From positions 119,516 to 183,515 of the forward strand of contig JAUJOH010000002.1 of assembly GCA_030447745.1 (NCBI GenBank): a stretch of 64,000 bases of DNA, in the 5' to 3' direction. Both the position numbers and the translations under genes were made by a program. Positions 1 through 64,000 of this stretch are shown here, piece by piece; the first letter of the stretch is position 1, and every line of letters begins with the position of its first letter. The notes below the pieces were generated by a model. The model saw nothing but the letters and a program-made list of their open reading frames with translations. It made no database searches and was not told the origin of the DNA. This stretch comes from Chloroflexota bacterium (lineage in GTDB: Bacteria; Chloroflexota; Limnocylindria; Limnocylindrales; CSP1-4).

Positions 1-162
1 CGGGCTCGCCGCACGGGCCTCGCCGAGGCCTGAACCTCACCACATGCGGCGGGACTGGTCGACGGTCCCGCCGTTCCGGCCGTCCGGCACCCGTCCAGCT
101 CGAGCCGGGCGGCCCTCCCCCGCCCGCCCCGCTCATCCCGGTACGACAGAGGTCCCGATCCC

Positions 163-567
163 ATGAAGCGCCTGTTCACCGCCCTGGGCCTCCTCTCCGT
201 GGCCCTGATCCTCGTCGCCTGTTCGGGCTCCGGGCCGAACTCGAACACCGGCGGCGGCGCCGGCACCCCCGCCGCGTCCGCTGACCCGAGGGCCCTGCAG
301 ATCGCCGCCAACGACCTCAAGTTCTCGACGGCCACGCTCGAGGCCCGAGCCGGCAAGCCCTTCCAGATCGTCTTCGACAACCAGGAAGGCGCTCCGCACA
401 ACGTCTCGATCTACAAGGACGAGTCGGCGGCTGAGAAGATCCTCGTCGAGGAGCCGTTCAGCGGCCCGAAGACGGTCACCTACCAGGTCCCCGCGCAGGG
501 GGCCGGGAGCTACTTCTTCCGCTGCGACGTCCACCCGGAGATGAAGGGGACGATCGAAGTCAAGTAG
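163..567 (+). CDS. Cupredoxin-domain lipoprotein
   Basis: Signal peptide with lipobox (ILVAC), Gly/Pro linker, then type-1 copper ligands: HN and C-x2-H-x2-M (CDVHPEM). Confidence 0.85.
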   Translation: MKRLFTALGLLSVALILVACSGSGPNSNTGGGAGTPAASADPRALQIAANDLKFSTATLEARAGKPFQIVFDNQEGAPHNVSIYKDESAAEKILVEEPFSGPKTVTYQVPAQGAGSYFFRCDVHPEMKGTIEVK

Positions 568-582
568 CGCCCGCCGCCGCCC

Positions 583-611
583 CCGACCCCGGGTCCGCGA
601 CCCGGGGTCGG
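583..611. terminator. GC-rich hairpin between convergent genes, possible terminator
   Basis: Perfect 13-bp inverted repeat CCGACCCCGGGTC / GACCCGGGGTCGG with a 3-nt loop. No U-tract. Confidence 0.45.
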
Positions 612-680
612 CCCGGGCGGCCCGGCGCAGGCGTCGCTCCGGCACCTCGCGGCGCGCATAGCTCCGGCCGCGCGGCAGGC

Positions 681-1658
681 TCAGCCCTCGAGGGGCTCGA
701 ACAGGCCGGGCGTCCCGCCGGCATGCCAGAACACCACGCGCCGGCCGTCGAGCTGCCGCCTCCGCGCGCGCTCGACGAGCGCGGCCAGCGCCTTGGCAGT
801 GTAGATCGGGTCGACGAGGATCCCCTCCGTGCGCGCGAGGAGCGCGGTCGCCTCGTCTGCCGCCGCAGTGGGCCGGCCGTAGCCCGCGCCGAGCTGCGTG
901 TCGTCGAGCTCGATCGACTCCCTCGTCGGGAGGGCGCCGCCTGCGACGCCCTGGAGACCGGCGAGGATCGCCTCGATCCGCGGCCGCAGCTCGTGCGGCG
1001 GCCGAGCCACCACCACGCCGATGACGCGGGCACGGCTGCCCCGCTCGCGGAGTCCCCGGATGACACCGGCCTGGGTGCCGCCCGTCGCCGACGGGATGAC
1101 CACGACGTCCGGCTCGGCGGCGCGGGCGCGGAGCTGGTCGATCAGCTCGACTCCCGCCAGCACCTGTCCGGCCGCACCGATCACGCCGGAGCCGCCGACC
1201 TCGATCTGGTACACCCGCCGCCCGGCCGCGGCGAGTCGGCGCGTGACATCCGCGACCAGCGCCTCCCGGTCGACACGCTCGGCGGACGCGGCCACGTGGA
1301 CGGTCGCGCCGAGGAGCCGCTCGAGGCTCACGTTCGGCCCGTCCGGCCGCGGCGGGCCGCTCAGCACGAGGTGGACGTCCATGCCCGCCCGAGCGCCGGC
1401 CGCCGCCGTCAACCGGCAGTGGTTCGACCAGCGCCGGCCCGCCGTGAGGAGCGTGTCGGCTCCCTCCGCGAGCGCCGCGCCGACGAGGAACTCGAGGTTG
1501 CGCAACTTGTTGCCCCCGAAGGCCAGGGGGAGGAGATCCTCGCGCTTGATCCAGATCTCCGCGCCAGCCCCAAGCGCGCGCCCGAAGCGAGGCAGCGGCT
1601 GGACGGGCGACGGGCCGTCGAGCAGCGGAAAGCGCGGCAGGTCGTCGAGCGGGACCAC
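681..1658 (-). CDS. PLP-dependent D-cysteine desulfhydrase / ACC deaminase family protein
   Basis: KREDL..GGNKLRNLE, SNHCR, SATGGTQAG and DPIYTAK motifs. Confidence 0.9.
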   Translation of the reverse strand: MVPLDDLPRFPLLDGPSPVQPLPRFGRALGAGAEIWIKREDLLPLAFGGNKLRNLEFLVGAALAEGADTLLTAGRRWSNHCRLTAAAGARAGMDVHLVLSGPPRPDGPNVSLERLLGATVHVAASAERVDREALVADVTRRLAAAGRRVYQIEVGGSGVIGAAGQVLAGVELIDQLRARAAEPDVVVIPSATGGTQAGVIRGLRERGSRARVIGVVVARPPHELRPRIEAILAGLQGVAGGALPTRESIELDDTQLGAGYGRPTAAADEATALLARTEGILVDPIYTAKALAALVERARRRQLDGRRVVFWHAGGTPGLFEPLEG

Positions 1659-1692
1659 GCGATCGATCGTAGCCCGGTGCTACCGTGGCGCG

Positions 1693-3035
1693 ATGGAGCC
1701 GAGGCCGATTGTCAGCCGGCGCCGCTTCCTGGCCTGGTCCGCGGCGGCCGCGACGACCCTCGTCGCGTGCCAGTCCGTGCCGCGACCGAGCATGCGGACG
1801 AACGCAGCGGCGGCAACGTCGACTCCCTCCTCGGCTGTCGCGGCAACCGCCAGCCCGTCGGCCTCCGTCGGGTCGGCCGGCGCTCCGGCACCATCCGAGG
1901 CGGCACCGCCGAGCGCCGGCCCCGGCCGCACGATCTACCGTGACGGCGCCCTGGCCGACGGTCGCTCGGACCGCCTGACCGTGGGCGTCAGCATCCTGGT
2001 CGAGAACGGTCGGATCGCCTGGATCCGGCCCTCGGGCGACGAGCCGGATCCCGGGTCGGCGGACGGTCTCGAGATCGTGGACGCGAGCGGGGCGACGTTC
2101 GTGCCCGGGATGGTCGACGGCCACGCGCACGTCACGCTGCCCGGCGGCGCGCACTGGATCGACCGCATCGGTGACCCTCCGGCACGGCTCCAGGCCGTCG
2201 CCGAGCACAACGGCCGGCTCATGACGGCGGCCGGCGTCCGGTGGGCCCGCGATGTCGGCGCGCCGTACGTCGACGACCCGGTTGACGGGCGGCGGCGCGC
2301 ACTGTCCCTCGGGGTTCGTGACCGGTGGCGCGATCGGCCGGGCTTTCCGCACATCCGGGCGGCGGGTACGTGGCTCGATCGTGCCGGGACGCTGCCGCCG
2401 GCCGCGCACACCGTGGAGGCGAACACGGCTCGCCGTGGACGGCGACGGAGATCGCGCGGGTGGTGGCCGCGGCACACGACCGAGGTGCGCGGGTGACCGC
2501 GCATGCCGGCCGGCTGTCCGGCGCGCGCGCCGGCGTGGAGGCCGGCGTCGACTCGATCGAGCACGGGTTCGAAGTGGACGACGACCTCGCTCGCGACATG
2601 GCGGATCGCGGCACGTTCCTCGTCTCGACGCTCGCCGTGATGCGCTCGTGGCTGACGTTCGGGCGCACGACGGCGCTGCCGCGGTTCGCGGGCGCGGACA
2701 GTCGGCGGGCAATCGAGGAACGGCTGGAGCGCGCCGAGGCGAGCGTTGCGGCCGCGCAGCGAGCCGGCGTGTCGATCGCCACGGGGACGGACTTCGGCGG
2801 CGGCTCGCTGCGCGCCAACCAGCTCGCCTGGGAGGTCGAGTCGCTGGTGGCGGCGGGTCTCGAGCCGTGGCAAGCCCTCGGTGCGGCGACCTGGCGCGGC
2901 GGCGAGCTGCTCGGGGACGACGCGGCCGGGACGATCCGGGAGGGCGGTCCACCGGACTTCTTCCTCGTGCACGGCGACCCGCTGACCGACCCCGCCTCGC
3001 TCTGGCGCGTATGGCGAGTCGCCTGGGCCGGCTGA
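1693..3035 (+). pseudogene. Amidohydrolase family protein with Tat/lipoprotein signal; frameshift and apparent short deletion near 2425-2440 (possibly an assembly error)
   Basis: SRRRFL Tat motif, LVAC lipobox and PGMVDGHAH in one frame. VTAHAG, SIEHG and GTDFGG continue in the 2325..3035 frame. Confidence 0.8.
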
Positions 3036-3059
3036 CGCCACGCCTCGTACCCTGACCCG

Positions 3060-3476
3060 GTGGCGACGCGCATTCCCCCGTCCGAGTGGCAACGGGGCAC
3101 CGGCCAGAACGCGGACATGGAGCGCGCGATCGCCGTCTCGGCGCCGACGGTCGGATCGGCGAACCTCTACACCAGCGTCGTCACGACGGCGCCGGCGGCG
3201 AGGACCAGGATCCACCATCACGGCGACTGCGAGACGTCGATCTACATCGTCTCCGGCCGGGCCCGCTACACGTGGGGCCCGACCGGGCTCGATCACGCCT
3301 TCGAGGCCGACGCCGGCGACATCGTCTACATCCCCGCCGGCGAGATCCACGTCGAGGAGAACGCCTCGCAGACGGAGCCGCTCGTCGTCGTCCTGAGCCG
3401 GAACTGCCCGGACTCGCACGTGGTCTATGTCGACCAGGGAGCGGACGGTGCGGCGGACGTGCCGGCTCCGTGCTGA
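3060..3476 (+). CDS. Cupin domain protein
   Basis: HHHGDCETSIYIVSG and GDIVYIPAGEIHVEEN cupin motifs. Confidence 0.85.
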   Translation: MATRIPPSEWQRGTGQNADMERAIAVSAPTVGSANLYTSVVTTAPAARTRIHHHGDCETSIYIVSGRARYTWGPTGLDHAFEADAGDIVYIPAGEIHVEENASQTEPLVVVLSRNCPDSHVVYVDQGADGAADVPAPC

Positions 3477-4498
3477 TCAGGACGCTTCCGCCGCTCGCCG
3501 ACGTCCTTGCCGAACACGGCCTGAGCGGCGTCGAGGAGACGCCGTTCCCGAACGACGGCTGGTCCGGATCGCGCCTCACCGGCCTGCAGACCGGCGGCCG
3601 GAAGTACGTGCTGAAGCGCACGTCCGCTTCCTTCGACTGGATCGTGCGTGCGACCGACGACACGCGCTTGCGCGAGGCCTGGGTCGCGGCCGGGCCGCTG
3701 CACCTGCCGCCGGCCGTGGTCGCGCCGTACCTCGGCGTGGCGAGCGACGGCGACGGCGCGGCCCTGCTGATGCCGGACCTGTCGGACGTCCTCCTGCGCT
3801 CGGACCGGGTGGCGGTCGGGACGCTCGGGGTCGACACGATGGATCGCGTGCTGCGGGCAACGGCGGACCTCCATGCGGCGGCGTGGTCGTCGCCCGACGA
3901 CGATCCGCCGTGGTGTCCGCTCGCCAACCGCTTGACGCTGCTGACCAAGCCGGCCGCCGAGGCGTACGCCGCGGCCGGTCTGGCCGTCGCGGACCGGTTC
4001 ATGGCAGGTTGGGCCGCCTTCGACCGCCAAGCCCCGGCGGCCGCCCGCGATCTCGTCGCCCGCCTCTCCGCGGACCCTTCCCCCTTGCTGCGAGCCCTCG
4101 ACCGGTTGCCGGTCGTCGGGCTCCACGGCGACCTGAAGCTTGCCAATGTCGCGCTCCTGGGCAACGGAGGGGTGGCCGTGATTGACTGGCAGATGACGCT
4201 CGGCGCTCCCGTTGCCGTGGAGCTGGGCTGGTTTCTCGTCTCGAACGTCGCGAGCCTGCCGCTGCGCCCGGACGCCGTGCTCGAGCGATACGCCGTCGCG
4301 GCGCGCTCCGCGGGCGTCGAGCTCGGTGACTGGGGCGCGCAGGCAGACCTGGCCTGGCTGGTCGGCCTCCTGCTCCGCGGCTGGCGCAAGGGGCTCGACG
4401 CGGAGGCCGCGGTCCCGTCCGGGTGGGGCGCGGGCGGACCAGATGAGCTGGCGTGGTGGTGCCGCCACGCTGTCGCGGCCGCCGACCGGCGGCTGTGA
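3470..4498 (+). CDS. Aminoglycoside/choline phosphotransferase (APH-like) family protein
   Basis: YVLK, HGDLKLAN (Brenner motif) and VIDWQ. GTG start overlaps the cupin stop. Confidence 0.8.
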   Translation: MLIRTLPPLADVLAEHGLSGVEETPFPNDGWSGSRLTGLQTGGRKYVLKRTSASFDWIVRATDDTRLREAWVAAGPLHLPPAVVAPYLGVASDGDGAALLMPDLSDVLLRSDRVAVGTLGVDTMDRVLRATADLHAAAWSSPDDDPPWCPLANRLTLLTKPAAEAYAAAGLAVADRFMAGWAAFDRQAPAAARDLVARLSADPSPLLRALDRLPVVGLHGDLKLANVALLGNGGVAVIDWQMTLGAPVAVELGWFLVSNVASLPLRPDAVLERYAVAARSAGVELGDWGAQADLAWLVGLLLRGWRKGLDAEAAVPSGWGAGGPDELAWWCRHAVAAADRRL

Positions 4499-4520
4499 CG
4501 CCGGACCCCGTTCAGGCGGG

Positions 4521-4622
4521 GGGCGGTCAGGTGGGCGGTCAGGCCGGGCGGTCAGGCCGGGCGGTCAGGTCGGGCGGTCAGGTCGGGCGGTCAGGCCGGG
4601 CGGTCAGGTCGGGCGGTCAGGC
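4521..4622. repeat. Tandem repeat, about 8 copies of the 13-bp unit GGGCGGTCAGGYC
   Basis: Read directly; lies between two convergent genes. Confidence 0.95.
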
Positions 4623-5429
4623 GGGCGCGGCCAGATCGCGCCTCGGGAAGACCATGAGCGCGTAGGCGGCCGCCCCGATCGACACCGCGCCGAGCTTGGC
4701 GAGGTCGCCCCAGTGGGGCAGGCCGATGAGGTTGGCCTTCGTGTCGAGGTAGTGGAACAGCGAGTACGGCTGGAGTGGACGCGCCTCCGGCCACAGCGAG
4801 CCGAGGACCTCGAGCGTGTACGCCACGAGGACGATCGCGAGGCTGATCCCGACCGCCGGGGCGAGGCGATCGAACGACACGGAGGCGGCGAGCGACACGG
4901 CGGCGATCGCCCAGAACACCAGCGACGTGTTGAGCCACTGGAGCGGGAGGTTCGCCAGGCCGAGCTCCGCCGTCCGCCCGGTCGCCACCGCGCCGAGGAG
5001 CACGCCGGCGGTCAGCGCCGCCACGGTGGTCGCAACGAAGAGCGCGGCCGCTGCCGCCAGCGTCGCCCAGACCGTGCGGCGGGCGAGCGGCCGCGCGAGC
5101 AGCACCTCGAGCGTCCCGCGCTGGTGCTCGCCTGCGACGGCGCTCGCGGCGAACCCGACAGCGAACATGAGCTGGAGCGCGACCGCGATCGGATGGATGA
5201 ACCCGAGGGCAACAGCGCCCGTCAGGCTCAGGAAATCGCCGCCGCCGAACTGCGCGAACCGCGCAAACTCGGGCGGGACGGCGCCGCTCTCGAGAATCGC
5301 CCGCACCTGGTCGCCGAGCGAGTCATAGATGACCACGTTCAGGGCACCCCACAGTGCCAGCGCGAGCGACACGACGATGAGGCGCGAGCGGTTGGCGCGC
5401 CAGGCGTGGCGAAGGAGCGCACCATTCAT
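4617..5429 (-). CDS. ABC-2 type transporter permease
   Basis: Multiple TM segments and the AGEHQRGTLEVLLARP motif. ATG overlaps the ATPase stop. Confidence 0.85.
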   Translation of the reverse strand: MNGALLRHAWRANRSRLIVVSLALALWGALNVVIYDSLGDQVRAILESGAVPPEFARFAQFGGGDFLSLTGAVALGFIHPIAVALQLMFAVGFAASAVAGEHQRGTLEVLLARPLARRTVWATLAAAAALFVATTVAALTAGVLLGAVATGRTAELGLANLPLQWLNTSLVFWAIAAVSLAASVSFDRLAPAVGISLAIVLVAYTLEVLGSLWPEARPLQPYSLFHYLDTKANLIGLPHWGDLAKLGAVSIGAAAYALMVFPRRDLAAPA

Positions 5430-6397
5430 CGCGGCGAGCGGCCCGTCGCCACGGCGGCGTTCGCGGGCGGTTCCGACTCGTCCTCGTAGAACTCCAGGAA
5501 TGCATCCTCGAGGCGGGCCGGCTCGATCGTCAGGTCGGCGATCGGCGCCCCCGCGATGGCGGCCAGGAACGGCTTCACGTCGCCCTCCAGCTGGCACGTC
5601 AGCCGGCCGTCGAACCGATGCACGGCCGTCACGCCGGGAACGCCGTCGAGCGCGGGGGCGGCTCCGGTCAGCCGCATCTCGACGTTCCGGCGCCGGTGCG
5701 CAAGGAGGGCGTCGATCTCCTCGAGCGCGACGAGCCGTCCACGCCGGACGATCGCCACCCGGTCGCACACGCGCTCGACCTCCGACAGGACGTGGGACGA
5801 GAAGAAGACGGTCCGCCCGGCGGCCCGCAGGTCGTCGAGCACGGCATAGAACGCGTGCTGCATGAGCGGATCCAGCCCCTCGGACGGCTCGTCGAGGATC
5901 GCCAGCTCCGGGTCGTGCTGGAGCGCCTGGACGATGCCGAGCTTCTGGCGGGTCCCGCGCGAGAGGTCGCGGACCGGGCGACGGAGCGTCTCCTCCGAAA
6001 GCTCGAGGCGGTCGCACAGCTCCCGCCGGCGGATCGCGGGCCGGCCGGCGAACCCGGTCAGCTCGTCAAGCAGGCGCTCGCCGGTCAGCGAGTCCCAGAA
6101 CGCGACGCCGCCCGGGAGATACCCGATTCGCCGGCGGATGGCCACGCTGTCGCGCTCGGCGTCGAGTCCGAGAACGGTCGCCCGGCCGGCCGTCGGATGC
6201 AGGAACCCGAGCAGGAGCCGAATGGCCGTGCTCTTGCCTGCCCCATTCGGACCGAGGAAGCCGAAGACCTCGCCCTCCCGCACCTCCAGCGACAGCCGAT
6301 CGAGGGCCAGGACGACGTCGCCGCGCGACCGATGCGGGCGCAACAGGCGTCGACGCCCGTACTGTTTCGTCAGCCCGACGGTCTCGATGGCGCCCAT
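5426..6397 (-). CDS. ABC transporter ATP-binding protein
   Basis: Walker A GPNGAGKS, signature LSRGTRQK, Walker B ILDEP, H-loop SSH. Confidence 0.95.
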   Translation of the reverse strand: MGAIETVGLTKQYGRRRLLRPHRSRGDVVLALDRLSLEVREGEVFGFLGPNGAGKSTAIRLLLGFLHPTAGRATVLGLDAERDSVAIRRRIGYLPGGVAFWDSLTGERLLDELTGFAGRPAIRRRELCDRLELSEETLRRPVRDLSRGTRQKLGIVQALQHDPELAILDEPSEGLDPLMQHAFYAVLDDLRAAGRTVFFSSHVLSEVERVCDRVAIVRRGRLVALEEIDALLAHRRRNVEMRLTGAAPALDGVPGVTAVHRFDGRLTCQLEGDVKPFLAAIAGAPIADLTIEPARLEDAFLEFYEDESEPPANAAVATGRSPR

Positions 6398-6455
6398 TCC
6401 TGTGGGAGCCTAGCGGAGGCCCGTCGCCAGTGGCGCGCTCGCGCACGAGGTCAGC

Positions 6456-6836
6456 ATGCCGAAACACCTTCCTCAGGTCGCCCGCAGCGAGGCCGGCAGC
6501 CTGCCGTTCTCCCGCGTGGTCGAGGCGAACGGATTTGTGTTCCTCGCCGGCCAAGTCGGCGATCGGCCGGGCGAGGACGGTCCCGTGCCCGGTGGGATCG
6601 ACGCGGAGACGCGGGCGATGCTCGACAACGTCGCCCGTCTCCTTCGGGCGGTGGGACTCGAGCTCGCGGACGTCGTGAAGGCGACGGTGTACCTGCGCGA
6701 GTTCGAGGAATTCGCGGCGATGAACCGAGTCTACCGCGAGTACTTCCCCGCGGAGCCGCCGGCGCGGGCGACCGTCGGCGTCACCCGCCTCGCGGGTGAG
6801 TATCGGGTCGAGATCGACATCGTGGCGGCTCGCTGA
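6456..6836 (+). CDS. RidA/YjgF/UK114 family protein
   Basis: VFLAGQV, MNRVYREYF, PARATVGV and VEID motifs. Confidence 0.9.
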   Translation: MPKHLPQVARSEAGSLPFSRVVEANGFVFLAGQVGDRPGEDGPVPGGIDAETRAMLDNVARLLRAVGLELADVVKATVYLREFEEFAAMNRVYREYFPAEPPARATVGVTRLAGEYRVEIDIVAAR

Positions 6837-6843
6837 CGGGCTA

Positions 6844-7365
6844 CTACGGCGCTGCGGCCTCGAGAAACCGCGCGACCCGGTCGAGGGCGTCGTCGCGCAC
6901 CGGTCCCAGCGTGTGGCCCAGCCGCGGATAGGTGTGCAGCTCCGCCCGCGGGAGCTGCGCGACGGCCGTGCGAAGGAGCTCCAGGCGGGCAAGTGGGTCG
7001 GATTCGCCGGACAGCAGGAGGACGGGGCAGCGGATCGCCGGCCAGTGCGCCGTGCGGGCCGCCCAGGTCTCGGGGCCGCCCGGGCGGTGGAGCGGGTAGC
7101 TGAGCAGGATCAGGGCGGCATACGGGGCGCCCGGTTCCGCCGCCGCGAGGCTCGCGACGCGGCCGCCGTAGGAGTGACCGCCGACGACCGCGTCCGCGGA
7201 TGCCGGCACGGCCGCGTGAAGCGCCGGAACGGCGTCCTCCGCGCGTCGGCGCGGGAGGTCGATGGCATCCGCCGCGAAGCCGCGCGCCCGCAGCCCGCCG
7301 ATCCACGGCTCCATCGTCGCGGCCGTGCCGCTCGCGCCGTGCCCGAGGTAGACGTGGAACCTCAT
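6844..7365 (-). CDS. Small alpha/beta hydrolase (KANL3/Tex30-like)
   Basis: GGHSYGGR nucleophile elbow, SYPLH, GESDP and a C-terminal His. Confidence 0.8.
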   Translation of the reverse strand: MRFHVYLGHGASGTAATMEPWIGGLRARGFAADAIDLPRRRAEDAVPALHAAVPASADAVVGGHSYGGRVASLAAAEPGAPYAALILLSYPLHRPGGPETWAARTAHWPAIRCPVLLLSGESDPLARLELLRTAVAQLPRAELHTYPRLGHTLGPVRDDALDRVARFLEAAAP

Positions 7366-7454
7366 CCAGCGGAGGCTAGTGCCACGGCCGTGACACGCAA
7401 GGTGTCACGCGGGTGGCCGAGTCTCTCGCCATCAACCCGATTGGAGAGATCGCA

Positions 7455-7589
7455 ATGGTCACCATTGACTGCCCGTGGTGCGAGGCACCGGTCGCGTTCG
7501 AGCACACACACGCCATGCACTGCATGGACTGCCGGATCGAGGTCGAGGTCGACCCCGCCCCGGCGCCGGATGTGGCACTCGCCGCCTGA
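7455..7589 (+). CDS. 44-aa zinc-ribbon-like microprotein (missing from the ORF track)
   Basis: MVTIDCPWCEAPVAFEHTHAMHCMDCRIEVEVDPAPAPDVALAA has two CxxC pairs. GGAGAG SD at 7443-7448. Confidence 0.65.
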   Translation: MVTIDCPWCEAPVAFEHTHAMHCMDCRIEVEVDPAPAPDVALAA

Positions 7590-7635
7590 CGACGTTCGAC
7601 AGACGCCGAGGCGGACCGCCGGCTACGCCAGGGCG

Positions 7636-9229
7636 TCACACGACGGCGGGCTCGCTCGCGGGCGGGACGGAGACGCCGATGCCTTCCGCAATGCGGCGGC
7701 CGAAGTCCGGGTCGCATCGCGTGAAGTGCTCGACCATGCGCTCCTGGATGTGGCGCTCGCACTGGCTGAGTGCGTCGGTCAGGTTGAGGACCAGGTCTTC
7801 CCGTTCCCAGTCCGGCATCGTCCGGTACCGCTCGCCGGGCTGCCGGTAGTCGTTCGTGCGCTCGATCGTTGCCCGGGTGAGCCGGCCGTGGATCTCCGGC
7901 TCGTACATCGGCCCCGGCGGGTCCGCCTCCCTGAGCCCGCCAGTCGAGTTCGGCTCGTAGTTCGTGTGCGGGTTCTGCCCGACGGTGTCGACGTAGTAGG
8001 TCATCTGCCCGTCGCGCTGGTTCGTGGCGGGCCTGACGACCGGCTGGTTGACCGGCAGCTGCAGGTAGTTCGGTCCGACGCGGTAGCGCTGCGTGTCCGA
8101 ATACGAGAACGTCCGGCCGACCAGCATCTTGTCGTCGGAGAAGTCGATCCCATCGACGAGCACACCGGTGCCGAAGGCCGCCTGCTCGTTCTCGGCGAAG
8201 AAGTTCTGAACGTTCCGGTTGAGCGTCATCATGCCGACCGGTCGCAGCGGAAACTCGTCCTCCGGCCAGATCTTCGTGTTGTCGAGCGGATCCCATTCGA
8301 GCTCCGGGTGCTCGTCGTCGCCCATGATCTGCACGCACAGCTCCCAGCGCGGGTAGTCGCCACGCTCGATCGCCTCGAAGAGGTCCTTCGAGTGGCTCCC
8401 GAGATCATGGGCCTGGATCTCGCTGGCCTGGGCCTGCGTGAGCGACTCGATCCCCTGCTGCGTCTTCCAGTGGAACTTGCACAGAACGCCCTCGCCCCGA
8501 GCGTTGATCAGCTTGTACGTGTTGACCCCGAACCCGTCCATGTGCCGGTAGCTCTTCGGGATGCCGCGCGGGCTGAAGAGCCAGGTGAGCATGTGCATCG
8601 ACTCGGGCGTGAGGCTCATGAAGTCGAAAATCCGGTTCGGCTCCTGGCGGAACGTGACCGGGTCCGGCTTCAGCGAGTGGATCACGTCCGGAAACTTGAT
8701 CGCGTCGCGGACGAAGAAGACCTGCAGGTTGTTGCCGACGAGGTCCCAGTTGCCCCTCGGTCCGGAGCTTGATCGCGAACCCGCGCGGGTCGCGCGCGAC
8801 CTCGGACGAGTCCCGACCGCCGATCACGGTCGAGAACCGGAGCGTGACGGGCGTCTTCTTGCCCCTGGTCTGGAACAGCCTCGCCCGACTGTACGTCGAG
8901 GCCGGCTCGTCGCCGATCGTGCCGTACGCCTCGAACTCGCCGTGCGCCACGAAGCCGCGGGCGTGGACGACGCGCTCGGGGATCCGCTCGCGGTCGAAGT
9001 GGCTGATCTTCTCGAGGAAGTGGTAGTTCTCGAGGGTCGCCGGCCCGCGCGCCCCGACCGTCCGCTGGTGCTGGTTGTCGTAGACCGGGTGGCCCTGCCG
9101 GGTGGTCAGCCGCGGCTGCGTGTTGCCGGTTCCGTCGGTCGCGCCGGGCCGCGTCGGGTTCTCGGCGTTCGTGCCGTTCGTGCCGTTCGTTGCCTGCGAG
9201 CCGCGCCCGGTCGTGTCATGGTCAGCCAT
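7636..9229 (-). pseudogene. katA: Monofunctional heme catalase with a frameshift near 8757 (probably a sequence error)
   Basis: [16 protein letters not shown] in the 8405..9229 frame. [44 protein letters not shown] in the other frame. Confidence 0.9.
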
Positions 9230-9335
9230 CGTCAGTCCCTTCGATCAGCGCCGCCGGTCGATCCGTCCGTGGCCGTCCATTGTCCTCCAGACGCCAAGCG
9301 CCGTCGCTCGTCTGGCCGTGGCCGCCGGTTCGGGG

Positions 9336-10016
9336 TCACACCGGATACTGGCGTTCCTCGACCAGCGCGCACCGTCCGCCGACGTCGACGCTGCCGTCGG
9401 CTCCGGGACGAACGCGCAGCTCGGAGCCGACACCCTGGCGGATCACGAGCGGTCGCCCCAGCCGCGCACCGAGCACGAGCGCCGCGCCCCCGGTGGCCTC
9501 GTCCTCGAGGACCGCCGGCTCCCCCGGGAAATATCGCGCCCGCAGGACGCCGATCCCGGCATCCTCCCAGGCCCACGCATACAGGCTCTGGTCGCGGAGC
9601 GGCGGCGGCGTGATGTCCTCGACCTCGCCGGGCGTGGCGTACTCCACGAAGCGAACCTCGTACACCCACTCCGGGCGGGCCCGGATCCAGGTGATGCCGT
9701 CCTCGATCCACGTCAGGACGCGGCCGGCGGGCACCTCGAGCGTCCGTACCGGCCGGCCGAGGTGCCGCAGCAGCCACGCCGTGCCGACTGACGGATGACC
9801 GGCGAACGGAAGCTCGACGCCCGGGGTCAGGATGCGCATCCGCGCGGCGCCGCTCTCGACGCCGTCGACGAACACCGTCTCGCTGTATCCGAGGTCGGCC
9901 GCGGCGGCCTGACGGCGGTCGGCCGGCACGTCGCCGCCGGCGACGAACACGCCGAGCGGGTTCCCGCCGCTGCCGCCGGGCCCGAGGAATACCCGGACGA
10001 CGTGGAGGGTCGTCAA
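9336..10016 (-). CDS. PhzF family isomerase/epimerase
   Basis: VF..GGNPLGV, YSETVFV, ELPFAGHP and EDEATG motifs. TTG start. Confidence 0.85.
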   Translation of the reverse strand: MTTLHVVRVFLGPGGSGGNPLGVFVAGGDVPADRRQAAAADLGYSETVFVDGVESGAARMRILTPGVELPFAGHPSVGTAWLLRHLGRPVRTLEVPAGRVLTWIEDGITWIRARPEWVYEVRFVEYATPGEVEDITPPPLRDQSLYAWAWEDAGIGVLRARYFPGEPAVLEDEATGGAALVLGARLGRPLVIRQGVGSELRVRPGADGSVDVGGRCALVEERQYPV

Positions 10017-10123
10017 CCGGCGACCTCGGCCGCGTCGTCGCCGGCGTACCCGCAGGCAGACCTCTTCGGGCCCGTCGGCGACCGCCATCCGCGCCCCTCC
10101 GGCGACGCGTTCCCGAGCGTCAT
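10013..10123 (-). CDS. 36-aa ORF bridging the NUDIX and PhzF genes (microprotein or deletion remnant)
   Basis: ATG overlaps the NUDIX stop (ATGA); its TGA overlaps the PhzF TTG start. Confidence 0.3.
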   Translation of the reverse strand: MTLGNASPEGRGWRSPTGPKRSACGYAGDDAAEVAG

Positions 10124-10737
10124 CCCTCGTGCCTCCGGTGTTCTGTCGCGACTCTATCGACCCGGGCTGCCTGGCACCCCGCGGTTTCCCGTCCGGCGGC
10201 GACCCTGGCAAGAGCGACGCGCTGGAGCGCCACGACCGAGAGGCTGTCCGTGATCCGGCCGTCGAGCGTCATCGCGAGCGCTTCGGCGAACGGGACCCAC
10301 CGGATCTCGAGCGCCTCGGTCTCCTCCGGTGCGGCCTGACCTCGGGTCAGGTTGGTGGCGAGGTAGAGGATGCCCGCCTCGTCGGTCACCGAGTTCGACA
10401 GGTGGAGCCGCCCCAGCTCGTGCCAGGTGGCGGCGGTGACGCCGGTCTCCTCTCGCAGCTCCCGGGCGGCACCCGCGACAGGGTCCTCGTCCAGCGGCAC
10501 GCCGCCTTCCGGGATCTCCCACGACCAGGCGTCGAGGGTGTACCGGTGCTGACCGACGAGCACGACGCGACCGTCCGCGTCGAGGGCGACCACCCCGACA
10601 GCGAGGTTCGCGAAGTGGACGACGCCGTAGATCCCCGCTCGGCCGTCCGGCCGCGTGACCTCGTCGTGCCAGACGGTCAGCCAGCGGTTCTCGTAGGCCA
10701 CGCGACGCGAGCGGCGGTGCCACGGCGAATCGGTCAC
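10120..10737 (-). CDS. NUDIX hydrolase (ADP-ribose pyrophosphatase-like)
   Basis: Nudix box EIPEGG..GAARELREETG; QHRY. Confidence 0.9.
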   Translation of the reverse strand: MTDSPWHRRSRRVAYENRWLTVWHDEVTRPDGRAGIYGVVHFANLAVGVVALDADGRVVLVGQHRYTLDAWSWEIPEGGVPLDEDPVAGAARELREETGVTAATWHELGRLHLSNSVTDEAGILYLATNLTRGQAAPEETEALEIRWVPFAEALAMTLDGRITDSLSVVALQRVALARVAAGRETAGCQAARVDRVATEHRRHEG

Positions 10738-10876
10738 CGTCCGATCCTACCGGTGCGCCGGACGACCGCGACGACGACCGGCCCCTCCGGCGTCGACGAC
10801 GACGGGCAACGATCGGCTCGTCCGCCTCGGAGGTACCGGTCCGCGCCCCGGCCCGACGGCCTCGTAGACTCCCGCG

Positions 10877-11911
10877 GTGAGCCCGCCCCCTGACCGGCCC
10901 GCGAGCGTGCCCGGCAACCACCCCAGCCAGGTCGGCGGCCATGGAACCGGTCGGCGGCTCCTCTGGACCGCCGCGTTCGTGCTCGTCGTCGCCGCTGCGT
11001 TGTACGTGGCGGCAGCGGCGGTCGTGTGGAACCGGCTGACGGTCGTCCGCGGAGACTGCCCGCCGGACGTCGCCGACAACGACCCCACGCGCTTCTCGTT
11101 CGGCGGCCGTCCGACCTTCGACACGTCGCCGTGGCTGATGCCGGCGCCGGAGGAGGTGCGCTTCCCGAGCCGCGACGCCTCCATCGAGATCGCCGGCTGG
11201 TGGCTGCCCGCGGAAGATCCGGAGGCGCCGGCCGTCGTGGTCGTGCACGGCCACAACGCCTGTCGGCGCGACCCGAGCGTCCTTCTGCCGGCCGGCATGC
11301 TCCACCGCGACGGGTTCACGGTCCTGCTGATCGACCTTCGCGACCACGGCGACTCCACGCTCGAGGACAGTCGCTACGCCGGGGGCGCGGACGAGTATCG
11401 CGACGTGCTGGGCGCGTGGGACTGGCTGCGCCTGGCGCAGGGGATACCGGCCGAGCGGATCGGCCTCCTCGGCACCTCCCTCGGTGCCGCGACCGTACTC
11501 ATCGCCGCGGGCCAGGAGCACCGCGTCGCCGCGACGTGGGAGGACTCGAGCTACGCGGACATCGGCGTTGCCATTCGGGCTGAGCTCGAGCGGAACGGCT
11601 ATCCCGCCATCCTCGAGCCCGGTGGCGTCGCGGTCGCACGGCTCGTGTCCGGCGACGACTTCGGCTCGAGGAGCCCCCTCGACGCCGCCCGCCGCTTGGA
11701 CGGCAGGCCGCTCTTCGTGACCCACGGCACGGCGGACGAGCGCCTCAGCGTCACCTATGCCCGCGAGCTGATCGCCGCGGTCGAGGCCGACGGCGGTCGA
11801 GTGGAGTCGTGGCTCGTCGAAGGCGCCGGCCATGTCGAGGCGATGGTGCTCGATCCCGAGGGGTACCGCTCGCGGATGACCGCGTTCTTCCGCCACGGGC
11901 TCGGCGGGTAG
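10877..11911 (+). CDS. Membrane-anchored alpha/beta hydrolase
   Basis: N-terminal TM, VHGH, GTSLG elbow, HGTADE, GAGH. Confidence 0.85.
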   Translation: MSPPPDRPASVPGNHPSQVGGHGTGRRLLWTAAFVLVVAAALYVAAAAVVWNRLTVVRGDCPPDVADNDPTRFSFGGRPTFDTSPWLMPAPEEVRFPSRDASIEIAGWWLPAEDPEAPAVVVVHGHNACRRDPSVLLPAGMLHRDGFTVLLIDLRDHGDSTLEDSRYAGGADEYRDVLGAWDWLRLAQGIPAERIGLLGTSLGAATVLIAAGQEHRVAATWEDSSYADIGVAIRAELERNGYPAILEPGGVAVARLVSGDDFGSRSPLDAARRLDGRPLFVTHGTADERLSVTYARELIAAVEADGGRVESWLVEGAGHVEAMVLDPEGYRSRMTAFFRHGLGG

Positions 11912-11958
11912 GCACGGCCTCCCCCGCGGTCCACACGTCGACGACTACACTGCGGCGC

Positions 11959-13125
11959 ATGCCGCGGGTCTCGAGCAAGGCGGGGGGCTTCACGGAGTCG
12001 GTCATCCGGGAGATGAGCCGGCTGGCCACGGCGACCGGAGCGGTCAACCTGGGGCAGGGGTTTCCGGACTTCCCCTGCCCCCCGGAGCTCAAGGCGGCGG
12101 CCGTCGAAGCGCTCCACGCGGACCTGAACCAGTACGCCATCACGTGGGGGGCAAAGCCGCTCCGCGACGCCATCGCCGCAAAGACGGCGCGGACATATCC
12201 GGGCTGGAAGGTCGACCCCGAGACCGAGATCACGGTGACGTGCGGTGCGACCGAGGGAATGATCGCGGCCTTCCTCGCGATCCTCGACCCGGGCGACGAG
12301 GTCATCATCTTCGAGCCCTTCTACGAGAACTACGGGCCGGACGCGATGCTCACCGGCGCCCTCGCGCGGTATGTGACGCTGCGCGAACCCGACTGGTCGT
12401 TCGACCCGGACGAGCTGCGCGCGGCCGTGACGCCGCGCACGCGCGGGATCGTCGTCAACTCGCCGCACAACCCGACGGGCAAGGTCTTCGACGCGGACGA
12501 GCTCGAGACGATCGCATCCCTCTGTCGCGACCACGACCTCGTCGCCTTCACGGACGACATCTACGAGCACATCGTCTACACCGGCAGGCATATCCCGCTG
12601 GCCACGCTTGACGGCATGCGCGAGCGGACGGTCGCCGTCAACTCGATGTCGAAGACCTACTCGGTGACCGGATGGCGCGTCGGCTGGGTCGTCGCGCCCC
12701 GGCCGCTCACCGCGGCGATCCGCAAGACGCACGACTTCCTGACGGTCGGCGCCGCGGCACCCCTCCAGCACGCGGCGGCCGTGGCCCTCGACCTGCCCGA
12801 CGCGTATTACGAGGCGCTCGTCGCCGGATACCGCGAGCGGCGCGACGCGCTCCTTCCAGCGCTCGAGAACGCGGGCTTCCGCGTCTACGCTCCGGACGGC
12901 GCCTACTACGTGATGACCGACATCGCGCGCGTGACCCACGAGGACGACACGACCTTCGCCCGACGGCTGGTCATCGACCCGGGCGTCGCGGCCGTTCCCG
13001 GCTCGTCCTTCTACTCGGAGCCGGCCCTCGGACGGACGAAGCTCCGGTTCGCGTTCCCGAAGCGCGTGGCGACGCTGGCCGCGGCCGCGGACCGCCTTCG
13101 CCGCCTCGCTGCCGCTCCGGCCTAA
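11959..13125 (+). CDS. Class I/II PLP-dependent aminotransferase
   Basis: NLGQGFPD, NSPHNPTGK, DDIY and SMSKTYSVTGWRVG. Confidence 0.9.
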   Translation: MPRVSSKAGGFTESVIREMSRLATATGAVNLGQGFPDFPCPPELKAAAVEALHADLNQYAITWGAKPLRDAIAAKTARTYPGWKVDPETEITVTCGATEGMIAAFLAILDPGDEVIIFEPFYENYGPDAMLTGALARYVTLREPDWSFDPDELRAAVTPRTRGIVVNSPHNPTGKVFDADELETIASLCRDHDLVAFTDDIYEHIVYTGRHIPLATLDGMRERTVAVNSMSKTYSVTGWRVGWVVAPRPLTAAIRKTHDFLTVGAAAPLQHAAAVALDLPDAYYEALVAGYRERRDALLPALENAGFRVYAPDGAYYVMTDIARVTHEDDTTFARRLVIDPGVAAVPGSSFYSEPALGRTKLRFAFPKRVATLAAAADRLRRLAAAPA

Positions 13126-14144
13126 CGGCCGGCCGGGATGGCGAGGGCGGCCTGCGCGAGCAGCGCCGTGCCGAGCGCCACGGCAACCGAGGCGAGCGTA
13201 CCGAGCAGGTAGTACTCGGCGAAGTCGCGGTCGTCGAGCTGCTTGAAGCGGGCGAGCGTCTTGGCGGCGACGACGAACCCGATCGCGGCCGTCGAGCCGG
13301 TCAGCACGAACGCCACGATCAGGAGGCGCTCGAGGATGCCGATGGTGGCTCCGATCTTCGCCGGCGATGCGTGCGCGCCGGGCTGCCGGCGAAGCCGGGT
13401 GTCCGGACCCGTCCTCGCCGCGATGCGCGAGGGCACGGCAGTCGCTTCCAGTGGGCCGAGCCGGACGCGCCACGCCGCCGGCAGCTCCGGCTCGTCGACG
13501 TCGCGCTCCGACGGTGCAGCGGTCGTCGCGGTCGTCGCCTCGCGCGGCCGAACGAGGGTCGCCACGAACAGGGCTCCGGCGCGGACGTTCGCGATCAGCA
13601 GCGACGCACCCACGACGGCCACGAGGACCGACCGGTGGACGAGCTCGCGGTCCACTCCGCCGAACACGGCATCGACGATCGCCACCCACTCCGGGAGGGG
13701 CGAGAGACGCGCGACGAGGACGGAGGCCGCGGTCACGATGAGCAGCAGGTGGAGCAGCTGATCGACGAGGAAGAGCGCGCCGGGGACCGGCGTCCAGGCC
13801 GGTCCAAGGGCGTCCGCCGGCTCCACCTCCGGCCGCTCGTGACGCCGATGCGCGAGTTGGAGCGCGCGCGCCTCGGAGCTCCGCGTCGCACGGACCTTCC
13901 AGCGGTCGATCGTCACATGGCCGAGCGTCACGACGGCAAGCAGCGTCGCCCCGCGCACGCCGTACGCCGCGACGACCGGCAGGAGACACCCGCCGACGAT
14001 CGCGCCGTGGACGGCCAACGCGCGCCACCCCCGGGCGCCGGTCGCGCGCTTGTCGGCGACCATGGCGTCGGTCTGGAGCACGAAGTCGGCCACGAGGTGC
14101 GCGAGCACGAGCCAGGCGAGCACGAGGACGGCATCGGTCGTCAT
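13122..14144 (-). CDS. DUF3307 domain membrane protein
   Basis: AHLVADFVLQ, HVTID, DQLLH, IGILER, AAKTLARF and EYYLLGTL. Confidence 0.85.
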   Translation of the reverse strand: MTTDAVLVLAWLVLAHLVADFVLQTDAMVADKRATGARGWRALAVHGAIVGGCLLPVVAAYGVRGATLLAVVTLGHVTIDRWKVRATRSSEARALQLAHRRHERPEVEPADALGPAWTPVPGALFLVDQLLHLLLIVTAASVLVARLSPLPEWVAIVDAVFGGVDRELVHRSVLVAVVGASLLIANVRAGALFVATLVRPREATTATTAAPSERDVDEPELPAAWRVRLGPLEATAVPSRIAARTGPDTRLRRQPGAHASPAKIGATIGILERLLIVAFVLTGSTAAIGFVVAAKTLARFKQLDDRDFAEYYLLGTLASVAVALGTALLAQAALAIPAGR

Positions 14145-14809
14145 GCGTGCCCCGCCACTCCGTCGACCGGCGCGGCAGCTGCCGCGTCGATTCCGATCCG
14201 GAGGAGCTGGACGATCGCCCGGCTGAGCCGCTCGATGTCGCGGACGTGGGCGCGCTCGGCCGCAACCGACACGGTCGGCCGGGCGATTCCGAGGCGGGCC
14301 GCAACGTCGACCTGCCGGAGATCCTCGACCAGGAGAAGGCGGCCGATCGCCCGTTGCCGGTCGGTCAGCCCGTTCAGGAGCACGCCGAGCAGCGGCGCGA
14401 CGTCGTCCAGGAGCGCGTCGGTGCATGGGTGGCCGGATCGGACGAGCAGGTCGTCACGGCGGCGGCGGGCGGTGGCGATGAGCGCGCGGGCCGTCACGAA
14501 CGCCGGCCCCGTCCGCTGCGTGGCCGGGCCCTCTCCCGGCTCGACGCTGCCGGCCACCACGGTCCACCGCATCCGCGGCGGTCGCGGCGTGCGGAGGCCG
14601 GCATGGAAGACGGCCGGCATGGGGTCGGCGTCGACGCGGAGCACCCCCTGCAGCTCGTCGCCCTGCGTGAAGCCGAACGGCGCGAGGCGCGAGTCTCCGA
14701 AGACGTCGTCCAACTCGGCGCACAACCGGCGCAACCACGTCGAGGAACGAGGCCCGTCCGCCCGCGAGCGGACCACGTCGCCGAACAGGACGAGCGCGTC
14801 GTTCGTCAC
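14141..14809 (-). CDS. SatD family protein with C-terminal HTH
   Basis: FGDVVRSR, TQGDELQG, GPAF, and C-terminal RQVDVAARLGIARPTVS. Adjacent to DUF3307, its usual partner. Confidence 0.85.
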   Translation of the reverse strand: MTNDALVLFGDVVRSRADGPRSSTWLRRLCAELDDVFGDSRLAPFGFTQGDELQGVLRVDADPMPAVFHAGLRTPRPPRMRWTVVAGSVEPGEGPATQRTGPAFVTARALIATARRRRDDLLVRSGHPCTDALLDDVAPLLGVLLNGLTDRQRAIGRLLLVEDLRQVDVAARLGIARPTVSVAAERAHVRDIERLSRAIVQLLRIGIDAAAAAPVDGVAGHA

Positions 14810-14816
14810 CCGCCTC

Positions 14817-14851
14817 AGGCTACCAGGCGCGGATATAGCCGTCAACGGCTA
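14817..14851 (-). promoter_or_regulatory. sigma70-type promoter for a leaderless satD, with an inverted repeat over the -35
   Basis: TTGACG (14845-14840), 17 bp, TAGCCT (14822-14817), 7 nt, then GTG. TAGCCG-TCAA-CGGCTA at 14836-14851. Confidence 0.7.
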
Positions 14852-14959
14852 CGCTGCGGTAAGGTAGGTCTAAGAGGCTACCTGCGCCGCTGGGGTCCGA
14901 GACCCCGAAAGATCGAGGCGCGGCGCCACCTTCCCGTCCGGCCTCGGTACGATGGCGCG

Positions 14960-15175
14960 GTGACGGACCAGCCCGGCCCCGCCCCCGGCGTCGAGCCGCC
15001 CGCGTCATCCTCCCCCATCCTGTTCCTCCCGGACGAGCCGGCGACGCAGCCCGGTCGCCGTGACCCCGGCGAGCTGATGCTGACGTGCGCGAACTGTGGC
15101 GCGCCGATGGACGAGCGCAAGTGCAAGCTGATCTGCACGTGCGGCTACTTTCTCTCGTGCTCCGACTACCTCTAG
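14960..15175 (+). CDS. Small Cys-rich zinc-finger-like protein (alternative start 15077)
   Basis: Ends CANCGAPMDERKCKLICTCGYFLSCSDYL. TACGAT sits 6 nt before GTG 14960. Confidence 0.7.
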   Translation: MTDQPGPAPGVEPPASSSPILFLPDEPATQPGRRDPGELMLTCANCGAPMDERKCKLICTCGYFLSCSDYL

Positions 15176-15185
15176 CCGGCTGACG

Positions 15186-16502
15186 TTGCGCCGCCTCCGC
15201 GAGTACGCAGCGACGTTCACCGGCTTCGAGCGGGATGCCCGGCGATACCTGCTGGTCACGCTCGTGGCTGGCGCGGCGATCAGCCTCTACTGGATCGACT
15301 TCAACCTCTACCTCGCGTCGATCGGCGTCCCGCGCTCCACGATCGGGCTCATCGCGACCGGCGGCTCGCTCGCCGGGGCGATCGTCGCGTTTCCCGTTTC
15401 GGCGCTCTCCGACCGGATCGGTCGCCGGCTGGTGATCGCCGGTGGCCTCGCCGTCATGGCGCTGGCGATGGTGGGCGCCCTGCTCACGTCCGCCGTGCCG
15501 GTCATCGCCGTGCTCGTCGCGACGTTCGCCGCCGGTCAGCAGTCCGTCTTCGTCGTCCAGACGCCGTACCTCGCCGAGCACAGCCGCCCTGGGCACCGGA
15601 GCGAGCTGTTCTCGCTCCAGTTCGCCGTCCAGAACCTGACCAATGTCGCGGCCGCCCTGATCGGCGGGTTTGCCGCAGCCGCGGTGGCGTTGGCCATCGG
15701 GCTCGACCCCAACGGGCCGGCCACATATCGCGTGCTGCTCGCCGCGATGGCCGTGCTGCTGGCTGTCGCGGTCGCAATGGTCGCCCGGCTGAGCGACGAC
15801 CGCCCGTCTCGGACCCGGCCACGAGAGGTGCGGACGGCCGGGGAGCCGGCCTCGTTTCCGCGCCCGCGTCGCGAGTCGCGCCTGCGGCCGACCCTGCCCA
15901 TCGAGGACCGCGGTCGGTTCGTCCGCCTGGTGCTGCCCGGGTTCCTCATCGCGCTCGGCGCCGGTCAGGTGATTCCGTTCCTCAACCTCTACGTCCAGCG
16001 CAAGTTCGGGCTCGAGCTCGCCTCGCTCAACGCGGTCTTCGCGCTGACAAGCTTCGGAACCATGGCGGCGATCCTCCTCCAGCCGGCGCTTGCCAAGCGG
16101 TTCGGCCGGGTCGCATCCGTCGTCGCGGTGCAGGGGGCGAGCATCCCGTTCCTGCTCGTGCTCGGGTTCTCGCCGATCCTGTGGACCGTCGTGCTCGCGA
16201 TGGCGGTCCGCAATTCGCTCATGAACGCCGGCAACCCGATCCTGAACGCCTTCGCGATGGACCAGGTGCGACCGACCGAGCGGGCGACGCTGGCTGCGAC
16301 GATGACCGTGCTCTGGTCGGTCGGCTGGGTGATCGGTGGTCCGTACTACAGCCTGCTGCAGGCGACGCTCGGCTTCGAGGCCGGCTACACGGTCAACTTT
16401 CTGACGATCATCGTCCTCTACTCGACGGCCACGACGCTCTACTGGACGTGGTTCCGGAACGCGGAGCCGAAGCCCAGTCGGCGCGTCGCTGTCGCCGCTT
16501 GA
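15186..16502 (+). CDS. MFS transporter
   Basis: About 12 TM segments; SDRIGRR and AKRFGR motif-A repeats. Confidence 0.9.
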   Translation: MRRLREYAATFTGFERDARRYLLVTLVAGAAISLYWIDFNLYLASIGVPRSTIGLIATGGSLAGAIVAFPVSALSDRIGRRLVIAGGLAVMALAMVGALLTSAVPVIAVLVATFAAGQQSVFVVQTPYLAEHSRPGHRSELFSLQFAVQNLTNVAAALIGGFAAAAVALAIGLDPNGPATYRVLLAAMAVLLAVAVAMVARLSDDRPSRTRPREVRTAGEPASFPRPRRESRLRPTLPIEDRGRFVRLVLPGFLIALGAGQVIPFLNLYVQRKFGLELASLNAVFALTSFGTMAAILLQPALAKRFGRVASVVAVQGASIPFLLVLGFSPILWTVVLAMAVRNSLMNAGNPILNAFAMDQVRPTERATLAATMTVLWSVGWVIGGPYYSLLQATLGFEAGYTVNFLTIIVLYSTATTLYWTWFRNAEPKPSRRVAVAA

Positions 16503-16543
16503 ACGGCGGCGTGCTCCGCGTCGCGACGGACTAAGATCGCCCG

Positions 16544-17458
16544 ATGACGGCCGAGACGCGCCCAGCTCCCGCCTCGCCGGCTCCTTCCCCGTCCGCCACC
16601 GAGGCGGCGGCGGCTGCCGCGCCGCGCGAGAAGACCGGGATCGCGCGGAACCCGGGGCGGCGCGATCTCGGCATGAAGGCGACGCTCCTGTTTCCGAACC
16701 GCGCAATCGTCGAGCAGTTCTACGTGCCGGTCATCTACACGGCATGCCGGACGTGCTACTCGGAGCTGGAGCCGGACGAGATCTTCCGGCGGGCCGCCGA
16801 CGGCGAGATCGACCAGCAGAAGATGCAGAAGCTGATCGCCGGCGTGATCGAGTCCGGCCACGGCTCGACGATCGAGCACGTCGTGTTCACGTTCGGGATC
16901 AGCGGCGTCTCTCGCACGCTCTCGCACCAGCTCGTCCGGCACCGCGCCGGCGTGGCGTTCGACCAGCAGAGCCAGCGCTACGTCAAGTTCAAGGGCGCCG
17001 CGACGATGCTGCCGGTGACGATCGAGGACGGGGACCCCGAGCTGCGGGCGCGCTACACCGAGCAGGTCGACGGCGCGCTGGAGCTGTACGGCGAGATGCT
17101 GGGCGCCGGGATCCCGGGCGAGGATGCCCGGTTCGTGTTCCCCAACGCGACCCGGACGAACCTCGTGATGACCACGAACCTGCGAGCGCTGATCCACATG
17201 TCTGGACTCCGCCTGTGCACGATGGCCCAGTGGGAGATCCGCCGGCTGTTCCAGCTGATCCGCCACGAGATCTTCAGCGTGTCGCCATTCCTCGGCTCGT
17301 TTCTGGCGCCGAAGTGCGTGCCGCTCGGCTACTGCGACGAGATGGGCAACCGGGACCAGCACTGCCCGATCCGCCCGCACAAGGACAACGTGCTCAGCGC
17401 GTGGGCGGAGAAGGCGAAGGCGGCCCGCGCCGCCGGCCGGGAGCTGCCGGTCACGTAG
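16544..17458 (+). CDS. thyX: FAD-dependent thymidylate synthase
   Basis: GHGSTIEH, SHQLVRHR-x7-SQRY ThyX motif, EDARFVFP, AQWEIR. Confidence 0.92.
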   Translation: MTAETRPAPASPAPSPSATEAAAAAAPREKTGIARNPGRRDLGMKATLLFPNRAIVEQFYVPVIYTACRTCYSELEPDEIFRRAADGEIDQQKMQKLIAGVIESGHGSTIEHVVFTFGISGVSRTLSHQLVRHRAGVAFDQQSQRYVKFKGAATMLPVTIEDGDPELRARYTEQVDGALELYGEMLGAGIPGEDARFVFPNATRTNLVMTTNLRALIHMSGLRLCTMAQWEIRRLFQLIRHEIFSVSPFLGSFLAPKCVPLGYCDEMGNRDQHCPIRPHKDNVLSAWAEKAKAARAAGRELPVT

Positions 17459-17990
17459 CGGCGTGCGCGGCCCGTGTTTCCCAGTCGCGAGATGCCGCCC
17501 GACGGTGGACGAGCGGCCCACCTCGGCCCCACCTCGGGCCGGTTCCGTGACCGTGAGTCGCGCGCGTCCCTCGAACCGCGCGGTTGCTCCACGCCGCGCG
17601 CTCGCTCGCGAACGATCGCGTGACCCCCCGGGTCACACCTGTCGTCGTCGGACGCCGAGGAGCGGCCGCGGCGCACAGTTTGCTGACGGCCGCTCAGCGT
17701 TCGCCTGGACCGGGCGGCGCCGCATCCCGCGCCGCGCGTCTCCGGTGGCCGTCCGACTGTTCGCTGCGAGCGGACATTGCGAGCCGGGCGAGCGAGCCAG
17801 CACTCGCTCGAAGACCCGGTGTTCGCCGCCGGTGAACAGCTACTGCCACGCTCACCGGCTGGCGGAGCTATCCCGCTCACACGCCGGACTGGCCGCCACG
17901 TGCGAACGCGGCTGGGCCAGCGGCCCGATCTCACTGCCGGCGAACACCGGCGGTGTGCGCCGCGCACGGCCGCGCGCGAGCCCGGGTGGG

Positions 17991-18866
17991 TCAGCCCGCC
18001 GGGTTCGCCGCGAACTCGGCCACGAACCGGCGGATGACCCGCGTCAGCCGCGGGCCAGCCTCGGCGGCGGCGGCGAGGACCTCCTCGTGGGTCAGCGGCT
18101 GCCCGGTGTAGCCGGCACCCGCGTTCGTGATGAGCGACACCCCGCAGACGTCGAGCCCGGCCCACCGAGCGGCGATGCACTCGAGCACGGTGGACATCCC
18201 GACGGCATCCGCGCCGAACGTGCGGAGCATCCGGATCTCGGCCGGGGTCTCGTACTGCGGCCCCAGCAACCCGGCGTAGACGCCCTCCTCGAGCACCACT
18301 CCCTCCGCCTCGGCGGCCGCCCGGAGCTGCGCTCGAAGCCGCGGGCTCCAGGCGTCGACCAGGTCCTGGAACCGCGCCCCGATGGCGTCTGCATTCCGGC
18401 CGAGCAGCGGCGTGCGCCCGGTCAGGTTGAGGTGATCAGCGATGAGCATCAGCGTGCCGGGCCGGTAGTCGGGGTTCACCCCGCCCGCGGCATTCGTCAG
18501 CACCACGGCGCGCGCGCCGACACGCCGGAAGAGCAGCACGGGCTGAACGACGAGCCCTGGATCGTTCCCCTCGTAGACGTGGAGCCGGCCCTGCAGCAGC
18601 GCGACGGGAACGCCCGCCAGACGGCCGAGCAACAGGCGGCCGGCGTGTCCGGGCGCGGTCGCCACCGGCCAGCCGGGGAGCTCCGCGAAGGGCATGGCGA
18701 CCGGCTCCTCGAGGTCATCGGCCAGACCGCCGAGCCCGGAGCCGAGCACGATGCCGAGGTCCGGTCGGAGGTCCGTGCGGGAGCGAACCGCAGCCTCGAG
18801 CGCGTTCAGGCGGGCGGGCTGGTGCGCCGGGGAGATCGGGCGACCGGCCTCGTCAGCCGTGGGCAT
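17991..18866 (-). CDS. Purine-nucleoside phosphorylase
   Basis: GIVLGSGLG, GHAG, GRLHVYEG, TNAAGG, GPQYET, VGMST and HEEV. GGAGG SD. Confidence 0.93.
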   Translation of the reverse strand: MPTADEAGRPISPAHQPARLNALEAAVRSRTDLRPDLGIVLGSGLGGLADDLEEPVAMPFAELPGWPVATAPGHAGRLLLGRLAGVPVALLQGRLHVYEGNDPGLVVQPVLLFRRVGARAVVLTNAAGGVNPDYRPGTLMLIADHLNLTGRTPLLGRNADAIGARFQDLVDAWSPRLRAQLRAAAEAEGVVLEEGVYAGLLGPQYETPAEIRMLRTFGADAVGMSTVLECIAARWAGLDVCGVSLITNAGAGYTGQPLTHEEVLAAAAEAGPRLTRVIRRFVAEFAANPAG

Positions 18867-18921
18867 ACGGGCCTCCAGGCATGCGTCCAAGGGGAAGACG
18901 GCCGAGGCCCCTGCTTCGCTC

Positions 18922-19093
18922 GCCCGACGGAAGTACCGACACCGGGATGCCGGTCACGTCCCGCCGGGCGAACCCCGCCGCTCCCCTCGCGGGCAGCGCG
19001 TGGCGGGCAGAGAAGCGCCCGAAGCGACCGATCAGAACCTGTGAACCTTGATGCAATCTCGGTGTCGCCGATCCCTGGCGGCCCCTCCGGGCA
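18922..19093 (-). ncRNA. Putative structured ncRNA, long imperfect hairpin with central bubble (6S-like)
   Basis: Nested pairings GCCCGG/TCGGGC, CGACACCGAGATTGC/GCATCCCGGTGTCG, GGTTCAC/GTGACC and GGGCG/CGCCC. Promoter immediately upstream. No credible ORF. Confidence 0.5.
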
Positions 19094-19099
19094 CGACCA

Positions 19100-19128
19100 A
19101 AGGTAGGCTTGTGCGTCCGCCGCGGCAA
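19100..19128 (-). promoter_or_regulatory. sigma70-type promoter for the ncRNA/PNP transcript
   Basis: TTGCCG (19128-19123), 17 bp, TACCTT (19105-19100). Confidence 0.6.
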
Positions 19129-19133
19129 TCGCC

Positions 19134-19208
19134 TTATCCACGAACTTGCCGGGCTGCGTTTCGGCGCTGTCCACGAGATGTGCACCGCTGTTGACAGGCC
19201 GTGGATAA
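19134..19208. promoter_or_regulatory. Cluster of DnaA-box-like 9-mers
   Basis: TTATCCACG at 19134, CTGTCCACG at 19167, TGTTGACAG at 19189 and CGTGGATAA at 19200. Confidence 0.5.
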
Positions 19209-19243
19209 CGACGCGACCGCGGGGCCGGGGAACGACCGCCTCG

Positions 19244-20332
<1,089 letters not shown>

Positions 20333-20458
20333 CCCGCTATCGTAGCCCGGCCGCCTCCGAATCCTCCTCCAGGCATCCGTCGTGACACGGCCGTGAGCCC
20401 GCGTCTCGGTCGGGCGAGCCGGGGACTCGGCGGACGCGCTCGGCGCGGTGCCGGATGT

Positions 20459-21163
20459 TCAGTCGCTCGAGGCAGGCGCTGGGGGCGTGACCGCCCGCCC
20501 GGTCGCCGCCTCGAGGCCGGCGAGCGCACCCGGCAGCTCTGCCAGCGACGACACGACGAGGTCCGCCTCCACGGGGTCGTCGCGCCCGGCCTGGATCCAT
20601 GCCCACGGTCCCCGCCGAATGAAGACGGCAACCAGCCCGGCCGCGGCCGCGGGCCGCACGTCGTTGTCGACCCGGTCGCCGACGTAGGCCACGGCCGCCG
20701 GAGGCAGCCCGAGCTCAGCGACGAGTCGCTCGAAGAACCGCGGGTCCGGTTTTTCGACGCCCCACGTGGCCGACGACGCGACGAGCTCGACGGGCGACTC
20801 GAGCTCGCGGAACAAGGCTTCGGTCCGGCTCGGCTGGTTGCCGACGATTCCCAGCCAGAAGCCGCCGTCGTGGAGGATCGCGAGGCACGGCTCCGCGTCC
20901 GGGTAGAGGTCCACGCGCCCGACGCGATCCGGGTCCTCGTCGCCGGACGCCTCCGCTCGCCGGCGAAGCTCCTCGGCCATGTCGAGGTCCGGCCGGAGCA
21001 ACCCGAACAGCTCGCGGTGGTCACCGCCCCGAGCGATGACCGCGCCGAGCACCGCCAGGAACGTCAGTCGCGGCACACCGAGCCGATCGGCCCAGGCGGA
21101 CCAGACCCGGGTCTCGTCGATGAGTGTCTCGCCGACGTCGAAGACGACCGCGCGCACTGCCAC
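20459..21163 (-). CDS. HAD-superfamily hydrolase
   Basis: FDVGETL, GNQ, EKP and GDRVDND. Confidence 0.85.
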   Translation of the reverse strand: MAVRAVVFDVGETLIDETRVWSAWADRLGVPRLTFLAVLGAVIARGGDHRELFGLLRPDLDMAEELRRRAEASGDEDPDRVGRVDLYPDAEPCLAILHDGGFWLGIVGNQPSRTEALFRELESPVELVASSATWGVEKPDPRFFERLVAELGLPPAAVAYVGDRVDNDVRPAAAAGLVAVFIRRGPWAWIQAGRDDPVEADLVVSSLAELPGALAGLEAATGRAVTPPAPASSD

Positions 21164-21204
21164 CCTGGCGGTGCGCCGTCAGACGCTCACGTCGACCGGC
21201 ACGC

Positions 21205-23169
21205 CTACTCCTCGGTCCGGCCGGAGTTCTGGCGGATCGTCTCCACCACGGCGGCGTCGGCGAGCGTCGTCGTGTCGCCGAGCGCCCGACCCTCGGCGAT
21301 GTCACGGAGCAGCCGGCGCATGATCTTGCCCGACCTCGTCTTCGGCAGATCGGGCGTCAGCATGATCGTCTTCGGCTTCGCGATCGGGCTGATCTTCGCC
21401 GCGACGTGCTCGCGCAGCTCGGTGCCCAGCTCCTTCGTGGGCTCGATCCCCACCTTCACGATCACGAACGCGTTGATCGCCTGGCCGGTGAGCGCGTCCG
21501 TGCCGCCGACGACCGCGGCTTCGGCGACCGCGGGGTGCGAGACGAGGGCGCTCTCCACCTCCGTCGTGCTGATGCGATGACCGGAGACGTTCATGACGTC
21601 GTCCACCCGGCCGAGCAGCCACAGGTAGCCGTCCTCGTCGCGCTTGGCGCCGTCACCGGCGAAATACATGCCCGGAAAGCGGCTCCAGTAGGTGGCGCGA
21701 TACCGCTCCGGGTCACCGTAGATCCCCCGCAGCATCGCGGGCCAGGGTCGCTTCAGGACGAGGAAGCCGCCGCCCCCGGGCGGCACGGACGTCCCGTTGC
21801 CGTCGACCACGTCTGCCTCGACGCCCGGGAACGGGAACGTGGCGCTGCCGGGCTTCGTGGTCGTGACCCCGGGCAGCGGCGTGATCATGATCATGCCGGT
21901 CTCGGTCTGCCACCACGTGTCGACGATCGGCGCACGGCCGCCGCCGACGTGCTCCTGGTACCAGAGCCACGCCTCCGGGTTGATCGGCTCGCCTACGGAG
22001 CCGAGCACCCGGAGCGACGAGAGGTCGTGCTGCTGGCAGTACTGCGGACCCTGCTTCATGTGGGCCCGGATCGCCGTCGGCGCGGTGTAGAGGATCGTGA
22101 CCTTGTAGTCCTCGATGATCTGCCACCAGCGTCCCCAGTCCGGCGTATCCGGCGCGCCCTCGTACAGGACGCCCGTGGCCGCGTTGGCCAGCGGGCCGTA
22201 GACGATGTAGCTGTGCCCGGTGACCCAGCCGACGTCGGCCGCGCACCAGTACACGTCGTCCGGCTTGAGGTCGAAGATCATCTCGTGGGTGTACGACGTG
22301 CCGAGCAGGTAGCCGGCCGTCGTGTGCACGATGCCCTTCGGCTTGGCCGTCGTGCCGGACGTGTAGAGCAGGTAGAGCGGGTGCTCCGAGTCGACGGCGA
22401 CGGGCGCGCAATCGGCCGGCTGACGCGGGACGATCTCGTCCCACCACACGTCACGGCCTTCCTGCATCGGGCACTGCGTCGCCTGCTCGCCCAGTCGGCG
22501 GACGACGAGCACCTTCTCGATCGTGGGCGTCTCCAGGAGCGCCTCGTCGACGGCCGGCTTGAGCTCGGCGGGCTTCCCCCGACGCCAGCCACCGTCGGCC
22601 GTGATCACGACCTTCGCCTCGGCATCGTTGATGCGGCCCGACAGCGCCTCGGCGCTGAAGCCCCCGAAGACGACCGTGTGCGGGGCACCGAGCCTCGCGC
22701 AGGCGAGCATCGCGATCGGGAGCTCCGGGATCATCGGCATGTAAATGGCGACGCGGTCGCCCTTCTCCACGCCGAGCTCGCGGAGCGCATTGGCGGCCCG
22801 GGACACCTCGTCGAGGAGATCGGCGTAGGTGATGGTCCGCGTGTCGCCCGGCTCGCCGATCCAGTGGTACGCGACCTTCTGGCCGAGCCCGGCTTCGACG
22901 TGGCGGTCGACGCAGTTGTAGCTGACGTTGAGCTCGCCGCCTACGAACCAGCGCGCGAAGGGCAGGTCCCACTCGAGGGTCGTGTCGAACGGCTTCGTCC
23001 AGCTGAGGCGCGCGCGCGCCAGCCGCGCCCAGAACGCCTCGAAGTCGCGCTCGGCTTCCTCGTAGAGGTCCGCCGTGGCGTTGGCCTGAGCGGCAAAGGC
23101 CGGGTCGGGCGGGAACGTGCGTCGCTCGGCGAGAAGCGCTTCGATCTCGGGGCGCTGCTCGACGCTCAC
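21205..23169 (-). CDS. acs: Acetyl-CoA synthetase
   Basis: [23 protein letters not shown] and [17 protein letters not shown] -10 and GGAGGAGG SD upstream. Confidence 0.95.
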
Positions 23170-23234
23170 CGGGGCCACCTCCTCCCACGTCCGCGTGTCG
23201 CCGCGCATTCTACGCGCGGCGGGCCGTCGCGACC

Positions 23235-24170
23235 CTACGGAGCCGGTCCCAGTCCCGGCGCCTCCTCGGGTGGCGGGCCGACGGTCGCCTCGGGCGCGTG
23301 CGGGCCCGGCCCATCCGGGTCGCGCGCGAGGATGACGCGCTGTGGTCGCGGAATCTCGATCCCGTGCTCGTTGAAGGCGGCGAGCAGGCGCTTGCGCAGC
23401 TCGCTCCGGGCCGCCCACTGGTCGACCGCGCGGACGGAGCCCAGGACCTTGAGCGTCACCCCGTACTCGCCGATCGCCTCGACGCGGTCGACGCGGGGCG
23501 GCTCGAGCAGCCGGCGGCGCCAGAGCGGATCGGCGGCCATCCCCTGGCCGGCGCCGTCCACGACCGCGATCGCCCGGTCGAGCTCGGTCCCGTGCTCGAT
23601 CGTGACGTCCTGGTTGATCCGTGCCCATGTCCGCGTTCGGTTCGAGGCGACCTTGATCTCGCCGTTCGGGACGGTGTGGACGACCCCGTGGAGGTCGCGC
23701 AGCGTCGTCCGGCGGAGCGTCAGGTCCTCCACCGTTCCGGTCACGCCGGCGATCGAGACGACGTCGCCGATCGAGAACTGGTTCTCGATCAGGATCAGCG
23801 CCCCGTTGAAGTAGTCGCGGACGAGGCTCTGGGCGCCGAACCCGACGGCGATGCCGACGACCCCGAGCCCGGCGATCGCCGGACCGATGTTGAAGTCCAG
23901 CTTGCCCAGGACCATCAGCCCGGCGACCACGATGACGAAGGCCTGGAGGACGCGGGTGGCAAGGGTCTCGATCGTGTCGGTTCGGCGCTGGATCTCGACG
24001 GCCGTCAACTCCTGGGACGTGCCCTCGGCCGCCTCGCGCGCGAAGAGCGCCTTGACGATGCCGTCGACGAGGAGCCGGACGCCGCGGAGGGCGACGAGCG
24101 CGAGGACGACGATGACGACGATCGAGAGGGTCGTCTGGCCGATCTCAGGCGGGACGTGGTCCAGGGGCAT
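23235..24170 (-). CDS. Small-conductance mechanosensitive channel (MscS family)
   Basis: [28 protein letters not shown] and VPNGEI. Confidence 0.9.
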
Positions 24171-24220
24171 GGCCGCTAGCGTAGCGGCGGCTACGGACGG
24201 TGACCGGCCGCGCGCGACCG

Positions 24221-25077
24221 TCAGGCGGAGACGGCCGTCGTGACTCGCGGTGCCGGCTCGAGCGTCGCTCCGCCGGCGGTTCCACCGAGCCGGACAGAGA
24301 TGGCGGCTGCCGCCTCGCGTGCCTGCGCGGCGAGCTCCGGAATCCGGCGCGGCGTGACCCGGAACTCCGGTCCCCGGATGTCGACGGCCGCGACGACGTT
24401 GCCGCGCGCATCGTGGACCGGGGCGCCGCGACGACGTGGCCGCGCGCATCGTGGACCGGGGCGGCGACGGCCTTCAGCCCCGCCTCGTGCTCGCCGAGAG
24501 CCGTCGCGTACCCTCGCCGGCGGACGCGCGCCAGCTCCTCGAGCAGCGGCTCGAGCTTGACCAGCGTGCGGTCCGTGTAGGACGCCAGGCCGCGGCGGAC
24601 GATCCGCAGCACCTCGCGCTCGGGGAGCGCCGCCAGCAGGACCTTGCCCGACGCGACGCCATGGAGCGCCGCGGAGCGGCCCGTCCAGTCCCGGACCGCG
24701 ATCAGGTTCGGGCCGTCCGCCTGGGCAACCGTGAGGAGCTGGTCGCCGTCGAGCACGCCGAGACTGGTCGTCTCGTGGGTCAGGCGTGCGAGGCCGTCGA
24801 GCTCGGGGAGCGCGATCCCGCGCAGGTCGAGCGTCCGCTCGGCGTGCTCGGCCAGGCGGATGACGATCAGGCCGAGCCGGTACTTCCCCGTCTCGCCGTC
24901 CTGTTCGACGAGCCCGCGCTTCTCCAGCGTCGCGAGCAGCCGTGAGGCGGTCGACTTGTGCAGCCCGAGCCGCCGTGCCAGCTGGGTGACGCCGGCCTGG
25001 CCGTCGCTCTCGCCCAGCGCGAGGAGGAGCGCGGCCGCTCGGTCGACCGACCGAACGGCATTTCCGTCAAGCGTCAT
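24221..25077 (-). pseudogene. IclR family transcriptional regulator, frameshifted by a 38-bp tandem duplication at 24387-24462
   Basis: SVDRAAALL HTH, GLHKSTASRLL, ASGKVLLA and AVAAPV. The C-terminus continues AAVDIRGPEFRV in another frame. Confidence 0.85.
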
Positions 25078-25213
25078 CTCCTGCTCCTCCCTGCCCCGAC
25101 GAGCCTGCCGCGACGAGCGGCGGCCGTCAACCGTGGTGGTCACCGTACGTGCGCCGCCCCGAGCTCGCCGCGCGCACGTGCCTCCAAAGCCGCCGCGAGC
25201 CAGCCGGAAACCG

Positions 25214-25576
25214 TCAGGCGCGCCATCTCGACCAGCCCGTCAGCTCGCACACCAGCTCGATGGCGCGGATCTCGTCTTCCGTCGTCAGCGAGAAGCTGAC
25301 CCCGCGCCGCATCCGCTCGTTGACGTGGTCGTCGACCCGCTCGTCGCCGTGCCCGAGGATGACCGGACCGTAGCCCATGCGGAGGTCGACGAACTCGTTG
25401 TTGTCCGCGTCCCAGACGAGGCCGCCCTTGCCGCGATCGACGTAGACCGTGGACTCGCCCGACGCCCGGAAGTTCGAGTCCGTGCCGCCCGGCAGCGAGT
25501 AGATGGCCCGCCGGTAGAGCTCGGTCTGGCGGTCCCGGGTGATGGCACGCACAGGCGCGGCCGGCTGGGTGGCCAT
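25214..25576 (-). pseudogene. N-terminal fragment (~125 aa) of a class III aminotransferase (GSA-aminomutase-like)
   Basis: PGGTDSNFR, VWDADNNEFVDLRMGYGPVILGH, then EMARLTVSG. The rest of the enzyme is absent. Confidence 0.75.
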
Positions 25577-25901
25577 GGCTCCTCCGGTCTGCACGCGCGG
25601 GGCGAGCGCGTTGCGGTGTGCCCAACGAGGGTGCCGATCGTCGCACACCTGCCCGGCCGGCGTCAAAGCGAGAATCGTCTTCACCGGCCTGGTCCGACGC
25701 GATTCGCGCACCTGGAACGCCATGACCATGCGAACCGAGGCCGGAAAGGCGCACGGCTCGCCGGGCCATCGCATTGAGCATGCCGAACCGCTCGGCCTCG
25801 CTCCGGAAGAGCCCCATCTCGTCCGCTGCGCCGCCGACCATTCGCGCGCCGAGGCGCCGGAAGGTGTTGAGGTTCGGGTTCTCCATCTCGAGCGCGATCG
25901 G

Positions 25902-28614
25902 TTACCGCTCCAGCTCGAAGAGCGGCAGCTGCTCCCCTTCGCGCTCGACGACCGGATCGAGCCCGAGCAGCGGCTCGAGCGCGCCGAGGGACAGTCGATC
26001 GGCGGCGAGGAACGAGCGCAGATGGTTCCACTTGAGGATGTGCCAGTTGCCCTCGTCGAAGGCGTGGCGGAGCACCGGAGAGCGCTCCAACTTGTGCCGG
26101 ACGAGCTCGGTGCGCTCGGCTGGGATGACGAGGAACCGGACGAGCCGGTCGTCCGGCGGGATGCGGACGTGCCGGCGGAGCACGGGCTCCCCGAGTATCG
26201 CGGTCCACTCGACCTCGAACATGAAGGCCGCCGCCTGGGGCACGTACCAGATCGCGTCGACCGCCTCGAGCGCGTCCTCGTGCCCGCGGGCGACGCGCGG
26301 CAGGTGCACCCGCCGCTCCCGCTCGTCGAGCCGATCGCCGAGCAGGGCGCCGCCCAGTCGGCGTGCCTGCTCGCGCGTGGCCAGCCACACCCGCATCCCG
26401 AGGCGGTGGCCGCCGTCCGCCAGTTCCGCGAGGAGCTCCGTGTGCTCGTGCGAGCGCCGGACGAGGTCGTCGGCGGTCCCGATCTCCTCGGGGCTCAGAT
26501 CGACCCGGTAGCTCTCGAGACAGGCCCGCACGAGCGCCGGATCCGGCCGGTCCGCGCCGGTGAACAGCGCGTCGATCCGGTCGAGGAACGCGGGCTCCGT
26601 GATCGACGTGACCGTCGACAGGACGCTGTACACGGCCCACTCGACGCGGTCAGCGAGCGGGGTCGCCGCGGCCGCCTGATCCTCGCGATCGCGCAGCCAC
26701 CAGCTGCCGGTCTCGAGCTCGACCAGGTGCCGCTGCGTCGGCCGCGTCAGCTCGTCCCGGATCAGCCCCAGCAGTCGGTCGACGGGATCCGCCGGCCGTT
26801 GGGCCATCCGCCCCGACGCCCCGGCGCCCACGGCGCGCGCGCTGGCCGCGGCACCGCCGGCGTCCGCGGCACCGCCGGCGTCCGCGCCCGAACGCACCGC
26901 ATCGGCTTCTGGAGCACCTCTCGCGAACTCGGCCACGGCGAGCCGGCGAAGCGGTCCGGCTCGATCGAGTCCCGTGACGATCTGCCCGAGCAGCCACTCC
27001 CACGGGGCGGGCTCGCCGCGCGTCATCAGCGCGTCGACGGCCGTCTCCGTGACGACGCGTGCGGCGTCGAGCGCGGAGAAGCGTCGGGAGTCGACGCGCT
27101 CCGGAGCCGCGAAGAGACCCGGGGCCGGCACGAGCTCCGCGTCGCCGGCCCGGCCCGGGAGGGTTGGCAGCTGGACGTTGGCGCGCGTCCGCGCCGCCGG
27201 GCGCACCGTCCCACCGGGCGGCAGCAGCTCGACGAGCCCGCCGTCAGTCCCGCCGGGGTCGGCGGGGCGCGCGTCGACGACCCGGTAGCCGGCCGACGCG
27301 GCGCCGATGGCGGCGGCGACGAGCGCTTCCGGTCCGCCTTCCTCGACGAGGAGCGTCACCCGACCGTCGTCCGCCACGAGCGGCGCGATCGAGGCGAGCG
27401 TTCGCCGGAGCGCCGCTGATTGCCAGCTCCACGGCGCCCGGAAACCCGACCCGAGCAGCGGCTCGACAGGCAGCGTGGCCGCGGCCGCTCGACCGAGCGC
27501 CCACGCCGTGCCGTGGAACGCCAGCGCCGCGTGCTGCTGCGTGGGACGTCGCGGCGGCTGACCGATGGCGAGACGGACGCGCGGCGCCATGCTGCGCTCG
27601 GCCCGGCGCCCGGACGAGCAGCACCGTCGCTGAGCCGTCCGCGAGGCTCGCGGCATCCTCACCGACGCGCGCCTGCAGCGGGGCCGCGACATCGCCATCG
27701 AGCGCCGCGACGAAGCCGCGGATCGAGGCGAACGCTTCCTCGTAGGCGAGCCACGGGTTGCGCTCGCGCCACGAACCGGGTCCCGGCTGGCGGACGCGGC
27801 CGTCCACGACCCGCGGCAACCGGATCCGACGGCCACCGGAGGCGAGGCGGCTGGCCGGGAGAACTGCCTCGAGGAAGGCCAGCCGCAGCGCGGCCTCGAT
27901 CGGTTCGGCGCGCACCTCGCCCTCGATCGCGTCGAGCAGCCAGGCGAGCCCGACCAGCTGCCGGTCGGTGTGCAGGCCGAGCAGATCGGTCACGAGATCG
28001 CCGGCCTCGTCGGGTACCGGGAACCGCGCGCGGAGCGCGGCCCGGACGTCGTGGAGCCTCGGCGGCGGCGCGCCGGCGCGACCAGCGTCGCGATCGTCGA
28101 CGGGCGCCGCTCGCGCGTCGGCGTCGGCCGGATCGAGACAGGCGGCGCAGCGGACGTGCTTTCGGAGCAGGCGACTCCGGCCGCCTCGCTCCTCGGACAC
28201 GGCGGGGGCGATCCACGTCAGCTCGTCCGCGACGGCGTCGCCGCCACAGGCCGTGCAGGTCGTGGCGAACAGCCCGTCGATCGCTGCCCGGACGGTCGTC
28301 TCACCTCGCCGCGAGGTCGCCACGGACTCCAGGGCGGCGACGAGATGCCCGGCGTCCGGCGGCCGCAGGACGAGCTCGGCGAGCAGGTGGGCCAGCGGTC
28401 CGGACTCGAGCGAGATCGCGCGCCGCGCCCGGTCGATCGCTTTTCGTGCGATCCAGCCACCACGCCCGTGGATGTCGAGCACGACGTCGCCTGTCGCGGT
28501 ATGCCGAGTGATCTGGTCGACGACGGGATCCGACCGCGGTGGTGGGAGCAGGCGCTCGAGCACGGGCAGGACGGGCCGGGGCGCCGGCCGGCCGGGGAGG
28601 GTGCGAGCCGCCAT
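25902..28614 (-). CDS. Large DNA methyltransferase-like protein with Zn ribbon and C-terminal nuclease-like domain; frameshift near 27625
   Basis: GDVVLDIHGRGG (motif I-like), CTAC..CAAC, IGQPPR at the motif IV position, and C-terminal VDAIW..FEVEW. Confidence 0.6.
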
Positions 28615-28705
28615 CGCGGCCGATTGTCGCAGAGCGAGTCAGGCCGGCGGGACGCTCGGCGCGGTCGCCGGCGAGAAGCGTGCGGTGCTGGGCGGCGCCT
28701 CCGGC

Positions 28706-29563
28706 TCAGGCCTCGTCGAGCTCGTCCGGCTCCTCTTCGAACGCCTCGTCGGTCGTGACGTCCGCCGGCAGGACGCGGTCGAGGTCCTCGATCTCGTCGT
28801 CCTCGTCATCGTCCTCGAGATCCTCCTCGAGCTCCATCTCCTCGCGGACCAGCGTGCCCTTGGTGTACGGGCGGAGGTCGGTCGACTTGGCCGCCGTCGG
28901 GAAGCTGACCTTGCCGTAGTTGCGGGGGTCCTGGTAGACCTCCCGGAGGATGATCCGCACGTCCTTGTCGCCGAGGGACGTCACGCCGGCCGCGTACTTG
29001 TTGCCGTCGGCCATGAGCTTGAGCAGGCGGGCGGCGACGCGCGGCTCGACCACACCGATGCGCACGCCGTTGCTGGTCGCGACGAGCCGGTTGCCCTCCG
29101 GTGTCAGCTCGACGGAATCGCCCGGATTGACCTGTGCCAGTTCCCGGGGGTGAGCCAGGTCCGTCAGGTACGCGAACCCCGTCTTGCCGGTCTCCTCGAC
29201 GAAGATCGAGACGGGGGCCTTGCTGCCGTCCCTGGCCGGAACCGTCTTCTCGCCGGCGGTCACGAGCAGGACCTTCAGACGATCGATGTTCCGCTCGGCG
29301 ATCCGGTTGGTCGGATCGAGCGCCAGGGCCGTCTGGTAGTGCTCTCGCGCCGCGGCCAGCTCACCGAGCTCCCAGAGCGCCTTGGCCAGCCGGTTCTCGG
29401 CCTCGGTGTCGGGGCCCAGCTCCAGCAGCTTGCGGTTGGACTCGGCCGCCTCGGGCCACTGCGCGCCGGTCGCCTGCGCGATCGCCTGGTCCGCAAGCTG
29501 ACGCTTGACACGGGTCGGGTTGACGGGAGCCTGCGACGAGGCGTCGACTTCGGGGAAGGTCAC
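28706..29563 (-). CDS. Tetratricopeptide repeat protein with acidic C-terminal tail
   Basis: TPR-like helices (AENRLAKALWELGELAAAREHYQTALALDPTN), a beta-rich domain and an E/D-rich tail. Confidence 0.8.
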   Translation of the reverse strand: MTFPEVDASSQAPVNPTRVKRQLADQAIAQATGAQWPEAAESNRKLLELGPDTEAENRLAKALWELGELAAAREHYQTALALDPTNRIAERNIDRLKVLLVTAGEKTVPARDGSKAPVSIFVEETGKTGFAYLTDLAHPRELAQVNPGDSVELTPEGNRLVATSNGVRIGVVEPRVAARLLKLMADGNKYAAGVTSLGDKDVRIILREVYQDPRNYGKVSFPTAAKSTDLRPYTKGTLVREEMELEEDLEDDDEDDEIEDLDRVLPADVTTDEAFEEEPDELDEA

Positions 29564-29677
29564 GGGGCGGAGATCCTTTCGGGCGGCCGGCGCGCGGCAT
29601 GGCGCCGCGGGCGGGGACGGAGCGACAGGCTTTCTAGCATCGGCCGCCCCGCGCGTCAAACGGCCGTCGGGTTCGCG

Positions 29678-31561
29678 TCAGCCGGCCCGCTCCGGCTTCC
29701 CGGCCACCCAGGCCAGCAGGTCGTCCCGCGGCCGCGTGTTGAGCACGGCCGTCGGCTCGACCCATGCCCGGCGCGCCTGGTCGACACCCCACCGGACATA
29801 GTCGAGCTCGGCGGTCTTGTGGGCATCGGAGTCAATCGTCAGCCGGCAGCCGACCTCGACCGCCCGCCGAGCTCGCTCGACGGCGAGGTCGAGACGGTGC
29901 GGTGAGCCGTTCATCTCGAGGGCCGTCCCGGTCCCCGCCGCTGCGTCGTAGATGACCTCCCAGTCGAGGTCCAGATCGTCGCGGCCCTGGATCATCCTGC
30001 CGGCGGGGTGCGCGATCACGTCGACGTGCGGGCTGCGGATCGCGTTCAGCGTCCGGCGCGTCAGCTCGGCGCGCGGCTGGCGGCGCGAGACGTGGAGCGA
30101 CGCTACCACGACGTCGAACGACGCCAGCAGGTCGTCCTCGAAGTCGAGCTGCCCGTCGGCGCGGATCTCGAGCTCGCAGCCGTGGAGCAGGCGGAAGCCC
30201 TCGGCCGGCGTCTCGGGCGGCGCGCTGCCCGCGGCTTCCTCGGCCGCGAACCGCGCGTTGAGCTCGGCGACGATGCCGCGCTGCTCCTCCACCCGGGCGG
30301 GTGACAGACCGCGGGCGATGGCCAGGGACTGGGAGTGGTCCGTCAGGACCTGGTATGCGTAGCCGCGTCGCCGGCACGCCTCCGCCATGACCTCGATCGA
30401 GTGCATCCCGTCCGACCACTCCGAGTGCGTGTGCATGTCGCCCCGGAGCTGGGCGTGTTGGACGAGTCGCGGGAGCCGCCGCTCCAGCGCCGCCTCGATC
30501 TCACCGCGGTCCTCGCGGAGCTCCGGCTCGATGTAGGGGAGGTCGAGGAACGCATACGCCTCGGCCTCCGTTGCGAACGTCCGCAGCTCCGCCGCCTCGC
30601 CGGTCAGCGGCTCGCCGTCCTCGCCGATCCGGAGAAACCCCTTCTCGGACAGGCTCCAGCCGCGGTCGCGGGCACGCGCGCGGAGGAGGACGTTGTGCTC
30701 CTTCGAGCCGGTGAAGTGGATCAGGTACGTGCCATCCTCGCCCGGTGGCATCAGCATCAGGTCGACCTGCGGCCCACGCAGCAGTCGGACCGCCGCCTTG
30801 TGGCCGCCGCGATGGATGACGCCGTCCACGATGCCGAGCGTCGTGAACCGCTCGACCAGGGCGGCCGGATCGTCCGTCTCGGCCAGCAGGTCAAGGTCGC
30901 CGATCGTCTCGCATCGCCGGCGAAGGGATCCTGCGGCGACGATCCGGCGCAAGCCGGGCGTCGACTCGAGCGCCGCGACGAGTCCTTCGACGGTCGCCTC
31001 CGCCTGGTGGATGAAGAGGCGGCGTGGTTGCGCGTCGAGCCTGGAGATGCCCTCCAGGATGAGCGCCTCGGTCTTCGCCGAGAGGCCGCGCAGCTGCCGC
31101 AGCGTGCCGGCCTCGGCCGCGGCGCGGAGATCTTCGAGCGTCCGGATGCCGAGCGTCTCGTGGATCTGGCGGACGGTCCGCGGTCCGAGACCCGGGATCC
31201 GGAGCAGCTCCACGAGGCTGGCCGGGACCTCGGCGCGGAGCCGCTCGAGAAAGGCCATCCGGCCGGTCGTGGCGAGCTCCGCGATCTTGTCGCTGATCGC
31301 GGCACCCACGCCCGGGATGCGCGGTGCCGGTCCGTCGCGGTAGGCGGTCACGACGTCGAACGGCGCCCGCCCGAGCGCGTCGGCGGCGCGGTGGTAGGCC
31401 ACGGTCTTGAAGACCAGCTCGCCCTTGACCTCCAGGATGTCGCCGATCTCGTGGAAGATCCGGGCCAGGTCGCCGTTCGTCAGCAGCCGGCGCTCGCCGG
31501 CCCCCTCCCCGGGGTCGAGGATCTCGTCCGCGTGCGCGTCGTCGTCCGGAGCGGGGATCAC
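29678..31561 (-). CDS. polX: DNA polymerase X / PHP 3'-5' exonuclease
   Basis: HhH IPGVG/IPGLGP, AGSLRR, GDLD, FTGSKEHN; PHP motifs HTHS..SDG, TDHS and DSDAH. Confidence 0.95.
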   Translation of the reverse strand: MIPAPDDDAHADEILDPGEGAGERRLLTNGDLARIFHEIGDILEVKGELVFKTVAYHRAADALGRAPFDVVTAYRDGPAPRIPGVGAAISDKIAELATTGRMAFLERLRAEVPASLVELLRIPGLGPRTVRQIHETLGIRTLEDLRAAAEAGTLRQLRGLSAKTEALILEGISRLDAQPRRLFIHQAEATVEGLVAALESTPGLRRIVAAGSLRRRCETIGDLDLLAETDDPAALVERFTTLGIVDGVIHRGGHKAAVRLLRGPQVDLMLMPPGEDGTYLIHFTGSKEHNVLLRARARDRGWSLSEKGFLRIGEDGEPLTGEAAELRTFATEAEAYAFLDLPYIEPELREDRGEIEAALERRLPRLVQHAQLRGDMHTHSEWSDGMHSIEVMAEACRRRGYAYQVLTDHSQSLAIARGLSPARVEEQRGIVAELNARFAAEEAAGSAPPETPAEGFRLLHGCELEIRADGQLDFEDDLLASFDVVVASLHVSRRQPRAELTRRTLNAIRSPHVDVIAHPAGRMIQGRDDLDLDWEVIYDAAAGTGTALEMNGSPHRLDLAVERARRAVEVGCRLTIDSDAHKTAELDYVRWGVDQARRAWVEPTAVLNTRPRDDLLAWVAGKPERAG

Positions 31562-31599
31562 CCGACGGATCGTAGCCGGGAGGCCGGGCGGCCGGCGGG

Positions 31600-33099
31600 T
31601 CAGGCGGCCGCGACGACCCGGTTCCGGCCGCCGCGCTTCGCCTCGTAGAGCGCGCGATCCGCATGCTCGATCAGGTCGCGGATCGGTTCGTCGTCGACCT
31701 CCGAGAAGGCGACGCCGATCGACACGGTGACGCTCGCCGGCCCGAGCTCCCGCAGGTCGAGCGCGGCGATGGCGGTGCGGATCCGCTCGGCGACCTCGAC
31801 GGCAACGTCTCGACCGGGATTCCTGAGGACGACCACGAACTCCTCGCCGCCGAAGCGAGCCGGCACGTCGTGCTCGCGGACCGTCCGTCCGATCGCCCGC
31901 GCGACCGCTCGGAGCACCTCGTCGCCGACCGAATGGCCGTGCTCGTCATTGACGCGCTTGAAGTGGTCGATGTCCACGAGCAGCACGCCCACGGCGTCGT
32001 CGGCCCTGCGGCGCCGGGCGAGCAGTCCGCAGAACTCGTCGAAATAGCGGCGGTTGGGCAGGCCGGTGAGGGCGTCCGTCGTCGCCCCCGCCTCGGCTGC
32101 CCGATGGTGCGTCGCCCGGGCGAGCGCGGCGGATGCCTCGACGGCGGCGCTCGTCAGGAGGCGCCGGGCGACCGGCGGCCACGGATCGGGGGCGCGGCGC
32201 GCGAGCACGATCGCGCCGACGACGCCTCCGTCTCCCTCCAGCGGTGCCGCCAGGGTGTTGCGGAGCCCGTAGACGTCACGCGCCCGCGCCGCGAGGCGCT
32301 CGGCGGCGCGCCCGGCCGAGCCGCCGACGATCCCGGGCGCCGTGCCAGCCACCCGACCCGCAGGGCGCGCGCCCGCGAGCCGCTCGAGGCGGCCGCGGAG
32401 AGAGGCGGCCCGCCGCCCCCGCGTGCCGCCCGGCGCGGACGGCATGGCCGCGCGGCGCGACGAGCCTCGTCCGCGTGGAGGGCCGTCGCTCTCGCGTACG
32501 GAGCCCGAGTGGCCGCTGGAGCCGCCCGGGCGGCGGAGCGGCCCCACGCCCGCCCGGACCGTCGCCGCCGTCAGCTGCGTTGCCATCGCGACCCGGAGGG
32601 CGGTGGCGACGCGTTCCGCGGGATCCGGCCCCTCGACCTCCTCAACGTCCGAGCGCGGGACGAGGGTCGTCGAGCTCGGCACGCCCGGTCTCGAGCTCAC
32701 GAGGGTCGCCTCGAGCGCCCCGGTCTCCGGCCGCCGGCGCACCACGACGACGTGATCGGCGCCCGCAGCCACGCCGAGGTCCGCGACGATCGCCTGGACG
32801 ATCGCGTCCGGCGAAACGGATCGGGACAGGCCCTGCAGGATCCGGGCGACGCTCTCCGCCTCCGCCCGACGACCGATCGCCAGCCGCTCGAGCACCTGCC
32901 GGTGCAGCACCGCGGCGACCGCCGCCCCCACGACGAGGGCCCCGATGAGGAGGTCGACCGGCGTCGGCCCCTCGGCCACGAGCCGGGCGGCGGCGACCGC
33001 GGTCAGGATCGCGAGGCAGCCGGCGAAGGACCACCACGACCGCCGGAGCCGGCGGTCGTCCGGGTCGGCGCCGCGCGGAGGGTCGGGGGTTCCGGTCAC
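31600..33099 (-). CDS. Membrane-anchored GAF + GGDEF diguanylate cyclase
   Basis: TDALTGLPNRR, DIDHFKRVND, RxxD I-site (REHD) and GGEEF. Confidence 0.9.
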   Translation of the reverse strand: MTGTPDPPRGADPDDRRLRRSWWSFAGCLAILTAVAAARLVAEGPTPVDLLIGALVVGAAVAAVLHRQVLERLAIGRRAEAESVARILQGLSRSVSPDAIVQAIVADLGVAAGADHVVVVRRRPETGALEATLVSSRPGVPSSTTLVPRSDVEEVEGPDPAERVATALRVAMATQLTAATVRAGVGPLRRPGGSSGHSGSVRESDGPPRGRGSSRRAAMPSAPGGTRGRRAASLRGRLERLAGARPAGRVAGTAPGIVGGSAGRAAERLAARARDVYGLRNTLAAPLEGDGGVVGAIVLARRAPDPWPPVARRLLTSAAVEASAALARATHHRAAEAGATTDALTGLPNRRYFDEFCGLLARRRRADDAVGVLLVDIDHFKRVNDEHGHSVGDEVLRAVARAIGRTVREHDVPARFGGEEFVVVLRNPGRDVAVEVAERIRTAIAALDLRELGPASVTVSIGVAFSEVDDEPIRDLIEHADRALYEAKRGGRNRVVAAA

Positions 33100-33226
33100 T
33101 GCGCCTGAGGATGCGCGCGGCCGCGGTCCCCGTCCACCGGCCCACGCCAGTACTTCCGGTGGCCGGCGAGTGGCACTTCCGTTTCGGGCGGAAGACCCGC
33201 CGTCCTCCCTCGAGCGCAGAGTTTCG

Positions 33227-33256
33227 TTGACCCGTTCCTGCCGGCGGCACTACACT
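33227..33256 (+). promoter_or_regulatory. sigma70-type promoter about 260 nt upstream of the MgtE-like gene
   Basis: TTGACC, 18 bp, TACACT. Confidence 0.6.
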
Positions 33257-33518
33257 CGCAGCCGGGCGCCAACGGCCGTCGCCGTCTTCGCGCGATGACC
33301 CGGACCCGTTCCAGACCAGCTTCGGAGGACCACGCCCGTCGTGGAAACCGGACCCAGTACGTCGGCGCCCGACCGGCCCGTCGCCCCGCACGGGGACGGC
33401 GGCGCCACGACCGGCGTCGGAGCCCCGGTCCGTCCCGCCCTCCAGCGGTGACCCACCGCCCCCGCTCGTCGGGGGCTGGACACCCGCGGCGGGACGGCCC
33501 GCCCGCGAGGTGCCATTC

Positions 33519-34778
33519 ATGCTCTATCTGAGCCAGGCGATCGGCCGGCCGGTGCGCGACGGCAGCGGCGAGCCGCTCGGCAAGGTCGCCGACCTCATCG
33601 TCGCCGTCGGCGAACGCTACCCGCCCGTCACGGGCCTCGTGGTCGCGACGGGCCGCCGCCGGATCTTCCTGCCGTGGTCGGGCGTCGAGCGGCTCGACGT
33701 CGACGGCGCCCGGCTGCGGACGCGGACGATCGACATCGGCGGGTTCCAGCAGCGGAGCCAGGAGATCCTGCTCCGCCAGGACCTGATGGACAAGCAGATC
33801 GTCGACATCGACGGTCGCAAGGTCGTGCGCGTCAACGACCTGCGCTTCGACGAGATCGACGGCCGGCTGCGGCTGGTCGCGGTCGACGTCGGCGCCGCCG
33901 GGCTGCTCCGCCGGCTGGGCATGGAAGGCGCCTACCGGATCATCGCCCGCAACCTCGGGCTCCCGCTTCCCGAGCGCTACATCGACTGGGAGGATGTGGA
34001 CCCGGTCGAGACGTCGATCGCGTCGATCAAGCTCCGCGTCCCGCACGCCGGGCTGGCGGAGCTGCACCCCGCCGACCTCGCGTCGATCATCGACCAGCTG
34101 GCGCCGCGTGACCGGGCAGGCGTGCTCGCCTCGCTCGACGACGAGCACGCCGCGGACGCCATCGAGGAGATGGAGCCGGACACGCAGGTGGAGGTGCTGG
34201 AGGACCTCGAGCCCGCAAGGGCGGCGGACATCCTCGAGGAGATGTCACCGGACGACGCCGCGGACCTCGTCGCCGACCTCTCCGACGAGGCCCGTGAAGA
34301 GATCCTCGCGCTGATGGAGCGGGACGAGGCGGCCGAGGTGCAGGAACTGCTCGGCTACGCGGAGGACTCGGCCGGCGGGATCATGACCACGGAGTTCGTC
34401 GCGGTGCCCGCGACCCTGACCGCGGCGCAGACGATCGAGCGGCTGCGCGAGCTCGAGCCGAACGCCGAGACGATCTACTACGTGTACGTCACCGACGAGA
34501 ATGACCGGCTCGTGGGCGTGCTCTCGCTGCGCGACCTGATCGTGGCGCGCCCGGACACGCCGATCGCGGGCGTGATGATCCCCGAGCCCGTCGCCGTTGG
34601 CGTGCTCGCCGACCAGGACGAGGTGGCCCAGGTGGTTGCCCGCTACAACCTCCTGGCCGTCCCGGTCGTCGACCTCGACGGCCGGCTGGCGGGCATCGTG
34701 ACTGTCGACGACGCGATGGACGCGATCCTGCCGACCGCCTGGAAGAAGCGCCTCCCCCGCCTCTTCGCGCGCAGTTGA
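33519..34778 (+). CDS. MgtE intracellular-domain protein (PRC barrels + MgtE_N + CBS pair, no TM domain)
   Basis: DKQIVDIDGRKVVRVND, LHPADLA, DSAGGIMTTEF, YYVYV and GIVTVDD. Confidence 0.88.
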   Translation: MLYLSQAIGRPVRDGSGEPLGKVADLIVAVGERYPPVTGLVVATGRRRIFLPWSGVERLDVDGARLRTRTIDIGGFQQRSQEILLRQDLMDKQIVDIDGRKVVRVNDLRFDEIDGRLRLVAVDVGAAGLLRRLGMEGAYRIIARNLGLPLPERYIDWEDVDPVETSIASIKLRVPHAGLAELHPADLASIIDQLAPRDRAGVLASLDDEHAADAIEEMEPDTQVEVLEDLEPARAADILEEMSPDDAADLVADLSDEAREEILALMERDEAAEVQELLGYAEDSAGGIMTTEFVAVPATLTAAQTIERLRELEPNAETIYYVYVTDENDRLVGVLSLRDLIVARPDTPIAGVMIPEPVAVGVLADQDEVAQVVARYNLLAVPVVDLDGRLAGIVTVDDAMDAILPTAWKKRLPRLFARS

Positions 34779-34898
34779 CGCGACCCGTGCCGGACGTGCC
34801 GTCCGTTCGCGACGCGGGCGCTGACGGGCCGGGGGGCGCGGCCCGGCGGCCAGCGCCGCGTGTCCTCGGGCTCCGCCAGCGGCTGGCGGACCGGCGAC

Positions 34899-35135
34899 CC
34901 CGATGAGGTGCGCCGCACCGGTTGCGCCGACGAGCTCGCGACCGCCCGAAACGTAGTCGTTGTGGAGATGGGTCTCGACGACATGCGTGATCGCGGCACC
35001 GTCCGCCGCGGCCGCGTCGAGATAGGCGTCGACGTCCCGCCGCGGGTCGATCACCGCGGCGATCCCCGCCTCGTCGTCGGTGACGAGGGTCGAGAGGTGC
35101 CCGAGCCCCTCGACCACGAACTGCTCGATCCTCAC
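34899..35135 (-). pseudogene. N-terminal fragment (~80 aa) of an MBL-fold hydrolase
   Basis: VIDPRRDVD and ETHLHNDYVSG. Similarity stops after HLIG. Confidence 0.75.
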
Positions 35136-35203
35136 TCAGCGAGACTAGCACCGGGTCCGTGCCGTCCTGCGCGCTCCATCGTCGCCGCGCGACCGGCGCA
35201 TCG

Positions 35204-35953
35204 CTACATCATCACCAGCCCGCCGTCCACCGCGAGAACCTGCCCGGTGATGTAGCGCGCCTCGTCGCTGGCGAGGAACGCGACGGCGTCGGCGACTTCC
35301 TCGACCGTCCCGAACCGCCCGAGCGGCGTGCGCGACGTGATCTCTGCCTTGAGGTCCTCGGGCAGGTCGCGGGTCAGCTCGGTCAGGACGAAGCCCGGGG
35401 CGACCGCGTTGCAGGTGATGCCGCGCGACGCCAGCTCGCGCGCCGTCGCCTTGGTCAGCCCGATCAGCCCCGCTTTGGCGGCCGAGTAGTTGGCCTGGCC
35501 CATCTGACCTGCCTGCCCGGAGACGGACGTGATGTTGACGATCCGCCCGCCGTGCTGCTTGAGCATCGGTCGTGTCACTGCCTTGGTCGCGTAGAAGGCG
35601 CCGAACAGGTTGGTCTCGAGGACCTCCCGCCATGTCTCCGGGGTCATCCGCATGATCAGGTCGTCGCGCGTGATGCCGGCGTTGTTGACGAGGATGTCGA
35701 CCTTGCCGAGCCCGTCGAGAGCCGCCCGGACGACGCCGTCCGCCGAGCCCGGGTCCGTCACGTCCGCCTGCGCGGCCATCGCCCGGCGCCCGAGCGCCTC
35801 GACCGCCCCGACGGTCTCGTCCGCCGCGGCCTGGTTGCCGCGGTAGCTGAACGCCACGTCGGCGCCCTGCCGCGCGAGGCGCAGGACGATCGCGCGACCG
35901 ATCCCGCGCGACCCGCCCGTGACGACGGCGGTCTTCCCCGTCAGGTCGATCAT
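35204..35953 (-). CDS. fabG: 3-oxoacyl-ACP reductase
   Basis: TGGSRGIG, NNAGITRD, YSAAK and VAPGF. Confidence 0.95.
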   Translation of the reverse strand: MIDLTGKTAVVTGGSRGIGRAIVLRLARQGADVAFSYRGNQAAADETVGAVEALGRRAMAAQADVTDPGSADGVVRAALDGLGKVDILVNNAGITRDDLIMRMTPETWREVLETNLFGAFYATKAVTRPMLKQHGGRIVNITSVSGQAGQMGQANYSAAKAGLIGLTKATARELASRGITCNAVAPGFVLTELTRDLPEDLKAEITSRTPLGRFGTVEEVADAVAFLASDEARYITGQVLAVDGGLVMM

Positions 35954-36007
35954 CGATGCTCCTCACCGTTCACGGCCGGCGCCCGGGTGGTCGGAGCCGC
36001 CGCACCG

Positions 36008-36705
36008 TCAGACCGGCGCCTCGCGCCGGGCCGGCGCCGGCTCGCCCGGCACGACGTCGTCGAGGGGCACGTCGACCGTCCCGGGCCGCTCGAGGACGGC
36101 GGCCAGGACGTCCGGGATCGCGTCGACCGAGTTCCAGTCGACGGGCAGGCGGACCGCCACGTCCTGCGGCCGGACGGCGGCGTCGCCGGCTGGACCGCGG
36201 GCGGGATCGGCCGTCCACTCGACCGTCACCGCGCCGGAGGTGAAGCCCGCGCCGAAGGCGACGATGCACACCCGGTCGCCGACCGCGACCCGCCCCTCGT
36301 TGACGGCCTCAGCCAGCGCGATCGGGACCGAGGCCGCCGACGTGTTCCCGTACCGGTCCAGGTTGACGAACATCCTGTCCATCGGAAGCCCGAGGCCCTT
36401 CGCCACCGCCTCGATGATCCGGATATTGGCCTGGTGCGGGATGAACAGGTCGACGTCGTCGGGCTGGAGACCGGAGCGCCGGATCGAGCCGAGGGCCGTC
36501 GTGGCGAGCGTCCGGGTCGCGAACCGGTACGTCTCCTTGCCCTCCATCCGGACGAAGTGCTCGCCGCGGGCGATCGTTCCGGCCGACGGCGGCGCCTTCG
36601 CGCCACCGGCCGGCAGCCAGATCATGTAGGCGCCCTGCGGCTCGGTCGTCAGCTCGATGCCGAGGCTGCCGCCGGGCTGGTCCGAGGCGGACAGCACGAC
36701 CGCCA
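36008..36705 (-). pseudogene. fabH: C-terminal half of beta-ketoacyl-ACP synthase III, fused in frame to a foreign ORF
   Basis: AVVLSAS, MEGKETYRFA, HQANIRI, GNTSAASVP and FGAGFT. Confidence 0.9.
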
Positions 36706-39100
36706 CCGCCGCCAGCCGCACGCGGCGCTTGATGACGTGGAACGCGGGACGGGCATTAGCCACGCCCCAGCTTTCAAGCGGCGAGACCGTAATCGCCGCG
36801 GCCCGGCCTCCTCCGCGCACGGTGGGAGCCGGAGGCCGGATCGCCATTTGCGGAGCCGCCGGTTGCGGAACTGGTGGAAGCGCCGTGGCCGGCGACGACG
36901 CTCGCGGAGAGAGCGACGGCTTGAGCGGCCCCAGCGGCGCTGCCGAAGGCGTTCCCGGCAGCGCCGGCGAAGGCAGCGGCACCTGCGCCGCGCCCATTGC
37001 CGGGATGGCGGTCAGCGCGCCCTCCGGCAGCGAGAAGCCAGCGGACGGAGCCTTCTTCTCGGACTCCTCGGCGCGCCGCGCTCTGTCCACCATGCTCAGC
37101 CGCAGCGGATTGGAATGGCCCGGCAGTGGCTGACGTCGGCGCGCGCCGCTGATTTGCGGCAACGGTGTCGCGCCGGCGGCGACACTGGGCGTTGGCCGGC
37201 CTGAAGTCGCGCCGGAGGTTGTCAGGGCAGCGCCGCGGCGGGGGCCGCGACGCGGGCCGGAAGCCACACGTGGCGCATCCGGCGTGGCGCGGTCGGCGTT
37301 GTCGCCCGACAGCGGGCGCTCCGTGGTGCGCGGTGGCGTGACACGTCCGACGCGTGGCCCGGTGCGGGCGCCGCGCGCGATTCTGCTGCCGGTCGCGCCG
37401 GGGACTGTAGCTCGTGACGAAGCGTCCGCGTTTGGGGCGAGGGTCATGCGGCCAGGGCCGAAGGCGGGCGCCGGCACGGAGTCTTTACGCGCCGGTCGCT
37501 CAGTAGGCCGTTCGGCGGGCAGCGGCAGCGCGCTCAGGCGCCGCGACGCGTTCGAAGTACTCGCAGTCGTTGGAGCCTTCGCTGGAGCCTTCGCCGGGCG
37601 GCGCGGCGGAACCAACGTTTTGGGGCCGGCGGATCGCCGCGGCACGACGGGCATAGGCGCTACCATCCGCGCCGGCGGCGCGATGTGCGTGAGCGGCGGC
37701 GCGACCGCGCAGGGCGCAAGGCGCGCCACGCGGGGCGCCGGCGACTTGACGGATGGGCGTTTGGCCGGTGTGCGGCGCTGAGCAGGGCGCGCGGCGCGGC
37801 GTGGCGTGGTGCGCTTCGACGGCGCGACAGCCTCGAAAGCGGGCGGCATCGCGCGCTCGAGCAGCGGCGTGGAGGGCACGGCCTGCGGCCCGGTCGCCCG
37901 TGGCTGCTTCGGGTTCGTCTTCGCGCTGGCTGCTAAACGCCCTTTGTTGCCGGACTTGCCACCGTTGGACTTGACGCCGTTGGGCTTGACGCTGGCGCTG
38001 CTGCGCGTGCCGCCGCGCGCCGCACTCTGCGCGATGCCGCCGGACGCGCCGGTGCCGCTCTCGGCAGACGCGGCGGCTGCGGCGCTTTGCAGTTGTGGAA
38101 TCCAGGTCGGATTCAGCGTGCGATTGGCGATGCCGATGGTCACCGGCTCGGCGCGGCCTTCGTTGTTCAGCGAGTCTATGGCCCGCGCATCCAAGCGATA
38201 CATTCCGTCGGGCACCAGGCGCGTGTCGAACTCAAACACATACGGAGGCTGGTTGAGCATACTTGCGCGAACCGTCTTGCCGATGCGCAGCGACCCATCC
38301 GCCGCCGGCGTGCCCGAACTGAGCGAAATCCACACGTATTTGATGCCGAACAGGTTGTCAACGGCCTTGAGCTGGAACTTGAACTGGTCTTTCAGCAGAT
38401 CGCCGTTGTGGACGTTGAGCCATTGCAGGGCGGGTGGCGTGGTGTCGGCGCGCTTGCCGTTGCTGATGTAAATCGAGACTTCCGCCTGGCCGATGTAGCC
38501 CTGAGTGTCGGTGACTTTGACGAGCAGTTTGTGCGAGCCGTCGGCGTAGCGCGTGGTATCGAACTTGAAGCCGCTGGAAGGCTGCGAGTTCAGCGGCACC
38601 GGCCCGCCCACCGTTTCCGAGCGCCCGTCCACGAAAATCTCGACCGTGCTGGCCGGATTGCCCCGCGACTCGACGGCGATCAGAATCGGCGCTTCCCGGC
38701 CTCGCAGCAGGTCGGCGTGGCTCGGCTGCAAAATGCTGACGACCGGGCCGACTTGGGCGCTGGGACGGATGCTCTGCGCCAGCAGCAGCGGCGCGTCCGC
38801 ACCGGACCCGGACGAAGCGGCCCCAGTCGCGGCGTCGGGCAGCACATCGGCCCACACGGGCCGCGCCGTCATCGCTTCGGCGAGCAGGCCGCCGGCCACC
38901 AGCACCCGGACGGCTCCTGCTCCGAGTACTCGATTTCCAAGCGTTCGACCATCGAACGATCGACCAAACGACACAATGGCCGGCGCGGCGATGATTGGCG
39001 CGGCGGTTGCGGCGGGCGCGGCTGCGGCGGGCGCCGGGCGTCTGGCGTCACGGTTCTGCAAAGCGCGGTTTCGAGAGCTGCGGGGTTGGGATGGCCGCAT
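36706..39100 (-). CDS. Foreign, 3'-truncated gene for a putative cell-surface protein: two Ig-like domains, long Pro/Ala/Arg-rich stalk, possible start of a LysM domain
   Basis: GGGAGGAGG SD; repeated FDTTRYADGSH / FDTRLVPDGMY; DTTPP; ends HVIKRRVRLAAVA. More A/T-ending codons than the flanks. Confidence 0.7.
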
Positions 39101-39212
39101 AGGCGATGTCCTCCTCCCAAGGCGAACGAGTCAGAAACGGGTCGGAGATGAACGGGCGCGGCGGGCGCGGCGACAAGCATCCGCCTGCTCCCGGCTGCTC
39201 GGGAGTGTTCTG

Positions 39213-40232
39213 GCTGCCGTCGCCAAACGGAGGATGCGGGATGTTCCGATCGGTGTAGTCGAGACGCCGCGCGTGAGCGTCTCTGCGCCGATGTCGTGGC
39301 GGCGTCGCCGTCTGAGGCCGCGGGCGGGATCGGCCGTGGCGACCCGTAGACGAAGCCCTGCCGGGCGCCATGCGTCATGGCGGCCGCGTTCCGGCCGACG
39401 GCCTCCTTGACCAGCGCGCCGTCGCGCGGCGTCCAGTAGTCCGGATCAGCCTCGCAGCTCGGATCAGGTCGATGTCCGGGTCGCCGTCCGGATCGCGCCT
39501 CATCACCGCGGCCATCGACGCGCCGTCGTCTCGTGCGCCGCCGCGGCCGTTCCGATCGGGCGCAGCCCGCCGGCTCCCTTGGTCCGGCGTCGACGATCCA
39601 CTCGTCGGATGGTGTCGGGCGAGGCCGACGTCGCGGAGCTGGGCCGGCGCGACACGCGTCCACTCGTGCGAGCGGTGTCGTCCATCCGTTCGTGGCGGCT
39701 CCACCGCGCCGGCCGGCACGTCGCCGGCTGAACCGGCGGCTGCTTCGCGACCAGCTGGCAGCTTTCGGCGACGACGCGCGGTGCGTCGACCCGGTTCATG
39801 CCGCGGTCCAGGCGGATCTCGTTGAACGCCGTCATTGCCTCGATCAGGTTCCGATCACCTGGTCGGCGGCGGAATGACGCGACCTTGGACGCCGGCAAGG
39901 ACGTACGGCGGCGAGCCGGGATCTCGTTGAACAGCGTCGTAGACGATGCCATGTCGGCGGCGCCTTGACCGATGACCAGGCCAGGGCGTCGATGGCATCC
40001 AGGTCCGGCGTCAGCGTGGCGACGTGATCGGAGTCGACGCGGCCACGGCGTCGACGTGCGCCGCCGCGACGCGCCGTTCGCGGATCCCGGTCCGGCTCAC
40101 GATCCACTCGTCGGATGTGTCGACCATCCGCTCGAGGTCGGCGTTCGTCAGGACGCCGGCGGGCGCGTACCGGCCCCAGCCGGTGACGTGCGCCCAGCGT
40201 CGCGGCGACAGCCCGGTGCGTCCGTCGTTCAC
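39213..40232 (-). pseudogene. fabH: N-terminal half of fabH, degraded and containing a garbled duplicate of the accB-fabH junction
   Basis: [27 protein letters not shown], later GFVYG and RLDYTDRN..FGDG in shifting frames. Confidence 0.8.
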
Positions 40233-40846
40233 AGCGGCTCCACCTCGATCAGCGGCTGCTTCGCCTTGACCAGCTGGCCGCTTTCGGCGACGACGCGCAC
40301 GACCCGGCCGGCAAGGTCAGACTTGATCTCGTTGAACAGCTTCATTGCCTCGATCAGGCCGATCACCTGGCCGGCGGCGACCTCCCCGTCGACGCGGACG
40401 TACGGCGGCGAGCCGGGCGCCGGTGAGGCGTAGAAGATGCCCGTCAGCGGCGCCTTGACCGATGGTCGGGCCGGGGCGGCAGTGTCGTCCGTGGCGGCCG
40501 TGATCGCCGACGCGGACCCCCCCTCGACGCCCGCGGCGGCCGGAGCGGCGGCCGCGGCCGCAGCGGCCGTAGCGGCGATGTCGGAAGGCTTCCGGAGGAC
40601 GAGCGACGTGCCCCCGGCGGCCACCTCGAGCTCCACCAGATCGCTCCGGTCGAGGACGCCAGCGAGTCGGTCGACGAGCTCCAGCAGCGACGCCGCCGTG
40701 CCGTCGACGGCAGGCTCCGTCAGGGCGGTGTCCGCGCCGGCGGCCGCGAGCGTCTCCGGGACCGGCTGGTCGATCGAGGTCGGGTCGCTGGCACCGGTCG
40801 CCGACGCGTCCGCCCCGGGCCCGGGGTCGTCGGTCAAGGCTGCCAC
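40229..40846 (-). CDS. accB: Biotin carboxyl carrier protein of acetyl-CoA carboxylase
   Basis: [10 protein letters not shown], thumb [10 protein letters not shown] and intact EAMK biotinylation motif. Confidence 0.92.
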
Positions 40847-42099
40847 CGTCGGAAGACGAGGGTCGTGTTCTGGCCGCCGAACCCGAACGAGTTCGAGATC
40901 GCGACCTCGATGTCGCGCCGGCCGGCCGACTTCGGCGTCAGGTCGAGCCCGTCCGACCCCGGGTCCGGGTCGTCGAGATTGATGGTCGGTGGGACGCAGC
41001 CGGTCCGGATCGCCTGGATCGTGGCAATCGCCTCGATCGCTCCCGCCGCCCCGAGCGTGTGGCCGATCATCGACTTGTTGGCCGTGATCGCCACCTCGCC
41101 GACGTGGTCGCCGAGGATGGCGCGCATCGCGTCCAGCTCGGTCCGGTCGCCCTCCGGGGTGGACGTGGCGTGGGCGTTGATGTGGCCGACCTCCGACGGA
41201 TCGATGCCGCCCTTCTCGAGCGCACGCCGCGCCGCGCGGACGGCCCCGATCCCGCCCGGTGCCGGGAGGGTGATGTGCGACGCGTCCGCGGAGGCGCCGT
41301 AGCCGACCATCTCGGCCAGCGGCTCCGCGCCGCGCGCCTCCGCCGACTCGAGCGACTCGAGGACGAGCACGCCCGCCCCCTCACCGATCACGAACCCGTC
41401 GCGGCCGCGGTCGAACGGGCGCGACGCGCCGGCGGGGTCGTCGTTGCGCGTCGACAGCGCCCGCATCGAGGCGAAGCCGCCGACCACGGGCTCCTGGATG
41501 GCCGCCTCGCTGCCGCCTGCCAGCATGATCTCTGCGTCACCGCGACGGATCGTCTCCCAGGCCTCGCCGATGGCGTGGCCGCCGGTCGCGCACGCCGACG
41601 AGGTCGCGAAGTTCGGGCCGGTCATCCCGTAGCTGATCGCGATCTGCCCCGCGCCCACGTTGGGGATGCTCATGGGCACGAAGAACGGGCTGATCCGATC
41701 CGGGCCACGGAGCGCGTTCATGGAGATGCCCTCGACGAGCGTCCCGACGCCGCCCAGGCCGGTACCCAGGATGACGCCGGTCGCGTCCGCGAGCTCGCCC
41801 TCGAGCCGGGCCGGCAACCCGGCGTGATCGAGCGCCTCGCGTGCGGTCACCAGCGCGAACTGGATGTAGCGGTCCGTCCGCCGCAGCTCCTTGCGCTCGA
41901 GGACGCCGGAGGCGTCCAGCTCGCGCACCTCGCCGGCCATCCGCGACGCGATCCGGGACGGGTCGAACGACTCGATGAGCCGGACGCCCGAGCGTCCGGC
42001 GACGAGGCCGTCCCACGTCGACGCCACGTCGTTCCCCAGCGCGCTCACGGAGCCCATGCCGGTCACGACGACGCGGCGGGTGCCGTTCGGCCCCGTCAT
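40834..42099 (-). CDS. fabF: Beta-ketoacyl-ACP synthase II
   Basis: RRVVVTGMG, SACATG, NAHATST, KSMIGHTLGAAG and NSFGFGG. Confidence 0.95.
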   Translation of the reverse strand: MTGPNGTRRVVVTGMGSVSALGNDVASTWDGLVAGRSGVRLIESFDPSRIASRMAGEVRELDASGVLERKELRRTDRYIQFALVTAREALDHAGLPARLEGELADATGVILGTGLGGVGTLVEGISMNALRGPDRISPFFVPMSIPNVGAGQIAISYGMTGPNFATSSACATGGHAIGEAWETIRRGDAEIMLAGGSEAAIQEPVVGGFASMRALSTRNDDPAGASRPFDRGRDGFVIGEGAGVLVLESLESAEARGAEPLAEMVGYGASADASHITLPAPGGIGAVRAARRALEKGGIDPSEVGHINAHATSTPEGDRTELDAMRAILGDHVGEVAITANKSMIGHTLGAAGAIEAIATIQAIRTGCVPPTINLDDPDPGSDGLDLTPKSAGRRDIEVAISNSFGFGGQNTTLVFRRWQP

Positions 42100-42839
42100 C
42101 GGACGGGCTTCCCGGTCCGCACGGTCGCCGCCCGGTAGACGTCACCCGGCAGCCCGCGCGACGAGATGGCGTTGGCGACGGTGAGGGCGTCGAAGGAGGT
42201 GCGCTTGATCTCTGCCGTCACGTTCGCGCCTGCAATGTCGACGACCGCCCACGAGGCGGTCGGTTCGCCGTCGAAGACGTAGCCGGCGGACCCGTCGTTG
42301 ACGATCATCTTCCAGCCGAAGTCGCGGACCTCGGGCAGGTGGGTGTGTCCGCAGCAGATGACGCGGGCGTCCGTGCCGGAGACGCGCTCCAGCACGACCG
42401 ACGCGTCGAGGGCCGGGTCGAAGCCGGCCGTCTGCGAGCCGGGCGAGGCGTGCGTCAGGAGCACGAGCGTGTCGTCGAGCCAGAGACGGCGCTCGGCCGG
42501 CAACCGGCGGAGCCACTCCAGCTGGCCGTCGTCGAGCGCGTCGTGTGCCCACTCGGCGGCGCGCCGAAAGGCATCGGGAGCGCCGTCCGAGAACCACGGG
42601 AACGCGGCCGCGTAGTCGAAGTCCGCGACGGCAATGTCCGTGTTGCCCTGGACGACGAGCGCGCCGGCCGCCTCGAGCTCGCGGACGGCGTCGACGGTCG
42701 CTGCGGGGTCCGGGCCGTTCATCACCAGGTCGCCGGCCACGAGCACGGCGTCTGGCGCGGCGGCCGTCACGGCGCGCCGAACCGCCTCCAGCGCGACGGC
42801 GTTCCCGTGGACGTCGGACAGGACCGCGATGCGGCTCAC
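42096..42839 (-). CDS. Calcineurin-like metallophosphoesterase (YfcE/MJ0936-like)
   Basis: SDVHGN, GDLV, QGNTD, THAS, CGHTH and NDGS. Confidence 0.9.
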   Translation of the reverse strand: MSRIAVLSDVHGNAVALEAVRRAVTAAAPDAVLVAGDLVMNGPDPAATVDAVRELEAAGALVVQGNTDIAVADFDYAAAFPWFSDGAPDAFRRAAEWAHDALDDGQLEWLRRLPAERRLWLDDTLVLLTHASPGSQTAGFDPALDASVVLERVSGTDARVICCGHTHLPEVRDFGWKMIVNDGSAGYVFDGEPTASWAVVDIAGANVTAEIKRTSFDALTVANAISSRGLPGDVYRAATVRTGKPVR

Positions 42840-43399
42840 CCGAGTGTCCCGGCCGGCGGGATGACGAAGCTGAGCAGGCCCTCGCAGGCCACTTCGCGGT
42901 CCACGGTCGCGATGCCGCGACCCCTGCCGAACCGCGAGCCGAGCTTCTCCATGGTCACCTCGAGCCGGAGCGTGTCGCCCGGGACGACGACCCGCTTGAA
43001 GCGCACCGCGTCGATGCCGGCAAAGAGCCCGATGCGGTCGCCGAACCCCGGCTGCTTGGCGACGTAGACGGCCATCGTCTGGGCGAGCGCCTCGATCTGG
43101 AGCACGCCCGGCATGACCGGGAGACCCGGGAAGTGGCCGGCGAAGAACCACTCGGAGGCGGTGACGCCCTTCTGTCCCACGATCCGCCGCGCGGCTTGGT
43201 CGTACTCGAGGATGCGGTCGACCAGCAGGAACGGCGCCCGGTGCGGGATGAGCGCCTCGATCTCGCGGGTCGTATGGAGGATGCCCGGGCGGCGAAGCGG
43301 GTCGGCCGCCCAGCTGCCGGTCGCGGGCGCCACGTCACCCGCCGCGTCGGACGGCGTGGCGGGCGGCGCCGGGGACGGTTCGATCGTGGTCTCGGTCAC
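42836..43399 (-). CDS. fabZ: 3-hydroxyacyl-ACP dehydratase
   Basis: IPHRAPFLLVDRI and GHFPGLPVMPGVLQIEALAQ. Confidence 0.95.
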   Translation of the reverse strand: MTETTIEPSPAPPATPSDAAGDVAPATGSWAADPLRRPGILHTTREIEALIPHRAPFLLVDRILEYDQAARRIVGQKGVTASEWFFAGHFPGLPVMPGVLQIEALAQTMAVYVAKQPGFGDRIGLFAGIDAVRFKRVVVPGDTLRLEVTMEKLGSRFGRGRGIATVDREVACEGLLSFVIPPAGTLG

Positions 43400-43500
43400 G
43401 GGCAGCTCCGATGCGGTCGCGTTCGAGTGTCGCCGTTGACGCGGGTCGCGGAGCGAGGACTGCTTGCAGTCGTGCACCGTCGGGCGGCGTCTCCCGGTGC

Positions 43501-44868
43501 TCAAGCCCGGGCCGCCGCGGCAAGGAACGCCGCACTGCCGACCCGGTCGAGCAGGCTGGTCGTCATCCTGCCGGCGAGGAACGGCTCGGACGCAAGCAGC
43601 GCCTGGTGGATCGGGATGTTGGTCACGACTCCGTCGACCAGGAGCTCGTCGAGCGCGCATCTCGCCCGCGCGATCGCGGCTTCCCGGTCCGGTCCCCACA
43701 CGATCAGCTTGCCGAGCAGGGAGTCGTAGAAGGGCGGCACCTCGTAGCCGGCGTAGAGGTGGCTGTCCATCCGGACCCCGGGTCCGCCGGGCACGAGATA
43801 CCGCTCGACGACGCCCGCGCTCGGGCGGAACTCGTGGTCCGGGTCCTCAGCGTTGATCCGGAACTCGATGGCGTGTCCGCGCAAGGTGACGTCGGCCTGG
43901 CTGAACCCGAGCGGCTCGCCGGCCGCGATCCGGATCTGGGTGGCCACGAGATCGATCCCGGTGAGGACCTCCGTGACCGGGTGCTCGACCTGGATCCGGC
44001 AGTTGATCTCGATGAAGTAGGCGTCGCCGCTCGCGTCGACCAGGAACTCGAGGGTCCCGACGTTCTCGTACCCGGCCGCGACGACCGCCCGGATGGCGCG
44101 CTGCGCGAGGTCCTCGCGCGCCGTCTCGGACAGGGCCGGGGTGGGTGCCTCCTCGAGGATCTTCTGGTGGCGCCGCTGCACGGAGCAGTCGCGCTCGCCG
44201 AGGTGGACGCCCCGCCCGTAGCGGTCGACTGCGACCTGGACCTCGACGTGGCGGTTGTCCTCGAGCCAGCGCTCGAGGTAGAGGGAGTCGTCACCGAAGG
44301 CCGCCTTGGCCTCCGAGCGGCAGACCCGGATCGCGGACTCGAGCTCGCGCGGCGAGCGGACCATTCGCATGCCCTTGCCACCGCCGCCGGCGGACGGCTT
44401 GATCAGAACGGGGTAGCCGATCCGCTCGGCTTCTTCCAGCGCGTGGAGGTCGTCACGGAGCATTCCGGAGCCCGGGATCGTCGGCAGGCCGTGGGCCGCC
44501 AGGAGCCGCCGCGTGCCCTCCTTGCTCGCGAAGCGCTCGAGCACGGCCGCCGGCGGACCGATGAACGTCAGGTCGTGCGCACGGACCACCTCGGCGAACG
44601 CGTCGTCCTCGGAGAGGAACCCGTAACCCGGGTGGATCGCCTCGCAGCCGGTCACGACGGCGGCCGAGATCACGGCGGGGGCCGAGAGGTAGGACCGTCG
44701 CGCGTCCGCCGGCCCGATGCAGATCGCCTCGTCGGCGAGCTGGACGGGCAGGCTCTCGCGGTCCGCCTCGCTGTAGGCGACGACGGCCTCGATGCCCAGC
44801 GTCCGGCAGGCGCGCAGGATGCGGAGCGCGATCTCGCCCCGGTTGGCGACGAGGATCTTCTCGAACAT
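43501..44868 (-). CDS. accC: Acetyl-CoA carboxylase biotin carboxylase subunit
   Basis: KILVANRGEIA, HPGYGFLSE, GGGGKGMR, RDCSVQRRHQK and RIQVEHPVTE. Confidence 0.96.
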   Translation of the reverse strand: MFEKILVANRGEIALRILRACRTLGIEAVVAYSEADRESLPVQLADEAICIGPADARRSYLSAPAVISAAVVTGCEAIHPGYGFLSEDDAFAEVVRAHDLTFIGPPAAVLERFASKEGTRRLLAAHGLPTIPGSGMLRDDLHALEEAERIGYPVLIKPSAGGGGKGMRMVRSPRELESAIRVCRSEAKAAFGDDSLYLERWLEDNRHVEVQVAVDRYGRGVHLGERDCSVQRRHQKILEEAPTPALSETAREDLAQRAIRAVVAAGYENVGTLEFLVDASGDAYFIEINCRIQVEHPVTEVLTGIDLVATQIRIAAGEPLGFSQADVTLRGHAIEFRINAEDPDHEFRPSAGVVERYLVPGGPGVRMDSHLYAGYEVPPFYDSLLGKLIVWGPDREAAIARARCALDELLVDGVVTNIPIHQALLASEPFLAGRMTTSLLDRVGSAAFLAAAARA

Positions 44869-45644
44869 CAGGCGGTTCCGCCGGCCGCGCCGGTCTGGGT
44901 CATCAGCTCGATGGCAACGAGATCCTGTCCGTACTCGACCGTCTCACCGGGTTCGACGAGGATGTCGGCGACGACGCCGTCGGCCGGCGCGACGACCTCC
45001 TGCGGGATCCCGAGCATGTCGATCGCGCCGATGGGATCGCCGGACCGGACGCGCGCGCCGCGTCGCACGTCGCCACGGGCGTGGAAGACGCCGACGGCGG
45101 GCGACGTGGCAACCGCCCGATGCGGGTCCGTGCGGCCGCGGCGGTCCGCCGGACCGCCCGCCGCGACCGGGCGGGGTCCGACCGCCATCGCAGCCGGGGC
45201 GCCGCTGCCGTTCGAGGAGTGCGTGCCGGCCGCCGCGCTGCGCGCAGACCGATGCCGCTCGAGCGCGGTCGGGCCGTGCCCGTGGCCCTCGTGGCCGGGT
45301 TGCTGGCGCGACGGCCGGTCCGTCGAGCGGCGTCCGTCCGCGGGTCCGGTCGCACCCCCGGCGGGACGGCGGAGCCGCACCGTCCACGAATCCTCGCGGA
45401 CCTCGATCGCCCCGCGGCCGGATGCCGCGAGCCTCGCGATCCACGCGGGCAGCAGCTCCGAGACGAGCCGGTCGATGGCGGCGTGGTCCCCCGCCCGGGC
45501 GTCGTCCGTGCGCGCGTGCTCGACGCGTCCTGCGGGCACCGGGCCAACGGGCGCAGCCGTGGCGCCGGTGGGCGCGACACCGCTGGCCGTGGAGCGGTGA
45601 GACGGCCGGGCGTCGTGCCGCGGCTCCGGCATGGTGTCGGACAA
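44868..45644 (-). CDS. BCCP-like biotinyl-fold protein lacking the biotin-attachment lysine
   Basis: SPAVGVF..GDPIGAIDMLGIPQEVVAPADGVVADILVEPGETVEYGQDLVAIE aligns to the AccB C-domain with DMLG in place of EAMK. Confidence 0.8.
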   Translation of the reverse strand: MSDTMPEPRHDARPSHRSTASGVAPTGATAAPVGPVPAGRVEHARTDDARAGDHAAIDRLVSELLPAWIARLAASGRGAIEVREDSWTVRLRRPAGGATGPADGRRSTDRPSRQQPGHEGHGHGPTALERHRSARSAAAGTHSSNGSGAPAAMAVGPRPVAAGGPADRRGRTDPHRAVATSPAVGVFHARGDVRRGARVRSGDPIGAIDMLGIPQEVVAPADGVVADILVEPGETVEYGQDLVAIELMTQTGAAGGTA

Positions 45645-46658
45645 TCAGACCTCCTCGTCGGCGGGCGGCTCCTCGCGGCCGCGCCCCGGGCCCGGCAGCG
45701 CGACACCGGCCATCGACCATCGGCCATGGTCGAGCAGGTTGCGCAGCCGGTCGGTGAGACCGGGTCGGTCCGGCTGGGCAACCGGTGGCGCGGCCACCTC
45801 AGTGTAGGCGCCGAGCTCGCGATAGCGCCGATAGCGACCCTCGACGAGGGCGTCGACCGGGATCGAGGCCAGGACGTCGAGCTGCTCGAGGATCACCGAG
45901 CGAAGTCGGCGCGCCGTCTCCGCGTGGTCGCTGTGGGCGCCCTCGTCCGGCTCCGGGACGACGATGTCGACGACGCCGAGGGCCTGCTGGTCAGCCGCCG
46001 TCATGCGCATCGCGAGCGCCGCGGCCGGCGCCTCGTCGGCGGTCCGCCAGAGGATCGACGCGCAGCCCTCCGGGCTGATGACCGAGTAGACGGCGTTCTC
46101 GAGGGCGATGACGACGTCGCCGCAGGCGATCGCGAGCGCACCCCCGGACCCGCCCTCCCCCGTGATGACCGACACGATCGGCGTCCGCAGGCGGGTCATC
46201 AGGCCGATCGACCGAGCGATCGCGTCGGCGATCCCGCGCTCGTCCGATTCGGGTCCCGGGTGCGCGCCCGGCACGTCCACGAACGAGACCACCGGCAACC
46301 CGAACCGCTCGGCGAGCTCCATCACCCGCATGGCCTTGCGGTACCCCTCCGGGTGCGGCATCCCGAAGTTGCGGCGGATGTTCTCGTCGGTGTCCGCGCC
46401 CTTCTGCTGGCCGACCACGGCGACGCGGCGGTCGCCGATGCGTGCGAAGCCCGCCACGATCGCCGGGTCGTCACCGAAGCCGCGGTCGCCGTGCAGCTCG
46501 ACCCAGTCGTCGGCGAGCGCGGTCACCAGCTCGACCGCCCGCGGCCGTCGCAGGTTGCGCGCGAGCTGGACCCGGGCCCACACGGCGGCCTTGGGGTCCG
46601 CGCCGACGTCCACGGGCGACGGCGTATCCGCGGTCCGCCCGAGCAGCCGCTCAACCAC
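45645..46658 (-). CDS. accA: Acetyl-CoA carboxylase carboxyltransferase alpha subunit
   Basis: ELHGDRGFGDD, FGMPHPEGYRKA, GEGGSGGALA and YSVISPEGCA. Confidence 0.95.
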   Translation of the reverse strand: MVERLLGRTADTPSPVDVGADPKAAVWARVQLARNLRRPRAVELVTALADDWVELHGDRGFGDDPAIVAGFARIGDRRVAVVGQQKGADTDENIRRNFGMPHPEGYRKAMRVMELAERFGLPVVSFVDVPGAHPGPESDERGIADAIARSIGLMTRLRTPIVSVITGEGGSGGALAIACGDVVIALENAVYSVISPEGCASILWRTADEAPAAALAMRMTAADQQALGVVDIVVPEPDEGAHSDHAETARRLRSVILEQLDVLASIPVDALVEGRYRRYRELGAYTEVAAPPVAQPDRPGLTDRLRNLLDHGRWSMAGVALPGPGRGREEPPADEEV

Positions 46659-47721
46659 GCTCCACCTCGCCAGGGTGGCGGCGTCCCGTCGCGGCGGACG
46701 TCGCGGGCGGCGAAGCGGCGGACGCCCGGGCCGTGGCGGGTCGTGGCGAGCCGTCGGGGCCGCTCCGCCCGTCGGCGCTCGCCTCGGGCTCGGGATCGGG
46801 GATGACCCGGTCGGCCAGTGCCGAAAGGAACGAGAGCGGCCGGAAGGCAGGGAGCATCAGCGCGTCCATCGCCTCGCCCGGCACCGCGAGGCTGGCGGGG
46901 GTCAGGTAGGCCAGGAGTGCCGAAAGCTCGCCGCGGAGCTCGGCCCGGGTCACGACCCGGTCGACGAACCCGTGGCGAAAGAGGAACTCCGAGCGCTGGA
47001 AGCCGGGTGGCAGCTCCTGCGCGATCGTGCCGGCCGCGACGCGGGCGCCGGCGAACCCGATCATGGCATTCGGCTCGGCCAGGTTCACGTCGCCGAGGAC
47101 CGCGTACGACGCGAACACGCCGCCCGTCGTCGGGTCCGTCATGACGCTGAGATACGGCACTCGACCGGCCTTGAGCCGCTCGAGCGCCGCAACCGTCTTG
47201 GCCAGCTGCATGAGCGCCAGCGTGCCCTCCTGCATCCGGGCCCCGCCGGAGGCCGAGACCACCACGAGCGGCAGGCGCTCCGCGAGCGCGGCCTCGGCGG
47301 CGCGAGTGACCTTCTCGCCGACGACGCTGCCCATCGAGCCGCCCATGAACCCGAAGTCCATGACGCAGATCGCCACGGCGCGACCCTCGATCGCGCCGGT
47401 TCCCCAGACGGCCGCGTCCCGCATGCCGGTCGCCACCTGCGCGGCGGCGAGACGATCCGGGTAGGGCTTCTGGTCGACGAAGCCCAGCGGGTCGACCGAC
47501 TGGAGGCCGGCGTCGCGCTCGCCGAAGGTGCCGGGGTCGAGGAGCTGCCCGAGCCGCATCGCCGCCGAGAGGCGGAAGTGGTGGCCGCAGCTCGGGCAGA
47601 CGCGCATCACCTTGTCGAGCTGCTTGTTGAACAGCATCTCGTCGCACGACGGGCACTTCGTCCAGAGGTCCGGTGGGTAGGACTCACGCCGCGAGCGGAA
47701 GGACGGCAGCTTGATCGGCAT
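46651..47721 (-). CDS. accD: Acetyl-CoA carboxylase carboxyltransferase beta subunit
   Basis: LWTKCPSC..CPSC Zn finger, FMGGSMG, SGGARMQEG, PTTGGV and FQRSEFL. Confidence 0.95.
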   Translation of the reverse strand: MPIKLPSFRSRRESYPPDLWTKCPSCDEMLFNKQLDKVMRVCPSCGHHFRLSAAMRLGQLLDPGTFGERDAGLQSVDPLGFVDQKPYPDRLAAAQVATGMRDAAVWGTGAIEGRAVAICVMDFGFMGGSMGSVVGEKVTRAAEAALAERLPLVVVSASGGARMQEGTLALMQLAKTVAALERLKAGRVPYLSVMTDPTTGGVFASYAVLGDVNLAEPNAMIGFAGARVAAGTIAQELPPGFQRSEFLFRHGFVDRVVTRAELRGELSALLAYLTPASLAVPGEAMDALMLPAFRPLSFLSALADRVIPDPEPEASADGRSGPDGSPRPATARASAASPPATSAATGRRHPGEVERG

Positions 47722-48222
47722 CAGGAAAGCCCGCGGACGAGGCGAGCCTCTCGTGCCGCCCGCACCGCTCGCGCCATCGGCGAGCGCGGGGCGGGCCGCG
47801 AGCGGCGCCAGGCCATCCACGCTGCGCCAGCGAGCGACAGTGCCGCGGAGGTCAGCGCACCACCCACGAGCAGGGGCCGGACCGAGTGCGCGTCGAGCGG
47901 ATCGAGCGACGCGGCGACGGCGGGCGAGGGCGCACGCAACGGCACCGGCGTCGCCGAGCCGAGGCTCCCGGCGGCCGCCCGGAGGCGCATGGCGCGGGCG
48001 GCCTCGCCGAGCCGAACCGCGAGCCGCTCCTCGAACCGGAACGACGGGTGGACGCGGACGAGGTCATGAGCCAGGCGCGTGGCCGCCAGGCGGATCGCCT
48101 CGACGAGCTGCGCGTCGAACGGCACGTCCGTCGCCCGACGCTCGGCGGCGGCGAGCAGCGCGTCCAGGTAGCCGTCCGTCGAAGCGCCTCGACGTCGAAC
48201 GACTCCGCTCGGGAACGGTCAT
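47721..48222 (-). CDS. Putative membrane-anchored anti-sigma factor; indels near the 5' end
   Basis: ATG overlaps the sigma stop. DGYLDALL and HPSFRFEERLA, then a single TM near the C-terminus. Confidence 0.5.
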
Positions 48223-48842
48223 CGGCGGTCGTCGCCGAGCTCGCGCCCGATCGACCGCAGGGCGCGGTGCAGCAGGACCCGCACGGCGCCCTCCGAGCGC
48301 CCGAGCACGCCCGCGATCTCCGGCGTGGACATCTCGTCGACGAAGCGCAGCACGACCGCGCGCCGGCGGTCCGCGGGCAGCCGCCCGATCGCACGCCACG
48401 CCGCGCTCATCTCGTCCCGCCGCACCACCTCCGCCTCGACGTCTGCGGTGTCGGCGGCGAACCCGGCCGCCTCGAGCGGCGCGACCGGATGGCGGCGACG
48501 TCCTCGTCGCTCGTTGGCGACGACGTTGCGAGCGATCCGAATGAGCCACACCCGGAACGTGGACGCGCCGTCGCCGTCGTCCGGACGCCGCTCCTCGAAC
48601 GCGTCCAGGTTCGTGAGGGCGGCCAGGAAGGTCCGCTCCGTGGCGTCCTCGGCGTCGTGATGGTCGCCGAGCTCGTAGTACGCGTAGCTGCGCACCTGGG
48701 CGAGATACCTGCGGTAGAGGGCGTCGAACCGTTCCGGGTCGCGCCGCGCTGGCTTCGACGAGCGGCCGGTCCCGGTCCAGCCAGATGACCGTCGCACGCA
48801 GCGGTTCCGCGCGGCCCTCCCTTCAAACACCGGACGCGCCAT
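48219..48842 (-). CDS. ECF RNA polymerase sigma factor (5' frame uncertain, indel near 48750)
   Basis: FDALYRRY, DAEDAT, FRVWLIRIARN and region 4 LRF..EIAGVLGRSEGAVRVLLHRA. Confidence 0.88.
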   Translation of the reverse strand: MARPVFEGRAARNRCVRRSSGWTGTGRSSKPARRDPERFDALYRRYLAQVRSYAYYELGDHHDAEDATERTFLAALTNLDAFEERRPDDGDGASTFRVWLIRIARNVVANERRGRRRHPVAPLEAAGFAADTADVEAEVVRRDEMSAAWRAIGRLPADRRRAVVLRFVDEMSTPEIAGVLGRSEGAVRVLLHRALRSIGRELGDDRR

Positions 48843-48846
48843 GCCG

Positions 48847-49764
48847 TTACACCGAGGCGCCGGTGGCGGCAGACAGCCGGACGTGCCGGATCTCCCCGAT
48901 CACCACGGTCAGCTCGCCGCCCGCCCGGTCCACCACCACCAGCCCTCCCGAGCTCGCGTCGACGCCGAGCGCCCGCAGGTGCTCCGTATCGCCGTCCGGC
49001 CACTGCACCTCGACCGCGCGGCCCGTGGTGACCTGTCGGGCGTTCCAGTCGGCGAGGTCAGATCGTCCCGCGCGCAGTGCGCGGCGCACGAGCCGGCCGA
49101 GGAAGCCGTCGAGGAGCATCGCCAGGTCGATCGGGCGGCCTCGGGACGCCTCGTGGAGCGACGTCATGCCGGCGGCCAGCTCCGACGGGAAGTCCTCGTA
49201 GCGCCACTCGGCGTTGACGCCGATGCCGACGGCGAGGCGCGGGTCCGGTCCGCCGAGCCCGTCGCTCTCGCCGAGGACGCCGGCCAGCTTGAGGACGGCC
49301 GTGCCGACGCTCGGCGCCGGACTCTCCGACGGCGAAGGCGACGCCGGACCCTCCGAGGGCGAGGGCGACGCCGGACCCTCCGAGGGCGAAGGCGACGGTC
49401 CCGCAGGCCATTCGCCGGAGGATTCGACGACCAGGTCGTTCGGCCACTTCAGCCGGACCGTCCCGTCCGGCAGCCCGGCCACCTCCTCGGCCGCGTCCGC
49501 CATGGCCAGGCTCACGGTCGCGGGGATCCGCCACGTCCGCTCGGGCGGCAGCCACGTCGGGCGGAAGCCGAGTGACAGCAGCAGCGCCGCGCCGCGGGGC
49601 GCGACCCAGGCTCGGCCGGATCGGCCGCGCCCCGCCGTCTGCTCGTCCGCGACGGCCAGGCAGACCTCCGGGATGCCGTCCCCGAGCCAGCCGCGGACGA
49701 CGTCGTTCGTCGACTGGACAACGTCGAAGCGCTGCTGGCGCGACATGAACGGTGCCTCGCTCAC
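48847..49764 (-). CDS. birA: Biotin--acetyl-CoA carboxylase ligase
   Basis: STND, QTAGRGRSGR, LKWPNDL, KLAGVL and IGVN. Confidence 0.92.
   Translation of the reverse strand: MSEAPFMSRQQRFDVVQSTNDVVRGWLGDGIPEVCLAVADEQTAGRGRSGRAWVAPRGAALLLSLGFRPTWLPPERTWRIPATVSLAMADAAEEVAGLPDGTVRLKWPNDLVVESSGEWPAGPSPSPSEGPASPSPSEGPASPSPSESPAPSVGTAVLKLAGVLGESDGLGGPDPRLAVGIGVNAEWRYEDFPSELAAGMTSLHEASRGRPIDLAMLLDGFLGRLVRRALRAGRSDLADWNARQVTTGRAVEVQWPDGDTEHLRALGVDASSGGLVVVDRAGGELTVVIGEIRHVRLSAATGASV
49331..49400. repeat. 27-bp coding tandem repeat (~2.5 copies) inside birA
   Basis: GGCGA(A/G)GGCGACGCCGGACCCTCCGAG repeated, encoding SPSPSEGPA units. Confidence 0.85.
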
Positions 49765-49769
49765 GAGGC

Positions 49770-51050
49770 TCAGCCGGCCGCGGCGGTGGCCGGCGCCTCC
49801 GGTGCGTCGAGGCGCTCCGGCCGCTCCAGCTCGAAGGCGTCGTGGAGCGCCCGGACGGCCGTCTCGAGCGCATCTTCGGCGATGATCGTGGTGATCCGGA
49901 TCTCTGACGTCGAGATCATCTCGATGTTGACCCCGGCCTCGGCGAGGCAGCCGAACATCCGCGCCGCGTAACCCGGCGTGTTGTGGATGCCCGCGCCGAC
50001 GATGGACACCTTGGCGACGGCGGAGTCGGTGGTCATCTCGCGGAACCCGAGCTCCCGGACGAGCGGCTCCAGCAGCCGCTTGGCCTTGGCCAGCTCGAGG
50101 CGCGGGATCGTGAACGACAGGTCCGTGGCGCCGCCGTGACCGATGTTCTGCACGATCATGTCCACGTTGATGCCGGCCTCCGCGAGCGGCTCGAAGACGT
50201 GGGCTGCGACGCCCGGCCGGTCGGGCACCTCGACGAGCGTGATCTTCGCGACGTTGCGGTCGTGGGCGAGGCCCCGGACCTTGTTCCGCTGCTCCACGAG
50301 CGGGTCCTCCTTGATCACGGTTCCGGGCGCGTCCTCGAACGAGCTGAGGACCTCGATCGTCACGCCGTTGACCCAGCCGAGCTCGACGGCGCGGGTCTGC
50401 ATCACCTGCGCACCCTGGTTCGCCAGCTCGAGCATCTCCTCCGGGCCGACGATCGGGAGCTGCCGGGCGCGGGCGACGATCCGGGGGTCGGCGGTGTAGA
50501 TGCCGCGCACGTCAGTGAAGATCTGACAGCGGTCCGCACCGAGGCGCGCGGCGAGCGCAACGGCCGTCGTGTCCGACCCGCCCCGACCGAGGGTCGTCGT
50601 CTCGAGCCGGTCCGCCGCGCTCGCGCTCACCCCCTGGAAGCCGGCCACGATCACGACCTTGTCCTGATCGAGCTCGTCGCGCACCCGTCGAGGGTCGACG
50701 TTCGCGATGCGGGCCTTGCCGTACCGGCCATCGGTGCTGATCCCGGCCTGCGCGCCGGTCAGGCTGATCGCCGGCACGCCGACGGCGTGCAGGGCCATCG
50801 AGACGAGCGTCGCGCTCTGGTGCTCGCCGGTCGCGAGCAGCATGTCCAGCTCGCGCTCGTCCGGCTCGTCCGTCACCGCGCCGGCCAGGGCCAGCAGCTC
50901 GTCCGTCGTGTCGCCCATCGCGGAGACGACCACGACCAGCTTCGAGCCGGCCGCACGCTCGCGGGCGATGCGCCGTGCGACGCGGCGGATCCGGTCCGCG
51001 CCGGCGAGCGAGGAGCCGCCGAACTTCTGCACGACGAGGGGCGCGGGCAT
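49770..51050 (-). CDS. lysC: Aspartate kinase
   Basis: VQKFGGSS, SAMGDTTD, LGRGGSDTTA, TDVRGIYTADP and two ACT domains. Confidence 0.95.
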   Translation of the reverse strand: MPAPLVVQKFGGSSLAGADRIRRVARRIARERAAGSKLVVVVSAMGDTTDELLALAGAVTDEPDERELDMLLATGEHQSATLVSMALHAVGVPAISLTGAQAGISTDGRYGKARIANVDPRRVRDELDQDKVVIVAGFQGVSASAADRLETTTLGRGGSDTTAVALAARLGADRCQIFTDVRGIYTADPRIVARARQLPIVGPEEMLELANQGAQVMQTRAVELGWVNGVTIEVLSSFEDAPGTVIKEDPLVEQRNKVRGLAHDRNVAKITLVEVPDRPGVAAHVFEPLAEAGINVDMIVQNIGHGGATDLSFTIPRLELAKAKRLLEPLVRELGFREMTTDSAVAKVSIVGAGIHNTPGYAARMFGCLAEAGVNIEMISTSEIRITTIIAEDALETAVRALHDAFELERPERLDAPEAPATAAAG

Positions 51051-51168
51051 GGTCGGCGGATCTTAGCAGCGGCCGTCACGCGCCCCGAGCGAGCCCGGCC
51101 TTCGACGGCATTTCGCCGGGCTGTCAGCGCGGGTCGCGGGATGGCGCGACGGGAGGTACCGTGGCGGC

Positions 51169-51945
51169 GTGTGCTTCGACCTCGACAGCCGTCCGCCCAT
51201 CGCGCCGATCGTCGGCGGATCGGTCGACGCGCGATCGCTCACGATCGAGGCGGCCGACGGCAATGTCCTGCGCGCGTTCCGCGCCCGCCCCGTCGACCCG
51301 GCCGGCGCGGGCGTCGTGATCCTGCCCGACGTCCGCGGCCTGCATCCCTTTTACGAGGAGCTCGCCGCGCGGTTCGCGGAGCACGGCTTCGATGCCCTCG
51401 CGATCGACTGGTTCGGGCGGACCGCCGGCAGCGGGCCGCGCCACCCGGACTGGGACCACATGCCGCATGTCGAGCAGGCGACCTGGGAGGGGGTCGCGAC
51501 GGACATCCGCGCCGCCGCCTCGGCACTGCGCGAGGAGCTCCGAGACGATCTCCACGCGCTGTTCACCGTTGGGTTCTGCTTTGGCGGTCGCGCGTCGTTC
51601 CTGAGCGCGACGCTGGGACTCGATCTCGCGGGCGTGGTCGGCTTCTACGGCGGCGTCACCGGCACCGGACGGGCGGGGATGCCGGCGCCGATCGACGTCG
51701 TCGACCGCTTCCAGTCGCCCGTCCTGGGCCTGTTCGGCGGGGCAGACGAGTTTGACCCGAACGACCTCGCCGCGTTCGATCGAGCGCTCGAGGAGACCGG
51801 CGTCGACCACCAGATCATCACCTACCCCGGAGCGCCGCACTCGTTTTTCGATCGCAAGGCGGACCAGTTCCGCGAGGCGTCCGAGGCCGCGTGGGAGGAG
51901 GTACTCGCCTTCCTGCGCGAGCGCGGGGCCCAGATCGGCGCATGA
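51169..51945 (+). CDS. Dienelactone hydrolase family protein
   Basis: GFCFGG, FYG, and YPGAPHSF. Confidence 0.9.
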   Translation: MCFDLDSRPPIAPIVGGSVDARSLTIEAADGNVLRAFRARPVDPAGAGVVILPDVRGLHPFYEELAARFAEHGFDALAIDWFGRTAGSGPRHPDWDHMPHVEQATWEGVATDIRAAASALREELRDDLHALFTVGFCFGGRASFLSATLGLDLAGVVGFYGGVTGTGRAGMPAPIDVVDRFQSPVLGLFGGADEFDPNDLAAFDRALEETGVDHQIITYPGAPHSFFDRKADQFREASEAAWEEVLAFLRERGAQIGA

Positions 51946-52187
51946 GCTTCCTGCGCCGGATCCTCGGCAGGCGCGAGGAAGACAGTCAGGACCGCAGCGG
52001 GCCCGTCTCCGACGATGAAGTCGAGACCGCCGAGCGGGAGTACGAGCGAGAGGTGCTCCGGTCGGAGGCGGAACGCCTCGACGAGCTGAGGCAGCGCCAG
52101 CTGCGCTACGCGGACCGAGCATGGACCCCGGCGCCGCAGGGCGGCGACCGGCGGGCAGACGACGAGGACGCTGCGCGCGACTCCTAG
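51942..52187 (+). CDS. Small acidic hypothetical protein (81 aa)
   Basis: ATG overlaps the upstream stop; MSFLRRILG start, typical codon usage. Confidence 0.6.
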   Translation: MSFLRRILGRREEDSQDRSGPVSDDEVETAEREYEREVLRSEAERLDELRQRQLRYADRAWTPAPQGGDRRADDEDAARDS

Positions 52188-52209
52188 CGGGTGCCTTTGC
52201 CCCGTTGCG

Positions 52210-53172
52210 TCACCGGCGCTGGACGACGTGCGCGCCCGTGTTCCGCGGCGCCACCACCGCGATCCGGCCGTCGAGCTCCGTCTCCGCCGCGGCGGCCCGC
52301 AGGGCGGCCTCGATCCGGGCGATCCCCGACGGCGAGTCGCCGAAGGCGAGGATCGTGGAGCCGGCGCCGGACAGGCAGGCCCCGAGGGCGCCGGCCCCGC
52401 GCGCGGCGTCGACGAGACGCGGCAACTGCGGATACGCGGCCGCCCGGTACGGCTCGTGGAGCCGGTCCACGGTCAGCGCACGCAGCAGCTCCCAGCGACC
52501 GGTCGCGAGCCCCGCGATGCCGAGCGCCACGCGGCCGAGGTTGGCCACCGCATCGGCACGTCCGACCTCGTCCGGCAGAACCGCCCGCATGTCCGCCGTC
52601 GAGAGCCGGAGCCCCGGGATGAACAGCACGGCACGGAGGTCCCGCGGCGCGTCGAAGCGGATCGCCTCGAGCCCGCCGTCGGTCTCGCCGACCACCACGA
52701 AGCCGCCGAGCAATGCCGCGGCGGCGTTGTCGGCGTGACCCTCGATCTCGGCGGCGAGGCGGAGCAGGTCGGGCGTCGTGAGCGGCTCACCGAGCAGCGC
52801 GTTGCCCGCCACCACACCGCCGACGGTGGCCGCCGCGCTCGACCCGAGCCCGCGGGCGACGGGCACCTGGTTGCGCATGTCGACGCGCCACCCGACGCCC
52901 TCCGACAGCTCGCCACGCACCACGCGCAGGACGGCCTCGAGACCTCGCACGAACCGGTTCTCGCGGTCGGCCGTCAGCTCGTCGTGCCCCTCGCCCTGGA
53001 CCGACAGCTCGATCCGACCGCGGTTCCCGCCACGAACCTCGACCCCGACCCGGTTGACCAGGTCGAGCGCGAGCCCGAGGCAGTCGTAGCCGGCGCCCAG
53101 GTTCGCCGACGTGCCGGGCACGTCGACCGTCACCCTGCGACCGTCGAGCTCGGCCAGCGAGTGCGTCACCAC
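52210..53172 (-). CDS. thrB: Homoserine kinase
   Basis: VPGTSANLGAGYD, PVARGLGSSAA, EGHADN and LSGAGS. Confidence 0.95.
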   Translation of the reverse strand: MVTHSLAELDGRRVTVDVPGTSANLGAGYDCLGLALDLVNRVGVEVRGGNRGRIELSVQGEGHDELTADRENRFVRGLEAVLRVVRGELSEGVGWRVDMRNQVPVARGLGSSAAATVGGVVAGNALLGEPLTTPDLLRLAAEIEGHADNAAAALLGGFVVVGETDGGLEAIRFDAPRDLRAVLFIPGLRLSTADMRAVLPDEVGRADAVANLGRVALGIAGLATGRWELLRALTVDRLHEPYRAAAYPQLPRLVDAARGAGALGACLSGAGSTILAFGDSPSGIARIEAALRAAAAETELDGRIAVVAPRNTGAHVVQRR

Positions 53173-53215
53173 GCGCGTCGTCGCGGCGCGCCGCCCCTCC
53201 GGCAGGCCCTCCGCG

Positions 53216-54277
53216 CTACCAACCGAGCGCCACCGAGACAGAGCCGACGGTTGCCTCGGCCTCGAGCACGCCGGTCGCCGATCGCCCGGCGGTTTCCGGG
53301 TCCTTCAAGCCGTTCCCGGTCAGGACGCACACCACGAGGGCATCCGCGTCGAGCTCGCCGGCGCGGGCCGCCCTGCGGATCCCGGCCACGCCCGCCGCGG
53401 ACGACGGCTCGCAGAAGACGCCCTCGAGCCGGGCCAGGTCGCGGTACGCGCCGAGGATCTCCTCGTCGCTCACGGCCTCCATCCGCCCGCCGGACTCGTC
53501 CCGCGCCGCCACGGCCCGCGACCAGGACGCCGGGTTGCCGATCCTGATCGCCGTGGCGACCGTGTCCGGTCGCTCGACCGGTCGACCGAGGACGATCGGT
53601 GCCGCCCCGGCGGCCTGGAAGCCCCACAGCCGCGGCCGCTCGCGCACGCGCCCGGCCGCCCGGTACTCGCGGAAGCCGGCCCAGTACGCCGTGATGTTGC
53701 CGGCGTTGCCCACCGGCAGGGCGACGATGTCGGGCGCCCGACCGAGGTCGTCGCAGACCTCGAAGGCAGCCGTCTTCTGGCCTTCGAGCCGATCGGGGTT
53801 GATCGAGTTCACGACCGCGACGGGATGGTCGTCCTGCTCGGCGAGCGCGCGGACGATCGTGAGGGCCTGGTCGAAGTTGCCGTCGATCGGGACCACCCGG
53901 GCGCCCGCGATGAGTGCCTGGACCAGCTTGCCGGCGGCGACCTGGCCGCGCGGCACGATGACGGCGCATTCGATGCCGGCCGCGGCGGCGTAGGCCGCTG
54001 CGGAGGCGGACGTGTTGCCGGTCGAGGCGCAGATGACAGCGCTGGCCCCCGACTCGAGCGCGCGGGCCACGGCGACCACCATGCCCCGGTCCTTGAACGA
54101 CCCCGTCGGGTTCATCCCCTCGACCTTGGCGTACAGGTTCCGAAGGCCGAGCGACGCACCGAACCGTCGCAGCGACACGAGCGGCGTGAACCCCTCGCCA
54201 AGGCTGAGCCGCGGTGTCGACGCGGTTACCGGCAGGAAGGAGGCGTAGCGGTCGACGAGCCGCGGTCGCTCAGTCAT
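53216..54277 (-). CDS. thrC: Threonine synthase
   Basis: LGEGFTP, NPTGSFKDRG, ASTGNTSAS, PVGNAGN and TGNGLKDP. Confidence 0.95.
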   Translation of the reverse strand: MTERPRLVDRYASFLPVTASTPRLSLGEGFTPLVSLRRFGASLGLRNLYAKVEGMNPTGSFKDRGMVVAVARALESGASAVICASTGNTSASAAAYAAAAGIECAVIVPRGQVAAGKLVQALIAGARVVPIDGNFDQALTIVRALAEQDDHPVAVVNSINPDRLEGQKTAAFEVCDDLGRAPDIVALPVGNAGNITAYWAGFREYRAAGRVRERPRLWGFQAAGAAPIVLGRPVERPDTVATAIRIGNPASWSRAVAARDESGGRMEAVSDEEILGAYRDLARLEGVFCEPSSAAGVAGIRRAARAGELDADALVVCVLTGNGLKDPETAGRSATGVLEAEATVGSVSVALGW

Positions 54278-55520
54278 CGATCGGGTAGATCGTCGCGTCC
54301 CCCGCGTCCGGTGCGACCTCGAGGATGCGCTGGACTGCCGCCTCGGCCGTCATCGGAACGGTGCGCACGGCGGCACCGCCGCCGACGTCCAACCTTGGCA
54401 TCGGCCAGTCCAGCCAAGATGCGGCCGGCCGGAAACGCCGGGCAGGACGGTGAACCAGGGGCGCATCGGCTGCGCGGCCTCCGCGCTCGGGGCTGCGCGC
54501 GAGGCCGGCGGCCGTCCCGCCCACGTGCTGCCGGCACGCCGGGCCACCGCCAGGAGGTCGCCCAGGACGGCGCTCGACGTCGCCTCGCCTCCCGCCCCGG
54601 GCCCGTCGAACCCGCACTCCCCGAGGGGCTGCGCGCGGATCTCGATCCGGTTCCGGACGTCACCCGTCCGCCCGAGCGGCGAGTCGCGCGGCACGGCGGT
54701 CGGTACGGCCGACGCGGCGCCGGACGCCTCGGCCACCGCGAGCAGCTTGATCGTGAGGCCGAGCGCCGCCGCGCCGGCGAGCTCGTCGGTCGTGACGCCG
54801 GTGATGCCGGAGCACCCGCGCCGCGCAGGGGACGGCGGGCACGTGGCCATGGCGTCCGGATCCGGCCACGCGCCGAACGCCAGCCGAGCGAGGATCGCCA
54901 GCTTGTTGGCGGCGTCGCGCCCTCCACGTCGTCTCGGGTCGGCCTCGGCGTAGCCGCGGTCCTGCGCGTCGCGCAGGACCGCCGCGTACGTGCCGCGGCC
55001 GTCGGCCATCGCGGACAGGATGTGGTTCGACGTGCCGTTGACGATGCCCCGCACCCGGTCCACACGATTGGCGGCCAGGTCGCCGGCCAGCGGCGCGAGG
55101 ACGGGAATGCCGCCCCCAACCGCGGCCTCGAACCGCAACGAAGCGCCGGTCGCCCGCGCCGCGGCCTCCAGCTCCGGGCCGTGGTGCGCGACCACGTGCT
55201 TGTTGGCGGTCACGACCGCCTTGCCCGCGGAGAGCGCCGCCAGGATGAGCGTGTGCGCGGGCTCGTCCTTGCCCATCAGCTCGACGATCACGTCGGTCCG
55301 GGGGCTCGCCACGAGGTGGGCCGGCGCGTCCGTGAAGCGATCTCGGAAGGCCCCGGGCGACCGCCGCGTCGACGTCGCGGACGGCGACCCCGGCCGGCTC
55401 GACCGCCGCGCCACCCGCGCCCGCCGCCAGCCGGTCCGGCCACTCGAGCAGGCCGCGGACCACCTGCCGGCCCACGGTGCCCGCGCCGAGCACGGCGACG
55501 CGCAGGGCCGCCGCGCTCAC
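54274..55520 (-). pseudogene. hom: Homoserine dehydrogenase with several indels (probably sequence errors)
   Basis: VLGAGTVG, VVTANK, FEAAVGGGIP, GIVNGTSN, GYAEADP and DAANKL, split over frames. Confidence 0.85.
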
Positions 55521-55592
55521 GGCGCGGCGGCTGACGGTTGGGTCATCGGACCGATGGTAGTGGACCGGCAGGTCGGGCCGGCCGTGCCGGGA

Positions 55593-56269
55593 TCAGGCCC
55601 CGTATCGGGCAGCCACGTCCGCGATCGCGGCCACGGCCGGCCGGCGATCCAGCGGTCCGATCGCCGGCAGTGACATGCCGGGGCCGCGCAGCCAGACGAC
55701 GGAGCAGCCGAACGCCGCGGCGCCGGCGGCGTCCAGCCGTTGGCCGTGACGAACCCGATCCGCTCGGCCGGCCGTCCCACCGCCGCCGTGGCGAGTGCAT
55801 AGACGGCCGGTGACGGCTTGAACGCGCGTGCGGCATCCGCCGACAGGAGCGCCGCGAAGCGATGCCCGATCCCGGCGCCGTCGAGCGTGGCGCGGATCAT
55901 CGCGTCGGTGCCGTTCGACAGGATGCCGACCGGCAGTCGGGCGGCCTCGAGCCGCTCGATCAGATCGGGCACGCCCGTTCGCGGCCGGAGGCGGTACCAG
56001 GCGTCGTCCAGGGCCACCCGCAGCGTGTCGGGATCGAGCTCGAGCTCGGCGGCCGCGACGGACAGGGCGTCGCGGGTGACCTCGGCGAAGTCGCCCCAGC
56101 GTCCCATGCAGGTCCGGAGCCACGTCGCCTCGAGCTGTCGGGCGCGCCAGCGCGCGGCGAGGTCCGTGCCACGGCCGGGCGCCGCGGCCTCGCAGGCGGC
56201 ATCGAGGCCGGCCAGGTCGACGAGCGTCCCGTAGAGGTCGAAGAAGACGGCGTCGACCGGTTGCGCCAC
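55593..56269 (-). pseudogene. Haloacid dehalogenase type II, frameshift near 55737
   Basis: FDLYGTL, LSNG, FKP and FVTANGW(D). The C-terminus DAAGAAAFG lies in another frame. Confidence 0.8.
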
Positions 56270-56295
56270 GTCAGCCCCGCTCCGCCCGCCGCACC

Positions 56296-58185
<1,890 letters not shown>

Positions 58186-58236
58186 CCGTACCTCGAGCGG
58201 GAGAGCGCCCGCCGGCGAGCGCTCCCCGGGGTGGTG

Positions 58237-59658
58237 TCAGGCCGTCGTCGTGGCGGCCCTGACGTTCTGCGTCTCGCCGCCGACCTCGTCCCAGATCCGG
58301 ACGTCCTTCGTCTCGCGGACGTACCGCCAGCCGATGAAGACCGTGATCAGGGCAACGATGATCGGGTACGCGAGGCCCGCGTAGATGTTGCCCGTGGCCG
58401 CTGCCAGGCTGGCGCCGATGAGCGGCAGGAAGCCGCCGAACCAGCCATTCCCGATGTGGTACGGGATCGACAGCGAGGTGTACCGGATGCGGGCCGGGAA
58501 GTACTCGACCAGGAACGCCGCGATCGGACCGTAGACCATCGTGACGTACACGACCTGGATCCAGACGAGCGCGATGAGCATCGGGATGTTCGGGTTGAGA
58601 TGGACCGCCCTCCCGGTGGCGGCGTCGGTCGTGGCCGGGCCGGCGAACTGGCTCATCAGGAGGTAGATCGGCACGTACGTGAGCGCGGCGAGCAGGCAGC
58701 CGCCGAGGATGATCGGCTTTCGACCAACGCGGTCCGACAGTCTCCCGAAGACGATGAAGAACGGCGTCGCGAGCACGATCGCGACACCGACGATCAGGTA
58801 CGAGTTCTGGAACGAGATGCCGAGCGTGTTCTGCAGAAAGAAGAGCGCCTGGAACTGGCCCTGGTACCAGACCACGGCCTGGCCGGCCGTCGCGCCGAAG
58901 AGCGCCAGCAGGATCAGCCTCCGGTTGGGCGCGTTGCCGAAGCTCTCGCGCCACGGCGACGTCGACGAGTTGCCCCCGGCCTTGAGACGGGTGAACAGCG
59001 GCGTCTCCTGCAGCCGCAGCCGGATGATGAGCGCGAGGACGACGAGGACCGACGAGAGGAGAAACGGGATCCGCCAGCCGTACTCGCGGAAGGCCGCGTC
59101 ACCCATCGTGATCCGGAAGAGCCCGACCACAGCCAGTGCCAGCACGAGCCCGACCGTCGCCGTCGTCTGGATCCAGCTCGTGTACTTGCCGCGCTCGTGA
59201 TCAGGCGAGTGCTCGGCCACGTAGATCGCGGCTCCGCCGTACTCGCCGCCGAGCGCGAGGCCCTGGAGGAGACGCAGGGTCACCAGGATGATCGGAGCGA
59301 GGACGCCGATCTGCGCGTACGTCGGGAGGACCCCCACGAGCGCGGTCGCGGCGCCCATGAGCGTGATCGTCACCAGGAACGTGAACTTGCGGCCGATGAT
59401 GTCACCGATCCGGCCGAAGAACGCCGCGCCGAACGGACGGACGGCAAAGCCGGCGCCGAACGCGGCCAGTGACGACAGGAGAGCGGCAACTTCGTTGCCT
59501 GGCGGGAAGAACTGCGTCGCGAAGAAGGCGGCGAGGACGCCGTAGAGGTAGAAGTCGTACCACTCGATGACCGTTCCGGCGGCGGACGCGCCGATCACGA
59601 ACGGCAGCTTGTACTGGTAGGTCGAGCTCTGCTCGGACGTAGCCGTCGCGGTTGCCAA
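58237..59658 (-). CDS. MFS transporter, metabolite:H+ symporter (MHS) family
   Basis: GTVIEWYDF, RPFGA, GDIIGRK, QGLALGGEYGG and SDRVGRK. TTG start after a GGAG SD. Confidence 0.92.
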   Translation of the reverse strand: MATATATSEQSSTYQYKLPFVIGASAAGTVIEWYDFYLYGVLAAFFATQFFPPGNEVAALLSSLAAFGAGFAVRPFGAAFFGRIGDIIGRKFTFLVTITLMGAATALVGVLPTYAQIGVLAPIILVTLRLLQGLALGGEYGGAAIYVAEHSPDHERGKYTSWIQTTATVGLVLALAVVGLFRITMGDAAFREYGWRIPFLLSSVLVVLALIIRLRLQETPLFTRLKAGGNSSTSPWRESFGNAPNRRLILLALFGATAGQAVVWYQGQFQALFFLQNTLGISFQNSYLIVGVAIVLATPFFIVFGRLSDRVGRKPIILGGCLLAALTYVPIYLLMSQFAGPATTDAATGRAVHLNPNIPMLIALVWIQVVYVTMVYGPIAAFLVEYFPARIRYTSLSIPYHIGNGWFGGFLPLIGASLAAATGNIYAGLAYPIIVALITVFIGWRYVRETKDVRIWDEVGGETQNVRAATTTA

Positions 59659-59898
59659 GGCATCACTCCCTGCCTGGGTCGGGCTCGGACGAACCACGGA
59701 GCACACGGCGATGGGCGCTCCGGGAAGGCACCAGTCTTCGGGTCCCGGCGTGACACCTCCTCTCGACCTGGCCGCTTCGTGAGGCGGCGCGTGGCGTGAG
59801 TCGCGCCATCGTGACGCATGGCGGCTCCGAATTGCAACCCGCGGCCGCCCGTCGTCGCCCGGCGGAGGCCGGATCGAGCTCGGCTACACTCGCTGGCC

Positions 59899-60915
59899 AT
59901 GACCGTCCAGCCCCTTGCCGCGCCCGCGGCCGCGACCGGCAGCCCGGGGCAGCACCGCATCTTCAGCGGCATCCAGCCCTCCGGGATCGTCCACCTCGGC
60001 AACGACCTGGGCGCGATCCGCAACTACGTGGCGCTGCAGTCGCACTTCGAGGCGATCTACTGCATCGTCGACTACCACGCCCTGACGAGCACGCACCAGG
60101 CCGACGTGCTGCGCGAGCGGACCCGCCAGATGGCGGCGGCGCTGCTCGCCCTCGGGCTCGACCCCGACCGCTGCACCCTGTTCGTCCAGTCACATCGACC
60201 GGAGCACACGGAGCTCGCCTGGCTGTTCGCGACCGTGACGCCGGTGAGCTGGGTGGAACGCACCCCGACCTACAAGGAGAAGGCGGCCCAGCAGCCGGAC
60301 GACGTCAACCACGCGCTGCTCACCTACCCGATCCTCCAGGCCGCCGACATCGCGATCTACCACGCCGACCGGGTGCCCGTCGGCAAGGACCAGGCGGCGC
60401 ATCTCGAGCTGTCGCGCGAGATCCTGCGGGCGTTCAACCGACGATACGGCGAGACCTTCGTCGAGCCGCTGGCGGTGTACACCGAGGCGCCGCTGGTGCT
60501 GGGTACCGACGGCCGAAAGATGTCGAAGTCGATCGGCAACACGATCGACATCCTCGGCGACCCGGAGCTGGTCCGCCGGCAGGTCATGTCGATGGTCACC
60601 GACACCCAGCGGATCAAGCGGACTGACCCGGGCCGGCCGGAGATCTGCAACGTCTGCCAGCTGCAGCGCTTCTTCGGCGACGACTACGAGGCCCTGTGGG
60701 AGGGCGAGCGAACCGCCCGGACCGGGTGCGTCGACATGAAACGGCTGCTCGCCGACCGGATCACCACCCACTACGCGCCCGCTCGCGAGCGGTACCGGGA
60801 GCTCATGGCGGAGCCGGCGCAGGTCGACGGCGTCCTCGAGGCCGGCGCGAACCGGCTGCGACCACAGGCGGCGGCCACGCTGGCCACGGTCCGCGAGCGG
60901 ATGGGGCTGCGCTGA
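59899..60915 (+). CDS. trpS: Tryptophan--tRNA ligase
   Basis: SGIQPSG, HLGN, YPILQAADI, VPVGKDQ and KMSKS. Confidence 0.96.
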   Translation: MTVQPLAAPAAATGSPGQHRIFSGIQPSGIVHLGNDLGAIRNYVALQSHFEAIYCIVDYHALTSTHQADVLRERTRQMAAALLALGLDPDRCTLFVQSHRPEHTELAWLFATVTPVSWVERTPTYKEKAAQQPDDVNHALLTYPILQAADIAIYHADRVPVGKDQAAHLELSREILRAFNRRYGETFVEPLAVYTEAPLVLGTDGRKMSKSIGNTIDILGDPELVRRQVMSMVTDTQRIKRTDPGRPEICNVCQLQRFFGDDYEALWEGERTARTGCVDMKRLLADRITTHYAPARERYRELMAEPAQVDGVLEAGANRLRPQAAATLATVRERMGLR

Positions 60916-61087
60916 CCGACGGACCGGCTACCCGGCGTCGCACGAGCCCCGCGCCGCGCGGCGCCCGGGTCGCAGGCCGCCGGACTCTCCGTGGTGCGGT
61001 CAGCTCCCGTCGACCGGCCCGGACTACCATGGCGCCACGGATCGCGGCCGGCTCCCCTGGTCGTGACGTAGCGCAGGCGGAGGCGCG

Positions 61088-62404
61088 ATGGCGGTGGAGC
61101 TGACCGACCGACAGCGACGCTGGCTCGACGCGCTCCTGGTCCTCGCCACGATCGCCGTCGGCTTCGTCGTCCTGGGCTTCATCGGCGACGTGTTCTTCTT
61201 CTTCGGCGACATCATCCTGATCTTCTTCCTGGCCTGGCTGCTCGCGTTCATGCTCAGCCCGATCGTGACCCGGCTGTCCGACGCCATCCCGTTCCTGCCC
61301 CGGATCGCCGCCGTGATCCTCGTCTACGGCCTGCTGCTCGGCGCGCTCGTCGTCCTCGCGGTGCTCATCGCCGGTGCGCTCCTGACGTCGATCCAGGACT
61401 TCGCCGAGACCGTCCCGACGCTGCAGAGCCGGCTCCCGGAGATCCTCGCGCCGTGGCAGCGCCGGCTCGATGCGCTCGGGCTGAGCCAGGTGAAGCTCGC
61501 CGATCAGGGCCAGATCTTCCTCTCGAACCTGACCGGGTACGCCCAGGGCGTCGTCGGCCCGCTGCAGCAGTTCGCCGTGGCCAGCCTGGGCGCGATCGCC
61601 AGCCTGGTCATCGTGCTGGTCCTGTCGCTGTACATCGCCATCGACCGCAACCGGGTCCTGTCGTTCACGTTCCGGCTCGTCCCGCCCGGGTTCAAGGAGG
61701 AGGCCCGGCTGCTCGAGCGGAGCGTCGCCCGGTCGTTCGGCGGGTTCCTGCGGGGTCAGGCGCTCATGGGCCTGATCTACGGCGGGATCGCCCTCCTGAC
61801 GAGCGCGCTGCTCCGGCTCGAGTACCTGCCGGTGACGTCCGCGCTCGCCGGTGTCCTCATGGCCGTGCCGTTCTTCGGCCCGTTCGTGGCCTGGGCGCCA
61901 CCCGTCCTGGTCGCCATCTTCGTCCACCCGGACGCGACCGTCCCGGTCGCGATCTCGATGGGCATCGGCTGGTTCGTCGTCATGAACCTCCTGCAGCCGC
62001 GGCTCATGGAGGAGGCCGTGGGCATCCATCCGATCGCCGTCCTCGGGTCCGTGCTCGTCGGGTCGAAGATCGCGGGCATCCCGGGTGCCATCTTCGGGAT
62101 CCCGATCGCCGCCATCCTGTCGGCCTTCTTCTTCCACTACCTGGGCCGCAACCGGGACAACGGTCCGGTCGCCTCGCGAGCGGCCAGGCGTCTCGAGGTC
62201 CGCGAGGGCCGGCCGGTCCGGGTGCCGCGCGAGCCGGATCCCGTCGTCGACCCGGACGTCAACGACACCGTCGCGGCCGGCCCGTCGACGGTCCCGGGGA
62301 TGGTCTCGCGCCCGTCGGCCGGCAACGCCACGCCCTCCGCGTCGCCGAGCCCCGCCCGCGCGGCGCCGGCCCGGCGGCCCGGACCCGCCACCCCGGGCGA
62401 GTGA
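61088..62404 (+). CDS. AI-2E family transporter
   Basis: Multi-TM; GFLRGQ, VPFFGP, LQPRLM and GIHPIAV. Confidence 0.9.
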   Translation: MAVELTDRQRRWLDALLVLATIAVGFVVLGFIGDVFFFFGDIILIFFLAWLLAFMLSPIVTRLSDAIPFLPRIAAVILVYGLLLGALVVLAVLIAGALLTSIQDFAETVPTLQSRLPEILAPWQRRLDALGLSQVKLADQGQIFLSNLTGYAQGVVGPLQQFAVASLGAIASLVIVLVLSLYIAIDRNRVLSFTFRLVPPGFKEEARLLERSVARSFGGFLRGQALMGLIYGGIALLTSALLRLEYLPVTSALAGVLMAVPFFGPFVAWAPPVLVAIFVHPDATVPVAISMGIGWFVVMNLLQPRLMEEAVGIHPIAVLGSVLVGSKIAGIPGAIFGIPIAAILSAFFFHYLGRNRDNGPVASRAARRLEVREGRPVRVPREPDPVVDPDVNDTVAAGPSTVPGMVSRPSAGNATPSASPSPARAAPARRPGPATPGE

Positions 62405-62408
62405 CGGC

Positions 62409-63548
62409 ATGACCGAGGAACGGCGGCCCGGGCCGGGAGACGGAGCACGGTGGGACGGGCGCAGAGAGGACGCGCCGACGGACGGGAGCGGCCCGGCCGG
62501 GTCCGTCGGCCCTCGACCGGAGCAGCCGGAGATGACCCGCGAGCGGGCGCGGACGGAGCGCCGCGACCTCGACCTCGAGCGCGGTGAACCGGTCGCCGGC
62601 GGGGCGGCGCGTGGGGGCCCGCGCGCGCTGCGCCGGATGGCGCGGCCGATCGGCGCCTGGACGACGCGTCCCAAGATCCTCATCACGAACGACGACGGGA
62701 TCGAGTCCCGCGGGCTGCTCGCGCTCAAGCAGGCGATGGACCTGCTCGGCGACACCACGGTCGTGGCGCCGGACACGAACCAGAGCGCCGTGGGGCACCA
62801 GAAGACGCTGATGCGGCCGTTGCGCGTCCGCGAGCGGACGCTCGGCGACGGCTCGCTCGGCTACTCGGTGGACGGCAGCCCGACGGACGCCGTCAGCCTC
62901 GCCTTCCTCGGCTACTTCCGGCACGGGTTCGACCTCGTCGCGTCCGGGATCAACTACGGCGCGAACCTCGGCGACGACATCACGTATTCGGGCACTGTCA
63001 GCGCCGCCATGGAGGCGGTGATCAACGGCTGCCCCGCGTTCGCGATCTCGCAAGAGTACTACCAGCATCCCGATTTCGCCCTTGCCGGACAGGCCGCCCT
63101 GGCCGTGGCTCGGAACATCCTCGAGCATGGCCTCTCGCGGGGCGAGCTGATCAACGTCAACGTGCCGGCCGTCTCGCCGGACGAGTCGGAGGGGTTCGAG
63201 GTCACGCGGCTCGGCAAGCGCGTCTACCAGGACCAGCTGATCGAGCGCGTCGATCCGCGCGGCATCCCCTACTTCTGGATCGGCGGTCCGCCGCCGTCCG
63301 GGCTGGCTGTCCCCGGCACGGACTTCCACGCCGTGGTGCATCGACGGATCGCCGTTACGCCCATCCACCTCGACCTGACCGGCCGTCGGCTGCTCAAGCG
63401 CCTGCGCAACTGGTCCTTCAACCTGTCGTCGCCGGAGACGCGCGCGGCGGGCGACGGGCCCGCGACCGCCCCGCCGGAGCCGGACGAGGCCGCCGCGGGC
63501 CCGTGGGAGCGGAAGGTCGGCGCGGAGGTGGCCAGGGAGCGTCGCTGA
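62409..63548 (+). CDS. surE: 5'/3'-nucleotidase SurE with N-terminal extension
   Basis: ILITNDDG, GSPTDAV, SGINYGANLG, YSGTVSAAME and VTPIHLD. Confidence 0.93.
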   Translation: MTEERRPGPGDGARWDGRREDAPTDGSGPAGSVGPRPEQPEMTRERARTERRDLDLERGEPVAGGAARGGPRALRRMARPIGAWTTRPKILITNDDGIESRGLLALKQAMDLLGDTTVVAPDTNQSAVGHQKTLMRPLRVRERTLGDGSLGYSVDGSPTDAVSLAFLGYFRHGFDLVASGINYGANLGDDITYSGTVSAAMEAVINGCPAFAISQEYYQHPDFALAGQAALAVARNILEHGLSRGELINVNVPAVSPDESEGFEVTRLGKRVYQDQLIERVDPRGIPYFWIGGPPPSGLAVPGTDFHAVVHRRIAVTPIHLDLTGRRLLKRLRNWSFNLSSPETRAAGDGPATAPPEPDEAAAGPWERKVGAEVARERR

Positions 63549-63677
63549 CCGGCCGGTCGCCGGCGTCCCGCGCTGACGGACGCAGGACCCCCGGCGGCGG
63601 ACATCGACGCATGTCCATCGCCGGGCGCGGACGTCTGCCCGGTGGCCGGGACCCGGCCGTCGGCCATCGTCTCGGCC

Positions 63678-64000
63678 ATGAACGCACAGACGCTCAGCCC
63701 GGCCGCCCGGATCGATCGCCTGCTCCGCTCGGAGTCGACGATCTGGCTGAGCACGGTGGCGCCGGAAGGCACGCCACATCTCGTGCCGATCTGGTTCAGC
63801 TGGGACGGCGATCGCCTCTTCGTCGCCAGCAAGCCCAATGCCAGGAAGATCCGCAACCTTCGCCGGAACCCGAAGCTGATGATCGCGCTCGGCGAGCCCG
63901 ACGAAGACTTCGACGTGGGGCTGATCGAATGCGAGGCGGAGCTCCCCTCGACGCCGACGTGCGACCTGCTGCCGCCGACCCACCTTGAGAAGTACGCGCG
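63678..64000 (+). CDS. Pyridoxamine 5'-phosphate oxidase-like (possibly F420-dependent) protein, cut by the window end
   Basis: IWLSTV..GTPHLVPIWF and KIRNLRRNP. Confidence 0.8.
   Translation, partial: MNAQTLSPAARIDRLLRSESTIWLSTVAPEGTPHLVPIWFSWDGDRLFVASKPNARKIRNLRRNPKLMIALGEPDEDFDVGLIECEAELPSTPTCDLLPPTHLEKYA

Follow-up and report, generated by a model that had tools for sequence, protein, structure and literature searches.

The moaA–PNP intergenic region

What is encoded in the long spacer upstream of the purine nucleoside phosphorylase (PNP) gene of this Chloroflexota bacterium? In the window (the whole 64,000-nt stretch of DNA analysed here), 378 nt of the minus strand lie between the stop codon of moaA (19244) and the ATG of the PNP gene (18866-18864). 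A preliminary description had placed there a rod-shaped RNA, read either as the 6S RNA of a poorly covered lineage or as a novel leader controlling PNP. The flanking genes are:

19244–20332, minus strand: moaA, the upstream gene, whose stop codon bounds the intergenic region (Pfam Radical_SAM and Mob_synth_C)
17991–18866, minus strand: PNP gene, the regulated gene (Pfam PNP_UDP_1, E = 7e-52)

Relatives of the PNP protein are found in MAGs labelled Limnocylindria or Limnocylindrales, Chloroflexota. The moaA–PNP spacer is kept at the same position, with 70–84% identity, in 35 of 61 related genomes and in 25 of the 28 genera of the same family; the sister family, whose genomes are 1.1 Mb in size, lacks it. 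When the spacers of 14 genomes are aligned, they have a fixed anatomy, with invariant blocks broken by 1-nt indels. A protein-coding reading of the spacer was ruled out by these indels in conserved blocks, together with the covariation described below.

No family of Rfam 15, and no known riboswitch class, matched the window at the gathering threshold, and a search of positions 18700–19400 at E <= 10 returned noise only and nothing relevant. The 6S family RF00013, which the preliminary description had named for checking, was unmatched in both searches. Nine related loci searched against Rfam yielded tRNA only. A weak SECIS_3 match lies inside moaA (19316–19370, minus strand; 19.4 bits against a gathering threshold of 63, E = 0.16) and is most likely due to chance.

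A modular leader rather than a rod

The spacer holds a strongly folded RNA on one strand. The 176 nt at 18920–19095 of the minus strand have a minimum free energy of -104 kcal/mol (z = -4.4), better than 200 of 200 dinucleotide shuffles, and the plus strand of the spacer shows no gain over chance (z = +0.85). The complementary segments listed in the preliminary description are all present in this stretch. However, the RNAalifold consensus of 12 sequences is a modular structure and contains no rod. It comprises a long hairpin (P1), a three-way domain that holds hairpins P3 and P4, and a helix over the PNP Shine-Dalgarno (SD) sequence.

The modular fold and the rod were each tested on 35 orthologous leaders, with 500 shuffles and slid controls. 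In the modular fold, 84.8% of the cells are paired (34–50% in slid controls) and 33 pairs are changed on both sides, against 21.3 +/- 2.5 in shuffles; none of the 500 shuffles reached the observed values in any of the five measures. The end-to-end rod has 77.6% of its cells paired (slid controls, 33–53%) and 7 pairs changed on both sides, against 6.3 +/- 1.3; its values were reached by 196 of the 500 shuffles for cells paired and by 228 for pairs changed on both sides. Several individual pairs of the rod are broken in 22–30 of the 35 sequences. With no excess of covariation over shuffles and with pairs broken in relatives, the rod is rejected. Covariation across relatives, proposed as a check in the preliminary description, is thus found for the modular fold and not for the shape drawn there. 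The outer helices of the rod exist because the strands of P4 (CGCCCGG... / ...CCGUCGGGCG) resemble those of P1 (GCCCGGAG... / ...CUUCGGGCG), so that the two hairpins can cross-pair on paper. This likeness suggests that P4 arose as a tandem copy of P1 and then diverged.

Our best reading, held with about even confidence, is that the region is the cis-regulatory 5' leader of the PNP mRNA, in which a generic promoter-plus-hairpin module is combined with PNP-specific parts. The generic module consists of a box array at a fixed distance from a promoter, the promoter itself, P1, one or more motif stem-loops and a U-rich tract, and it occurs two to five times per genome through most of the class Limnocylindria. 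The PNP leader is supported as a conserved, structured RNA because of its covariation, its strand-specific G-U pairs and its syntenic conservation. Of the two roles offered in the preliminary description, that of a novel PNP leader therefore stands in outline, given a conserved and covarying RNA with a PNP-specific hairpin and an SD-pairing helix, but its first hairpin is a generic, class-wide module that had been missed.

The P1 hairpin, its apical motif and its tail

The promoter-proximal part of the leader contains the following elements:

19017–19092, minus strand: P1, a long hairpin (GCCCGGAG GGCCG ... CGGUC CUUCGGGC), member of a class-wide multi-copy family
19048–19060, minus strand: apical motif GAGAUUGCAUCAA, consensus G-M-GAU-N-R-C-AUC-AA, on a covarying stem
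19007–19016, minus strand: U-rich tail GCUUCUCUGC, directly 3' of P1, whose first 5 nt also form helix P2

P1 is 76 nt long: above a 13-bp GC-rich base helix, in which G-U pairs are conserved, lie a middle helix that covaries and an apical stem-loop. The covariance model R1 matches positions 19005–19097 (minus strand) at 96.3 bits. For covariation, 44 distinct sequences from both families carrying the hairpin were aligned, the alignment being fitted to the R1 model: 89.8% of the cells pair (31–47% in slid controls), and 18 of the 26 pairs change on both sides, with 96.8% pairing in the base helix. The observed covariation, 0.365, exceeds the 0.142 of the shuffles and was reached by none of the 500. 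Antisense matches to R1 score about 25 bits, compared with 40–110 in the sense direction, because the G-U pairs lie on one strand only. Judged from these sequence comparisons, P1 is under constraint at the RNA level and is not a DNA palindrome. The stem sequence is conserved far beyond what pairing requires, and the mechanism proposed below does not account for this.

The apical G, GAU, AUC and AA are invariant in 44 of 44 distinct sequences from the two families, within a wider consensus C-N-G-M-GAU-N-R-C-AUC-A-A-S-G (the motif can also be written GAGAUYRCAUCAA). The number of motif hairpins upstream of P4 varies among 57 PNP leaders: 47 have a single one, and two, three, four and five are present in one, seven, one and one leaders, respectively, with a period of approximately 35–40 nt in the tandem copies. 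One to five tandem hairpins with an unchanged loop suggest a modular binding site, and its partner is most likely a protein. The motif hairpins could be the site at which a factor affects P1. When the own genome was searched for complements of the loop motif, no extended target was found; besides the antisense strands of the elements themselves, there were four imperfect complements (2 mismatches). In the PNP leaders L209 (genome G170) and L210 (G227), some motif copies read GGCGAUCGCCUCAAG and carry the self-complementary 8-mer GCGAUCGC, which could enable loop–loop pairing between hairpins.

Across 91 elements, 4–7 of the 10 nt past the P1 stem are T, a base that makes up about 13% of the genome. 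PNP-type copies average 4.5 T, and the remaining copies, a mixed set to which the stand-alone ones belong, average 5.3. A GC-rich hairpin followed by a U-rich tract, as in an intrinsic terminator, is found between promoter and gene, the U tract being interrupted at the PNP leader (GCUUCUCUG). A simple terminator scan, whose loop limit of 8 nt leaves it blind to P1, called nothing in the window. We detected no conserved alternative pairing upstream of the tail that could act as an antiterminator; the only alternatives to P1 pairing are small local hairpins (GCCC-GRAG-GGGC) and the cross-pairing with the downstream P4.

Distribution and genomic contexts of the P1 family

Searches with R1 retrieved matches in 277 of the 301 genomes and 48 of the 49 genera of the window's own family (f1), mostly two to five per genome. 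Nearly every genome of a second family, f4, also matches. Across the class Limnocylindria, 125 of the 201 genomes searched contain matches, and none were found in approximately 220 genomes of other Chloroflexota. P1 is a generic, class-wide module and is not specific to PNP by itself. A MITE- or REP-like repeat was ruled out: where the inverted repeat is imperfect, one strand has conserved G-U pairs, and synteny of the PNP copy extends over 48 genera.

The own genome, which is 77% complete, has four copies of P1, located before PNP, before the pyrophosphatase gene, before a membrane protein gene and, as an orphan, without a gene of its own. Elsewhere, copies precede genes for an MBL-fold hydrolase, a PLP enzyme, an ECF sigma factor, an ACT-domain protein and lipoproteins. 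Two or three modules often occur within a few kilobases, and what follows several of the copies is a convergent gene or, immediately, another module. The copies of G036, a one-contig genome, lie unclustered at 0.42, 1.49 and 2.28 Mb of 3.1 Mb. The openness of reading frames was useless for sorting the downstream contexts, as all frames are open in DNA of 73% GC.

Individual loci vary in detail. The copy before the membrane protein gene (C21, about 9590–9770, minus strand) has boxes, the -10 element TACCGT and an 86-nt hairpin. The protein encoded behind it has 237 aa, with hydrophobic segments at both its N and C termini, and matches no Pfam family, and this pairing of leader and membrane protein gene is kept in many genera of the family. 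The copy before inorganic pyrophosphatase (C19, about 107171–107500, minus strand) has an insertion of approximately 110 nt in the hairpin and is missed by the covariance model; the same arrangement is found in genome G002 (L030). The orphan copy (C22, 72768–72859, plus strand) differs in its apical part (GGUGUUUACAUGGG) and points towards the 3' end of a convergent ORF, whose sequence ends in ...LVKLFTRFRESIA. A sub-type with the apical hairpin GGUG-CUUG-CAUYGG is present at L166 (G036, C1:2281500–2289500), L167 and L168–L173, as two or three modules 0.2–4 kb apart (in G262, two are only 130 nt apart); one of the modules precedes an ECF sigma factor gene and the others face convergent genes. 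At L193 (G374, C2), a tRNA gene (Rfam, 65 bits) lies on the same strand about 60 nt downstream of a stand-alone module.

Some lineages lack the PNP leader. PNP lies directly behind another gene, without a leader, in genus g36 and in families f3 and f4, and family f2, the one with 1.1-Mb genomes, has neither PNP nor P1. In g36, which belongs to the same family as the window, PNP overlaps and directly follows a cytidine deaminase-like gene (L212–L214), and none of the 16 genomes of this genus among those listed in the family search had an R1 match at the threshold used. The whole module system appears to have been lost in this genus.

The copies facing convergent genes indicate that P1 may also exist as a free small RNA. 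In family f4, 4 of the 13 copies examined (in four genomes) share a locus that is flanked by a divergent phosphatase-like gene on one side and by a convergent gene on the other, and the unit there is therefore a stand-alone transcription unit of about 80 nt. It is possible, though on balance we consider it unlikely, that P1 is throughout the gene of a trans-acting sRNA that ends at the U-rich tail, with paralogous sRNAs serving, for example, as protein decoys through the loop motif. The copies at PNP, ppa and the membrane protein gene would then be sRNA genes that lie upstream of mRNAs by chance or by fusion. Such a role would suit the f4 locus and the other copies without a gene of their own, as well as the promoter and boxes that accompany each copy, and versions with three to five motif copies resemble sponge RNAs. 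However, some genera have neither room nor signal for a second promoter before the start codon at the PNP, ppa and membrane protein loci; only about 45 nt separate the hairpin from the start codon in G024. The PNP copy is, moreover, joined to P4 by P2, which uses the tail itself, and an sRNA would find no extended complementary target for its loop in the own genome. An sRNA function is compatible with the PNP leader and does not exclude it.

The PNP-specific domain and the SD helix

Downstream of P1, the leader contains parts that are not found in the generic module:

18973–19009, minus strand: P3, the variable hairpin of the three-way domain, with 8 of 13 pairs changed on both sides
18920–18971, minus strand: P4, a long hairpin, with helices 7 and 8 paired in 90% and 98% and 10 pairs changed on both sides
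18933–18955, minus strand: apical 23-mer of P4, GACCGGCAUCCCGGUGUCGGUAC
18869–18911, minus strand: SD helix, GGGCCUC with GGAGGCCC (anti-SD strand at 18903–18911), from the RNAalifold consensus, with helices 9 and 10 paired in 74–79%

The three-way domain is closed by P2 (GCUUC/GAAGC), in which the first 5 nt of the U-rich tail pair with GAAGC at 18913–18917, according to RNAalifold and the pair counts. In P3, the sequence drifts and the pairing (helices 5 and 6) is kept. Of 23 genomes of the family, 19 contain the 23-mer of P4 in a single, perfect copy. It is located at PNP wherever its position could be checked and is invariant in more than 12 genera; G170 has a variant with a compensated change. 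By these sequence comparisons, P4 is the PNP-specific part of the leader. The SD helix covers the PNP Shine-Dalgarno sequence GGAGG (18872–18876), extends to 3 nt before the ATG and is found in many genera, not all.

Two features recall a riboswitch: the three-way junction covaries and lies immediately before the helix that sequesters the SD, and P4 occurs once per genome, is tied to PNP and has 23 nt without variation. The domain would then recognise a purine-related compound (base, nucleoside, ribose-1-phosphate or phosphate) as an aptamer and control the SD helix, and P1 would merely be a generic promoter-proximal module. We regard this as improbable. No known riboswitch class matches, the domain is linked to one gene only, and in some genera PNP lies behind P1 without P4. 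Hardly any unpaired nucleotide of the junction is conserved; conservation is instead concentrated in the upper helix and tetraloop of P4, a pattern more typical of a contact with protein or RNA.

The promoter and its DnaA-box-like words

Upstream of P1, the spacer contains a promoter and four words that resemble DnaA boxes:

19200–19208, minus strand: word 1, TTATCCACG (TT[A/G/T]TCCAC in relatives), with a core invariant in 14 aligned genomes
19189–19196, minus strand: word 2, TGTCAACA, degenerate here and TGTCCACA in relatives, read directly and from the alignment
19167–19175, minus strand: word 3, in reverse orientation, CGTGGACAG, read directly and from the alignment
19134–19142, minus strand: word 4, proximal and in reverse orientation, CGTGGATAA, 5 nt upstream of the -35
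19100–19128, minus strand: promoter, with -35 TTGCCG (19128–19123), a 17-nt spacer and -10 TACCTT (19105–19100)

The promoter is present as given in the preliminary description and is conserved in the 14-genome alignment, where relatives have GTTGACC-N17-TACCGT. A simple sigma-70 scan of the window does not call it. In 81 elements, the -10 is at a fixed distance from the hairpin, with TAC[C/A]GT ending 3 nt before the start of the model match. From this spacing, transcription would start at approximately 19094–19092, the first bases of P1.

Within word 4, GTGGATAA is invariant in the 14-genome alignment. We surveyed the 150 nt upstream of 81 non-redundant elements, with downstream stretches as the control. 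At least one box was found in 79 of them and at least two in 61, and no box was present in 71 of the 81 control stretches. A reverse GTGGAnAA is located at -45 to -41 from the start of the model match in 73 of the 81 elements; further reverse boxes cluster at -90/-80 and forward boxes at about -115. The dnaA–dnaN spacer of the own genome (C4, 78385–78875), its probable oriC, contains GTGGATAAcc, GGTGGACAAc and GTGGACAtc near an AT-rich patch. The box words of the leader match those of the presumed origin of the organism because the same words occur in that spacer. The same spacer also holds TGGTCCACA and an A/G-rich AT patch, gtaaagagaaagagagaagata. The protein that binds the boxes is probably DnaA, as judged by sequence likeness.

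An array of three or four such words in a fixed arrangement at every copy, shared with the putative oriC, might alternatively act at the DNA level, as sites that titrate DnaA or resemble DARS or datA. The promoter and hairpin would then only transcribe across the arrays or insulate them, with no function of the RNA. This appears very unlikely given the RNA-type constraints on the hairpin, namely conserved G-U pairs on one strand and compensatory changes, and given a loop motif that is invariant where its copy number varies. The copies in the one-contig genome are, in addition, unclustered.

Proposed regulation of PNP

What was seen directly in this system is its conservation, structure, copy number, contexts and positional coupling, and from these we infer how the cis-regulatory PNP leader might operate. 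A box-binding protein, most likely DnaA, would set the activity of the promoter. P1 and the U-rich tail would act as a leaky intrinsic terminator, giving either a short RNA of approximately 85–90 nt or read-through into PNP. Binding of a trans-acting factor, most likely a protein, to the motif hairpin or hairpins would shift the balance of termination or the stability of the RNA. In transcripts that read through, P4 and the SD-pairing helix would gate the translation of PNP. Like these steps, the transcription start of the PNP leader, a 3' end at its tail and transcription beyond that tail are predictions from the DNA.

Comparison with known systems

DnaA-regulated promoters include dnaA, nrdAB and guaBA in Escherichia coli, and clusters of DnaA boxes are known in Bacillus subtilis. 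The PNP promoter resembles them in having at least two close TTATCCACA matches, of the type found in the organism's own presumed origin, in both orientations by the -35 and upstream of a nucleotide-metabolism gene. In contrast to these promoters, the array of predicted DnaA sites is rigidly coupled to a structured RNA and repeated at several loci, and we know of no described case of such a coupling.

PyrR sites (RF00515) are likewise conserved loop motifs on leader hairpins of nucleotide-related genes, with several copies per genome, next to a terminator-like element or ribosome-binding site. P1 differs from them in its motif, the lack of an Rfam match, its broader gene set and its stand-alone copies. 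The Csr/Rsm RNAs (RsmY, RsmZ and CsrB) resemble P1 in that a short motif recurs in hairpin loops, on one hairpin or on several in tandem, and is present at many loci in both free small RNAs and mRNA leaders; however, the P1 loop consensus G-M-GAU-NRC-AUC-AA has no conserved GGA. CsrA was ruled out as the partner of the motif, as csrA (PF02599) is absent from 11 of the 12 genomes tested, including the own genome.

The RNA arrays of type III toxin–antitoxin systems (ToxI) consist of tandem repeats and a terminator, followed by a gene for a ToxN-type endoribonuclease. The tandem units of about 35–40 nt upstream of a leaky terminator and a gene are similar, but the genes downstream of P1 encode ordinary enzymes (PNP_UDP_1, Pyrophosphatase), and most copies are single units (47 of the 57 PNP leaders). 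As no ToxN-type toxin gene lies downstream, P1 was not assigned to this class. P1 does not match SRP RNA (RF00169), and canonical SRP RNA is found elsewhere in four of five relatives (73–77 bits). Terminator-embedded aptamers such as the HMP-PP riboswitch and the thiS motif (PMC6478431) similarly have conserved nucleotides inside a hairpin followed by a U tract; for P1, there is no common pathway that points to a ligand.

A role of the leader as the lineage's 6S RNA, which would bind RNA polymerase holoenzyme as a rod of about 180 nt with a central bubble, is so improbable as to be effectively excluded: the role is unfilled (RF00013 matches 0 of 37 related genomes, and control genomes do match) and the element is a GC-rich, highly paired non-coding RNA with its own sigma-70-type promoter, but RF00013 is unmatched, the segments can be drawn as a rod in the own genome only, the rod failed the structure test, and the conserved unit is a hairpin of approximately 80–95 nt, multi-copy, variable in architecture and mostly fused to mRNAs as a 5' leader.

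By analogy, the closest functional counterparts are PyrR-type leader hairpins, the repeated-loop RNAs of the Csr/Rsm type and DnaA-regulated promoters. The general kind of RNA to which P1 belongs is known, and the family itself is undescribed. We found nothing relevant in the literature on Limnocylindria ncRNAs or on DnaA-box-linked sRNAs.

Implications for the Limnocylindria

For annotation, some 350 nt of 'empty' intergenic DNA are accounted for and a false 6S candidate is removed. The class concerned is a large, almost unstudied group of soil and freshwater Chloroflexota, and it has gained an undescribed, covariation-supported RNA family, present in hundreds of genomes and with no Rfam match. 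The fixed union of DnaA-box-like sites, promoter and structured RNA is unusual, and the unit is repeated before genes of nucleotide metabolism and others. If the boxes are bound by DnaA, they would offer a testable link from replication initiation to RNA-based gene control, and the varying number of motif hairpins (one to five) in orthologous leaders is a natural handle for finding the binding partner.

Tentatively, and with low confidence, the copies may together form a class-wide RNA–protein regulon, in which DnaA-box promoters drive hairpin RNAs (decoy sRNAs as well as leaders), a regulator reads the loop motif, and the replication initiator is coupled to PNP, ppa and other genes. Such a regulon would be functionally analogous to Csr/Rsm and unrelated to it. 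Were it to exist, the state of the initiator would be coupled in Limnocylindria to nucleotide salvage through PNP, to the removal of pyrophosphate through ppa and to the expression of other genes.

Follow-up and report, generated by a model that had tools for sequence, protein, structure and literature searches.

The window analysed here is a stretch of 64,000 nucleotides (C23:119516-183515) from a MAG of 2.43 Mb, made up of 26 scaffolds and 77% complete, that serves as a GTDB species representative in the Limnocylindrales (Chloroflexota). The same order and phylum are indicated by the names on the 87-88% identical FabH proteins. On the minus strand, the window carries, in this order, fabF, accB, the start of fabH, an open reading frame (ORF) of 1030 aa and fabG. 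Relatives of the same genus and family have the string fabF-accB-fabH-fabG, with an intact FabH of about 390 aa and no insert. The fabH gene is single-copy in this genome; in the relatives it is intact and belongs to a FAS II operon that is conserved and translationally coupled. The features of the locus are the following:

42099-40834, minus strand: fabF
40229-40846, minus strand: accB (biotin carboxyl carrier protein), clean host sequence (PF00364, E=1.6e-12)
40069-40232, minus strand: 5′ end of fabH, codons 1 to ~55 (MNDGRTGL...RERRVAAAH), clean, starting at 40232
39215-40068, minus strand: noisy, frameshifted copy of host sequence from 40538 to fabH codon ~208, delimited by local alignment to the clean copy
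39101-39214, minus strand: foreign 5′ untranslated region of 114 nt with a GGGAGGAGG ribosome-binding site, aligning with the upstream regions of Abditibacteriaceae orthologues
36706-39100, minus strand: foreign coding fragment of 798 codons (homologues P0002-P0004)
36008-36703, minus strand: 3′ half of fabH (AVVLSAS... to the stop codon), clean (PF08541, E=7.6e-36)
36008-39100, minus strand: chimeric 1030-aa ORF, the foreign fragment and the FabH C-terminal half in frame
35204-35953, minus strand: fabG, clean host gene, downstream (adh_short_C2, E=3.8e-69)

The start of fabH shares a GTGA overlap with the accB stop codon. Just downstream of fabG (34880-35135, minus strand) lies a gene for an MBL-fold hydrolase of which only about the first 85 codons can be read (MRIEQFVVEG...ETHLHNDYVSG...); past this point the reading frame breaks down and continues into mgtE, a convergent gene (33510-34778). 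Such a remnant may be another truncation or assembly fault.

When the locus is compared to the intact fabH genes of two relatives (G003 and G007), host similarity stops at ...LDYTDRN..FGDG (39215) and restarts at AVVLSAS (36703), with at most 6-9 host bases (the AGA codons) missing across both junctions. This confirms the break in the fabH similarity that had been noted between FGDG and AVVLSAS in an initial annotation of the sequence. The same annotation described a foreign piece inserted into fabH; its junctions are as described, but it overlooked that the N-terminal half is not intact, 40068-39215 being a degraded copy of host sequence. The insert has its own ribosome-binding site, as had been claimed (GGGAGGAGG, found 8 nt upstream of the ATG at 39100). 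We likewise recovered the 1030-aa ORF with the catalytic His and Asn of FabH, and not the Cys. Residues 874-962 of this ORF match the FabH C-terminal domain (PF08541, E=7.6e-36), with His (HQAN) and Asn (GNTSAAS) both kept, residues 119-193 give a weak match to Big_7 (E=4e-5), and neither LysM nor Cu_amine_oxidN1 was found in the ORF. The Cys-bearing FabH domain, PF08545, has no match anywhere in the 2.43 Mb genome; the equivalent DNA is frameshifted and out of frame with the FabH C-terminal half, and the Cys motif AACSGFVYG reads GARQGFVYG.

No transposase, terminal inverted repeats, target-site duplication or flanking direct repeats were found at 36706/39214, in agreement with the initial annotation, and insertion of a transposon or IS element was rejected on these grounds. 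The only ORF of the insert with homologues is the surface-protein fragment described below. The fusion protein forms a cluster with a single member on a single contig, and the fusion occurs in no independent assembly. With a query spanning the junction, all proteins retrieved were ordinary FabH sequences of at most 93% identity; neither the fusion nor an exact match to the host FabH was among them. As a separate matter, the 36008-36220 region and two relatives (L011 and L013) share a conserved FabH C-terminal extension of about 70 aa (EWTADPARG...PVDW.SVD.IPD...PLDDVVPGEP) past the usual end of KAS III.

The insert corresponds to the 5′ three-quarters of a gene for a surface protein. Its product begins with an Arg-rich N-terminus and a hydrophobic anchor, followed by two Big_7-type Ig-like domains (~aa 115-330) and a Pro/Ala/Arg/Ser linker of about 450 aa, and is cut at the first LysM strand (FHVIKRRVRLAAVA). 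Three homologues (P0002-P0004; 700-820 aa, 40-45% identical) have two Big_7 Ig-like domains, a long low-complexity linker, LysM and Cu_amine_oxidN1. In the alignment with these homologues, which has about 100 invariant columns at 40-41% identity, the break at 'AAITVSP...FHV' falls exactly at the LysM start, bearing out the two Ig-like repeats, the long linker and the break at the first strand of LysM that had been proposed from the sequence. Between the Ig domains and the 'AAITVSP..HV' motif, the foreign frame (2.4 kb) shows no flaw.

The insert is of foreign origin. All 17 of the loci related to it, in a scan of 185,579 species genomes, are from Abditibacteriota (Abditibacteriaceae, Abditibacterium and 'Armatimonadota bacterium' MAGs), and the 5′ untranslated and ribosome-site region aligns with the upstream regions of the Abditibacteriaceae orthologues L019 and L037. 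The earlier guess of a donor from another phylum, Armatimonadota-like, was therefore correct. The best genomic relative of the insert protein is 50% identical; no near-identical donor was found (best relatives 44-50% identical in protein, and 44-45% with the full insert as query), and no paralogue of the insert exists elsewhere in the host genome. An Ig-region fragment used as a query gave no matches, probably because it was swamped by low-complexity words. Composition also sets the insert apart. The higher share of A/T-ending codons reported earlier is reflected in a GC3 of 0.70-0.86, vs. 0.95 in the host and 0.91-0.96 in fabG, the C-terminal half of fabH, accB and fabF, and the tetranucleotide profile that had been suggested as a check ranks the insert 10th by distance among the 1871 windows of the genome. 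The related Abditibacteriota loci have a GC content of about 63%. Other compositional outliers of the genome lie at C23:44-47 kb, C22:72-77 kb and C4:1-5 kb.

The donor-type family is represented by the loci L019:4875-7157, L037:4535-6769 and L018:10001-12532. Its members have an Arg-rich N-terminus with an anchor, two Big_7 domains, a Pro/Ala/Ser/Arg linker of 300-450 aa, LysM and Cu_amine_oxidN1, and divergent genes for LmeA and an MscS-type channel are conserved upstream. By its distribution among the genomes scanned, the family is apparently restricted to Abditibacteriota; its members are probably peptidoglycan-tethered surface proteins. This family is the one piece of genuine biology here, present at the locus only as a truncated passenger.

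The sequence upstream of the insert is of a very different quality. Only codons 1 to ~55 of the fabH N-terminal half (40232-40069) are clean. The region from 40068 to 39215 is one contiguous degraded copy of the accB 3′ end and the fabH 5′ end, overlapping the clean copy by about 470 nt (from 40538): it consists of a degenerate second accB 3′ end (~40068-39713) followed by a frameshifted fabH N-terminal half up to FGDG. Alignment of the noisy stretch to its own clean copy gave 257 matches, 45 mismatches, 18 insertions (54 nt) and 5 deletions. The substitutions comprise 28 transversions vs. 17 transitions, and GC>AT and AT>GC changes are balanced (16 vs. 17), with no AT bias. Against G003, the noisy fabH N-terminal half reaches 65.6% identity, and the 533 columns of its alignment contain 14 indels, mostly non-triplet, whereas the C-terminal half is 87.0% identical at the nucleotide level with 0 indels in 669 nt and 91-93% identical in amino acids to intact Limnocylindrales FabH proteins. 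The values for fabF (81.6% identity, 0 indels in 1265 nt) and for the clean accB-3′ plus fabH-5′ segment (84.0% identity, no indels) against G003 are also those of clean sequence. By these comparisons, the noisy N-terminal and clean C-terminal halves of fabH have incompatible histories.

The noisy copy is closest to the clean copy of its own genome (75%) and about equally far from 60 relatives (66-73%, with 66-68% to the accB genes of the relatives), indicating that it derives from its own genome; an orthologue from another Limnocylindrales was rejected as its source on the same figures. The noise reaches within about 15 nt of the host/foreign junction and ends there, and the foreign frame beyond is flawless, so that the quality boundary coincides with the taxonomic boundary. 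Bacterial pseudogenes decay mainly through deletions, with many transitions and a bias toward AT. The noisy stretch shows the opposite spectrum, which resembles that of raw single-molecule reads and is non-biological.

The assembly is poor elsewhere in the genome as well. At C7:108001-108511 and 108653-109186, an adjacent direct duplicate of about 530 nt (94% identical, seven indels of 1-8 nt) lies in a dihydropyrimidinase-like gene, with a frameshift in both copies; the pair has the look of an overlap that was neither merged nor well polished. The tRNA-synt_2c domain of alaS (C19:59652-61245) is broken up into three adjoining segments, each in a different frame, so that this essential gene has two frameshifts. 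Exact gaps of 100 Ns occur elsewhere in the MAG. C12 carries a direct repeat (149230-149373 vs. 150681-150826, 1.45 kb apart) whose copies match perfectly over their first ~46 nt and at 85%, with several indels, from there on; this too may be a noisy duplicate. Within the FabH family, a Limnocylindrales-type FabH protein from a JGI metagenome (P0006, 459 aa) contains an internal tandem duplication of about 60 aa (MEGKETYRFATKTMATT...PMDRM repeated), probably another assembly artefact.

An independent view of the locus came from an Illumina-only Logan contig (L036; SRR24765285), found by a fabF look-up, that is 99.84% identical to 42675-40122 and stops before the problem region. The run comes from desert soil of the Qaidam Basin (Illumina/MEGAHIT data) and contains the same strain (PMC12624003). 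Four positions (42231, 42226, 40661 and 40146) distinguish the contig from the window, and the contig ends at 40122, 24 nt beyond 40146; this points to strain heterogeneity and low coverage where fabH starts. Short-read assembly of this population therefore fragments here. Exact-protein look-ups of fabG and mgtE gave no matches in independent assemblies. The name 'opera_contig' occurs on Abditibacteriaceae MAGs among the insert matches, and is only a lead as to the assembler of the present MAG.

Taken together, the locus is probably a chimera created by scaffolding or gap filling in a poorly polished assembly, itself probably a hybrid of short and long reads, and the actual chromosome of this Limnocylindrales organism most likely has an unremarkable, intact fabF-accB-fabH-fabG string. 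The insert is most likely an assembly mistake because it adjoins an error-ridden, duplicated stretch. We propose that a clean short-read contig would stop about 55 codons into fabH and that the unassembled middle of the gene would be filled with raw, error-rich single-molecule sequence running to FGDG. As the fill would begin some 470 nt short of the contig end, the accB 3′ and fabH 5′ ends would falsely appear twice in tandem. A contig or overhang of 2.5 kb from a co-occurring Abditibacteriota organism would then have been set before a contig starting at AVVLSAS. We infer this exact assembler behaviour, and the absence of the foreign piece from the real molecule, from the structure of the locus. 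A noisy copy that overlaps the preceding clean end by about 470 nt is a classic signature of an unmerged long-read fill, and the coincidence of the quality and taxonomic boundaries is expected for a fill abutting a foreign contig, and unexpected for a clean contig with a real insert. The insert itself is an undecayed gene fragment with arbitrary ends that has kept its donor composition. A chimeric assembly had been the preferred option from the outset, and the noisy duplicate, the unequal gene halves and the other assembly pathologies support it indirectly. Against it, the two junctions share a single position in fabH, where the host lacks 6-9 bases at most, as in a genuine insertion, and to arrive there as an artefact needs specific assembler behaviour; furthermore, the window has no N gap and no near-identical donor contig was found.

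Junctions at one point are also what a real and very recent insertion would give, in which illegitimate or end-joining recombination caught 2.5 kb of Abditibacteriota DNA at a double-strand break in fabH of this Limnocylindrales population and only the noisy duplicate is artefactual. Same-site junctions with almost no host loss, possibly with short microhomologies (GGCGG../GCGGTCGTG), an insert free of Ns and a donor-type composition all fit such an event; Abditibacteriota and this host are both found in desert soils, and a long read truly holding host, insert and host again would lead to an identical arrangement of contigs and fill. We nevertheless consider it unlikely. The insertion would knock out the only copy of a gene in a conserved, translationally coupled operon, the fusion (one cluster member, one contig) has no counterpart in an independent assembly, and the genome has other assembly faults (the C7 duplicate and alaS). 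Moreover, a clean contig with a real insert has no reason to begin exactly at the junction, where the noise stops. A much less probable explanation still is an old natural pseudogene, in which fabH was inactivated by tandem duplication and insertion and then decayed. The frameshifts and the divergence of about 25% in the duplicated N-terminal half would suit this scenario, but decay would strike the C-terminal half and the insert equally, and the former has 0 indels in 669 nt and the latter an open frame of 798 codons that keeps the invariant residues of its family. The spectrum, dominated by insertions and transversions with no AT bias, and the clean first 55 codons of fabH are also at odds with it. 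Natural decay of a dead gene cannot spare the C-terminal half, the first 55 codons and a 798-codon foreign fragment and at the same time produce, in the stretch between them, about 25% change and about 6 indels per 100 nt. Least probable of all is a sub-variant of the artefact explanation, by which a de Bruijn-graph chimera, arising within the short-read assembly via a k-mer common to the donor LysM region and the host FGDGAGAVVL region, produced the junction at 36705. The junction is GC-rich and the donor-like (CTGGCGGCGGTGGCG) and host-like (GGGGCGGGTGCGGTCGTG) sequences are alike; however, the visible similarity is imperfect and extends over ~10-17 nt, well below the usual k values, and the second junction at the same host position would be left unexplained.

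Under the preferred reading of a scaffolding or gap-filling chimera, the locus is a warning about data quality: a MAG serving as species representative holds one or more chimeric joins between phyla, and patches of raw-read quality besides, and calls such as a 'fabH pseudogene', a 'novel 1030-aa fusion protein' or 'HGT from Abditibacteriota' would therefore be spurious. Such artefacts have a practical signature, in which a compositionally foreign, perfectly clean block is abutted by a noisy tandem copy of the end of the contig before it. If, on the other hand, the junctions were real, which we think improbable, a Limnocylindrales population of hyperarid desert soil would very recently have captured a promoter-proximal Abditibacteriota fragment of 2.5 kb with no mobile element involved. 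This would be a rare case, caught in the act, of element-free illegitimate recombination between phyla into a core operon; the in-frame Ig-domain/FabH-C fusion ORF would have been seen before decay or amelioration, and fabH would be dispensable or backed up in this lineage.

The locus can be set against four known systems. Compared to FabH/KAS III proteins (PF08545 plus PF08541), the C-terminal 231 residues of the fusion are a normal FabH C-terminal half with His and Asn present, but the assembled fusion has neither an intact N-terminal domain nor the catalytic Cys; the 1030-aa product could therefore not be a condensing enzyme, and the fusion is not to be taken for a gene product. The likeness to the Abditibacteriota surface-protein family (e.g. 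P0002 and the YX2bin8 orthologue) extends from the N-terminus to AAITVSP..HV at 40-50% identity and includes the upstream ribosome-site region, whereas the insert stops before LysM and Cu_amine_oxidN1, is not accompanied by the usual upstream LmeA and MscS genes, and sits in a Chloroflexota scaffold. With the capture of foreign DNA by end joining (illegitimate recombination), the locus shares little host loss and the lack of a transposase, terminal repeats and a target duplication; it differs in having junctions known only from an assembly and, as its target, the sole copy of a gene within a conserved operon. Finally, both junctions at one host position are less typical of the random mis-joins seen in misassembled MAGs (inter-genome chimeras, un-merged contig/long-read overlaps), but the locus resembles these in having foreign DNA of donor composition and with arbitrary ends inside a host gene, an adjoining error-rich false tandem duplicate, and frameshifted essential genes and N-gapped scaffolds in the same genome.

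Follow-up and report, generated by a model that had tools for sequence, protein, structure and literature searches.

A lysine-less paralog of the biotin carboxyl carrier protein between accA and accC in Chloroflexota: a putative bacterial counterpart of plant BADC

Introduction

Plant BADC proteins lack the biotinylation motif and bind both biotin carboxylase (BC) and the biotin carboxyl carrier protein (BCCP) (PMC11926652). They have been described as unique to the plant enzyme, and whether they act as a brake or as an assembly factor is still disputed (PMC11926652). A bacterial non-catalytic protein, MSMEG_0435-0436, also associates with a biotin-dependent carboxylase, whose activity it reduces through interference with the BCCP domains (PMC13012033). 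For BCCP (AccB) of E. coli, the N-terminal motif has been modelled as an oligomerising hub, and the N-terminus has been discussed as a regulator of expression (PMC11160672).

Here we describe a gene, called X in the following, that lies between accA and accC in a member of the Limnocylindria. The window (the whole stretch of DNA that was analysed) comprises 64,000 nucleotides. X is a catalytically dead paralog of BCCP. It would seem to be the counterpart in bacteria of the BADC subunits, which are regarded as plant-only. Sequence comparison places X in a family that extends across Chloroflexota, of which it forms one branch.

Results

X is encoded in an acc operon (Table 1) and is tightly coupled to both of its neighbours, as a previous sequence-only reading of the window had claimed. 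The accA TGA (45645-45647) directly abuts the X TTG (45642-45644), and the X TGA (44868-44870) overlaps the accC ATG (44866-44868) by one base; both junctions were read from the sequence, the first by eye. The real accB had been placed further downstream, and this is also what the open reading frame list and the alignment give: that gene has an intact EAMK motif and an intact thumb. A decayed partial accB duplicate is present in the window at 39734-40016.

Table 1. Features of the acc locus in the window, with the evidence for each
Feature	Positions	Strand	Evidence
accD (carboxyltransferase beta, with zinc ribbon)	46651..47820	(-)	TIGR00515 358 bits, above cut-off; Zn_ribbon_ACC domain
accA (carboxyltransferase alpha)	45645..46658	(-)	Pfam ACCA 370 bits; NF004344 369.8 bits, above cut-off
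Shine-Dalgarno GGAGG, 5 nt upstream of the X TTG, within the final accA codons	45650..45654	(-)	read by eye
X, lysine-less BCCP paralog, 258 aa, TTG start, TGA stop	44868..45644	(-)	open reading frame list
X residues 47-92, BCCP-type N-terminal alpha/beta/beta motif (AIDRLVSELLPAWIARLAASGRGAIEVREDSWTVRLRR)	45369..45506	(-)	AlphaFold2, hhalign
X residues 105-146, His-rich linker motif RRxTDRPSRxQPGHxGHGHxPxxLEGHRSAR...HSxNGS	45207..45332	(-)	conserved columns
X residues 176-247, biotinyl-domain fold without thumb	44904..45119	(-)	AlphaFold2 pLDDT ~97; Foldseek
Gly212 codon GGG at the biotinyl-lysine position; hairpin D-M-L-G-I-P	45009..45011	(-)	sequence and alignment column
accC (biotin carboxylase)	43501..44868	(-)	NF006367 647 bits, above cut-off
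fabZ, metallophosphoesterase and fabF, between accC and accB, one operon-like run	40834..43699	(-)	Pfam FabA, Metallophos_2, ketoacyl-synt; order shared by related loci as far as their flanks extend
true accB, EAMK and thumb present	40229..40846	(-)	TIGR00531 110.9 bits; alignment
biotin protein ligase (BirA-like), 3 kb off the operon	48847..49764	(-)	Pfam BPL_LplA_LipB 48 bits

According to the AlphaFold2 model, X keeps the whole BCCP architecture: an N-terminal motif, a disordered linker and a biotinyl-domain fold. The C-terminal fold is supported at several levels. Pfam Biotin_lipoyl (PF00364) matches residues 180-245 with 30 bits (cut-off 22.1), the model reaches a pLDDT of ~97 across residues 176-247, and Foldseek aligns it with the biotinyl domains of BCCPs (1bdo, 2ejf_C and 4hr7_G) at TM-scores of 0.82-0.91 and an rmsd of 1.2-1.6 A. 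E. coli BCCP (4hr7_B) is matched by the X family profile with an E-value of 8.4e-12. Against TIGR00531, the AccB/BCCP equivalog, X scores 37.9 bits and stays below the cut-off of 115.2, as does the true accB of the window (110.9 bits). At the N-terminus the model contains a helix (residues 47-75) and a hairpin (79-92, with strands 79-84 and 87-92) at a pLDDT of ~90. When this part is compared by hhalign to AccB N-termini from other phyla, the probability is 96.6% (E 5e-10). By this profile alignment, X and true AccB have homologous N-terminal motifs.

What X has lost is the biotinylation site. The EAMK position reads D-M-L-G, its codons (GAC ATG CTC GGG at 45009-45020) are clean, and the entire protein of 258 residues contains zero lysines. 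Hence X cannot be biotinylated: the tip of the hairpin is a glycine, and no other lysine exists in the protein. The thumb is also absent, which appears as a 6-residue gap in alignments with both the window's own accB and E. coli BCCP. In E. coli this loop helps BCCP to dimerise, and in plants it plays a part in BADC contact. The AccB-like C-terminal domain, the cleanly read change from Lys to Gly, the missing thumb loop and a BCCP-like N-terminal helical segment had all been noticed in the sequence-only reading, and all four stand.

Two other identities were considered for the domain. A lipoyl carrier is ruled out since the protein has no lysine. Matches to HlyD/RND adaptors are weak and below cut-off, and the barrel-sandwich hairpin is all that they have in common with X.

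X has more than 2,500 homologs. Relatives were found in 337 genome stretches in one scan and in 350 in a second. An intact MK motif in the orthologs had been named beforehand as a finding that would refute a BADC-like role; it was not seen, and glycine occupies the lysine site in all 244 X homologs with a readable hairpin. The domain is free of any lysine in 183 of 258 homologs. A further genome scan, with the f20 subgroup, uses a generic BCCP pattern that mostly finds ordinary AccB of other phyla and serves as a control for the MK motif only.

The gene order is equally constant. The accA-X-accC synteny, a check proposed for X, is conserved: 80 out of 80 related Limnocylindria loci retain the order accD-accA-X-accC-fabZ-phosphoesterase-fabF. 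A true EAMK accB follows next in every Limnocylindria locus with sufficient flank. The median dN/dS (NG86) is 0.39 for X, 0.31 for accB, 0.27 for accA and 0.21 for accC, values that are rough because dS (0.6-0.85) approaches saturation and the GC-rich genome has a strong bias. Beyond Limnocylindria, the X-type lineage persists across classes of Chloroflexota.

The linker of X is predicted to be disordered (AlphaFold2 pLDDT 50-60). The columns of its His-rich motif are invariant or nearly so in 109 homologs, and five histidines are invariant. Among 270 retrieved X homologs, 134 (about half) have the motif. In the homolog alignments it was not found in more distant members of Limnocylindria or other orders of the class, nor in other Chloroflexota. 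Hence the motif cannot be the basic function of the family. The linker shows no match to known metal sites. In the window's subgroup it is the most conserved part of X, and a BADC-like model leaves it unexplained.

A lysine-less paralog of BCCP follows straight after efp in many other Chloroflexota, among them the cultured Thermogemmatispora and Dictyobacter. We examined 36 lysine-less copies outside Limnocylindria. Most of them lie directly downstream of efp, and efp was not detected beside four, which are on short loci. A separate AccB with the MK motif is present in each of the 14 other Chloroflexota genomes that we examined. Similar lysine-less copies exist in Brevinematales, located between efp and accC so that the gene adjoins accC. 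It is in Limnocylindria and Brevinematales only that gene context ties the paralog to acetyl-CoA carboxylase. True MK AccB can be linked to efp as well (loci L175, L185, L186 and L190).

We placed X in a tree, obtained by a quick search with support by SH-aLRT alone. The X clade (support 95) is nested (93) among the efp-linked lysine-less paralogs. The accB of the window belongs to a separate clade of true AccB from Chloroflexota (95). The AU test does not reject a tree in which all 63 lysine-less rows form a single clade (p-AU 0.588). Our tree traces X back to a bacterial accB lineage linked to efp. The efp locus of the source genome (pepP-efp-xseA) contains no BCCP-like gene; X is found between accA and accC instead, which suggests that it moved into the acc operon. 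Exact look-ups of MAG proteins returned only the names 'hypothetical protein' and 'biotin/lipoyl-containing protein'.

Discussion

We propose that X is a non-catalytic subunit or regulator of acetyl-CoA carboxylase that works like plant BADC, a reading that we consider fairly probable. The N-terminal alpha/beta/beta motif of X would co-oligomerise with the equivalent motif of true AccB, and the biotinyl-like domain would dock at the BCCP site of biotin carboxylase (AccC). X might then set the number of productive AccB domains that reach the active sites, or it might hold the BC-BCCP subcomplex together. Both the binding of X to these two proteins and any effect on activity are putative. A mode of action of this kind has been proposed for plant BADC proteins.

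The analogy to BADC, that is, a BCCP-like partner of the carboxylase that cannot be biotinylated, is well supported because the glycine and the gene order are invariant (244/244 and 80/80) and a true accB is present downstream. The sequence-only reading had suggested an analogue or homologue of BADC, and only the first of these fares well. Since X nests in the efp-linked lineage of Chloroflexota, common descent with plant BADC is unlikely and an independent origin is probable. Three observations count against a BADC-like model. In most other Chloroflexota the paralog sits beside efp, away from the acc genes; X has lost the thumb; and the model gives no account of the His-rich linker.

Could X simply be broken? 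There is next to no chance that the data are explained by an accB duplicate in decay or by a lysine codon that was wrongly sequenced or assembled. The partial duplicate in the window shows that accB duplication and decay do occur here. Yet the reading frame of X is intact, none of the 244 homologs departs from the glycine or the hairpin, all 80 loci are syntenic, dN/dS is well below 1, and the lineage spans classes of the phylum. Conservation thus rules out a pseudogene or an error, and comparative evidence of this kind indicates that X is retained by selection and is not a case of local decay. A functional gene could still have nothing to do with acetyl-CoA carboxylase: its role may be inherited from its place after efp (for example as a translation or EF-P partner), which would make the place in the acc operon incidental. 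Most of the 36 copies outside Limnocylindria are indeed found directly downstream of efp. However, true MK AccB shows efp linkage too, and hence the linkage is an old gene order and not a sign of function. X also has the full architecture of a BCCP, and this comprises the motif through which BCCPs associate; the gene abuts accC in both Limnocylindria and Brevinematales. We therefore find a role tied to efp very unlikely.

Two further explanations start from the linker. In one, the main task of X is to regulate gene expression. The basic linker (RRxTDRPSR...GHRSAR) would bind DNA or mRNA of the operon, and the dead carrier domain would sense the occupancy of AccC. Autoregulation of accBC in E. 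coli is mediated by the N-terminal part of BCCP. In favour of such a role, X retains the N-terminal motif of BCCP, its linker is Arg-rich and invariant despite predicted disorder, and the E. coli AccB N-terminus has been discussed as such a regulator (PMC11160672). But a regulator of this kind is quite unlikely: domain and family profile searches detected no nucleic-acid-binding domain in X, and most members of the wider family lack the basic His-rich linker while the dead domain is still present. The other explanation, a special case of the BADC-like model, makes X a sensor. Its QPGHxGHGH...EGHR motif would bind metal or titrate with pH, switching X between forms that bind AccC and forms that do not. 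Five histidines that are invariant in 109 sequences, within a region otherwise predicted to be disordered, would fit a sensor. So would a passage in a preprint (10.64898/2025.12.30.697075, citing Ye et al. 2020), in which stromal pH is proposed to alter how far plant BC is occupied by BCCP and BADC. With the motif in only 134 of 270 retrieved homologs, absent from other orders of the class and from other Chloroflexota, and with a linker that matches no known metal site, a sensor appears unlikely.

The BADC-like model can be extended to a broader picture, which we regard as possible but doubtful. Pseudo-carrier subunits would be old and recurrent in bacterial heteromeric acetyl-CoA carboxylases. 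One lineage, possibly monophyletic, would span the Chloroflexota, and the copies between efp and accC in Brevinematales are similar to it. In Limnocylindria, X would be a stoichiometric, translationally coupled subunit, and in the window's subgroup the His-rich linker would be a pH or metal switch. BADC-type control would then be independent in bacteria and plants.

If a bacterial family of BADC type exists, it provides a simpler system to settle how dead carriers control heteromeric acetyl-CoA carboxylase. Its advantages are deep conservation, the operon setting and its presence in cultured Ktedonobacteria. Moreover, many proteins that databases list as 'acetyl-CoA carboxylase biotin carboxyl carrier protein' are unable to carry biotin, and these misnamed carriers bear on the metabolic reconstruction of Chloroflexota.

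Comparison with known systems

MSMEG_0435-0436 was rejected as a BCCP-like inhibitor because its fold is unrelated. It has a KipA/KipI-like fold and sequesters biotin, and does not mimic a carrier (PMC13012033).

AccB/BCCP itself (TIGR00531; E. coli BCCP, PDB 1bdo and 4hr7) has the same three-part architecture as X. X even holds the classic position of accB immediately upstream of accC. In contrast to AccB, X has a glycine in place of the biotinyl lysine, no thumb and no lysine anywhere, and its 37.9 bits compare to a cut-off of 115.2. The linkers differ as well: conserved and basic or His-rich in X, Pro/Ala-rich in BCCP.

The efp-linked paralogs, such as those of Thermogemmatispora carboxidivorans (WP_052888619.1) and Dictyobacter aurantiacus (WP_126594981.1), resemble X in architecture and in the lost lysine. 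They have the C-terminal VEYGQ signature in common with X and likewise coexist with a separate true AccB. However, they are located in pepP-efp-X'-xseA (X' being the paralog) and not in the acc operon. At the lysine site they vary (G, N, Q, R, A or M), whereas X has Gly. A thumb-like insert remains in many of them; the His-rich motif is present in none. They are listed in databases as 'acetyl-CoA carboxylase biotin carboxyl carrier protein' or 'biotin/lipoyl-containing protein'.

Compared to plant plastid BADC1-3, X is bacterial, belongs to the efp-linked accB lineage of Chloroflexota and is encoded inside an accD-accA-X-accC operon. It has no thumb, the window's subgroup has an invariant His-rich linker, and its binding to BC and BCCP is putative. 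Yet X and BADC1-3 are alike in what defines the comparison. Each resembles BCCP and has a fold of biotinyl type in which the biotinylation lysine is missing, each occurs alongside a true BCCP of its own system, and each is found with components of acetyl-CoA carboxylase.

Layout of the acc operon

The genes for acetyl-CoA carboxylase lie in one tight run on the reverse strand, which also holds X, the lysine-less BCCP paralog of 258 amino acids. The sequence-only reading had X tightly coupled to both neighbours, and the junctions bear this out. The TTG start of X directly abuts the TGA stop of accA, with a GGAGG 5 nt upstream of the TTG, and the TGA of X shares one base with the ATG of accC.

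Coordinates of the features in and around the acc operon (window positions)
Feature	Positions	Strand	Remark
Biotin protein ligase (BirA-like)	48847-49764	-	3 kb from the acc run
accD	46651-47820	-	part of tight run
accA	45645-46658	-	part of tight run
X	44868-45644	-	part of tight run
X linker motif	45207-45332	-	residues 105-146
accC	43501-44868	-	part of tight run
fabZ	42836-43699	-	part of tight run; longest ORF, true start likely later
Metallophosphoesterase	42096-43151	-	calcineurin-like; longest ORF, overlaps fabZ ORF as listed
fabF	40834-42099	-	part of tight run
accB (normal)	40229-40846	-	part of tight run
fabH, apparently interrupted	36008-40232	-	next gene after accB
fabH, first ~54 codons	40232-40071	-	matches intact fabH of relatives
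accB duplicate, partial	39734-40016	-	at start of fabH insert
fabH, C-terminal half	about 36008-36650	-	matches intact fabH of relatives

The metallophosphoesterase, an unusual component for a fatty-acid synthesis operon, is kept across the 80 related Limnocylindria loci (L001-L080) wherever the flank is long enough; in three of five loci from other Limnocylindria orders no match to it was seen. An internal run of PSPSEGPAS repeats, nearly identical to one another (SPSPSEGPASPSPSEGPASPSPSESPAPS), separates conserved parts of the BirA-like ligase. Besides accC, the genome has two more biotin carboxylases, on contigs C22 (~398 kb) and C15 (~12 kb). Both are fused to biotinyl domains and are probably acyl-CoA carboxylase alpha subunits.

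The two recognizable parts of fabH are separated by about 3.4 kb in the window vs about 380 bp in relatives; either a genuine insertion or a chimeric assembly may explain this. The insert begins with a decayed, frame-broken duplicate of the accB biotinyl domain. This duplicate is collinear with 40253-40506, to which patches of it are 73-91% identical, and stretches of it read 'LIEAMTAFNEI' and 'RVVAESCQLVAKQPP'.

X has the architecture of a BCCP and no lysine

Residues 180-245 of X match Pfam Biotin_lipoyl. Against the AccB equivalog model (cut-off 115.2 bits) X scores 37.9 bits and the true AccB of the window 110.9. A profile of 109 X homologs matches E. coli BCCP (4hr7_B, E 8.4e-12). In an AlphaFold2 model built on the 109-homolog alignment, the N-terminal part forms a helix (47-75) and a beta-hairpin (79-92) with pLDDT about 90. 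The middle, from about 95 to 170, is predicted to be disordered (pLDDT 50-60), and residues 176-247 fold into a beta-domain (pLDDT about 97). Foldseek aligns the C-terminal domain with BCCP biotinyl domains, among them 1bdo, 2ejf_C and 4hr7_G (TM 0.82-0.91, rmsd 1.2-1.6 A). The N-terminal segment, said earlier to resemble a BCCP N-terminus, shares homology with the N-terminal motif of AccB proteins from other phyla; hhalign gives a probability of 96.6% (E 5e-10).

What is missing is the attachment site. The hairpin tip reads D-M-L-G-I-P instead of the E-A-M-K-L-F of AccB, in clean codons, and the thumb is absent, both as the sequence-only reading had described. The whole protein contains zero lysines. 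Hence biotin or lipoate cannot be attached through the usual lysine amide.

Within the middle predicted to be disordered lies a His-rich linker motif, which in the window's subgroup reads RRxTDRPSRxQPGHxGHGHxPxxLEGHRSAR...HSxNGS. Its columns are invariant or nearly so in 109 sequences, and thus the linker is more conserved than the domain of X itself. The motif occurs in about half of the retrieved X homologs, is absent from the other Limnocylindria orders and other Chloroflexota examined, and matches no known family. Speculatively, it might act as a metal switch, a pH switch or a docking peptide.

X is conserved across Limnocylindria

X is conserved, not decayed. It matches more than 2,500 proteins. 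Across species-representative genomes, relatives turned up in 337 stretches in one scan and in 350 in a second that used more distant X members; of the matches listed by the two scans, nearly all are labelled Limnocylindria or unclassified Chloroflexota. Had the Lys-to-Gly change been local, relatives should carry an intact MK motif. Instead, glycine occupies the site in 244/244 homologs with a readable hairpin, and no other conserved lysine was found across the homologs. The accA-X-accC synteny is kept too: all 80 fetched loci have the order accD-accA-X-accC-fabZ-phosphoesterase-fabF, with the true accB downstream of fabF, as claimed for the window, wherever the flank is long enough. Other Limnocylindria orders retain both gene order and glycine. 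Rough median pairwise dN/dS values (NG86) are 0.39 for X, 0.31 for accB, 0.27 for accA and 0.21 for accC.

Lysine-less paralogs next to efp

We searched a broad set of 300 Chloroflexota genomes and fetched and parsed matches from many families. Outside Limnocylindria, no fewer than 14 family-level groups carry a full-length BCCP-like gene in which G, N, Q, R, A or M stands in place of the lysine (L158-L199, L200, L207, L213, L241, L265). Most of these copies, X', immediately follow efp (pepP-efp-X'-xseA); no efp was detected beside four lysine-less copies in short loci. A separate AccB with the MK motif is present in 14 of 14 examined X'-bearing genomes, often adjoining accC. In some Chloroflexota lineages the efp-linked copy has instead retained the lysine (L175, L185, L186, L190). 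Inspection of 80 generic BCCP loci served as a control: the lysine is present in 74/74 not labelled Chloroflexota and missing in 6/6 Chloroflexota efp-linked copies.

Cultured Ktedonobacteria (L296-L306) have EALN or QSLN at the lysine site. Their efp-linked copies include those of Thermogemmatispora carboxidivorans PM5 (WP_052888619.1), T. tikiterensis (WP_112427577.1), Dictyobacter aurantiacus (WP_126594981.1), D. arantiisoli (WP_149401227.1) and Ktedonobacteria bacterium brp13 (BCL83359.1). Databases call these proteins 'acetyl-CoA carboxylase biotin carboxyl carrier protein' or 'biotin/lipoyl-containing protein'; the former name cannot be right for a lysine-less copy.

Outside Chloroflexota, efp, a lysine-less BCCP (RVLG) and accC are consecutive in four Brevinematales/Spirochaetota loci (L315, L334, L340, L347), and a Desantisbacteria locus (L350) has RVMD at the site, after efp. 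In a single Rhizobiaceae MAG (L320), the accB directly upstream of accC has IEAMT for IEAMK, which could be an error or a genuine loss.

Origin of X

A maximum-likelihood tree was built from 120 proteins. In it, the X proteins of Limnocylindria make up one clade (SH-aLRT 95), nested among the efp-linked lysine-less proteins (93). The true AccB of the window groups elsewhere, in a clade (95) that also contains the second, true AccB of other Chloroflexota. Constraining the 63 lysine-less rows to one clade gives a slightly better tree than the free search (p-AU 0.588) and is not rejected. The lysine may therefore have been lost just once, long ago. In the window's own genome the efp locus is pepP-efp-xseA, and xseA follows efp directly. 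On the simplest reading, the dead copy would have left the efp locus for the acc operon in the ancestor of Limnocylindria.

A possible non-catalytic subunit

X retains both parts with which a BCCP makes contacts, the N-terminal alpha/beta/beta motif and the biotin-carboxylase-docking domain; only the chemistry is lost. It would be expressed from the transcript region that also encodes AccA and AccC. Because the contact parts are kept, the chemistry is lost, and X sits among the acc genes with its stop overlapping the accC start, we propose that X may be a non-catalytic subunit that joins AccB via the N-terminal motif and could occupy BCCP sites on AccC. In a model of the E. coli enzyme filament, the same motif of BCCP forms a barrel and acts as the hub by which the BCCPs are held (PMC11160672).

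The literature searched yielded no account of a lysine-less BCCP from bacteria, and a study of Chloroflexus ACC does not mention one. The nearest known case is plant BADC, the BCCP-like subunits without a biotinylation site, said to occur only in the plant enzyme and disputed in role between inhibitor and assembly 'glue' (PMC11926652; PMC12873504). The sequence-only reading had put X forward as a BADC-like regulator. BCCP architecture, dead site and acc operon support this analogy as a way of working, not as membership in the BADC family. Plant BADC is thought to join the BCCP assembly and occupy BCCP sites on BC, and X may do the same.
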